NCBI GenBank assembly: GCA_012295275.1
Contig: CM022669.1
Location: 3,782,001 to 3,846,000, forward strand
DNA: 64,000 nucleotides
Direction of reading: 5' to 3'
DNA from: Chrysomallon squamiferum
Taxonomy: Eukaryota; Animalia; Mollusca
Position 1 is the stretch's first letter. Each line of letters begins with the position of its first letter. Positions 1 through 64,000 of the stretch are shown in pieces. A program made the position numbers and the translations under genes. Under the pieces are notes generated by a model. The model searched no databases. It was not told the DNA's origin and saw only the letters and a list, made by a program, of their open reading frames with translations.

Positions 1-428
1 AAAAATTAAAAAGAGCTAAAAAATATAATATATAATATATATATAATAATAATAAAAAAGTAATTTTTGTTTTCTAATTATCTTAGAGCAGCAGTTTTTA
101 ACCTATGATATGACATTTGTTATTTGGGTTACAAATGACAACATTTTTACACTGCACTGATGAATTACTTTAATGCTGTTACTTTTTTTCTGAAACACAG
201 GAGTAAAGAAAAGTTAGTGGTATAAGGCCTTAGAAATATTAAAGATGAATGTCTTAGAGGATAGAGATTCTCAATAGTGCTTCAAGTATTAAAAAAATAT
301 ACTAAACACTGTTTGTTTTAAATAATTTGTTTTCAAAGTGCAGTCGTTAATATTAATATATTTAGTAATTGGAACAAACAAACAAACAAACAAATCAATA
401 AATAAATCAACAGATAAATAATTACAAC

Positions 429-506
429 CTGGTGTCTCTGCATGTTGAGTATCACTTGGAAGAGAGTCAGTGGTGTCAGATGGAACCATTCTCCATTGTG
501 GTGGAC
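429..506 (-). CDS. SLC25A46: SLC25A46 coding exon 4 (78 nt); gene continues beyond the window start
   Basis: CCTTGATAG acceptor, GTTGTA donor; phase 0 reading VHHNGEWFHLTPLTLFQVILNMQRHQ resembles human [26 protein letters not shown] (from recall). The ORF track translates this segment in the wrong frame. Confidence 0.9.
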
Positions 507-1052
507 CTATCAAGGAAAAATAATTAATTCTATTGCCATTTTACTTGTTTATTTTTAAATAAATGATATTACAGGAATTTATATACTGCATAGCAATGAC
601 AGGTCTAGCTAAAACAGTTTCTATTCCATTCTATCTACAGTGTCTATTCCATTGTGTATGTATAGTTTCACAACGGTTTCTTTTTTTTTAAAGTTATATT
701 TTGGTAATTCATCATCTGTTTGGTAATTATATTTTAATTAAATAATATAATAATGAATGATGAAGTTACAACATTTTAAAGAAAGGAACAGACAGAGAAG
801 ATGAAAAAAGAAGTACAAATAAAAATAATTTTTTCTTTTGAAATTTCAATTATCAAAAAGCCCCAAAGAAAAACAAATTAAAAGACAAATAAAAATAATT
901 TACATTTAGCTGAAATGTATCATTTCATTAGGCTAGATAATCTTTTATTTATTTTACTAATAATTTAGACTATTTAATAAAACTAATAAAATAAAATTGT
1001 AATGCTGGCGTCAATTACCAATAACACAATAAATAAAGATGACTGACAGTAC

Positions 1053-1110
1053 CTGACATTGTCTTCGGAGAACAATACACGGGTGTGAAAGAACTTGTTC
1101 AGCAAATATA
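1053..1110 (-). CDS. SLC25A46: SLC25A46 coding exon 3 (58 nt)
   Basis: TTTACAG acceptor, GTACTG donor; encodes [19 protein letters not shown], the diagnostic [12 protein letters not shown] motif. Confidence 0.95.
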
Positions 1111-1436
1111 CTGTAAATTAAAATACAAGTAAAAATATCACTGAAACAATACAATCAGAAACAACACAATATATTTAACTTTTATACATTCATGAATTTA
1201 ATCTAAGAAAGCACAATCAACAATGAATAAAAAGGCTACTCCTAACAAAACAGTTATTCTTAATGTTTGTATGATTGGCCTATATATTTTTATTTGCCAT
1301 CCATATATATGAACAAAATATTACTAAACAATTCTGTAACAAAAAAAACCAAATAAACCAAATGCATCTTAACTTTATACCATTAAAATTAATTTCTGTC
1401 AGGTGTTTATCTCTGTGTATGTGTGTTTGTCTTTAC

Positions 1437-1479
1437 CTTGAAAGTCCAATGCTGAAGCCAGCAAATTTTTGAACTTGAT
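1437..1479 (-). CDS. SLC25A46: SLC25A46 coding exon 2 (43 nt)
   Basis: TTTGCAG acceptor, GTAAAG donor; encodes (D)[13 protein letters not shown](S), matching the SLC25A46 motif FAGFGIGLAS. Confidence 0.92.
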
Positions 1480-1927
1480 CTGCAAAGATATTTTTTTTTA
1501 ATTTAATAAATATGTTCAAGAATAAACTGGATTTATCACCATACTATTTAAGAATGTCATTATTATTATTATTATTTTTTAAACAGTATTTTATTTTCTT
1601 CAATTGTTTATAAATTAAACATTACAAAAAAAGAAAAGAAAAAAAAAGATGAATGTATGGATAATGTTACACATCAACTCTAGCATGGATGCAGCAATTA
1701 TTCAAATGTATATGATTTTTCTTTCTTGATCAAACTAATAACTTCCTGTTATTTCCAAAATGCAATAGTTACCACTGGAAGGGTTCCCTTAAATGATCAA
1801 TAAAAAATAAATAAATAAAAAGTCTTATGATATTTAAACTTGAATGCACTGTTTATAATGTTTACATTAAATACAAAATACAAAATACAAAACAAAACAA
1901 ATAAAATAAATAAATTTAACCGTTTAC

Positions 1928-2099
1928 CAATTTGCTTTCCTTGTTTAACTTTTGATGTATTTAACTGTTCAATGCCAATTTCATCTCTCTTTTGATTCAG
2001 ATCCACGCTGTCACTTTCAGAAACATACTGCATGTATGCAGTTTCTGAATTATAAGGGGATGAAGAAAAGGACCTGTCATTCATAATAAATGTACCCAT
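1928..2099 (-). CDS. SLC25A46: SLC25A46 (mitochondrial outer-membrane carrier-family protein, Ugo1-like) coding exon 1
   Basis: ATG at 2099; MGTFIMNDRS...KQGKQI, then donor GTAAAC at 1927. 172 nt, phase 1, joins the next exon in frame (G+AT=D). The N-terminus is poorly conserved, so the start could be the second Met at 2084. Confidence 0.75.
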
Positions 2100-3269
2100 T
2101 TGGTAATTTAACGAAATTCATTAATATTCTAGGCATTTAATGTCAGTTCGAAGTCTAGCCAAGGTCGCATGTTAGAATGGTGAAAATTAAGAGTTGTGTG
2201 CCCCTGGAATTTTGTACCCGATATCCATTGAACACAAGTTAATCTTGTACCGACTTTAATGAAGATTATTAACTGTAACTTCCATCAAATAATTATAACA
2301 AAATCACCGAATACAGAATAACGAAATAAAATAAAATGAAATAAAACGTAAATAAATAAATAAATAAATAATAATGACGATGATAATAGTAGTAGTAGTA
2401 GTAGTAGTAGTAATAATAATAATAAATAAATAAATAAATAAATAATAAAAATAATTATGTCATTTATTACGTTAGAGTTGAATATCGAAGGATTCGATGC
2501 AGTATACTCAGTCTTGTCATTATGCACATAAATTAATAATAATACTTTTATGTATTCATAAGCATCCAAAGACAGAGTAATACTTAAATTTAAAAGATAA
2601 ATATACTAGACCTACCATATATAAATTAACACATAAATGTTTTTAATAAATTGTATTTGAAAAACCATTGGTTTCCCTTTCGTTAAACTATTGGCCTTAA
2701 CTCTGAAGATTTACTGGATCGAATCGAAGAAGAAGAAGAAGAAGAAGAAAAAGAATAATAGTTTTGGAGTGGTACAGGTAATACTATAGCTGAGAGTGAT
2801 TTGTTGCTGTTGTCGTCATCATCATCATCATCATCATTATTATTATTATTGTTGTTGATGTTGTTTTAAACTAACCATCTAACACACTAACAATGACACC
2901 ATCTTGTACACAAAAACAAGTATCAGATGACACACTATATAATAAAATGGCTGGCTGATTGATACAGTGTTTATTTTATTTAACCATGTGACAGTAACAG
3001 AAAGTATTACGTATTGATTATCGTCTACCACAGACTGGCGCAGGTTTGACATAATTCAGTCTTCAGCAGAGTGTCGTATTTACACAGAGATCTTACTTCT
3101 GATAGTTTATAATATTTGCAGTAATAATAACAATAATAATAATAATAGTAATAATAACAACAACAACAACAATAATAATCATAATAAATAATCATAATGA
3201 TGATGATGATAAACACTAACACTAGTCAGTCTTGTGATGTAAATATACACTCACCATAATCAGAGAGAA

Positions 3270-3912
<643 letters not shown>

Positions 3913-4387
3913 TATTCATTTGGCTTGTTAATTAATATGGTTTCATTTTATATTTATTCTTGTTAGCAGCTAGCTTCAGAGAAAAAGGTCAATACTTCAG
4001 TGCTAAACATGACAAGCACATTTTTTTTTTTTGATTTCTCTGTCCCTCTAACATTAATATTGACTCTGTCTTGGCCAGACATTCCACAAGCTAACTTGTG
4101 TGCCCAAGACAAACTTGCCTGAGCCTTCAGCAGATGTAAGCATATTTCAGATATTTAATTTAGTTGATTGAGTTATTGATTTTGTCTACAATATTATCAT
4201 ATAAAATGTTCATTTGTTTTTTTACTGACTACTATCTGATACTATTGCTGCTACCATTACAATTACTACTGCTACTACTTTTGCTGCTGCTACTACAAAC
4301 TACTACTACTATTACTATTACTGCTGTTACTACTGCTACTACTACAGCTATTACTATTACTACTACGAATAATAATAATAATAATAA

Positions 4388-4418
<31 letters not shown>

Positions 4419-5173
4419 AAGAAACCTACTACTACAATAATCATCACTATATTTTTAAAAGTATATTTGTACAGGTGTGTGAGCACAATGAATTGTTGTT
4501 TCTTTTTTCCCTATGTTCTTTCGGTCATACAAAAAAATTAAAACGAAAAGTTAAATTTTACCAATAATACCAATTGCAGCAGAAAGACTAACGTACTGGA
4601 TTAGGCGATCAAACGAACATACGTAGGTAGGTTCACACGAAGCGTGCAGAAAACAATTCAAAAGATACAACGCTGTGAATTTAGGCCAACATTCTAAAGA
4701 GACTACGGTATATCAAAGTGCTTTCTAAAAGCAGTCGCGTTGTTTCTGTTGTCTTCAGAAGTAAATCAGTGTGTTTCGTGACCCCAGTACTGCATCATCA
4801 AAAGCTCAGTGACCCACTAACAATTTACAACTAGAAATACTTACAAGATGTCGGTTTGAAGACCTCACAGTTCTAGACTGTTCATAAATCAATAACGCTC
4901 TTGAAGCCAAGTCATTTAAACACTTACATCTATAGAAAATACTTTCTAAAGTTGTTTGTAGCATCCGAAGGATCAAGTGTAAATCTTTTTACGTAGGATA
5001 TGTGTACCCTCAGTTCTGTGTTTTCTTATGTCGGACTAATGTTACATGTTTTTTTTTTTTTGTTTTTTGGTTTGTGTTTTTGTTGCTGTTGTTTTTTTCA
5101 TTAATATTATATTTTAAACTTTTTCATTAATTATAACGTACTGAACTGTATTCGTCATAATCGTGGCAAATTC

Positions 5174-5245
<72 letters not shown>

Positions 5246-5549
5246 AATGAAAAAAAATAAAACAAAATAAAATAAAAAAAAAAAAAAAAATAATTTTAAA
5301 AAATTAGAATGTAAAACAAAAAAACAAAAAAAAAAATTAAAGAATAGAAAAGAAAGAAAAAAGAAAAAAAAAAAAAAATAAATAAAACACGATATAACAT
5401 GACTAATATTTTGAAACTGATTACATATTGAAAATATATCCATCCTAATGACAGAGTCCATGGTTTATGTGATCAGCTTCATTTTAAACCACATCAGCTA
5501 GATTCAGATTGCTGTAAGCTCTTAGACATCGTGAACATTCATTTGTACG

Positions 5550-5625
5550 TCTCTGTAGCTGGAACGGGAAATAGCTCACAGGTCATACTAAGAAGGCTTG
5601 ATGACTTGACCCGTAACTCCTATCT
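5550..5625 (-). mobile_element. Short SINE-like remnant
   Basis: GCTGGAACGGGAAATAGCTCA, shared in part with the foldback arms at 56.2 and 56.5 kb and with 38.6 kb. Confidence 0.45.
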
Positions 5626-6090
5626 GCTGATGTCTATCCGCTTTCTGGATTTTACGTATAACTGTAAAACTTGACTGATTAACTAACATACTGACAGAAT
5701 CACTCTCAGATTGACTGACTGACTGACTTTGTGACTAACTGAGTGATCGACTGACTAATTAACTAACCCAGTTAGTGACTTACTGACTGACTGGCTGACT
5801 GATTAACTAACTGTCTAACTTATTACATAATTTCCCAAATATGAACATGAACCGCTAGTTCCGTGTGTCGAGATAATGTTTTATAAAACCGTTCATTGTC
5901 GCACACAAAGAGTTATGAAATATTATACTTTTATTACACAAAATAAAATATTTTAAAGAATACATAATTAGTTGGAAAATGATATCTGAAGAACAGTTAA
6001 AGACTGAAAAGTTTATGTTTAGGATATATATGTGTGTGTGTGTGTGTATGTGTGACTGTGTGTGTGTGTGTGTATGTGTGTGTGTGTGTA

Positions 6091-6139
<49 letters not shown>

Positions 6140-6142
6140 GGG

Positions 6143-6175
<33 letters not shown>

Positions 6176-6776
6176 AACTGACTTTCCTGATTCGTTCTAA
6201 TCGAATAATGACGTGATCTACTTGTAAATGAAAACGAGTGTCCATAGTAACTGCCTCAGAAATGTGTGCTGCAAAAATTAATTGAGTGCAGACGATCGAA
6301 TCATGTTATACATCTATGCCCGGAAAAAAAAAGAAGAAGAAAAAAAAAAAAAAAAAAGAAGAAGAAGAAGAAAAAAAGAAACTGGTTGTACTGTATTTTG
6401 GATATTTTATTAACGGTGACTGTTGTCGTCTGTTACCAGTTAAAAGATCTAATAGATGCCTTTAGGTCTGATTGGATCGTATGACGTTCGATAAACTGGC
6501 CGAGATATTCTAAGTGTTTTGGGGAAAATGGAGCCCGTTTAATTATTATTATATATACTTTTTGTAGAAGAGTTTTGCCTCTGATGTACCATGAAGCGTA
6601 CACATACGTGCAAGTTAAACGGAGGTAATGTTTTTACCGTGAGCTATGACGCAGGAATCGTCTATTTCTACATACTAGTTAACCCCTCCTGAACTATATC
6701 TTAAATGGAGTAACCGGGGAAAGGAGTTGTCTACAACTACTCGGGGAAAAGCAAAAACACATTAAACATTTAAATC

Positions 6777-6822
6777 ATGGAATTCTCCTGGGTTTTACTC
6801 GCTCTGTCCCTCGTTGTCACGG
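6777..6822 (+). CDS. nAChRbeta1: Gene A alternative first exon 1a (signal peptide)
   Basis: AATCATGG start context; MEFSWVLLALSLVVT hydrophobic signal peptide; perfect G|GTAAGT donor; phase 1, compatible with the downstream exons. Confidence 0.7.
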
Positions 6823-8949
6823 GTAAGTTGTTTTCGTTACTAATGCGGTGAACTTTCATTCTTTTCTTTTTATTTTTAAACTGTTTTTTCTTCTCTTTTT
6901 TTTTCGTATGGTATACCTACCTACTTACACACACACTCACACAAACACACGCATTCAGAACACGCACACACACACACACACTCACACACACAAACACACA
7001 CATTCAGAACACACACACACACACACGTTATAAATCAGGGATCAACAAACCTGAGTACGTTTACCCTTTGAGGGTGCAGAAGAGGTGTGTAAAATCTCTG
7101 GTATCTTCAAGTAATCTTAACCGTTGAACGTTTGTGCTGACTCAACAAACAAAAGAAAAAAAAGAAAAAAAGTTTTGAAGTGATTGAAATCAATATTTCT
7201 TATAATTAATTTGTATTAAAGTGTTGATGTCATTTTAACATATCTTGATGATACTGTCTGTTCCAAGGTATCCATATATTTTGCTCTACATTCTTTATAG
7301 CTGGTACTCCACCACTGCCGAATGGAATGAAAGGGTACGCCGAAAATAAAAGTTTAAGAACACCTTTTATAAATAGTTTCAGAAAGTTCACATGAAAAGC
7401 ACATTTTTGGGAGGGGATTCAAAATTAACGTCTGTTATTAAAATAAATAATAAATGTTGTATTTTCTAAGGTTTTAAATGCCAAATTAATAATAATGTAC
7501 TAAACAGTATTTAACATAATCTTATCAATAACAAATACACACACACACATACACACAATTAAAACCCCCACAAAAAACAACAAAAACAAAAAAAACAACA
7601 CAAAAACAAACAAGAAAAGAAAAACAAACAACAACAAAGAAACAAAAAACGAAACAGAACAAAACTTAAACCAACAGAATTTTTCAACCAATAATAATTT
7701 CCCAAACTTTTATTTGTTTGTCTTACGTTTAGAAATACAATTATGAAGAATGAAAATGTCGTTCATTTACTAATCTATTGACAAACGCTCTGAATTCAAT
7801 CTTCCAACCATGCCGTCGTAATTCGTCCATTTAGAACATAAACGACATTTCGTGTTTGTCTGAAAACCAGTAAAAGATTTATCTTACAGTTCTGATATAA
7901 TCAGCCTCGAATTTCAAAGATTCAATGACACGGTTGGTTTGCTAATCGTCTAGCGAGACTCGGAGAAGTGAATGACACAAATGTCAATCTAATGAATCTA
8001 ACATATTTCTGTACCATTATAATGTATGACCTTTTCATAAGCTGACAAATTATTTCTATTCTTTGTTTAATAGTTTTGTTTTCTGATATATATTCACAAT
8101 TCCTTGAACTTTCATATAAACAACTTCTACTTTTGCTATTACAGTCACAAATAGTGTAGTTGTTTTTATGTTATTAATTAATTATTTAATGTGGCTATTT
8201 TCTAATATGCTAAATTTAAACTATAAAAACAACAACAAACAAACAAACAAATTTAATATTAATATTAATAATATTAAATAAAGAAAAAAATAAAACATAA
8301 TCAAATCAAAATCAGATCAAAACAAATCAAAATCTAATTAAAATCAAATCAATCAATAACTTAAAATTATGAAGCCACATTATAATCTTGACAACCGATA
8401 AACTAGATCATATAAGCTTCACGTTCCGCAAATTCTGCGATAATGTGAACATACAGGCCACTATCCACATTGAATTCCAAATAGAATGTGACAAAAGAGG
8501 GACTCGAGAAAGAAGCAGATAATCAGCATCTTAGTGATGGTCGAACCGTTAAGATTTCAGAATTGATTTCTTCGCCTCTGTGTGTTTACACGTGCCCCGG
8601 ACTGCAGTTAATCGATAGTACTATTGGTAATTTGGGATCTCACGAAATGACATTACTGTCATGTCGGGTTTACAGTTTTACTGTAATGACCAAATGTCGT
8701 AAGGCCTATCACAGTATTGCCTTATCTGTGTAATATGCTGAAGCAAATAAAGAATACGCACAGACAGACAGACAGACAGACAGACATACTTACGAATATA
8801 AATGTACTAATTACACACAGATAGTCATATACATAACATACAATCATACATACACACATATATTCATACATACATACATATATGCATGCACTTACAAATG
8901 AAAATTCACACATTCATACATTCATTATAACATATATCCAGAAATCATA

Positions 8950-9285
8950 ATAATAATACAAATAATAGTACAAGTAGTAGTAGTAGTAGTAATGGTTGTT
9001 GTTGTAAGAGCATTAGTAAAAGTAGTAATAATAATGCACTACACTACACTACTACTACTGTTACTGTTACTACTACTACTTCTGTTGCTATTACTGCTAC
9101 TACTTCTTCTGTTGCTACTACTGCTACTACTGCTACTAAAGCTACTTCTACTATTGCTACTACTGCTACTCCTACTATTACTACGTCTATTGCTACTACT
9201 ACTACTACTGCTACTACTGCTACTACTACTTCTACTACTACTACTTCTGTTTCTACTACTGCTACTACTACTACTGCTACTACTG

Positions 9286-9317
<32 letters not shown>

Positions 9318-10604
9318 GTTGCTACTACTACTACTGCTACTAGTTCTACTAATACTAATAACAGTTGTAGTTGTTGTAGCAGTGGTGACTGTAATAATGA
9401 TAATACTAGTGGTAGTTGCAGTAGGTCTAATAACAGAAGTAGTAACAGTCGTAGTGTTGCGAACTTGCGAGTTATTTTCCGTGCCAACATATGTCTATGA
9501 ATAACGTAATCAAAACAAACAAAAGATACTAGAAAATGCCTGCCTCTCAATAACACGGAACATTTGCATTTAGTAATGGCAATTTTGAGTGAATGATCTC
9601 GGAGATAAGACAAACTCGATTGTTTACGCATTTAGAACGACATTTATACACCAGTGAAAAGCTAGTAGCGAAATATATTTAGCTCTGCATTTCTGTCTGG
9701 AATATATATCTGTATTCCATTGGCGATCATAAATACATTTCACTATTAATTATTAATAAATGTAACAGTGGCATTATTAGTAGCATTAGTAATTGTAGTA
9801 GTGGAAGTAGTAACAATAACAACAAAAACAATAACAATAAAAATAATAATAAAAATAATAATAACAAAAAGAACAATAACAACAAAATAATAATAATAAT
9901 AATAATAATAGTCGTAGTAGTAGCAGTAGTAGCAATAGTTGTAGTAGTAATAGTAACTATAGCAACAGCAAAATAATAGCAACAACAACAACAATACTAA
10001 CAATTAAAATAATAATAACAACAACAACAGAAATAGTAGTAGTAATACTAGTAGTAGTAGTAGTAGTAATAATAATAATAATAATAGTAGTAGTAAAAGA
10101 AGAAGAAGAAGCAACAGCAAAATTGTTTTTAGTTACGGCTGTAACATTTTCCTAAAATAAAACAGAACCAATTGTTTACGTATTTAGGACATCAAAAGAA
10201 GACTGTAAAACTAATAAGACAAAATCTTTCCGCTGCATCTTAGTCTGGAATATTCATTTGTTTTCCTTACACAATGAAAAACACATTTGGTAGGAGATTT
10301 GTAATCCCTTAAACGATCTTTACATCTGGGGCTCTGGATCGTATATTATTAAATTTATTGTACTTGTTGCTGTTGTCGTTTTGTGCAAATATCGGTAGTG
10401 TTACAGTAGCTACATAAAAAAGAAGTAGTAGCTGTAGTAAAAGTAGTAATAGCAATATTAGATGGAGTAGTAATAAAGGTAGTATATCTAGTAGTAGTAG
10501 TAGTAGTAGCAGTAGTACTAGTAATACTAGTAGTAGAAGTTGTGGTAAAAGTAGTATTGCTAATACTAGTAATAACTGATGTATAGTAGTAATAACGGTA
10601 GTAA

Positions 10605-10639
<35 letters not shown>

Positions 10640-10800
10640 ATAGGAACAGTTGTAGTGACTGTGGTATTAGTAGAAGTATTAGTATTACTAGTAGTAGTAA
10701 CAGTAGTACTAGCAGCAGTGACAGAAGTGTTAGTAGTAGCAGTATAAGTATTAGTATTAGTAATAGTTATCGAAGTACTACTAGTAATTATAATAGCATT
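8950..10800. repeat. Compound trinucleotide microsatellite field (TAC/TAG/AAT/AAC)n
   Basis: Direct reading; source of the poly-L, poly-V and poly-S pseudo-ORFs. Confidence 0.9.
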
Positions 10801-10999
10801 ATTAGTCTATCTACCTCTCTATCCATATATCAGTCTTTCTGTTTACATTTCTGTCTGTCTGTCTTTTGTCTTTCTGTTTATCCATTCATCGATTCATACT
10901 GGTACTGATACTAAAATACTTTAAAATGATTAAGGGTCTTCACTTCACTCCAAAAAATGACACATAAGAAAAGATTTAAAGGCGCAACTGAATACTAAA

Positions 11000-11235
11000 C
11001 TGGTTTGGAGCCTCGTAGGATCAATTCTCATCGACAAACACTTTGAAATATTTCCTAATCCAACCAGTGCTCCGACAGTTACTAAATGCCATGACATGGC
11101 TTCCTTTCTAAATCTGTTACATGTAAGAGATCCCTTTGAGATAATAGATAAATGGGAGAAAAGGTGAAATGGCAGGTATTAAATCTTTTCTTTTAAATTA
11201 TCATTACACGTGAAATAAAGGCCCGTAACTGTTAA
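11000..11235 (+). mobile_element. Degraded SINE-like dispersed repeat copy
   Basis: Contains GGATCAATTCTCATCG...CCAACCAGTGCTCC...TAAGAGATCCCTT, the reverse-orientation counterpart of the 38545-38650 motif set. Confidence 0.5.
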
Positions 11236-11694
11236 TATTATTACGGTTAGAAATATCTTAATTCATTCATTCATATATTTATGTAGATGTTTTTAAGAAA
11301 TATATGAGTAGAAATGATAGAATCAACAGTTCATTCATTGATTCATTGTTTACAAATGTTTCAAAAACAATATGAAAAGAAATAATTTAACAAACAAAAG
11401 CATAAATTCGCCTATTCATTTAATTGTCCTTTCTCTCATTTATTTTTTTCAATCATTCATTCATTTATGTATTCATTCTTTCAAATATGTTTCAAATGCT
11501 ATGAAAAGAAGTGATGTCACAGACGTCAGTGGTAACGACTACAACATCACTCATTCAGTTCTAAACTTGTTAGTCCCAGCACACTGCACTCGGCACAACA
11601 CTTAGTCAACTCGCGCAGAAAATTAACCAACAATAAAAGTGATGCAATAAACAGTGTGGTCAATAATGTGCTATGTTATTCTCTTCATCACTTA

Positions 11695-11738
<44 letters not shown>

Positions 11739-11852
11739 TATAGAGACATGCACAAGCTCACACACACACACGCACGCACGCACACATACATAAGAAAAAA
11801 AGGTTGAATAAATAAGTTTCTGAACATTGTTTTGTTTTTCTAATTTGTTTGA

Positions 11853-11949
<97 letters not shown>

Positions 11950-12907
11950 TTACCTTTCTGTTGAGTGTATGTAGCATGTGTCCGTACGTGCATGCCTTTG
12001 TGTATGTATGTGTGTGCGTTTTGTGTATGAACGTATTTATTTATTTAATTATTTATTTACTAATTTATTACTTTTCTTTTTTGTTCTGCAAAGTACACGA
12101 CTGTATAATTATAAATTAAGTTTAAGAGATTATTTGCAGACATCAGGCGCAACTTAATCAATATGGATTTATTTCCCTTGAATCGCAAGAAAATGTGATT
12201 CGATTCTGTCTGAAATTTCAAATCTCGGTTGTTCTACAAATAGAGTTATGGTGATGTATGTCATTTTTAAACATGTTTTAGCTTAGTGCAGTCACTAATA
12301 TGAAATATGTTTCTTTAATAAGGAAACGAAATCGATAATTTAAATTACATGCACAAAACAAACTTTCACAAAAATGCAAAGGTCAGGAAGCAAAGGATTT
12401 ATTTTTGTAATTACCAGTTTTGTTTAAATGGTTTTAACTAAAAGAAATGAAAATAAAACTGATATTAATAATAAATAAAAAATAAATAGTTAAAAAATAA
12501 TTTAATATTAATAATATTCTTATGACCGGTAATAATAATTATTTTGTTTTGGATTATCATCTCTTAAATTTTGCACCTGGCCTGACAATTCTATAGCGTG
12601 CTCTACAACAGAATCAGGTACATTTTGATAAAGAAACAGTAGTATTTGTAGTAGTTTCAGTTTTCTTTCTCTTTGGATGTCATGACTGTAAATAAATATA
12701 TAAAGCATAGTGCTTAAAATATTCATTCATTCATTCATTCATTTATCCATTCAGTTCTTAATTCTTTAATTCTTTCCTTTATTTACACACTGTGAATAGA
12801 AATCTATTAAGAAAATAAACACAAATAGATAAATAAATAATAATAACAATAATAACAACAACAACAACAATAATAATAATAATAATAATAACAATAACAA
12901 CAACAAC

Positions 12908-12964
<57 letters not shown>

Positions 12965-13160
12965 CAACAATATGTTCTCAAAGTGAAACCATCGTCTACT
13001 TTCTATAACTGCTACTGTAAATATTCTAACGTTTTCCACGTACGGTTTGTTTTATACGAAATCGCTTTCTTGAAGTCGATTTCATTCTGTCTAATTCGAT
13101 ATACGACTGTCAGTTTTATTTCTTGCAAAAGACTGTAAATATTTATTTTTTATTTTGCAG

Positions 13161-13205
13161 CTTCTTCGGATGATAAGACTGAACTACGTCAGAATTCCGG
13201 GGCAC
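13161..13205 (+). CDS. nAChRbeta1: Gene A 45-nt microexon following exon 1a
   Basis: TTTATTTTGCAG acceptor and GTAAGT donor; phase 1-1 open reading (A)SSDDKTELRQNSGA(R), leading into ENEVRL. Confidence 0.65.
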
Positions 13206-15473
13206 GTAAGTAACAAATAAAATATGACATACTGAAAACTTTAAGAGGAAATATTTTATTGATTAATGCTTCTGGTATGTTACTGCTAACAGTGGTCTTC
13301 TTTTAAATTAATAAAGAACAAATAAAAAAAAATGTATTATTATTTAAATATATCATTTATATAAAAAGGTGCATTATTATTAAAATATATGCATATGTTC
13401 TAAATTCTGTATTATTTTATTTACAAACGTTTTGTTTATGTTAATGTACTGCGATAAACTGTGATTTGTGTCTTTAAAATGTTGTAATCCAGTGAGTAGT
13501 TTTCTGTGGATATGGATCGAAGTGTTATTTATTTTATTATTGCTGTTATTCTAATTTTTATTGTTGCTGTTAAGGAGATGGTAGCAGTATATCTAGTGGT
13601 AGCAATGGCAGAAGTAGTAGAAGTTGTAGTAGAAGAAACCATAGTAGTAGTGCTAATGTATTCATGTTGGTACTGGTAGTGTTAGTAGTAGCTGTAGCAG
13701 CAGCAGTAGAAGTAGCAGAAGCAGTAGTAGTGGTAGAGATAGTAGTGGTAGTAGTATAGTAGCAGCAAAAGTATTAGCGACAGTGATCGTAGTTGCTGTG
13801 GAAGTGATGGTAGTTTTGTCATGAGTGTGTGATCTATAAATCTGTTATTTTCGGTTTCTCAGTAATTTTGTATTCAGTTTCTGTACTTTAAAGAAGACGA
13901 TTATTAATTAGCCCGTGTCAAGTTTGTACTTGTTTCTTTTACAAAATGTATACTTCATTGTAATCAGCTGTAATGAAAGCTGGTATATCAAATTATTTTA
14001 GGTCGCTGACAAAACTCATTTACATTGCTGCTTACCAATTAACCTTTACTTGTTATTTAAACAGCAATTATTTTCTGGTATTAGTAATAAATAGGTAATT
14101 AGCTATATTTGATAAAGCTCTTTGATCGTATTAATAAAAGAAATTGCAAAAATCTATATTTGTTTCATATAGCCATTTCCATTTGATAAACGAAGTAATA
14201 AAATATATTTTTGTATCACTGAATATCTATATTCAGATATATTTCTGATTATACTAATCTATTAATAAATGAACTAAAACACACACATACAAAAATACGT
14301 AAGCCCATTTGAAAGTAATTCCAAAATCAGTTATCTGCACTTCATATCAGAAAACTAATTATTAATAATCTTTCAGTCGTCGTAGAAAATATATTTACAT
14401 AAAATGTTAGATCGAGTAATAATTATTTGCTATACCAATTTATTTAACAGAAACAAATATATTTGTAAATATTCTTTATTCATATTAATAAATGTAAGAG
14501 TTTAAATGTATAGTAAATTCAAAGACGATTTCTGTTCTCGTCAATAAATTGCATAATATTAATATATTTATTTCACTGTAAGAAAAAGAAAAAGAAGAAA
14601 ACAAACAAACAAACAAAGAGATTCACTAAAACTATTTAGTTATGCTAATGTGAATTAATTAGCATTTACTAAAACAAACAAATAAACAAACAACTAGAAA
14701 GTCTTCTATTCCTGCAAATAATAATATAATTAATATGTGTTTGTTCCATTTTTTTAACAATACATAATCTCACTAAAATCTATTTGTTTTATATATTTAT
14801 TTTAAAATCATAAACTTTTTCTGATCTATACTCAGAGTAAAATAAACGTGTTTCTAAGTCGTTTTGAAAATATTGACATTTCGAATATTTACAAGCATCA
14901 GATATATTCAGCATTACCGTTGAATTAATTTAGTTTTATTTGTACATAAAATAAGCGAACAGAAGGGCGATAACTTGTGCGTTTCTTACATTAAACGTAA
15001 TCCTGGTCAGTGACGTCATGCTATTGTTAACGTTATTATTTCGTCACCTATTTACCCTCACATTGAGTGAACGATTTCTAAGCAAATCTGTCGCTTTGAG
15101 CAATACATCATGAGTGTCGAGAGTGTTATATCAGAATTGATTTATTATTCTACAAAATTTATAGCAATTTTAACTAAGACATCAATAACCTTCTTTTATA
15201 ATGGGACATTCGCTGCCGAGGATTATAATGTTTAGGAATATGATAAGGTAGGATAATGCATTCAGATAATGGATTAATGAAAATAACTCCCCTGTCTGCG
15301 CATGTGAATTACTTTCCATAAATACGCTGAATTTGTGTGTCTGATCCTAGTAGTTAGTAATACGCTAATATTTAATTATTCATCCTGTTGAAAACCTGCT
15401 ACTTATTACAATCCAGGTAATATCAAATAACATAAATCATCATTAGAATTATTTTTATTAAACTAGTATGATT

Positions 15474-15665
<192 letters not shown>

Positions 15666-16520
15666 GTCGCTTGCTCCTTCGCTCTCTTTCAGTCTCTCTC
15701 AGTGTCTCTCTTTCTATAATTATTTTCCCCTCTACTCACACCTACAAACTTGCACATCGTTCTATTTATCTGTTCATTCATACGTCTGTCGTCCATCCAT
15801 CCATCTATTTACCGACCTTCCTAACCTGCCTGTCTGTTTCATTAGTACCTGTCTATTTACTTTCCTTTCAAATTACCGGTCTGTCTGTCTATCCCTGTCT
15901 TGCACCTACCGATCCATTCATCCATACACTTATATTCTACCTATATATATATATACATGTCTGTAAATCTGTCCGTCCATTTTAACGTCTACTTTCATCT
16001 GTGTATACAAATCCCAAATTTCCTTCTCCCACGCTCGGCCATTCCTTTTTCCCCTTCTCTCTTTCTGGCATTTATCAAGATGAAGACTATGACATATTTT
16101 ATGGAACGAACGCTGAAGTACATCAATCAACCTTCGACACAGTTTTCTGTCTTTCATTCGTTATAATCTCGTCCCCCCCACCACCAACCCTTTATTTTTA
16201 ATAAAAATAAATTCGTCGGAAGTTAGACAAGTGGGAGAAATATGCCGCACAGAAATCAATACACGAGAGAGAAAATCTCCCTTCAAAACACACCGCTGCC
16301 AGTCGCCTTTGGCGTTAAATGTTTCACACATTCCGAAGGTTCTTTCCCCGCATACAACATGTGGTGTCATGGGAACTGCATGTATAAGGAAACTTTGAGG
16401 AAGTCTTACAGGCGCATGCGTGTTTTCTTGCCTCACATAACACTAGTAGTAGTCGGATACTTTGAGTGTACGGTAATTGTGACTTTAAAAGATATAGCAT
16501 AGCCACAAAGAATATGCGCT

Positions 16521-16605
16521 ATGACACTAGGTATCATGGGATTAGGCTTCGCAATGTGTGTGATGTTGGCTGTCTGCGCTAACGGAAACGATAATTTGCA
16601 AAGAG
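16521..16605 (+). CDS. nAChRbeta1: Gene A alternative first exon 1b (signal peptide)
   Basis: MTLGIMGLGFAMCVMLAVCANGNDNLQR; AG|GTAAGT donor; phase 1 (G+GA=Gly), in frame with the exon at 21659. Confidence 0.75.
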
Positions 16606-17222
16606 GTAAGTGGAAGATAGAGTTTGTCGGCCACGTAGTGTTTTTGCTATAAGCTTGATAATCTCGAAAGAGTGAGAGCATATCATTGATCTGTTCTGTA
16701 CGAGCCCTACCGTACACCACAACAATGGCAATATGGTGTCCACCGGTCCGCGTTGCCAATCCAGCACGTTAGCATAAAAAATAGAACATAATAATGTGAT
16801 GTTATTGTCTCGTTTTCAAGCCAGTTAGGCAAATGCGATAAACCTTATCCTGTTTTACAGTATTCCGTGGGTCCGTTCGGAGGCGAACAGTTCAATATAA
16901 TTAACCTTGTCCTATATAATACATTTAGGTGTTTTCTCTTGTGGGGGGAGGGGGCGGGTGAGACAAGCCGATAATGTGAATGAGGAATGAATATTTATGT
17001 ATTTCCTTAACGTCTTATTAAGTTTGTTCGATTCCGCTAGCGAAACCGGAGACTTACTTGTTCATTTTGTCACAGTAATTATGTGTATCTTATCACTGGT
17101 TAATTTTATAAATAAAACAACGCTGTATTAATGTAATTTTGCTTATGAAATAATTCTGTGTTACTAATTTCATCCGTTTCATCCAAAATATAGCAGTGAT
17201 TTGTGTTATATATATATTTATT

Positions 17223-17264
<42 letters not shown>

Positions 17265-17502
17265 CATGGCCTACACACACGCACATGTACAAAATAGCTG
17301 GCGACACTTTCTCTTATTTTATATGTTTACTGACCGGTACATTTTCTCTGCTGAATTATTATGGTTAAATATTCATTCATTTAGTTGTCTCATGTTAAAT
17401 GTTTGTCAACAAATGATTTGCATAACAGCTCAGATTATTATTATGTTTTAGTGCTGTGATGATATATATATTGATATAAGATGCATGGCTTTATTATTTA
17501 CA

Positions 17503-17557
<55 letters not shown>

Positions 17558-18604
17558 TTTTTAACAAAATAAAACAGTGATAATAAATAAATAACAACCA
17601 ACGGTAAAAAAAAAAAATAATAATAAAAAAAAAAAAAAAAAAACATAAAAAAAAAAAAAAAAATTAACAAAAAATGGAAAGAAAGAAAAAATACATGATT
17701 ATTTATGAAAATAATAACGTTACACAAAAAAATTGGTTGGAAATTTCTATAAATTCTTTAGAACGTAACCCAATATTATACAGAGAAACATTTTTCAAAC
17801 AGAGCATCTGTTTTGTGTACCTTAGTGAACTGTACCACGTATATATGTATCTTAGTACAGGTACAAATACACGAAGCCTTTAATGATTTTATTTTACGTT
17901 ATTAAAACGCAGTAGGTGCTAAATTGCGTATCAGTAATTTATAACTTTTAGATCCGTGTTTATTACAAAGGAACAACAACAAATAATAATTAAAAAAAAC
18001 AACAACAACAAAAATAACAAAACAAAACCAAAACACAAGAATAAGAACAACAACAAGACTAACACATAAATATTTCTCGTGTTCGCAGTGATTACGCTCG
18101 ACTTTAAACCGGATTAGTTACGTTGCTTGTTTAGGACAGCCTTATTTTAGTGGGATAAACACAAACGTGTCTAAATTCTGTGTTGAAAAAACCTGGCGCT
18201 CTACTAAAAATACCGTCAGTTCGTGCCAGGGAGAGCAGCTATTGCGGATTTTCTTTCTCTAATTATATGTTTTCGGCTTTGAGCGGTTCGGGAAAAACGA
18301 ACGTACACACACACTCGCGAGAATGATCAATAGCAGCACGTGGCTGCCTCGCAAGGAAACAAACCAACACTGAACACTTGGGTCGCAGTACCGATGTAAA
18401 GCGATTGTTTAGCTGTTTTGCTCGAAAAGCCCCACACTCTCTCCCCTCTCTCCCACCTCCCTCTGGCAACGGCTGTTACGATTAGTCACTTTATTGAACC
18501 GTATTCGTAATAATCCAGTACGTGTTCTGAATGAATTAAACTATAGTGATATTCATTACACACACACACACAGACACACAGACAAAGAGAGAGAAAGAGA
18601 GAAA

Positions 18605-18745
<141 letters not shown>

Positions 18746-21658
18746 ACAGCAAGGCTGTCGCTAGTACGGTTAAACACAGAGACATACAGACAAACAGATA
18801 CACTAAAATACAGATGAGTTTATGGCTTCTATTATTTTTCATTTCGTCTGAAATTTTATCATTATTATTTTCAAATACCGATGTATTTCAGTGATTTGTT
18901 GGCGAATTTATACAGGAAAATTATCCGTTACTAAACCAACACATACACACACCGACCCACCCAACCATACAAACACTAAATTACCTATAAAAACACTAAA
19001 AGATATAATTAAGAGAGGATCTTACCAACCCCGAATGTTTTACATGTTTTTCACTTATTTTGCACTATGACTATAAGGTCAGTAAAAAATTGTTATTCTA
19101 TTTTTATTTTTGAAGAAATACTTCGAACCAGTTGCCAAAATCCTTGTTATACTAAATGAAAGTTAAACATACTTGCCATGATGCAAGCAGGTTAAAATAT
19201 CTGAATTCTCATCTCAGTTCAGTGTCACAGTTTCCATATTAAAACAAGAGGTTAATAAGAAAAGAAAGCTCGATAGACAAGCACATTCTCATTAACCTCT
19301 AGTCTGGGCCGGTGTCAGAATTTACTTCCCATTACCTAGCAGTTAAAAGTCTCTTTTCTTAACCAGGACAACATATTCGATAATGTCACAATATCTTCAT
19401 TAAACTCTAATTTGGAGCTGGTATCAAGATTCGATCCCTTTTCCAGCAGTTACAGGTCCAGCTGCTTAACCACAGCATTTCAGAGGACGTTGCATGTATG
19501 AAACTAATTTGTTTGTTGATTTTTATTTAACTCTGCACTATTTATAACTTTGTGAAGAAAACGTTTCCTCTCTCCAGATCGTTTGGTTTCTGTCGTACTA
19601 ATCGGTTATTGACGTTCGTGATCAACCTAGATTTCATTCACAGAGGTCCATGAACGATTAATGCCCACTCAGAAAGTTAGTTTTTATCAATTTTCACTAT
19701 TTCAAAAATAGTGTAAGCAATCAACCAATATTAAGAAGAGGGTACGCTGCTTGGGTTTTAAAAGAATTCAGTCGATAACACATTTGAACCAAGATACTAC
19801 TACGGTTACCCATCGGACAAGAAAAACATTCGGAATAAAAAAAAAAATAATAATTTCAAAAATGTGCAATGCCTTACTGGCGAAACCTCAATATCACAGT
19901 CTTAGAAAAGTAGCCGTTATGGAGAGAGGACCATTTCTTGTGCAAATCTTAAGCTTTTCTGTTATTCCTAAATGTCAGATTTAATTTATTATACACGTAA
20001 ATTGGCGTGTTTTTCATTGTAATGCAGCTCAGTGTGTAACATATTTTATAAAAGTAAACAATCAAGAGGAAGTTGATACAGATTTCGAGTCGTTCAGCCA
20101 AGGATATTATTGATTTTAGACTCTTCCAGCTTGCCAAAAATATAGTGACAGAGAAACTGGGCGTTACGAATTAATGTAAAAATATATTTCTTAATGATAT
20201 GGAAAAGATACCAGTGTTAGCTACGATATTCCTAGATTTAATTTCAAACCCCACTGAGGTAACGTTATTGAATTGGTTTGCAACTTTCGCACATGACTTG
20301 AATTCTTTAAGTGTAGTCTGAAATATTTTTTAAGATCTTGGCTACGACTGCCTGTAACTGTCAGCTCTGTTCAGCATAGAAATACACCTTCTGTAATGTC
20401 GTGTGAAATAAATCTTCCAGTTCGACGCAATGCAATGCAGTATAATGATGATTCAGCATCCTAAGAACAAATTCTGAAGTCTTCATGCATACTGTACAAT
20501 CCAGACACACACGCCCACACAAACACACACACACATACACACATGTACACACAACGCACAAATACACACAGCAAAACATACATGCACAAGTAGATATATA
20601 CACACATGTGTTTATAGACTGCTCAACAATATTTTCGCACTCTATGCAAACAGTCACTAATTTCTAAGAAGACACTAAATTACTGATATTTTATCTAGAA
20701 ACTGACTGAAAATGGTTTAGACAGTTGATCATTAAGTCCAAAATATGTCATTAATTAATTCAAATTTCAACTAACTTGTAAAGATGATTATTTAGAAAAC
20801 AGAAAAAAACAAACAAAAAAATACACCCACTCATGTCATATTGTAATATAGACCGAGAAAGGAAACTCGCTATTTCTCCTACAAAAAAGGTAGGACATAC
20901 CATAGTCTTTAATGAACCAGTAGTAGGAGTAGCCATAAAGAATGACGTTTAACGGGCGCATAGAAGATGAATTCTTCAAGCTGTTCTAAAAGTTAACTGA
21001 AATAATGTTTTGTTTACATGTATTATAATAACAACATAAGTTTATAATTATTATTATTTATTATTTTAATACTGTGATCACCAAATCGTTGCTGTTGTTG
21101 CTGCTGCCCTTGTACCTACTACAACACCTTCATCATCGTCACCTTCCACCGTTACTGCTATCATTACTAGTACCATCACTGCTGCTTCTCATTATCACTG
21201 TTTTTGTAAAAGAGGTAGTAGATGTAATAGTAGTAGTAGTAAGAAGAAGAAGAAAAAGAAATCACGTTTTCTTCTTCTTCTTATTATTATTATTAATGCT
21301 GTTGATATTATTTATTATTATTATTATTGTTGTTTATCTCGTAATTGTTATTATTAGTGTGTTTGTTGTCATTCTAAAACTGTTATTATTGTTGTTGCTG
21401 TTATTATGATTATTATGATTATTTTTATTATTACTGATTTTGTTATTATTATCTTTATTATTGATACGTTGTTGTTGTTACTGCTATTACTACTACTACT
21501 ACCACCCTACATTTATTAATAATTAATAATGAAATGTTGAATTTTGTGATTATTATTATTACCGTTATTATTTTTTTCTTGTTGTTGCTTTTGTTATTAT
21601 TATTATTATATTGTTGTTGTTACTGTTGTTGTTGTTATTATTGTTGTTACTACTACAG

Positions 21659-21792
21659 GAGAGAACGAGGTACGTCTGGTGTATGAACTGTTTGAAAAGA
21701 ACGGCTACAACCCGCTCATTCGTCCAGTTGAACACGTCAACGACACCCTTCACATTGACTTCAGTCTGCAGCTCAGCCAGATCATCAACGTG
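21659..21792 (+). CDS. nAChRbeta1: Gene A exon: N-terminal helix and beta1 strand
   Basis: CTACAG acceptor, GTTTGT donor; ENEVRLVYELFEKNGYNPLIRPVEHVNDTLHIDFSLQLSQIINV. Confidence 0.93.
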
Positions 21793-21827
21793 GTTTGTAT
21801 TTCACTTTTTAAATATTCCATCACCTC

Positions 21828-22053
21828 GTATACCTAGCTCACAGCACTGATACGTCCTTTGACACAGTATACCTAGCTCACAGCACTGATACGTCCTTTG
21901 ACACAGTATACCTAGCTCACAGCACTGATACGTCCTTTGACACAGTATACCTAGCTCACAGCACTGATACGTCCTTTGACACAGTATACCTAGCTCACAG
22001 CACTGATACGTCCTTTGACACAGTATACCTAGCTCACAGCACTGATACGTCCT
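21828..22053. repeat. Perfect 39-bp minisatellite, ~5.8 copies, in gene A intron
   Basis: Unit ATACCTAGCTCACAGCACTGATACGTCCTTTGACACAGT at 21830, 21869, 21908, 21947, 21986 and 22025 (partial). Confidence 0.95.
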
Positions 22054-22599
22054 CTGTGAACTTCAGAGAAAATCAGAGTCAAAGGTTTTTAACTCATCTG
22101 TAAAATCTCCTGTCCCTGTTCTTCGGCTTTCGACACATATAAAGTTAAAAGTGTCTTGGCTGTCTATAAAATCGTGTTTTTGCAGGTTTTTTTTTTATTT
22201 ATTCATGTTGCGATGTGGATTATGCTATTTATGACTATACTTTTAATGGTTATACCATTTTTTGGTCGTGGTATTTTTGTTATTTTTGAACAAAATACAT
22301 GTAAAAAATTATTCTGAACTTTTCTATTTTTAGGGTATATCACTCTTTTTGTCAGCTTAAATATCAGCATCATATTTATTATTGTTAAGCTGGAGCTAGT
22401 TATTTAAAAATAAATTCTGTTATCATTTTCATTTCAAATTTTGATGTTGTTTCTGCTGGGTATTTTTCTCTGTATTTTTTTTTTGTTTGTTTGTTTCTCT
22501 GCTATTTATATAAAAATAACAATCACTTAATTTTATTTTTTAGAAACTTATTTACTTATTTATTTTACATATTTATCTATATTTGCTTAGTTATTTACA

Positions 22600-22634
<35 letters not shown>

Positions 22635-22863
22635 CATCATGATGTGTAAATTTTAAATTTTTAAATTCTTTTCACAATATTTTATTAGGCGTAATTGTTT
22701 TAAATTCTTTCATCCTTTCTTTCCTCTCTTATTTGCTTTATCATTTCAGTCTGGTTAAATTTGCACGTTTATAATTATTTACTACTTACTATGAAAATCT
22801 GAAGTAATAAACAATAACTCCTTTTCTTTATTAAACTGTTCGGTGTCATGCTTTTATTTTTAG

Positions 22864-22908
22864 GACGAAAAAAATCAACAGATGAAAACAAACGTTTGGC
22901 TACAAATG
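22864..22908 (+). CDS. nAChRbeta1: Gene A 45-nt exon (loop D)
   Basis: TTTTAG acceptor, GTGAGG donor; DEKNQQMKTNVWLQM. Confidence 0.95.
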
Positions 22909-23553
22909 GTGAGGTTATCATAATGCTGCTTTTGTCTATTTTTAACAGTTTATCTATTTTGATAAAGTATGTTTATAAATAAGTGTTGTAATAATGTAAT
23001 GGACAAAAGTGACGCTTTTCCTTAAAATTAATGAATTAAGGCATAACATTGCTGTTGTTAAACGTGTATTTTATAATACATCATTTTTCAAATAGCTTGG
23101 GTTTTTCTCTAACAATAAATACGAAACATACAGAAATAACATATACATGTGGCTTTCTTGAGCCTTCACAAACCACGCGATGTGTATTAAATGAATACAC
23201 AGCCAGTGGGTTGTCGCTTAATCTTCGGATCATTCTAACAGCATCGCTCAAAGTGAAGTCGCTCAGAACGAGGCCGGCTGATCGTCTGACCAGTAAAATC
23301 AACAGACATTATCATTCATAAAAAAAAAAACAGATTTTTGCGTGACTGGATTTCTGAAACATGTGCACTTTAAAGATGTGCAGTAGAACAAAATAACCGA
23401 GTTAATCAAATAAATAGTATTCAGATAAATAATATATTATTATTATTGTTTTTTTTTTTTGTCCATACGTTTTAGAATGGAATTTAATTTGTTAATATCT
23501 GATAATTTTTTTTTTATCGCTCAAATCATTAAAATTTGAACAAAATGTTCAGA

Positions 23554-23594
<41 letters not shown>

Positions 23595-23641
23595 GTGTGT
23601 TGCGGAGGGACAAGTACAAATTGTTGTTATTTTATTTTCAG

Positions 23642-23751
23642 TACTGGTTTGACAAACAGTTGACTTGGGACCCGTCAGAATACGGAGACATCAGAGCAAT
23701 TCGAATTCGACCCGAATCTGTCTGGACGCCAGACATTGTACTGTTTAATAA
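23642..23751 (+). CDS. nAChRbeta1: Gene A 110-nt exon (loop A)
   Basis: TTTTCAG acceptor, GTACGT donor; [36 protein letters not shown](N). Confidence 0.96.
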
Positions 23752-24624
23752 GTACGTTGATTACAAAGTCAATTACAATTAATTCTGTCAAGGCGTATGT
23801 CTGTTGCTTTTTAAAAATAAGATATGCAGTTAATTTGAAGAATTACGTATATTGATTTGTTCGTTAAATGTATTCAGTTTGGTTACTTATTGTAGAATAT
23901 TTTAAAATTTTATTATTCAACATATAGATTGTATTTTATTTACATATTTTAGGGATTTGTTTTAGATTGTTTTATTTAGAAAAAATAAATTAAAAATGCG
24001 TGCTAAAACTGCCAGTTAGATTAATTTTAGTTAGACAAATGCCATAAAGCAGGGATTTTTTTTTGAGTTTTTAAAAAGTTTATTCGTATGAGAGCCAAAA
24101 TAAAACGTTTATTTCATAAGTTTTCACTTACATTTTTTAGCGTAAAAATAAAAACTTTATAATTATTATGGGTAAATGTGATTTGAATTTTTTCGTTCAT
24201 TATCTCATACAGAAGGGATATTATTTTAAAATAACTCCAAAATTCCACCTCCCTCCATTTTATAATGAAATCAACAAACAACAAACAAAATAATTATAAA
24301 TAAACGAAAAATTATTTGGTTAACGTTTATTTTGTAATAAATCTTGTTCTAGGTAACCCTTAATGTATGTATTTTTCCATTCGTTAATTATTCTAAAGCA
24401 AGTTTCTGTTGACTTAGAGGAAATTATAATTTATTATCATATATGTCATATCTTCTATAATTTGATTAAGCATAAGAGATTTTGAAATACTTCATGTCTT
24501 CTTTTCTTGAATAATTATTTTTGACATTATTTCATTCACTATCAGTCTGATCAGCACTAGAAATTTGTTAAAGATATAGGACTGAAATATTGAAATAATT
24601 TTGTTTGTAACGCATATTTTATAA

Positions 24625-24690
<66 letters not shown>

Positions 24691-24959
24691 CTCTATACAT
24701 ATCATAAATAACTATTTTGGAAAAGGAAACAGCATACTTACATTACGTTGATATTTGGTTCTATTTACAAATTTCGTTGTCAGTGACGTCAGAACAATAT
24801 AATGATGTCACGACAAATTACGACGAATTCATCCATCTGTTTATTTTTATTATTGTAACTATCTGTTTCTCTAATTACTGTCCATACATACATATATACA
24901 TACATATAGAGGTTACACATTGTTCAGAAAATATTTAAAACATTGTTTTGTACTTTCAG

Positions 24960-25947
24960 CGCTGATGGTAATTATGAAGTATCTTACAAGTCTAACTGTG
25001 TGATATATTTCAATGGCTACATCAACTGGATTCCTCCAGCAATATACAAAAGTTCTTGTTCGATAGACGTGCGTTACTTTCCTTTCGACGAACAGATTTG
25101 CGAAATGAAATTCGGCTCTTGGACGTTTCGAGGCAACCAGCTGTCGTTTGGATTCTTCAAGAACATCAGGAAGCTCGACATCACAGACTACTTGAAGAGC
25201 GGTTCCTGGGACGTCATCGACTGTCCCGGGCGCATAGTCAACGTCACCGACGAGGCCACGGGCGAGTACAGGAACCTCATCATCTTCACGCTGCAGATTC
25301 GCAGGAAGACCTTGTTCTACACCGTGAACCTCATCATCCCCTGTGTTCTCATTTCCTTTGTGAGTATCTGTGTGTTCGCTCTGCCGGCCGACGCGGGCGA
25401 GAAAATCACACTGTGTATCTCCATTCTCCTCTCCTTGGTTGTGTTCCTGCTGCTGATATCGAAGATACTTCCACCGTCTCTGACCATCCCGCTAATAGCC
25501 AAATACCTGTTGTTTACGTTCATTATGAATATCATTGCCATTCTTTCCACTGTTATCATCATTAATAGAAACTACAGAACGCCACGCACACATCGCATGC
25601 CTGATTGGGTGCGTATTGTTTTTCTCAAGCATCTTCCAAAATATCTCTTCATGAAGCGGCCAGACCACGATGAACGTTGGCAGAAAAAGACCTTCGCCCC
25701 TCCGCCGTCCTATCATACCACACCCGAAACACGAAGGGTTAATTTGAATATTCATGAGACAAACTTGTTGGAGTTAACAGAGATTCACCATCCTCACTGT
25801 AGACTGGGACCCAAGCTGGACCGTGCCAAGTCTACAGATTCCGATGTCGTGGATAAAACGTTCAAAATGACTCCAGAGTTGTATAGAGCCACAGAAGCTG
25901 TGAGATTTGTGTATCAGCATTTGAAAACAGAGGAAGAATATGATGAT
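24960..25947 (+). CDS. nAChRbeta1: Gene A large exon (Cys-loop, loops B/C, M1-M3, intracellular loop)
   Basis: CTTTCAG acceptor, GTAAGA donor; ADGNYEV...CSIDVRYFPFDEQIC...FGSWTF...[14 protein letters not shown]...KTEEEYDD. Confidence 0.97.
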
Positions 25948-26007
25948 GTAAGATTTATTTTTTTAAATACACACTAAAATGATGCATACGTGTGTTTGTT
26001 TATATCT

Positions 26008-26049
<42 letters not shown>

Positions 26050-26893
26050 ACGTGTATATTCTGTTTGTGAAGGTATTTAATCATGTATATATAGGGGTAT
26101 CTGTGTGTGTATATGTATGTATGCATTCGTGTGTATGTACTTATATATGTATTCAGGTAGATATGTAACTATGTATGTGTTTCTCTGTAAGGTGTGAAGA
26201 AATAATATATATGTGTGTATTAAATAGGTTTTTTTTTTTAAAATAATACTTCTATTTACATGTGTGACATGTATATGTCTATATGTGTAACTGTGAGAAT
26301 GGGAGTTTGTATATATTTTTTAAATCAATTTTTGAAGACATCTGTTGAATATGTTTGTGACTTTTTGTATGTGTATATTTGTGTGTATGTGTTTTATGGT
26401 ACTATGTTTGTATCTGTGTATGCTATACTTATGTGTGTCTTTCTTTGATAAATATGGTATTATTTTGTGATGGGTTCGTGTCGGCTGCGTATTGTTTTAA
26501 TGGTCTGGGGGTTGTTTGAATCTAACCATATGTGTTGTTTCTATGTGTGTACTACGTCAGTATATGTTGGTGTGACTGCATGTAAGATCTGAATACGAGT
26601 TTAGCTTGTGTATATGTGTTTACATGTGTGTGTATAGTGTTTTTATGTGTTAAGCGTTTCTCAATCTTTACGTGTGTTTTGTAGGTATGTTGCTGGTATA
26701 TTGTATGAATGAGTATGTGTGTTGACTTTATTTTTATGAATGCTATTTGTATGTGCACACGGTATACAAGTATGATGTGAATGTAATATCTGCTGTAAGA
26801 GAATATATGTGTAGTCTATATGTGTCATTCGAGGATGTTTGAATGTGTATCTGTCTGTCTTCTGTCTTTCTATCTATCTTATCTATCTATCTA

Positions 26894-26924
<31 letters not shown>

Positions 26925-28049
26925 GCCTGTCTGTCTATCTGTCTATATCTATATATATATCTCTATCTGTATATCTATCTACCTATCTATCTGTATATCT
27001 GTCTGTATATCTGTCTATCTGTCTATCAGTCTTTCTGTCTATATATCTGTGTGTGTGTCTGTGTGTGTGTGTTAGTATGTAATTGTATGTGAATTGGTAG
27101 CGATATTTATATTTGTGCACTGCTACTATTATCATTAGTATTAATTAACTGGCATAGTAAAAACAATCTAATCCGAATTTATTATGTTTATCATAAATGA
27201 AAATATGTTATTGCAACATAACTGTACAATAAATCTCTTTTATGTATTTGGATGCGTTTATAATTGATACTTTATATTAACTGGAAATATGGTAAGATAA
27301 TTCTAGAACATTTCACGTAATACTTATTAGATATTGATGGTTAGGTATATAATTGGCATAAATGAAAACATGCTACTGTAACATAATTTTATGCCACTTC
27401 ACATAGAGCTCTATTTCATATACTTGGATAGGTTTATTATTAATATTGTATATTAGCTGAAGAATCACAAGAAACGTATTATTCTAAATAATTTTATTAC
27501 ACTTGTTATTAGTTACTTTTGAATAGATGTACAGTTAGTATTACAATCTATCTTAAAATGTATTATAAATAAAATAATAATAATAACAATAATAATAATA
27601 ATAATAATAATAACGATAATATTTAAAATATAAATAAATAAATATAAAATGTATTACAGTAAAATAAATTTACAACATTTAATAAGTATTTTTCATCTTT
27701 GGCTGAGCATTACATATTACATGCCAATAACTTTGTTAAAGTATCATAACTCAACACTTTAGTTCATGATTTGGGATACTTATGTAATTACCATTATACA
27801 TTAATAACAAACATCTGTTTTTATGGCTCTGTAGTTTTACAACAGATTGCTTAATATTTATTTTTTTGTCTCTTAATACGTATAACTGCAATTAAATGAA
27901 AGTAACTACGTTACGGTAACATTACTTAACAACATTTCAGTTACTACGTATTTATTTAAGCTTACGTTACGGTAACGTAACTTGACAACATTTGAGTGAA
28001 CGCGGCTTTGATTCGTTGAAATAATAAAAAACAATTTTTGTTCGTTTAG

Positions 28050-28256
28050 GTGCTGGACGACTGGAGGTACTTGGCAAGAGTGCTGGATCGTCTCATGTTG
28101 TTGATATTTTTATCAGTCACGTGTGCTGGAACTGTTGGTATTTTGGTGAACGCTCCGTTTATTCTGGACTACGTAGACCAGGACAAAATCCTGGCACAAA
28201 TTCAGCAGGCGAATACACTGGCAAGAGAACTGTACAAAAAAGAGGAAAATTTGTGA
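28050..28256 (+). CDS. nAChRbeta1: Gene A last coding exon (M4, C-terminus)
   Basis: GTTTAG acceptor; VLDDWRYLARVLDRLMLLIFLSVTCAGTVGILVNAP...EENL, then TGA. Confidence 0.95.
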   Translation: MLDDWRYLARVLDRLMLLIFLSVTCAGTVGILVNAPFILDYVDQDKILAQIQQANTLARELYKKEENL

Positions 28257-29835
28257 TATTCTTTAAAAAAAAAAAAAAATATTATCATTGTTCTTTACAA
28301 CAGTATCTTTCTTTTATAATCATCTACCAGGTGGTTCGGTGAAAGTGAGGCTGTGTTGTGATGGTAAAGAGATTGCAATAAAGTACGGCAGCAGAACTTT
28401 CGTTAACTACAGAAGCGTGTGGATTCACTGCTATAATAATGTGTTGAAACATTCTCATAGATTTCAGTTAGCTCTTTTCTAGAATTTTCTTCATGTCATT
28501 TTGTAGCCTTATTTCCCCCATTCTATTTTCCCTTCCGTATACATCAGTTTATACAGTAGTTGCTTTTTGAAAAAAAAAAAGAGAAGATTTTATTGTCCAT
28601 AATTGTAATAAAATATTTTTACGATAGACATTTGTGAGGTATTTTATAAAAAAAATATGATTTAATTGAAGATAAATCCACCATCTTGCAAATTTTTATG
28701 CTGTAAATCTGTTTGAAAAGTTCTATTATCAGTAACTGAATTAAAACATTTCACGGTAAGCATGTGTGAGGTGTTTACTACCAAATTTATATGATGATTT
28801 TTTTCCCCTTATTTTTCTTATTTTAGGAAACATTATTATCTGCGCTTTTATATTTAACAGCTCATCTATCAGCTGGAACAAGAATACAAAGATATCTGTT
28901 GTTGATTCTTTTAAGAAAACTGCTTTTAAAAAAGATTCATTGTCTGATAGCAGTAGTTCTTTCGTTTTTACTTCAGTTTTTTTTTTTTAATACCATGAAT
29001 CAGAAATATCTGTTTAAGAGAATCTGTTATTTAGCTGTAATTTTAAATAATTTTACTTTAACTTGTTTACATGGTAACCTGGTCCCATGCAGACATTTTG
29101 TTAGAAAACCGCTTCTTGGGACGTTTGCAGTAATTTTGTTAATGTAGTGTTGTGACATTCTGAGAATTTTTGTGAACATACTTCAGATGTTTTACTGATG
29201 AAAAACACCTAAGACAGGCAGACATTTTTAATACAACGCTACCAGCAACAAAATTACCAGTAATTACCAGTGACATGCACATGCAGTAAAACGTCAACTG
29301 TAAAATACATGCGTATAAACGCACGTAGGACTGCTGTCATATCTGCCAGCATTTACGCAATTTTTGCACATTAGAGAAATACCGTATTCCCCGCAGAAAA
29401 TGTAAAACTTTCGTGCTCAAAAAAGACAAGAAAAAGTGGAAAAAATGCATTGCCAAGAATAGAATGTAAAACGATGTCATTTATTTGTTCTTCATTAGCA
29501 CACTGACATAACTTTTATACCCCATCAGTAAACCTCTTCTTTTCCCTTCCAGACTGTTCGAGCACGGAGTTTGAAACCATCTTGGTCATTCCTCCTCTTT
29601 GTGCTTTGTGGACGACCTCTCTGGTCCCTTCTTTTCATCACTACATTATCTTCCAATCTTTGTATTAAATAGTTTTATATTATTTAATTTGAAATTTTAC
29701 AATTTAATTGTGTTGAATAATAAACATTCTTAAATTTGATTTTGAATGTGTAATGTTATTCTTTTCTGTTCAGAAATATATTATGAAGTTGTTGTGTTGT
29801 AAGTCGTTTGTTATATGTTGCTGTTCATATATCTG

Positions 29836-29884
<49 letters not shown>

Positions 29885-30206
29885 GTCGTAATAGTGGTTT
29901 TAGTAAATTTTACTGGTAGCAGTACTAATTGCTACAGTATCTGAATTTATATTATTATAAATAATTGCATAGTAATAGTACTTCAGTGGAAAAACAAGAA
30001 ACAACAACAACAAAAGAAGACTACAACTGTTTTATTTTATCATAATAAATCACAGCTAAAAATAATCGGTTAAAACAAAATACCTATAAACACACTAAAA
30101 CCTGACACATTAAACATTTCCAGAATAACGAGCAGAAAACAACAATTACGACTAAAGTTAAAGGAAGAAAAGGAAAGTACAGAGGAAATAAACCCCAAAT
30201 CTAAGT

Positions 30207-30306
<100 letters not shown>

Positions 30307-31011
30307 CCTGTCTCTTTAATAATAAAATAACAGAAACAGAAAGAGAGAGGCTAAACATTAACAACATTACACCTACTCAATTAAAATCTGGAACATGCTG
30401 CTATTTAGACACGAACTCTCCATCTGACAGTTTGAAATCGATATCTTAACCACTGCTGTGCGCCTGTAATGGGCGTGAAGGCCAGCGGAGATAGAGAAAT
30501 CGAGATGACAGAGCAGACCTACTTTATCAAGTTACAGTGTAATAGATTAAACGTTTGGAGACCGGTCATTCATCACTGATATTACAACAAGAGTAAGTTT
30601 GATATCACGTTATTGATTGTCTGCCCATATCTGGTAATCATGAGAGCCGGTTTGGTGCTATATGAGCGATTGGTTGATTATGGGTGATTATTTGAATATT
30701 ATGCATCCGTGTATGTGTTTGATTGTTACGTATGCGTGTGCGTGATGTATGTTATCTATATGCATGTGTGTCTATATGCGCGAAGGCGTAAGTGCATTCA
30801 CGCCTATTTGTGTGTACGCATAAGTGTTAGTAAATCGAATGATATATGTTACAGAATATATGAGATTTTAATGGAAACAGAGTGTTTGAGTGGGAGTGAG
30901 TGAAAGAAAGAAAGCGTCAGAGACAGAGTGGGACAGGCGCAAGGAAACAAAGAAAGAATGAAAGAGAGGGAAAGTGAGATAGAGACTGAGACGAAAGAGA
31001 TAGAAAGAGAC

Positions 31012-31119
<108 letters not shown>

Positions 31120-31397
31120 CCTTGTCACTAACATAATAATTTACGGAATGTGGTACACGTGAAGTGAGTATTCAAAGATATAAAAAAACTGTTTTTCTGC
31201 TGCCTGTAATCCAGCGAAACGAAATGTTTCTAATGTTCCACTGCATTAGACGAATATTGAACCAAAGTTAAAGAAAAACCAAAGTTATGTCCCTTGCATA
31301 ACTTTCCAACTAAGAAAGCCGATTATGTGTGTGTATGTATGTTTGTATGTATGTATGTATGTACGTATATATGTATGTATGTATATATGTATGTATG

Positions 31398-31428
<31 letters not shown>

Positions 31429-32457
31429 TTATGTGTATGTGTGTATGTATGTGTATGTGTTTATGATGTGTGTATGTGTGTGTGTGTGTGTGTCTCTATC
31501 TCTACCAATCAAAATGTCTGTCTGTCGGTTTGTCTGACTGTATCTCAGTATATTTGTATATTTGTCCGTCTCACTGTCTGCCTACTTTTCTTTCACTGTA
31601 TCTGTCAATTTGTCTGTTGTTATGTTTTTTTGTTGTTTTTATGCATTTTCCGATTCAAAATTTCAGTTCTTCGGTTAGTGTACCTGTTTCTAGATGCATA
31701 TGCATATATATATGTTTATTTCTTAAAATTTATTATTATCTTCTTTTTTTTAAATTATTATTATTTGTAATTCATATAACCAAAAACAATTAAACTGCAA
31801 AGCTTTCATAATTATCTTTCTAATTGTTTACTTTTGTTTCTTGACCAACAGTACAGCAATTAGAAAAATATATTTTTTTTTTTACCATTTATACAAAAAT
31901 ATATCTACTTATTCTAATTCAGGGTCTAAGCTTTTTTAAAACGACGTCTCAAAAATTATAATTGTTTTCTTTTTCATTCCTCCGTTTTTAAGCTTCTATT
32001 CTCCAAATTATTAAAAAAAAAAATTCTACTTTTTTCTTTCTAATTTAATAAGCATGAGACAGATACGTAACTGACATTTGTGTTCCTTTGTGACCAGTGA
32101 GAGTTTTGTAATTACGAGTGACAGGAGAATTTGCTTTTCCAGGGCAGTTCTCTTCTTCTGATAAAGTTTTCACATACTTACATCTATAATTGATTATCGA
32201 AAAGTTCTTTGTGGGCCAGACACTAATCTGCAGGGTCAACGTAGACGGGTTTGCTTTAACATGAGGCTCGGGGCCAGAGTTTACGGATTAAGTGTTTCAT
32301 AGCTATCGCTAAATCTTTTAAGAACATTTTTCGTTATAACACGCTCGAGGAAAATTATGCTTTTTGTTTACAAGGCGTCTGGAATCCATATTGTAGTTAG
32401 ATTTCGATAACTATGATGATGACGGTGGTAATAATAATAATCATAATGATGGTGGCG

Positions 32458-32507
<50 letters not shown>

Positions 32508-32585
32508 TACAACAACAACAACAACAACAATAAAAATAATAAATTAGAGGAAATAGATATAAATAGGTAAGGAAGAGATTGGAGA

Positions 32586-32670
<85 letters not shown>

Positions 32671-35149
32671 ATAAAAAGTGATAAGAAACACAGAGAGAAA
32701 AAAAACATCTGGTAAAGTGATCACCAAATTGTATTCTGTTCTCATCGCTGCCCATATGGTCTATTAACCTTTCCAGTCAGAGTACAATAAGTGTTTTATC
32801 AAAGTAGGTGGTATATGTTTTGTTTTGTTTTCTTTAAGTAAAGTTTATATAAAAAAAGTCTTGGTGTTAAAAGAAAAACTTAGTTTTATCATTTGGTACG
32901 CCGGGAATTCCTGGAATTATTTATCATCCAGTGAACATTAATAAATTCTGTTCAAAATTAAAGGAAATTAAGAAAGAAAAAACTGAAATAATTTTGAATA
33001 TAAAATAAAATAATAACTACAAATACCTGTCCTAGAATTATACAGAGTTTAAATATGTACGTCATATTTTGTCTTTAAACGTTATTACTTTTCAACACAG
33101 ACAACGATTCGCATCTACATATTTTACTGGAGTTTTAAAGCCTTAGGGTTTTATACTTCGAAAGATATGTTAGCAGAAATATAACAGAAAACACCAGTGC
33201 AGTAGACAAAAGGCAAATACCCCGAGGAAACTAATTTTAATTTTTTCCTCCCCAGCATTTAAAAACTCTGCCTAATTGGGTTTGGCCGCATCTGTTAATA
33301 AGCAAATAGAGTGTCGCGTCCTTGGAGAATATCATTTAAAAAGTTTTAACAAATAAGTTTTCATCGATTAGCTAACAGCCTTCAGCATGAAGTTAATGTG
33401 CTTTGTATACATGTACACAGAGGTGTGGGTCATTACAGACTTTAATGATCTCATTGGTAAAGATAGCATCCTCATGCATAGCAAGACTGGTCCATCGCAG
33501 GCCATTTACCAAATTGACACAGTGTTTTCACATGCAAATGTGATGTGGTTTTAAGATTTACGCCACACGGTCCAAGGCGATTGTAAAATAGTAAACCCCA
33601 ATACGATAATTTGATCATTCTAAATATCATCGATCTGCTTTCTCGAAAATGGGACAAAACTTGGAGAAATCGAATTTGTTTCGATGACAAACGAGTGCCG
33701 AGATCAAATTGAAGACGTCTTTCCTATCGTCGCTGTGGAAGAGTAAAATGAATTTTCATGTTAAATAAAATTACAGTGTTTCTTAATATTAATTTACAAC
33801 GTGTGAAGATGCTCAAGCTTGTACTAACAAGGCGCAGAGGCAGGCTGTAAGAAAGTAAGAACGTAACCGACATCATCGCATTAATCTTCCAGGATCAGTG
33901 GCTCCTTCAATTTCATGTTTAGTTATTGAAATTTTATGTACAACAACTTGTCATAAAGACAGTCTGCTCAAAAACAAGATTTTTCTCCTGTATCTCCCAT
34001 TTGTCCTGATTGGTGGTATTTTAAAATTTATTTTTATACTTCATCAAGGGATTTTTTTTTATTTAAGTCGAAAAATCGAGGTTTTGTCCACAAATCCTAC
34101 CTTCTTCCCTTTTTGGTCGCACTAATTAATGACGGATTTTTGCTGTATTTAGAAATGCTTATAAATTTGATTCATTACTTTAAAAGTCATTTTGAAAAAA
34201 GAATATTATGTTAGAATGATTGACACACGTTTTTAAATCATTCGTAGTGATAAAAATAAGCAAAACAACTCGTTCATTTCCCTGTAGAATCCATAATTAA
34301 ATTTCATAGAACTGTTTGTTAATCCTTTAATAGTTTAGTACGTTCGACCTATTTAAATGACAAGAGTATTTTACGAGTAATTGAAAAGTACGTTATGTAA
34401 AGACAGGTTGCAGTTTAACCAAAGTGTCCCAGTACGTCCTGACATATATTATTACCATTCAATAACCTTGGAAAAATGGGTTTTAAATAGTAAATAAGAA
34501 TGATATAAACCACGTACATAATATCAACATCGCAAGCAAAAATTGTCTATTAGCATGTGGGCACTGTTTTCTTGATTTCATAGTTAAAGATTCAATTTAA
34601 ATTTTCATGATCAAGTAGATTAAACATTTCGTTTTTATTTAGAAATTAATCCTGCATGTAATTACAGTGGGATTTTTTTGTTTTCTTAATTTACAAATAT
34701 ATTAGTATGAGTGGGAGTTGGCAGTAAGTCGAGTGACAATCAGAGAGAACACACGAGAGATGTTGTTTTTCACAGATCAGTAGATGTTCACGATTATTAA
34801 TCTGCCCAGAATTCTTTTCCAAGATCTTTTGGTCTCTGGAACAATCACATCTTATGAGCGATACTGGAACTAATGAAGCGTGAACATCGCGACAGCACGC
34901 TGGTTTCTGTCTGATTGACCTCGGCGCACTCATCGTCGCAAAACACGACTGCACATCTTATTGAGTTATCGACCCTGGGGAATCACAGGAGAGTAAATTT
35001 TAGCGTGATTTCTTTCAATGGGAAAATCTACTTGGGCAAAAGTGCACTTCATTACAAGTTTATCCAAGTGTTAACGTTTATCCTGCGATACATTCATGGC
35101 GAATTGAAAGCCCACTCCTAACACCTGCACGACTGAAACCACTTTCCAG

Positions 35150-35236
35150 ATCTGGTAGTCGTAACAGTAACGTATCTGGTAGTCGTAACAGTAACGTATC
35201 TAGTAGTCGTAACAGTAACGTATCTAGTAGTCGTAA
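35150..35236. repeat. 24-bp minisatellite, ~3.6 copies
   Basis: Unit ATCT(G/A)GTAGTCGTAACAGTAACGT. Confidence 0.9.
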
Positions 35237-35801
35237 AGTCACAACTTACAATTTGATTGATCTCAAAATTAATTTTCCTCGGAGAAAAAATATTCTTTAA
35301 AACAAATACATAGTAAATTATCCCTTCAGTAAATTAGGATACAAGTATTATACTACAAAATTATTTTGTATTACGTTGGTTGTTATTTGCATCAAAATGT
35401 TCGTTCAGCGATCTAAAATACAAGTGATATATTATTATTACAGAATAGTTTGTATTATATCTCCTACATAAAGCTGATATTTGTAATAAATTGTTTGCTC
35501 AGTAATTTAGGATACTTGTTTTATATTGCAGAATTATTTTTATTACATGCACTTACTTACAATAACTAGTTTGCTCTGTAATCAAGATACAAGTATTACA
35601 TTATTTTTATCACTGTATACTTGATATTTATGGACACATGGTGTACAGTGCGCTTTGATTATTGAACATTGCTGTGTATCTATTGTAAAACAGTTCTGCG
35701 TGTTAACATATCGATAATTTACGTTGGTTACATAAAAATAATTTTGCTTGCAGGTGTTTATTTCAGTTTACATTCTTTCTCTCGTTTCTTTATTTCTTTA
35801 C

Positions 35802-35850
<49 letters not shown>

Positions 35851-36237
35851 GTCATTATTATCATTATTATCATTATTATTATTGCTATTGTTATTATTAA
35901 TGCTGTTGTGTGTTGTTCTTATCATCATTATTATTTTATTATTATTACTGAAATCTGACAGTATTCATTTAATGTAATTAATATCGATCAGAACGTCAAA
36001 TCATTTCCCGGTAATTATGTTTCTAAGAGACTCAGAAAAAATACTAAAATGAGATTTAACAATGCAAATAATAAATATTTAAGAAAAAAGAGGAAGAAGA
36101 AAAACGAAAAAGAAATAAACGCCATGCAATAGATAATCTGAAATCAAAATAATTTTAAAACAACTCTCAAATTTTCATTAATGTATGATTTCTCATTTTA
36201 AAATAATAAATATTTTATTTCTCTGATATTATTATGT

Positions 36238-36307
<70 letters not shown>

Positions 36308-37037
36308 AAGAGAGAGAGAGAGACTAAAAGTAAACGAAGAATGATAGAGAAACTTAGATGTTATTAGCAGAAGACATGTAGACCAAAGATAAAACTTAAA
36401 AAAAAGTAAAATAACGGTTTATTGTAATCAAACCGTCCTGTCATTCTGAGGTTTTGTTGGGTTAATCGTGCGTCTAGGAATCCTGCCTCTTGTTAATTAG
36501 TGAACTGGAAACTGTATCTTCTAGATGAAGGGAAGCTAAACGTTAATGCCTGGGGTAAATTTGATTTAGCAGTGTGTTTGGAATTCTAATCAACTGTTAT
36601 GACACATGGTTGAAACCGAATGGTTATTTACGCCAGTTTTCCTCATTTTGCCATTAAAGTCGTACAGTAAATTTTCGCATTCGTCATTTATTTTATAAAA
36701 AGACATAACTTAAATAGAACACTTCGCCTTCTTGAAATTGAAGCTGACTCCAGGCATTATGAAACGCCTGTCAAATTTGAAGAATTGCTAGAAAACATTT
36801 GTTTGTCACTGTGACGAGACGAGATAGAATGACGGTGTGATAATAAACTTCACTCCAGACAGACAGACAGCGAAATCGAACCAGGAATTCTAAATAACAC
36901 AGTTCGCTAATTAGAATGTTTGAGGTTTTGTTTTCATTAAAGATTTCACCAACTTGTTATTGCTGCTCTTGTAGCAGCTGGTTAGTTCGTCTTCTTGGTA
37001 TTACAATTATTGTTCTTATGATTCGTATTACTATTAC

Positions 37038-37116
<79 letters not shown>

Positions 37117-37209
37117 TATAAAGCCTTTCTAATTAACTTGCTTCAATACTCAAACACTTTCTTATATAAAATATTTTAAAGTGATAATGCAATTTTTGAT
37201 ATATACACA

Positions 37210-37241
<32 letters not shown>

Positions 37242-38544
37242 CACATACATACATATAAATATACATATACATACGTACATACATATATATATATATATAT
37301 ATCTATATATATATATATATATATACTGTATATGTAAAATATTTTATTCATATTTTAAATGTAATCTATAGTGATCTGGTTATTTACATCCTTTTATTTA
37401 AGTCATTTTTAGTATATATATTTACGACATACAATTGTTTTTAAAATTATATTATATTTACAAGATAAATATGGCTCGGCAGTAAAATGATACGGAATAT
37501 TATGGAATATTATAGCAGTGCTTCAGTTGTCTCGGCTTCAGTACGTACAAAATTCAAATACAACTACAACCTGATTTATTCACTTAACCCTTAAATAGAA
37601 TATTAAAGTTTAATATTTATTTCTCATGAATATTCATAAAACAAAACTCATCATGACTGACGTTTTGTAAATGACGCCCACTGTTTTTTATATACTTTTT
37701 TTTTTTTTTTTTTTTTTTGGAACGGCACCAGGAAATAGATTATTTCTGCAATATAATTAATACCGAATCTCGATGGGACTTTAAATATTTTTTTTTTAGG
37801 TCAAATCATTGTGAATGACAGACCGAAGCTTGCATCGACCGAATTTTTGAAAAACATAACAGCAATTAACACCAGAAGAGCCTAATCGCATAAAGTTTGT
37901 CTTCATCCGCGCTAAAACAGCCATTAATCCATACACGGAGGTACACGAGTGTTGCTCATTAAACGAAACGGAATAAAAATAAAAAAAAAGACGCAAGAAA
38001 GGACTGGGTAAGAAAAGTCCATATTGGCACATTTTCGCTAAGTGTGTAAAGCAATAAAGTTATCACACAAAGTGATTTGTTTTGTCGATGAATTGCTCTT
38101 CAGAGGTTATTGCAGTCAGCGGTTTGTCTTCATTATGATGATTCTCAAAACTCGTGATGCTCAGTTGTTAGCCTGTTCGAGGACAATGGGTTGTTGTTCT
38201 GGCTTGTCAGACATTTTGACAGCTCTGTTCCGTACTTCGTGTCTTAATGGACGAAACCCTTGTCGTAACTTCATCAAAATATGTTAAAAAATTAAAATGA
38301 ATAAAATCTGAGGAGTGTTTGAGCATTCGCTTGAAGACTGGCGGTTTTCTGGATCAATCCTCATAGATTATGCACCATTATTGTTAACAGTTAAAACGAT
38401 TGATTTTAAAATATTTCTGTGTATGCTCTTTACTGATTATGTAATATTACGAAATACTGAACACATTTGCAGTCCAGAGTTAAAAGCGTGTTTAATCACC
38501 ATACAAATTATAGTGGATGAACCTGTTTCCTTGATACAACGGGT

Positions 38545-38650
38545 TAAATTCCACAGTTAGCAGCGAAGGATATTTTTATGCAACTTCCCATAACAATATC
38601 TTTTGATAAACCAGATATGGAGCACTGACTGGAATGGGAAAGAGCCAAAT
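38545..38650 (-). mobile_element. Degraded SINE-like dispersed repeat copy
   Basis: GGAGCACTGACTGGAATGGGAAAGAGC resembles 5556-5577 (GCTGGAACGGGAAATAGCTCA), 56226-56245 and, reversed, 11058-11073 (CCAACCAGTGCTCC). From memory it resembles an abundant gastropod SINE; not verified. Confidence 0.55.
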
Positions 38651-40052
38651 AACTGTCACGATCTTAATCAATGAAAATATTGCATAGCCTGGCGTCAGCG
38701 GGTTTCTACTCTCAGTTTATTACTGACAAAAGCTTCGTGTGTGTTAACGATAAAACTACGCTTAGATGTTATTTACTGATTGCTTAATTAAACAATCTTC
38801 TTTAGAAAACAAAACAAACCATTAAACGTATTTCTTGTTGCACGCAATCTGTTAACTTGAATTGTCTCTCAAAAACACGCGTTTGTTTTAATGTCTTAGT
38901 CGATTACTTTAGAAGAGCAGAGAAAACAGTTGTTTTACGCTTCTCCAGTGAACTGTGAGTAAAAAGGTCGTAAAGAGGATGCGATCCCGCTGTCTGCCGG
39001 TTTACACGCCGGTTGTTTAATAGACATGCGACGCTCGCGTAAATCTAGAGGGATTCTGCTGTCAAACTGATGTAGCTAACACGTCTGTAGCAAACAGTCA
39101 AATTTACTTAGTTCTCAAGCATGTTGCAGACAGCTTGTAATTGGGAGATTTACTTTGTTTGTTTGTGTGTGTGTTGTTTTGTCTTTCCCGCTCGTTTGAT
39201 TGTTACGTACACTTGGGAGTAGAGTCAGTCTTACAACAGACTTTTCAGTAACAACAACGACGACAACGACAACTATGGCGATATATTGAAGACGACATCA
39301 CCGCATAAAATAATAATAACATTATTAGCAACTTAACACTACCACCACCACCACCACGAACAACAACAACAACAACAACAACAATAATAATCTAATAGTC
39401 GAAGTAGTAGAAGGAAAATAGGCCTACTACCATTAATACTATTACTACTAATAATGACGCTAATAATAATATCGAGAACAACATAAGTAAATACAACAAA
39501 ACCCCTACAGAAAATATAGCAACGTGAATAACACCAACAACAACAACGATAACAACAATAAAATATTTTAGTAATAATTAATAACTTAATGAACCGGGAA
39601 AAAAGAAAAAGAAAAAAGAAATAAAATATCTACAACAGCAAAAACAATAGCGCGCCTGATATAAGTACGTTTACCTCAAATTAATGCCTGTCACAAAACT
39701 TAAATAAAAACAATTACCTGTATCTTAACATTTTTACTTGTTATTTGTGAAAACGTTTACCTGCGACTGCTACCTACACTTACACAGTTATAGTTGTCAT
39801 TACGTCATCAGATTATTCTCCAATTATTGATGACGTAATTTGTAAATAGAACTGACAAAGGCCATATACGTGCGTGAAAGACATTTCCTTTTTACAGGTA
39901 ATCATTTTTCTACTTACGTTTGTATACATTTTGTGTATGAATACAATAGCAATTTATACTACTACATTAACTGCTCCCGCTCTACCTACTACTACTACTA
40001 CAGCTACAACTACGATTGCTACCACTGCTACTACTACTCTAGTTATAATAAA

Positions 40053-40116
<64 letters not shown>

Positions 40117-40721
40117 GTGGCAATATCTCTGTATTTGGTTCTAACTCTCACTTTCTGATGTGCATTTTTTTATCTGTCTTATCTCTAACATAGTACGTGT
40201 TTGTGCAAGCTTTTCTTCAAACACTCTTCTTAGCGATCTTTTTCAATACGACACCGCACAAAATTTCTAATCTTTTGGGTTTTGCCAAAGCGATTCCTAA
40301 TCTATTCCGAAAAATCAAAGAAATCCCTCGTCCACTTTTTCGATAGCAATCGAAAATTCCCCGCTGCCTGTCTCTGCGGCTCGAAACTGCTACGACTTCG
40401 ATCATTTGGAAACGTACCCAGTCTGTCGATCAATCACGAGTAACGGATAGCTCGGTGTTTTTATCGGGCCGAGCACTTCATTCTTGAGCTTTAATTTACT
40501 GCTCATTGACCCACCTAAAGCGTTAACTCTTGTAATCTTTCGCCGAACAACATTTAAAACTTATAATGTCTCTCTCTCTTGCCTCACCTACAGATGGCGC
40601 TCGTGTACGGAATCCATCGAGATGTTCCAATCTGGAAATGAGAGAGGAGACAACGGAAAAGAGATAAATAGTATGCTCGATAAGCATGCCTAACGACCGC
40701 AGAATGACTTAGGACGACAGG

Positions 40722-40925
40722 ATGGGTGCCTTTCTCTACAGGGATATCGTGAAAAATGTCTTCTTTGTGTTTTTCGCGCTCACGCACGCGAACGACAACG
40801 CCAAACGTTTGTACGACGACTTGATGCGGCGCAGTGGTTACAACAAACTTATAAGACCTGTCGGAAACATCTCCGACAAACTTACTGTCAAACTGGGGAT
40901 GCGTCTGTCACAACTCATAGATATG
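40722..40925 (+). CDS. Gene B first coding exon (signal peptide and N-terminus)
   Basis: In-frame TAG at 40710 upstream of the ATG; [49 protein letters not shown]...LSQLIDM; GTATGT donor. Confidence 0.93.
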
Positions 40926-40952
40926 GTATGTATGTATGTTATTATGTGATTC

Positions 40953-41325
<373 letters not shown>

Positions 41326-41451
41326 CATCATCACATTAGCAGCAGCACTATCATAACAATATCACGTGTATTTAGGTGTTTATTAAACATTCTAGGAATA
41401 TATGTAATGCAATTATTATTATTATTATTATTGTTATTGTTGTTGTTGTTA

Positions 41452-41485
<34 letters not shown>

Positions 41486-42335
41486 CACTGGTTTTTTGTT
41501 GTTGTTTTTTGGTTTTGTTTTTTGTTTCTTCTTGTTTTGCTGTCTTCTTTTTCTTCTCCTTCTTATTTTTACTATTATATCATTATTTTATTGAAAATAA
41601 TGGAACGTTCTCTGATGTTATTTTCACGTTTATTAGATCTGAAAGAATTAATAATAATAATCAGTTTATAAAGAAGATAGGTTAATTAATCACAACAGCG
41701 TGATAGATACAGCTGTTAGTAACTGAGTGAATTTAACGACATTTTATTTACATTTTGAACTGCAGAGATAAGCATTAATCTCTGTTGTTATCTTTGAGGC
41801 AAATCTTTTTTTTTCTCATTTTCTTCTTGTTTTTCTTTTTCCTTCTCTTTTTTCTTTTTTTTTTTTTTTTTTTTTTCATTGTTCTTTTCTTGTTTTCTTT
41901 TTTCTTTTTTTTCCATAATTGTTTTTATTTGTGAAATAATTTAACTAGATTTGTGTAATTTCTGCGAATACCTACGTATGTACGTATGTACGCATCTTTA
42001 TTTATTTTAAAGTGTGTCTATGTATATTTATGTCTCTCTATATATAAATATGAAATTTTATATGTGCATATTTGCTAATATGTATATCTGTATGCAAACG
42101 CAGTTGTATAATATTGATTTGTATATATGTAAATCTATATATTTATATATATACTTATGTATTATATGCATGTTTGTACGGATGTGTGTGGATTTCTGAG
42201 TGCATGAATGTATGTGTGTCTATATTTGTATGCATTTATGTATGTATGTACGTTTGTATCTATATTTACATAATATTTATATGTATGAGAATGTGCTCTT
42301 GTGTATTTGTGTGTATATATATATATATAAATATT

Positions 42336-42366
<31 letters not shown>

Positions 42367-43674
42367 TTGTGTATTTGTATATGTGTTTGTGTATTTGTGT
42401 ATTTGTGTGGATATGTGTTTGTGTATTTATATACGTGCGTGCTCAACAACAACATTATTGTGAATTTGTTACACATATAATTACATATATGTGTGTACAA
42501 CTGGCTGGACAAATAGATGACGAATCCACGACTAGCTGAGTTAATAGACTTGCGATTGATGACTATATGAATAGACTTGCGATTGATGAATATATGAATA
42601 ACAATTGTATGTCGGCTTCTGTGTAAGTGTTCACATATTCTCCTTTTGCGTGCGTGCGTGTGCTTTTATTAACAAATTCATTTTGATGGATTAGGAAAAC
42701 TGTCAAATGTATAAGCTATTTATTGTTCATGTTAACGGATTTTTTTTTTCAGGAATATTTCCCTATGTATGTGTGTATGTATGTATTTATATATAGTTAT
42801 TTATTTACTTTAATTAAATTTCGTTGGTCTATTTATTTGTTTATTGAACTATTTATTTGTTTCTCTATATGCTTATTTCTTTATTGTTTTAATTATTTTT
42901 GTTTAATTTTACAGTTTGTTGATGTATTGCTCTCACTGATTTTATTTCTTTCCTAACCAATAATAATAATAATAATAATAAAGAAATTGTTTTTTTATAA
43001 TTGTTTTTATAATTATTTTTATCATTGTTATTGTTGTTGGTTTTCTTTATTCTACTTCATTCTTTATCTCCATCACACAAAGAATCAAATGCTTAGTTAT
43101 ATTTTGTTTATATATGATCGCTTACTGGGGATTTTTTTTGGTTGTTTTTTTCTTCTTCTTCTTCTTCTTCTTCTTCTTATGAAACAGCTTTGTAATAAAA
43201 ACTATTGACACAGGCGTTTGCTATAACATTTCGTTTTTACGTCCTAGGTCTTAGAATTAAACCGTTTTACAAAAATCAGAGTCAAAAATTGTAAAGCAAT
43301 TTATATCGACGATCCAAGCGTATAATGAGTTACAGATGGCTGCAGACGATTGTGTTCATCTGAAAACCCAATCTCGTTCGTGTTCCGCGCTTTATAAACA
43401 TTTATTTTTTCCTCTAATGGTGTGCTAAAAGAACTGAGTTGACTTATTCGTCCGAGGTCAACACGAGGAAGAAAAAAAAGTAAAAGAGAAAAGATTAAGA
43501 GGAAATAGCGGTCATCACGCATCCATTAAATGATGACATAATAGCAGTGATTAAATGACACAGGTTGACTCTTATTTTCTTCATTAAGACAGTCAAAACC
43601 TACGCATGCATGCACATGCTAACACACGATCGCACACGCACACACGCACTAGAGATACATATACAAACTCTCAT

Positions 43675-43827
<153 letters not shown>

Positions 43828-44502
43828 TGCGCGCTTACAGATACCACAAACACGCTGTTAGCCTCTCACATGCATTCCGTCAACTGTTATCATTTCGTGT
43901 ATGCAGTGGATGCCTATGAGACGAAGGGCTTAAAGCTAATACACTACAGAACACTGAACATAACCGCAAGCGCAAAACTATGCATTTTCCTCATACTAAT
44001 ACTTTACACCACCTCCATACTTAAAAAGAGTACATTAGAGACTCTTCATTTAATTTGCTCTCTCCCTCGCTTTGCACATTATCTGATATTATTCATTTCA
44101 TTAAGTAAAGAGCTCAAACTGGAATGATTAAAAAGAACCATCTTTGGTGACGAAAGCACTCTCAAAATCTTGCAGGCTGTTCAAACATAATTAAGTAGTT
44201 GGTATCCAATTTGACGTCTGCCGAAACACCAATGGTAGAGAAACGATTTCTTTTTTTTTTTTTTTTTTTTTAGAGGCAGTTTCGTACTTGCATTACGAAT
44301 AGGTTTTATCAGTTTTTGCTATTGTTGAAATCGTTGAAATTGTAATTTTATTATTTTTTGTATTTATAATTGCTTTTATTTTTATTTATTTTTATTCATT
44401 TATTTTTTATTTTAATAAAATTAAGACAATATTAAAAATGAACAAATTTAAAATAGCTATCAGTACTCTCTCTTTGACAGAGGGAAAGTACGGAGGAAAT
44501 AA

Positions 44503-44554
<52 letters not shown>

Positions 44555-45460
44555 CCCCACCTACCTGCATATCTGTATATCTACCTGCAAGTCCATCTAT
44601 CTACCTGTTCGTCTGATTACAATTTGTTGTTATTATTGTAGTTGTTTTTGCTTTAAAATGTAGGATTATGAGTAAATATAATGATAATAATAATAATAAA
44701 AGTACTATTATTAGTAGTAGCAGCAGCAGTAGTAGTACTATTACTTGTATCCCTCTTCTCATTACCACCATCATCACTATGATAGTTAACAAATTCAAAA
44801 AGACAACGACATTTTTTGCTTAACGTTTTTTTTTTTCTTTTTCTCGAACACTAGAAAGAGAAAAAAAATCAAAGTATTGTATTGGCATTTGTGATTGACT
44901 TCGCGAGTCGGTGCCTCACTCATTCAGAAGATATAACAAGTCCGCGTTGTCGAATCTGACGTCTCTTAGATATATTGTTCCTGTAAATCGTTTACGTGTC
45001 TCGTTTATTGCGAAGAGTTGTTATTGATTTCACTTACATCACAGCAGGAATAAAGGACAATGTACTTAGCGGTGTTCGCGTTCCCCCATCAATCAGACGT
45101 GCCTTAATAACAACAGATAACATTATTCTGCGTTGAGTAAACATCCTTTACAGTCCTCGGTGTCCGTGCCGATGTTTGTGTTTGTTTGTTCTGATTTTTC
45201 TTTTCATTTGTGTGTGTGTGTGTGTGGTTCGAAGCTTTACATATGATTTAATTATTTAAAATAAGTATTTAATATATATATATAATTGTCGTTTTTTGTT
45301 TATTTTAAAAAATTTTTATTTATTTATTTATTTATTCATTCAATTCATTCATTCATTTATTCATTCATTTGTTTGTTTGTTTGTTTGTTCCTGTAGTTAC
45401 TGTACTTATTTTTGATGTCACATATTTGCTCTTTTCGTCTTCATTTGTTGAAGCTAACGA

Positions 45461-45500
<40 letters not shown>

Positions 45501-45672
45501 AGTAGTAGTAGTAGTAGTAGTACTAGTAGTTGTAGTAGTTGTAGTAGTAATAATAGTCGTGGTAATATTGGTTATTCTTTTTAGTACTACAATAATAACT
45601 GTAGAAGTAGCAATAATGTTTCATTTCAGACAAAATGAAAATGAGTCCTGTTAAGTTTTTTTAGTAATGAAA

Positions 45673-45714
<42 letters not shown>

Positions 45715-48381
45715 TATATATATATATATATGTTTTCACGTGATTTGTTACAATACATGTATTAGCTGAAACCAGATCACGATTCCTTATGACAATATCA
45801 AAAAGTCTTCAACAGAGCAGAAAGAGATTTCTTGTTTAAATGAAGCAACGTGTCAAATATACCACAAGACGTGTGTTTGTCTCATTCTGTTTCTTTGAGC
45901 AATTTCCAAGAAAAAATTAGAATAATACAAACTGCTATAGGTCACGCAGTAACTAGTTCAAATGTTGTTTGTAGAGTAAAGCTGACATTTATCAGTCTGC
46001 TAAGAATTTCCTGTTTTTCCTTTAGCTTTTAAAAACATTTTAATTTCTCTGTGAAATAGAACATCATGAATCCATGCCAGAAAATAACACTCAGTATTAA
46101 TCTAACATTGTTGTCGACTTTATTGTTGTTAAAGGTTAGTTTCTAAAACAAATAAAATAATAATTTAGAAATATTTAATTCGTATGTTTGCACATTATAC
46201 TGTATTTCTTTCGAAACTTCTAAGATCTTTTTATCAAAACTTCACAACGATATTATCTTAGTGTTTGTCATAAAGGATATCTTTTTTTTCATTTTTTCTT
46301 TTCTTTTTTTCTCTTTTTATAAGTTATTGTCTTTTTTATTTCCTATTTCTTCTGTTTTCTCAAATTATTTCCCTCTTATTCTGTACTTGTAACACACAAA
46401 ACATCTGCTGTTTAAACAAAAACAATAATTTTGATAAAGTGCCGTTGCTCTTATTGCGTTATTCGAAATATCAGTGACAGGCTGCCGCCAGGTAGATTCT
46501 GCGGCGCCAATTAGCGTGTTTGTTTTTTCTTGTAACAGCCACTGTCGACTGTATCGGGTTTCATTTTTTTAATAAGCTAAAAATATTTTATATTTATCAG
46601 TCATTCATGTGATACGTTTTTTTTTTTTGTTGCTGGTTTGCTGTATGCAGGTTGTATGAAAGACGTTTTAATATCAGTAATAAATGTATGATTAAGAATA
46701 AATATGGGATTATTTGCAAAAATGTTTAATATAGTTTGGGGTTTTTTTCGATAAAATTTGATAAAAATAAATGATTATTAAGTAATGAAATATTTTTGTG
46801 TAGTATTTAAGTAACTATTGCTTTGTGATAAAGAATGTAAGTCAACGTGTTTTGAATGAATGTATGTTTGTATATGTGTGTGTGTATGTGTTTGTGTGTG
46901 TGTTTTGTATGTGTGTACACACAGATATATCTGTGTTAACCATTCATACAAAATGTGTTTACTTAAGGTCTATATATATATTCACTACAGACAAGATTCG
47001 TTGCATCGCCAACATACTAATTTGCTGATCATAACACAGTATAAAGCATGCCTGTTATGGACTTAGAGTTGAGTAAACTAGGTCCTTTGTCTGAGGTCGT
47101 GTTTCAGGCTTACAAAGCAATATGTTAGGGCAATTTTGCACTCCTCATATTATGGTCAGGAGCCAGCTCTGGGAAGTAAATTTGGTTTCTATTCGGTTTT
47201 AAGACAAATACGTTATCCACGGTGCCACCAAGACTGGTCTAAACCAGGTTCATCTCTATTTTTATAGTTTCTATGGGGGCTAACGTCCATACCCGCACTT
47301 AAATAATTAACCGTTGTAATTTGTTATCTATTGAAATAGTTTGATTTGCACAGGCTACAAATACCGTGCATTGAGGAGATCTCACTCGTAAAGGTCTGTA
47401 GGTGAGCTGCTGTATCTTTGTACGGTTTAATCAGGTTTCCTTCTGGTCCTCTCATGAATAAGAGAGTTAATCACAACGGAATAATGACGCATCGTAAAAA
47501 GAAATGACTGCTCAACGTTAGCCGTTCGATTCTACAAAAGTTCGCATCTTAATTTCCATATTTGCTATCGGCGATCCATTGACCCAAGACATATTGAAAG
47601 GAAATTCATAGAAATAATGCAAAGAAAGATGCATAAAGAAAGGAACTTTATTATAGAAAATTCCATTTATATGTCATTGGTAGCTACATTACTGCCGAGT
47701 TAACCACTCATCCGCTCTTAAGAGAGAGACTAGGAGATTTTGTTTTTTGTGTGGATTTTTTTTGTGGGTCTTTTCTTTCCACTCTTTATATTCTGAAACA
47801 TCCATTACCGATTGCAAATGATCACTTAGACTGTCTTCTGGTTTGAAAACGGAAGCTAAAAGACATATTTGATTTCTTGAAGTCCCGCTAACAGCACTTA
47901 AGAATCGTTACAAATGTAAGATTTACCTCAGCAGTGTCTGACTGCGAGCTACTTTTTAAATGTTGTATTTCTTTTACCGGTTAAAATCATATCCATTGAC
48001 TGAATAATAATAATAATAAGAAGAAGAAGAAGAAGAAGAAACTTATTAATAATCTCCAATATAAATATCTGAAAGTATAATTATTATCTAAAGATAGCTA
48101 CAATTCATTCATTCATTCATTCATCTAGTTATTCATTCATTTTTTGATTCATTTGTTATTTTCCTTCCTATATTTGTTTTCTACTATTTCTCCACTGTCT
48201 TCATCGTCATCTTCATCGTCATCTTCATGTTGTTGTTTTGGTTCTTATTGCTATTGTTGCTACTTTTGCTATACTAATCATAATCATCGTTGTCGTCATC
48301 ATCATCATCATCATCATTATTACCACTATCTCTACTATTAGTATTGTTACTATATTACTGCAACTACTACTACTACTACTA

Positions 48382-48438
<57 letters not shown>

Positions 48439-49180
48439 TTAGCTCTACTACCACTACCAACTAATAATCTATATCATAAATGGTATGCATACATTTTCTC
48501 TATGCAAGCCCTGTAATTGCAACAAATGTACTGGATTTTGATTTCACTTCTTTCCGACACATTAACAAAACACAAACCCTGGTAATTGCCTATCTCCAAG
48601 CGTTTCCTATGTCTGAAGTTGATTGCGGACAAGCCGTTTGAGCTAATGATATTTCCTTGTATGTGTCAGCCCACACGATCACTCGGTGACGAATATTAAG
48701 TTAATTCATGTGTGGAATATGGCTACTTATCGCATGTTCTGCAGATGTTTTCTGAATCGTCAGACAAAACTGATTTGGTAATTCACTAATCTAATTACTT
48801 TCACCGATTATTTTATTAAGAACGATCAGCTTTTACACACCCAGAAAAAAAAATCCAGTAAATAATGGTCGATTTGTATGTGTTTGTTTATCTGTGTGTG
48901 AATGTATGCTTTATATGCGAGTGTGTTTGTGTGTTGTGTGTGTATTTATATGAATATGAATATGTACATTTTATGTATATGTATATCTATTTATGTTTGT
49001 GTGTATATGTGTCTGTGTATTACATATAATGTTTATGTATATATACGTTAATATAAACACATTTATTTATGCTTTGTATTTTACGTCAACGAAACTCTCT
49101 CACAACTCTATATTGTTTAATTTAAACATGATGCTACTTTTGCTATATTTGGTAACAGATACCTCTGTTTCTGTTTTCAG

Positions 49181-49225
49181 GATGAAAAGAATCAAGTGAT
49201 GACTACAAACGTCTGGCTTAGACAG
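49181..49225 (+). CDS. Gene B 45-nt exon (loop D)
   Basis: TTTTCAG acceptor, GTACAT donor; DEKNQVMTTNVWLRQ. Confidence 0.95.
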
Positions 49226-50488
49226 GTACATTTAGCTTTTATTTCTTCTTTTTCTCATTGCAACATCAAAGCACTCTAGATATTGAATTCTCACAATTAA
49301 CATTATTAAGCGGAATCTCCCCGTTTCGGTTAATAAAATTTGGTTTTCTTTAGAAAATAGCAGCAACGACAGAATTAACGTTCAAGGGATGTCTGGTGTC
49401 TAGCATTTGACCGGTATTAAGGAGACTATCGCTTAACCAATTTGCAGTTCGCTAAAAGGAAAACTGTATATTTGTATTTTGCGTCTGTCTGACTCCGAAG
49501 CTAAATATACTCAGAAGTGTCATTTCAGAACATTTCCTTTTTTCATTAAATGACTCTATTAAAGAGTCTTTCTTCTGCTGTTACAGGACAATGTATCAAG
49601 AACGCCTTAATGATGATAACGATGATAATGATGTTAGTCATATCAGTGGGTATAGTTCCATTCGTAATAATGCTAGAAAAAAATAAAAAAGTAATTAACT
49701 ACAACAAAAACAACAGTAACAAAACAATAACAACAACAATAATAATAATAGTAATATAAAATAAAGAACAACAACAACAACAACGACAGCGACAATAATA
49801 ATAATAAAAAATACTACTAGTAATAATCATAAACTGATGTTACAGAAAAAGGAGTTGTAGAGGTGACGGCAAATGTTGTTGTTGTAGCAGTAAATGTAAC
49901 AGTAGCAGAAATACAAATATATTGAGAGTAGTGATAGTACTTATAGCGTCAGTAATAGTATGGACAACCAGTAATAGAACTGAACAGTAGCAGTAGTTGT
50001 AGTAGTAGTAGAAGCAGTAAAAACAGATGTAGTAATAGAGCTAGAAGTAGTAGTTGATTTAGTAGTAATTGTAGGACAAGTATTAGTATTACTAGTATAG
50101 TAGTAATACTATAGTATTTGTTGTTGTTCTAATATTTTTACAGTTATAGTAATATACATTACTACCACTACTAGTAATACGTGTACTACTACTACTACCA
50201 TACTTCTATTACTACTACATTACTACTACTAGTATTACTACTACATTACCACACTACTACTCCTGCTGCTACTACTGGTCCTGTTCCACTATTACTACTG
50301 CTACTGCTAATACTAATATTACGATAACTAGTACTACTATTACCATAGAAACTAGTTGCTAATAATAATACTAGCCTTGCAGTTCATCAACTATTACTAC
50401 TCTCAGTATATGTATTTCTGCTACTATTCCATTTATTCCTACAACGTCTGTATTTGCCAGTGCACTACAGCATGGTTTTATCTTGCAG

Positions 50489-50598
50489 GAATGGTGTGAC
50501 AGAAAGCTGATTTGGACACCAGATGAATATGGCGGTGTCGATAAACTCTACGTACCGTCAGACCAAATCTGGCTTCCAGATATAGTTCTATATAATAA
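50489..50598 (+). CDS. Gene B 110-nt exon (loop A)
   Basis: CTTGCAG acceptor, GTAAGT donor; [36 protein letters not shown](N). Confidence 0.96.
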
Positions 50599-50903
50599 GT
50601 AAGTAACAATAACAACAACAACAACAACAACAAAAGAAATGTATTAAATACTATATAAGCTTCGTGAAGATCCTTCTGTAAAGAAAATTAATATGAGAGA
50701 TTTTCTGTAAAACAAAAATAATGAATGTAATCTAAATCTGAATATACATATTATAACGTCTTCTTTTTACTTTTTTTATTAATTAATTAATTATAATTAT
50801 ATTTATTTATTTATTTATTTAGTTAGTTAGTCAGTTAGTTTTTATTTATTTAGTTTTTTGCTATAAATTCAATAGCTAGGTAATTTATCTGTTACATTTT
50901 CAG

Positions 50904-51915
50904 TGCTGACGGTAACTACGAGGTCACACTAATGACTAAAGCTACAATTCACTACAATGGCAAAGTTGTTTGGGAACCTCCAGCCATATACAAAAGCTCT
51001 TGCCCCATCGACGTCGAGTTTTTCCCGTTTGACATTCAGAACTGCAAGCTAAAGTTTGGGACGTGGACGTACGACGGAGACCAGGTTGACCTCGTTCACA
51101 TCTGTGCACAAGGAAGTGAGCCGAACGTCGTGGTGGAAAGCGGAGTTGATCTCAGAGACTTTTACCCCAGCGTGGAGTGGGACATTTTGGAAGTGTCTGC
51201 CACGAAGAACACTCGCAGATACCCGTGCTGCACCGAGCCGTATCCTGACATAACGTTTGAGGTGACAATGCGCAGACGTACTCTGTTCCACACGGTTAAC
51301 CTCATCATTCCCTGCGTGGCCATCTCGTTCCTCACGATTCTTGTCTTCTACCTCCCGTCCGACTCGGGCGAGAAAACCACTCTGTGTATATCCATTCTCC
51401 TCACCCTGACGTTGTTCTTTTTGCTGCTGGCTGAAATCATTCCACCGACGTCCATAGTCGTACCGCTGATCGGAAAGTACCTGCTCTTCACGCTGATACT
51501 AGTCACATTGTCCATCATCGTAACCGTCATTGTTCTCAACGTCCATTTTCGCTCCCCAGCTACGCACAGCATGGCCCCGTGGGTAAGGAGAGTATTTCTG
51601 AACATTCTGCCCAGGCTGTTGCTGATGCGGAGGCCTCATCATGACTACGACTGCTCGTCCAAGACGATGGTGAAGTCGTGTAACGGTCTGGAAGTCCAGA
51701 ATGACAGTCGAGACCCGCGAAGCTTCGAAGGAAGGTCTTTCCTGGAGCTGTCGTCGTCGGAATATCAACGAACGTTACAGGAGGAGGTGTTAGTGGTTCA
51801 GCGTGAGCTGTCTCCAACGAATCGCAGGAAGTTCTATTCGAAGGAAGTGAAGGACGCGCTGGAAGCGGTTAACTTCATTGCAGAACACATGAAGCTGGAG
51901 GATCAAACGTCCGCG
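50904..51915 (+). CDS. Gene B large exon (Cys-loop to MA helix)
   Basis: TTTTCAG acceptor, GTATGT donor; [13 protein letters not shown]...[15 protein letters not shown]...[10 protein letters not shown]...[14 protein letters not shown]...EDQTSA. Confidence 0.97.
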
Positions 51916-52762
51916 GTATGTACTTGTCTGACAAAGTGTGTACGACCATACTGCCTTCTTAGTACTTTTTATTATTATTATTATATATATCCCTGAGATT
52001 ATAAATGGAAGATGCAACTTTACAAAGTTTTTAATGTGACAACAACAACAACAACAACAATAAAACAGTGAAAAAAAAAAAAAATGAAAAAAGCAAAAAA
52101 AAACCCCAAAACCCCCAAACAAACAATAAAAAAATAAAAAAATAAATATGCAATAAAAATAAAAACGACAACAAACAAACAAAAATGATATATAAGATGA
52201 TTATATTTTCCATTCAGGTTTTTTTAGACTGTTTTAATCTATGAAATAATCTAAGTAATAATCTATGAAATTCTAAAGTAATAAAACACCGTAAATGACC
52301 ATTTTCATCTTGATCCATTATTACATTCTTGATCCACATTCTTACGATCTTGTTGTGCATTTGTTATGCTTCACTAATATCATAGGGCTGGCATTAAGTA
52401 ATAATATAAAAATCATTTAAAAATATACGAAATTCTCAAAGATTGTATGTTCACACCATCATACTACCATAGGTATTTGATTAAGATAGAAAATCTTCTT
52501 TAATTAATTTTGAAGATGCAAAACATCAAAACGTCTATTAAATACATATATATATTAATGTTCATAATAAATGTATATAGATAAATAACAGTGTAGTCTG
52601 CAAATCTCTTAACTTACCTGCAAAATGATCCTGTCATTTAGACATCCAGTTATACCGACCTGCATTGTTATATCTGTCATGACGTCATCATATTATTCCA
52701 ACGTAGCGGATGACGTAAAATGTAAACAAACAGAAGACATTAACGGGGTCGAACGATATTAT

Positions 52763-52821
<59 letters not shown>

Positions 52822-52910
52822 CATAATAATCATAATAATAATATCGTTAGCTTCATCATTTTAAATTTAAATTATTTCAAATTCTCGGATGTGTGTATTT
52901 ATAATTTCAG

Positions 52911-53096
52911 ATTGAAGAAGATTGGAAATACGTTGCCATGGTGCTTGACCGTATGTTTTTGTGGATCTTTACAACGGCATGTATTGTAGGTACATTTGGA
53001 ATTATCCTTCAGGCGCCCTCACTTTACGATCAACGAGAACCTCTGACGTCATCAGATTTTGCGGACAGTTGTTACCAAGCGTATGCATCCAGATAA
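52911..53096 (+). CDS. Gene B last coding exon (M4)
   Basis: TTTCAG acceptor; [61 protein letters not shown], then TAA. This frame is missing from the ORF track. Confidence 0.96.
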
Positions 53097-53322
53097 TGAC
53101 ACAATCTACCTCATTTGTTATTGTTGTTTACATGGAAACTAAATATAAACTGTTATAAGAAGGAAAAAAAACTGATTATAATTATTGTTCGAAATGTTAA
53201 TCAAATTTGTTCTTACATTCTGCACAAAATGTCCGTCTTGGAAAAATTAGGTTAGTGGAAATGATATGCAAACATTACATTATTATACGTTATATTATTT
53301 TACATTATTATTATTATTATTG

Positions 53323-53378
<56 letters not shown>

Positions 53379-54071
53379 TATTACTAACATTTAAAGATAG
53401 TATGCACAGCTAACATGTTCTATACTAGTATACAATTAGAACTGGTTGGGTGATAAAGATTTCACATTGTTCTTACAGATTTTTATGTGAATATAAAACT
53501 GACGTTTTAAAGATATCTGTGAAAATAAAAATATAATAGGTTTAAATACATATTGTTTCTCTTTTAATTTAAATTAGCATAAATCTTTTCTTTTTCTCCT
53601 GTCTGTCTTTCCTTTCTTCCGTTTTGCACTGTATATGTTCCTGTGTATCTGGCTTTCGTGTGTTTATGTATGTATGTATGTATGTATGTATGTATGTATG
53701 TATATGTATGTATGTATATATATGTATGTATGTATATATGTATGTATGTATGTATGTGTATGTAAAGTTGGTAGATACGTATTTTACTTAATATCAATAA
53801 ATAAATAAAATAAAAAAATAATAAAAAATTAAATTAACATAACATTTGTGCTTAGTTTATTTTAGTTATTTTTTTATCTTTGTCTTATTTTACTTGATTT
53901 TATTGTCATTTTTTGTCTTTTCGTAATATTATTTTTAATAAGAATAAGAGTAGTAGAATTAGTAGTAGAAGCAGAAGAAAAAGAAAAAGAAAAGGAAGAT
54001 AAAGGGAAGGAATAAGAAAGTATCAATAATAACAACAACAACAGTAATAATAACAATTTTTTAACATCATT

Positions 54072-55001
54072 TATCGAGACCTGGATGCACTGCAACATGC
54101 TGAAGCTGAGAAGACCGTTGTGATGATTTTCACTTCTAAATAATAACTCAAAGAACGCTGACACCATACCAGTTACTGTGGGTGATGCCTTCCTAACTTC
54201 AGTACCATACATCTGAAATCTTTGCTGTAAGTTTGATTCTACAATGACTATGGAACATCAAGTGAATGTAATATATCGGTCTGGCTATGCTCAGCTATGG
54301 AAGATCGGTAGAATTTAGTAGTATCTCACCAGAGATGCCATAAAAACACTGGTGAATGGACTTGTGACGTCACGACTGGACAATTGCCATGGTCTACTGC
54401 ACAGGTTGCTCAACAAACTGCATCGGGTCCAGAATACTGCAGCACGCATTGTGACCAGGTCATGATCACAGACATATGTCGCCAGTACTGAATGCGTTCC
54501 TCTGGTTGCGTGTCCACTGTAGGATAAAGTACAAGCTCATGGTCCATACATACACAACACCTTGAACGATCGTTCCCCAGAGTACATCAAGGACATGCTG
54601 GAAGCGTAAAGACCAAGCCGGACTCTGCGATCACAGAATTCATTAAGATTAGTAACACCAAAAATAAGAACAACTACAAACAGCCAGAGATGTTTCAGTT
54701 ATTGCTGCACCAACTTTGTGGAACTCACTCCCAAGTAACATCAAGGAGGCTGAAACATCAACTGCATTGAAAACTACTAAAGACCCATTTCTTTCCCAAA
54801 TCTTTGTTAATATATAATTATGTTTTATTTTTCCAATTTTAATTACCTTGAAATATGACATTTTTTGTTTTTTTTCACCATTAAGCTTACATTTATTTTA
54901 ATATGTTTATGTCCATGTCTTTTGTATTTTAGTTTATTAATTTACGCTGTAAAACATCATTGAACTTACTTTTTATGGAAAAAATTCTATATAAATATGG
55001 C

Positions 55002-55057
<56 letters not shown>
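54072..55057 (+). mobile_element. 5'-truncated, decayed non-LTR retrotransposon (L2/CR1 group) 3' end with (AAT)n tail
   Basis: Interrupted translation IETWMHCNMLKL...KIGRI**YLTRDAIKTLVNGLVTSRLDNC...LHRVQNTAARIVTR...RIKYKL...RTLRS...AAPTLWNSLP, the typical post-RT C-terminal region of L2-type ORF2. Contains stops and frameshifts, followed by an AT-rich 3'UTR and microsatellite tail. Confidence 0.9.
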
Positions 55058-55805
55058 CATTCATTTTTGCTGTTCATTATTTGGAAAAATTCCAACTAGA
55101 TATACCGAATGAAGTGAAATCAAATTATTAAGCATAGAGAAATCTACGAATTTCTACTACATTTGATACATACTGTCTCAGGACTAATATATTTATTCTC
55201 ATAACAACACTTAAAACTAACAGAGTACTGACGTGAACAAATAAACCTTGGTCCCAAAATGAGCAACCTAGCACTTACTTTATTCTAAGCTAATTAAATT
55301 TCCCGTTATTAAAGAGACTATAGAAAACGTCCAATCAAAACGACTGAAACACGATCGTACAATAGTACTGTCATAACACTACGCTGCGTATTTCAATATT
55401 GTCAGAATTGGCATTTTCGTATACTTCTTAACCGCATCATGGCTTTGCCCGTATCGATATCAGTGTCACAGTCATCACAAATATTATTCCAGTTTATGAA
55501 CAAACTTAATGATATCACGAAACGGAAAAATTGTATTACATGGCTTCGCGTTTCGCTTTGTCGTACCGTTCGATTTGCTCTGAGTGCAGAGCAGGCATTT
55601 CACGCCATTTCTGGATTTTTGGCTTTACCGACTGACAGTCTCCACTCCAGAATGATGCATTACTGCTACAGTTTTACCTTCGATCTGTGATTACAAGTCT
55701 AGCCTTTGAAGTTGGTTAATTCTACTTGTTCCAGACAGGATTTCCCGGTCCCTATCATCAGAGAAAACGTTTCCCAATTACAGTGAAAAACAGAAAAATA
55801 TGAAG

Positions 55806-55847
<42 letters not shown>

Positions 55848-56189
55848 AAGACGTTCTGATCTAATAATTGTTTTCGTATTTTCATTTGGGGTAATATTAT
55901 ATTGATTATGTCAATAAAATAAAACCGAGAAGAAAGTTTAAAATGTAGTTTGGTAATATATTTTGCTTTCTAATAATTATTATTATTAAAAAAAGAAAGA
56001 AAATAATAACAAACAAACAAACAAACAACATATTAACAAATCCGACTATAGGCTAGATACCTATAATTATATTTAAGAAGATCTGTAATATATTAGATAA
56101 TTAAAATTCATTAATAAATAACTATAAATATACATTTACTGATTTATTTTATTTTATTTTATTAATTTATTTGTTTATGATTGATTCAT

Positions 56190-56539
56190 AAAGGATAATT
56201 AAAATACAGTATAATTCTCCAAATCCACTGGCTGGAACGGGAAATGACTATGAGATAGCAACACATTCTGCTATATATCAGTTAACCTTATTATATACTG
56301 AATTAGGAAAGTATATATATATATATATATATACACACACATATATTACAAAATTACCAGATATTAACCTCTTCATCAAAACAAGTATTTTATATATGAT
56401 GAAAATGGCAAAGATACACTTTCCTTATTCAGTATATAGTAAGGTTAACTGATATATAGCAGAGCGTGTTGCTAATTCATAGTCATTTCCCGTTCCAGCC
56501 AGTGGATCTGGAGAATCATATTGTATTTAATTATCCTTT
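56190..56539. repeat. Long inverted repeat / foldback (arms ~56190-56316 and ~56414-56539)
   Basis: Left arm ...CCACTGGCTGGAACGGGAAATGACTATG...CTGCTATATATCAGTTAACCTTA... is the reverse complement of right arm ...TAAGGTTAACTGATATATAGCAG...CATAGTCATTTCCCGTTCCAGCCAGTGG..., with few mismatches. Confidence 0.92.
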
Positions 56540-56963
56540 CTCTTGACATATTGTCTTTACTGGGTAATCGATACGAAAAACTGTCTTACTGGCAATATTA
56601 AAAGTATTTAACAGCGAGTTCTTCATTTTGTTTCTTTGACCTCGGTTGCCACATCGAATACTCTTCAGTTAGCAGTTCTATTGGTATAATGATTTCACTC
56701 AAGATTGCAAATCGTTTTCTTTAATTAATAAATGAATTTTTGCCATTACAAACTGAGCAGAGGTCAGGAACTCAAGAAAGTAGTTGTTAGACGGGAACTG
56801 ATTAAAGACTTAATTGGTAATTTCAAACAGTCATTCGGGACTAAAGGTTTCTGTTTTATTTACGATCAAACTACAAGATTAAAATTGGACGTTTCGTGAC
56901 AGAAGATGATTAGAGAAAAAGACACGAGAAATCGTAACGAATATAGTACGTTCAATGCAGACA

Positions 56964-56994
<31 letters not shown>

Positions 56995-57814
56995 GAAGAA
57001 ACCATACTTGTACACAAAGATATACACACACATATAAACAAAAACGTATACAAACCCACACATATGAACTCACAAAAATATTCACACAAATACATATAAA
57101 CACACACACACATACATACTCATACATACGCAACTCAAACACCCACATACATAACTCCATACAAAAAAACTCACACTCACACGCACACGCACACATATAC
57201 CTTCACACTAGCAAAGAACTTTTCACACGCACATACATTTACGCACACAAACATACATAGATCCATACTCACAAACATACACAAAACGCACTGAAATACG
57301 CACTCACACTCACACGCACAGGCATACACATACACACAAATACACATATACGAAAATAAGCACACACGGACATATAATGAATATTTGAATATATCCTTTC
57401 ACACATTAACATTCTATTCTAATATAGCATCTTTATCCTACTTTTTTCCCTGTATAATTTTTCTTTCTAAAATATCATTTCGGTTATTATATGAAACGTA
57501 TCTTTTTACAATTTCCTTTCTATTCTCTGCAAGTTTCAGCAACACGCCGCTATCTGTTAATTATTTACTTAATTTTTAATCTTCTGCTCTGAGGCTGTGT
57601 TGTAACATACTGGCAATGTTTCCTGACATTCGGCCCGCTTAGAGCGATGATTTTCGTCAGTTCTGTCATCTCTTGGGAGAAAATTATCTGTCATCAGTAT
57701 TTGCTCGTCTGACATTTGTCTAACTGAAGATTCCATGATTTATTGCTCCATCGGTTTACAGAAAGCTGATAATCTGAATCTCTCCGATACGCCGAACAAG
57801 AAATAATGAAGCAT

Positions 57815-58360
57815 AATAGTTTATTATTTTCACTGCTTACTTAGATGCGTAGTTAAAGAGTCTATTATTTCAGCCTTTGTTTAGATACGCACTAAACTAC
57901 TTTATTCTTTTACTGCTTGTTCAGATGCGTATTTTATAGTTTATTATTTTGTATGTTTGTTTAGATACATATTTTATCATTTATTATTTTGCACTGTTTG
58001 TTTAGATACATATTTAATGGTTTATTATTTTTATTTGTTCTTTAGATACTGAGTAAACTATTTTATTATTTTACTGCAAATTTAGATAGTGTTTTATAGT
58101 TTATTATTTTACTGCTTGTTTAGATACGTCTTTTACAATTTATTGTTTTACTCCTTGCATAGAGACCTATTCTCTAGTTTATTATTTTAATTTGTTGTTT
58201 AGATACGTATTCAGTAGGTTATTATTCTTACTGTTTCTTTAGATACGCATTTTATCATTTATTATTTTTGCTGCACGTTAAGATACGTAGCGCATTGTTT
58301 ATTATTTTTATTGTTTAGATACATATTTTATAGGTTATTATTTTTAGTGCATATTTAGAA
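57815..58360. repeat. Degenerate ~40-bp tandem repeat, ~13 copies
   Basis: Recurring TTTATTATTTT...TGTTTAGATAC... about every 40 nt. Confidence 0.85.
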
Positions 58361-59475
58361 AAGTTTTTGTTTAAATGATATTAATTTAAAGAGGTCGTTA
58401 CAGCTATTTTCATTTTTTTTCTCTTCTTTTTCTTTGTTAAGAAAACGTTCTCTAGTTCTCTACGTATTTTTTATCAACATTTGTTTAGATACAACGATAA
58501 TTTTAATTATATATGAATGAATATTTTTTAATCTTTTTATTATTATTTCTGTCTAGCTAGATTTGTCAAATATGATTTTGTTTTTATGGATAGATTTGTT
58601 GTTCAGATATTTTTTTTTTTTTTATTCATGTCATTAAATTGGTTTTTATTATTGTTTCTATGATCAGGTTATTTAGATGGATATATTATTCATTCATTTT
58701 AAGAGGCTAAATCAGGTGTTTGTGACTATTCGTCATTTTCATTAAGTCTATAGATATATTTACTGATAATTATTTTATTTTACAGGGTTGAAAATATTAT
58801 TACAGTTTTCTTATATTCGATAATTTGTATGATTATTTTATTATCATTATTATTATTATTATTATTTATTTTGACAGATATGTTTTCTATTATTATTTAA
58901 GTGGACAACTTGTTCCTGCTTACTTTATTTGGACAGATCTGTTAATTCTGTTGTTTTAGTTCATTCGTTGAAGCTGTTGTTTATAACAGTTTGCTGTTTT
59001 AGAACTGTAATTTGTTATTTTATTTCAATTTTATTTAAATTTGCTGTTTACCCAGTGCTATGGGAATGCTAATTCAGTTATTTCAGGTTATACGTTCCTC
59101 GGAAACATGCTTGTACACAGTCAGTTTATAACAGATAAAGTCAATACCTTTGTACGAATGAAGCTATTTTTAGACAAATACTGTCAGCTGCAGATATCTC
59201 GCTCATTGGATTGTGTCTTTTGTTACCTTTGCAGGATTCAAAGCAATCTTTGAATATTCAAGTCAGAAACTGCTGAATCTGTTAAGATTTTTTTCTATGT
59301 TGTATGATAGGTAATAGCCATGCAGTGAATTTCAAAATGTGTAATAATACGGTTTTTATGATAATTCTGTATAGATAGTATCCATAGATGAGATAAAATA
59401 TTGCTTGAAAAAAGAATTGGCTTGGCGCACAATAAAATATGCATTCCTAATGTATGATACTGTGAATATTCTTTA

Positions 59476-59535
<60 letters not shown>

Positions 59536-59618
59536 CAGAAGAAGAAGAAGAAGAAGAAGTAAATTTTGAAGAAAGATATATAAGAAAACAACAACAACAA
59601 CAAAAAAAATAATAATAT

Positions 59619-59673
<55 letters not shown>

Positions 59674-59921
59674 AAATTAATACATATATCTACCAGAGTA
59701 TTACATGTTGGTGATCTGCAAAGATTTAAATCAGATTGGAAAGGTTTATTTGGCAGAAACAAAAAAGTCGAATTATTTTATTTTCTATCATAAAATTACA
59801 CTGACGTTTTTAACTGATAATGGCTTACTATAGTATATGTATCATTTTAACTTTCTACAATTGAATTTTTTTTTTTTTTTTATAGCCTATTACGTCGACA
59901 GTTGTGTTTTGCGTTTATTTC

Positions 59922-59967
<46 letters not shown>

Positions 59968-61054
59968 TTTTTATTTTTATTATTTTATTTTATTTTTGTT
60001 TTTGTTTTTAATTTATTTTTTTCTTATCCATCTTTCTTGAAAATTCATTAGCGAAACAATGTTTTATTTCAAAACGTTCATCCGCTGTTTTGAAGAATCA
60101 ACAAGGACGTTTCCCACTAACACTGTAGGCTGCTCTGTTGTTCTGACCCTGCATAAAGACAAACCCAGACGACGAGGCTCGTGTGCCCAAGTCAGACACG
60201 GTTTCACTTTCAGCGGATGTAAACAGATTGCAGATTTTGGACTCAGCGACTGATAAATGAATAATGTATAGACGTAACGTGAATAGAGGGTATAAACAAG
60301 GTTTATATAACCGTAGACTAAAAAAAAAAGTTTTAAGTGCGTCATTAAATGAAATATTTCTTCCTTCCTGCTCTAAGACTTTGTAAAAAAAAATAATTAA
60401 TATTAAAGTGTACTGACATTTGGTTAATCAAATATTACTTTATTCTTTTACTGCATGGACAAAGTAGTGTAAGTAATTTAACTTTCGTTACATATATTAT
60501 TATTATTATTTTAAATATACTTACATATTTACAAAAATTAAAACAGAAACATCGTAATAACAAACAATATCTGCAGAATAACAGTTTATTACTCTGAATT
60601 TGTAACATTATTATACTTTTATAATTGTTATTATTTTTCTTCTTTTTTTTTCTTCAGTAAATCAAACAAAACCATACTGTAACTAGCTGTGAGAGATTTT
60701 CACGTTCCCTCTTGCAAATTTCTCGGTGTGTATGTGTTTTTGCCTGTGTGTGTGTGTGTGTATGAGTGCGTTTGTTCTTTCGAGTTAATTTTGTGTGTGT
60801 GTGTGTGTGTTTGTGTGCATGTGTGTGTAAAACATCTGTTAAGTATAGAGAATGTATATGTAATATAAATATTTTCATATAACATTCAAACAATACCAAT
60901 TATCACAACATGTTGTCTAACTCACAGTGACGCGTATAAATACTCGTATCTACAAAAATCTTTTTTCTGAGGTAAATGTGCGATAAAAATATCAAACCGT
61001 TTCAAAACAGTCACAGTCAAATAACAAGCAGTCGTTAACCACTCATATTTATAT

Positions 61055-61500
61055 TTCAGTGAATCGTTTAGTCAAGTGTATATTTAAACAATGCAGTTGT
61101 TCACCAGACCTGTGTATATTTAAAATAAACAGCTGTTTATTAGCTTAACTGAAACAGTTATTCACCAGCCGCTTCTCTATTTAAAAGACGCAGTTTGTTC
61201 ACCAGCGATTTTTCTATTTAAAAGAAATAGTTGTTCACCATGGGCATCTCTGTTTAGACGAAGCAGATATTCACCAGATGTCTATTTAAAAGAAAGAGTT
61301 GTTCATCAATACTGTCTATTTATATGAAGCAGATGTTCGCCAGAGAAGTGTCTACTTAAACGAAGATGTTCACCAGACGAATGTCTATTTAAACGAAACG
61401 GGCGTTCACCAGACAAGTGTCTATTTCAACAAAGCCGTTGTTCACAAGACTCATGTCTGTTTACATGAAGGAACTGTTCAGGGTCATTTGTCTGTTTAAA
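61055..61500. repeat. Degenerate ~35-37-bp tandem repeat directly downstream of the gene C stop codon
   Basis: Recurring GTTCACCAG...GTCTATTTAAA.GAA.CAG motif, about 11-12 copies. Confidence 0.85.
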
Positions 61501-61522
61501 AAAAAAGAAAGACAGACTCGTA

Positions 61523-61708
61523 TCACCTTGCTGAGTACGCAGTGTAACAGCTGTCCTTGAAGTCAACAGCAGTGAGCGGTTGTTTGTCGTCGTAGAGAGT
61601 GGGAGCCTGCAGAATGATTCCAAACGTGCCCACGACACAAGCCGTGGTGAAGATCCATAGAAACAGTCTATCTAAAACCATGGCAACATATTTCCAGTCT
61701 TCTTCAAT
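61523..61708 (-). CDS. Gene C last coding exon (M4)
   Basis: TTTCAG acceptor; [61 protein letters not shown], then TGA. Same length (186 nt) as the gene B last exon. Confidence 0.96.
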
Positions 61709-62078
61709 CTGAAATTAAAAAAAAAGAAGAAAAAAGAACTGATTACGATGATGCTGTTGATGGTGATAACAACGATACTGATGATAATGATTTAGACAAT
61801 GATATTAAAAATGGTAGTGAAGGCGATAATGATATATGGAATAATGAATGAATGAATGAATGAACATATAATAGGACTTATAACAATGGTGATGATAAAT
61901 AACAATAGTAATGATTCTAATAAGTAAATAATTGAATACACAAACAAACAAAAGAATAAATAAACAAATAAATAACTAATTAACTAACTAAATAAATAAT
62001 GTATACTTTACGATTTAATTAACTATAGATATTTAAATTAAAATATATATATGAAAAATAAAAACGAAAGAAACTGAC

Positions 62079-63072
62079 TGATTGTGTCAAATCTTCAAAC
62101 TTCATGTGTTCGGCTATAAAGCTGATGGCCTCTAAAGCATCCTGTACTTCTTTGCAGAACTTTGAAGGTGTGGGCGTGGCCATTTCCTGCTCCACGTGCA
62201 ACAGTTCACACCTGAGCGTGGAATTATAGTCTGGAAGATCCGTAACGTTTATATTTCTCATGTCCTGCCCCCCGTCGCGCATTTTCATACCGTTACAGTT
62301 TCTCATGGGAATCTTATAGTTGAGTTCTGAGGGTTGGTGCGGCCGGCGCATCACCAACAACTTTGGAAAAACGGTGAGAAACACCCGCCTCACCCATGAC
62401 GACATGCAGTGGGTAGTGGGAGACCTGTAGTGGACGTTCAGCACGATGACGGTGACGATGATGGACAGCGTGACGAGGATGATGGTGAAGAGGAGGTATT
62501 TGCCGATGAGAGGGACCACGATCGACGTGGGTGGAATTATCTCCGTCAGCAGCAGCAGGAAGATGATGAGCGTGAGGAGGATGGAGATGCACAGCGTGGT
62601 TTTCTCGCCCGAGTCGGACGGGAGGTAGAAGACGAGGATGGTGATGAACGAGATGGCCACGCAGGGAATGATCAGGTTCACCGTGTGGAACAGCGTCTTC
62701 CTCCTGATGGTCACCATGAAGGTTATGTCGGGAAACGTCGAGTTGTCCAGAGGGTCGATTCTCGTGTTCTTCTGGGCATTCACTTCCAGGATATCCCATT
62801 CCAGACTCGGGTAGAAGTCTCGCAGGTCGACTCCGCTGCGAATGTAGACGTTAGGCTCGTTTGTTGGAGCGCACGTGTGGACGAGGTCCACCTGGTCGCC
62901 CTCGTACGTCCACGAGCCGAACTTCAGCTGACACGTCTGAACGTCAAAGGGGAAATATTCCACGTCGATTGGACAAGAACTTTTGAAGATGGCGGGCGGT
63001 TCCCACACAACCAGCCCCGTGTAGTGTAAAGTCGCTTTTGTTGTCAAGGTTACCTCGAAGTTGCCGTCAGCA
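62079..63072 (-). CDS. Gene C large exon: alpha-derived nAChR subunit lacking the loop-C vicinal cysteines (5' exons beyond the window end)
   Basis: ATTTCAG acceptor, GTCAGT donor; [13 protein letters not shown]...[15 protein letters not shown]...[14 protein letters not shown]...[14 protein letters not shown]...EDLTQS. Open frame; close paralog of gene B. Confidence 0.96.
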
Positions 63073-63638
63073 CTGAAATGTAATTGTTACAACACAAGTA
63101 TAAAACACGAGTGTGAAAATATAGCTACTGTCATTATTTTGAAGATGATACATTCCAGCATTTAATATATAAAGATAAACACCAAACAAGAACACAACTT
63201 TTCCTAATAAATTATTTTTTAAATAACATAGTTCGCCTCCATGAACTAGATTTATAACAACTAAAAACCCCAAGATTTATACAGTAAATAACTGAAAAAA
63301 AGCCTCATACAGCTGACCCATTCAAATTATTTTAGTAGATAATAAAAAATAAAAAATAAATATTTTAAATAGTTATCTCTATAAAGTGTTAGTTACGTAT
63401 TAGAAAATTTAGCTAATGTATTAAAAGTTTTCATTTACGTATTGTATTAATACTTTTCATAGAGAAAACGCAATTTACACATTTCATATAGATGACGTGT
63501 TAACATTTTTCATACAGGCAATCTACCAATACTTTCTGCATAGGGAAAGTACTTTCCGTACAGATAATATAGTCAAAGTTCAATGCGTAATGCATTTGGA
63601 CCATTTATTATATAATCAGTCAAAGATAATTTCAAACG

Positions 63639-64000
63639 ATCGTGTCACAGAATAAACTCCTAACAAACACTTGTTTTTGTAATCATTTCAGTTCTTTATT
63701 GTCTTTCACGATGTTTTACTTACTTGTTGAAAAGAACAATATCGTGTGACAGAATAAACTCCTAACAAACACTTGTTTTTGTAATTATTACGATTCTTTA
63801 CTGTCTTTCACGGTGTTTTACTTACTTGTTGAAAAGAACAATATCGTGTGACAGAATAAACTCCTAACAAACACTTGTTTTTGTGATCATTACGACTCTT
63901 TACTGTCTTTCACGGTGTTTTACTTACTTGTTGAAAAGAACAATATCGTGTGACAGAATAAACTCCTAACAAACACTTGTTTTTGTGATCATTACGACTG
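63639..64000. repeat. 102-bp tandem repeat (at least 3.5 copies, runs off the window) containing a duplicated exon end and splice donor of gene C
   Basis: ATCGTGT.ACAGAATAAACTCC at 63639, 63741, 63843 and 63945. The minus strand of each full unit reads GAT ATT GTT CTT TTC AAC AA|GTAAGT. Confidence 0.93.

Follow-up and report, generated by a model that had tools for sequence, protein, structure and literature searches.

A canonical nicotinic receptor alpha gene and its probably accessory, alpha-derived sister with a rewritten loop C in Chrysomallon squamiferum

The conversion of alpha5 and beta3 to accessory subunits is more than 500 million years old and hence hard to study. Both descend from an alpha-like ancestor (PMC6354393) and line the pore of nicotinic acetylcholine receptors (nAChRs) without forming the usual binding site (PMC7744819). 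That alpha genes can become non-alpha had been noted in the first-pass annotation of the DNA studied here, and the insect case it named is in print: Dbeta2 of Drosophila is an alpha-type gene turned non-alpha and is orthologous to alpha8 of other insects (PMC2064938). The same conversion was described for polychaete Alpo3-like receptors (PMC10338036), 13 of the 33 alpha subunits of the oyster keep all principal residues (PMC6896357), and a phylum-wide molluscan survey reported repeated binding-site substitutions (PMC13174522). Cephalopod chemotactile receptors and Alvinella Alpo4 are nAChR relatives without the acetylcholine signature residues (PMC13174522, PMC10338036). Here, we describe a gene of Chrysomallon squamiferum, gene C, that is an independent instance of this known, recurrent event and apparently undescribed; titles and abstract openings yielded no published account of the paralog, in a search that did not cover supplements and most subscription journals. 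At a probability of roughly 0.6, we read gene C as a non-alpha or accessory subunit of convergent origin, which would tune gating.

The window, i.e., the whole stretch of 64,000 nucleotides that was analysed (contig CM022669.1, positions 3,782,001 to 3,846,000), holds three nAChR subunit genes, two of which, B on the forward and C on the reverse strand, stand tail to tail. Gene A (21659-28256, forward strand) is a beta-like 1 (non-alpha) subunit with an open spliced frame; its first exon with the signal peptide was not located within the 64-kb window. Among the matches listed, those closest to gene A (76-77% identity) bear the names beta-like 1 or non-alpha subunit, and by this likeness it is the beta-like 1 ortholog. 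No Gigantopelta ortholog of gene A (24961-25947) occurred among the 120 matches listed, though those of B and C were found; the cause may be a limit on length or a gene missing from the annotation. Gene B (40722-53096, forward strand) is a canonical type-E alpha subunit with a complete frame of 518 residues in five exons (40722-40925, 49181-49225, 50489-50598, 50904-51915 and 52911-53096) joined by GT-AG introns, and all of Tyr93, Trp149, Tyr190, Cys192-Cys193 and Tyr198 are present. Gene B has also changed at conserved sites of its own (51060-51420): a Thr beside the loop B Trp, found in all B orthologs, and the Leu at M2 13′ described below. Residue numbers for genes B and C follow Torpedo and were set by homology. 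Between the two genes lies a degraded stretch (54280-54760) with a putative resemblance to the terminal part of a LINE reverse transcriptase.

Gene C runs on the reverse strand from 63072 to 61523, with its 5′ exons past the end of the window. Its long exon (62079-63072) is an open frame of 331 codons between an AG acceptor and a GT donor and encodes loop E, the Cys-loop, loops B, F and C, M1-M3 and the intracellular loop, and the last exon (61523-61708) carries M4 and is open to its TGA stop. A 36-bp tandem repeat (61151-61445, 8.4 copies, 69% matches) follows just 3′ of this stop and perhaps lies within the 3′ untranslated region. The ligand-binding domain, Cys-loop and four transmembrane helices are the features of a Cys-loop nAChR subunit, and the GEK motif kept before M2 (62541-62609 for both) predicts a cation-type channel. 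In the segment with Cys-loop and loop B (62901-62975), Lys145 and Trp149 are kept. Thus, the reading of Cys-loop, loop B Trp, GEK, M1-M4 and splice sites as intact holds for the long and last exons.

The change lies in loop C (62733-62756). Codon alignment to gene B, which is gapless here, bears out the substitutions first read from the sequence: Asp190 (62756-62754), Leu192 (62750-62748), Asp193 (62747-62745) and Phe198 (62735-62733) stand for Tyr, Cys, Cys and Tyr, and an N-S-T sequon starts at 62744. Tyr to Asp at 190 takes one base (TAC in gene B, GAC in gene C). The adjacent cysteines 192-193 by which alpha subunits are defined are absent, with Leu-Asp in C. squamiferum and Leu-Gly in the Gigantopelta ortholog described below, and the alpha aromatic box (Tyr93, Trp149, Tyr190, Tyr198) is incomplete: Trp149 is kept, 190 is Asp, 198 is Phe in C. 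squamiferum or Tyr in the ortholog, and 93 is Tyr or Phe depending on splicing in the ortholog. Elsewhere gene C has stayed close to gene B, with 74% identity in the extracellular part tested and 93% in M1-M3, and on its complementary face one Val to Leu is all that sets loops D, E and F apart from those of gene B.

The ortholog comes from Gigantopelta aegis. The best of 5728 matches to gene C is its XP_041369292 (85% identity), a RefSeq entry named alpha-L1-like by automatic annotation only; the next matches, at 69%, are B orthologs. XP_041369292 is encoded on the same 54.6-Mb sequence as the Gigantopelta B ortholog and is a direct C ortholog: it has Asp190 with the following Pro, Leu192, Ser-Thr and the altered M2 residues in common with gene C and likewise lacks both cysteines. 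The two C sequences are identical at 112 of 125 positions of the extracellular part and 88 of 89 of M1-M3 (B-to-B, 121 of 125 and 87 of 89). A metagenome contig scan with 80 loci gave no close C ortholog, near full-length matches reaching at most 66% identity, and a short-fragment search with the loop B-C region returned seven matches of 48-63% identity and no further C ortholog.

We called a change fixed if both C sequences, from C. squamiferum and G. aegis, differ from a residue that no fewer than 85% of the 23 canonical molluscan rows have in common. The 17 fixed positions so defined, which rest on these two C sequences, comprise four in loop C, one in loop B (Asp152 to Glu, in both C orthologs) and five in M2, the remainder being scattered; besides Asp152Glu, two more fixed changes lie near the pocket, after loop A. 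The M2 changes are at 10′ (also in gene B), 12′, 13′, 15′ and 19′, and both orthologs have Ile, Ile, Leu and Thr at the last four, against 22-23 of the 23 canonical rows. A contrast of Ile-Ile with Thr-Leu at 12′-13′ between genes C and B had been pointed out before; the letters are right, but Leu13′ is a change of gene B in this species only, as Gigantopelta B has Val there.

XP_041369292 also bears on what loop C may do. It has Gly-Lys for Asp-Asn, lacks the sequon and keeps Tyr198. As judged from the two sequences, gene C of C. squamiferum is thus alone in having the acidic tip, the sequon and Phe198. This weakens the proposal of the first-pass annotation that an acidic loop C retuned the receptor. 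A wider form of that proposal, in which the principal face is retuned to another ligand or modulator (choline, betaine or an amine, for example), either in gene C by itself or at its interface with B (C/B) or A (C/A), can draw on what both species retain: a loop C of alpha length, Asp190, Leu192, Ser-Thr, an aromatic residue at 198, Trp149, Lys145 and Asp200, together with the fixed changes near the pocket. The conserved Asp190-Pro-Leu192-x-x-Ser-Thr is more than pure loss requires. Furthermore, non-canonical sites have been reported at alpha5 and beta3 interfaces (PMC6018187), and some lophotrochozoan receptors have other ligands or are orphans (PMC10338036). We nevertheless consider such retuning unlikely, given that the tip, sequon and Phe198 are not common to the ortholog, the complementary face is the same as in gene B, and the extracellular identity to gene B is still high. 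The analogy to cephalopod chemotactile receptors, drawn earlier for this locus, found no direct support at that identity. Those receptors form an expanded, intronless clade (PMC13174522 section 3.4) and, like Alpo4, belong to distant clades with remodelled pockets, whereas gene C is a single, intron-bearing, recent and little-diverged duplicate inside type E.

The preferred reading, an accessory subunit, presupposes a working gene. Gene C is spliced, transcribed and under purifying selection. Among four public runs, contigs on gene C were found in two of the three RNA runs and in one run of unrecorded kind. A contig of RNA run X2 spans 61533-61708 and 62079-62186 contiguously, which is the exact predicted junction of the last two exons, and the long exon is partly covered by RNA contigs of runs X1 and X2. 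Seven coding differences could be assigned to gene C contigs, and every one is synonymous, for which mutation classes give a chance of about 1.4e-4; this count leaves out four differences at 62634-62645, in a contig with a loose end matching gene B, and one ambiguous, silent difference at 62610. Between genes B and C, dN/dS is 0.115 over 392 codons, with a dS of 1.85 that is saturated in parts. None of the four runs covers loop C codons 192-198, and one RNA contig stops at the D190 codon; the loop is independently supported by the Gigantopelta ortholog.

By contrast, a duplicate decaying in C. squamiferum, disabled upstream or mis-spliced, would fit the low depth of the RNA contigs, the lack of gene C cover in RNA run X4, which is in itself no proof of absence, and the position of the 5′ exons outside the window. 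It would also fit an intron repeat. As assembled, a 102-bp tandem repeat (63639-63997, reverse strand; 3.5 copies, 96% matches) includes in each unit the final 20 bases from a loop A exon together with its donor site, so that the motif DIVLFN occurs three times (63947-63928, 63845-63826 and 63743-63724), each time with the donor present, the exon sequence in front absent and a reading that runs into a stop. Use of a copied donor would yield a premature stop. Yet the exact splicing of the last intron, the seven silent variants out of seven, the full-length ortholog and an end branch as short as that of the ortholog (0.089 vs 0.093 in the 37-row tree described below) make decay very improbable. 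The exact junction, the silent variants and the 85% identical ortholog together show that gene C is not a pseudogene, and the initial impression that it was no obvious one stands on the exons inside the window, the RNA contigs and the ortholog.

DIVLFN had first been noticed as a duplicated exon end; copies do exist, but as three pieces of the 102-bp repeat, the source exon lying beyond 64000. From the repeat period, we infer that this loop A exon of gene C ends at about 64030 or further; C. squamiferum would have Phe at loop A of gene C. Most likely, if not certainly, the repeat copies a Phe93 exon; the Ile of the repeat unit, which agrees with the Tyr93 exon of Gigantopelta, counts against this source. 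Such a Phe93 had been taken as part of the dismantling of the binding face, a claim that does not survive comparison. The Gigantopelta C gene has two isoforms whose sole difference is the loop A exon, with Phe93 or Tyr93, and both forms occur in seven of nine canonical alpha groups (Aplysia, three abalone sets, Ostrea and two octopuses); of the remaining two, Patella has two exons, both with Tyr, and Littorina showed only Phe. The nine are those parsed of 13 canonical groups with intact Tyr190-Cys-Cys, Biomphalaria and three scallops being left out. Mutually exclusive loop A exons (50489-50598 in gene B; P0016/P0258, P0006/P0271, P0029/P0280) are thus kept in gastropods, bivalves and cephalopods, and Phe93 is an old alternative exon and no loss specific to gene C. 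In the window, no second loop A exon was found in the introns of gene B, which has only the Tyr93 exon here and in the one Gigantopelta record; the Phe93 form seems to have been lost from gene B.

The Tyr93 exon of the ortholog also leads to another function for gene C, that of a subunit which, mainly in its Tyr93 form, binds acetylcholine at low affinity, extending the concentration range through a third, weak site. With Tyr93, Trp149 and Tyr198, the ortholog keeps three of the four principal aromatics. However, Tyr190 and both cysteines are gone, Tyr190 changes reduce gating of the muscle receptor (PMC2217228), and in C. squamiferum Tyr198 has become Phe as well, and we regard a weak acetylcholine site as quite improbable.

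The accessory reading further implies an origin from an alpha subunit, which is what the phylogeny gave. The main tree (37 rows chosen from the matches; LG+G4, no mixture model) was computed without gene A, vertebrate sequences or loop C columns. P0004 and the B and C genes of the two species fall into a single clade (100/98) nested in the gastropod clade (99/98), which identifies gene C as the product of a lineage-restricted duplication of a type-E alpha subunit, in the lineage leading to C. squamiferum and Gigantopelta. The B/C clade had a support of 96 in a quick tree of 59 rows in which gene A forms a very long branch. In the 37-row tree the stem of C is longer than that of B (0.33 vs 0.22), and relative-rate tests found C faster against five of five outgroups, significantly so against two. 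Thus, the earlier proposal of an independently evolved, alpha-derived paralog is borne out, and the concern that gene C might be a beta subunit conserved across molluscs is answered by the two trees: gene C groups with B, not with beta-like 1. The parent group was identified as type E from the Aplysia cluster, whose members are named alpha1, alpha2 and type E, alpha1 and alpha2 being two forms of one gene (Aplysia alpha1/alpha2, AGI03861; LnAChR E). Type E and gene C share the long exon, the loop F insertion and the mutually exclusive Tyr93/Phe93 exons; unlike gene C, type E has lost neither Tyr190 nor the cysteine pair, appears as a single gene in the other gastropods sampled and lacks the M2 changes.

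On the sampled tree the cysteine pair changes state six times: in C, heterodonts, P0077, Bradybaena, one Lingula paralog and a crustacean beta2-like gene. P0077 groups with pteriomorph bivalves, the Bradybaena member (P0019) is possibly an annotation or sequence error, and the Lingula one (P0070) forms a paralog pair with a canonical copy. The crustacean beta2-like genes (Eriocheir, Hyalella) have a full-length loop C without cysteines as in gene C; they and Dbeta2 belong to a separate arthropod lineage, whereas gene C adjoins a retained canonical sister copy. In the heterodonts Dreissena, Mya, Mercenaria and Mactra (P0034, P0038, P0052, P0060), a type E subunit has lost its cysteines independently; its loop C is shortened, its M2 reads Asn-Phe at 12′-13′ and, where parsed, it has only the Phe93 exon. 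Mya has several near-identical copies, and no canonical copy from these species was among the 120 matches listed. Their change at the same M2 positions as in gene C, with different residues, could be read as a sign that C belongs to an old pan-molluscan non-alpha lineage, orthologous to these subunits or to beta. We give this almost no credence: a clade of C and the heterodonts was rejected (AU test, p = 0.0015), C nests with B, and the beta ortholog is gene A.

Likeness to the vertebrate accessory subunits, with gene C compared from its sequence, is strongest for beta3. Human beta3 (PDB 8a5u chain B) lacks the cysteine pair, carries Asp at 190 along with Phe93, Trp149 and Tyr198, and is the top PDB match for the extracellular part of gene C, and ninth for gene B. 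It leads alpha6 by 2 bits, and for the full Gigantopelta C domain alpha4 ranked above beta3; as Tyr and Asp codons can differ by one base, chance may account for the match to beta3. We assume that alpha5, too, has Asp190, of which the literature search found no published statement. Gene C resembles beta3 in Asp190, the missing cysteine pair, the kept Trp149, a principal face without Tyr190 and its descent from an alpha subunit. In contrast, Thr12′ and Val13′, both altered in gene C, are still present in human alpha5 and beta3 (table, PMC2217228); gene C is of separate origin, and its ortholog can retain Tyr93 via splicing; moreover, accessory behaviour is proven for alpha5 and beta3. Gene C is no ortholog of CHRNA5 or CHRNB3, as it arose within gastropods (in the tree without vertebrate sequences). 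Nonetheless, Asp190 and cysteine loss as in beta3, the duplication tree and the constraint favour the accessory subunit over the retuned receptor, the two alternatives with which the analysis had started.

The arrangement of the genes extends the comparison. The tail-to-tail layout of B and C recalls CHRNA3 and CHRNA5. In the likeness to the beta4-alpha3-alpha5 cluster we also count what we take to be the orientation of CHRNB4. CHRNA3 and CHRNA5 themselves were described as lying tail to tail (PMC4769750). In 22 of the 24 lophotrochozoan assemblies named in both match lists, the sequences that carry the beta and the alpha gene are equally long, a count made by hand with equal length as a stand-in for identity; Lymnaea and Candidula are the misses, and several linked cases are on scaffolds below 7 Mb. 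In Batillaria and Patella caerulea the two genes have consecutive locus tags. The apparent linkage (21659-53096 in the window) spans molluscs, annelids and a nemertean, and the beta-alpha pair appears to be old, gene C having been added beside it; as a pointer to co-assembly it is only suggestive. It is tempting to see here the vertebrate beta4-alpha3-alpha5 design rebuilt independently, with an inverted alpha copy beside an old beta-alpha pair, the beta3 signature of Asp190, no cysteine pair and optional Phe93, an inherited weak-binding splice form, the Asp190 loop as a non-canonical site for a second ligand or modulator and a parallel conversion in heterodonts, but as a whole this scenario is doubtful.

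For an accessory gene C, we propose that the subunit co-assembles with the alpha (B) and beta (A) subunits and would form no acetylcholine site of its own. Acetylcholine would bind at the principal faces of B, while gene C would occupy the fifth position or supply a complementary face, as its loops D, E and F match those of B. Tyr190 and Tyr93 have a part in recognising the agonist and in gating (PMC4006026, PMC2217228), changes at both tyrosines reduce muscle-receptor gating, and changes at 12′ alter it (PMC2217228); the M2 changes at 12′, 13′, 15′ and 19′ and the divergent intracellular loop of gene C may alter gating, desensitisation or trafficking of the cation channel. The ancestor presumably made both Tyr93 and Phe93 splice forms, of which B would have kept Tyr93 only and C may have taken over the weak-binding role.

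The general phenomenon is already known, and what this locus adds is a clean test case and no new principle. Automatic alpha-like names and Phe93 in loop A are poor guides to function in molluscs. If true, the heterodont parallel at the same M2 positions would provide repeated natural experiments on the origin of accessory subunits. Genes B and C are still close (74% and 93% identity, with 17 fixed changes, one of them also in B), and therefore the steps from a binding to a helper subunit could be mapped by few residue swaps.
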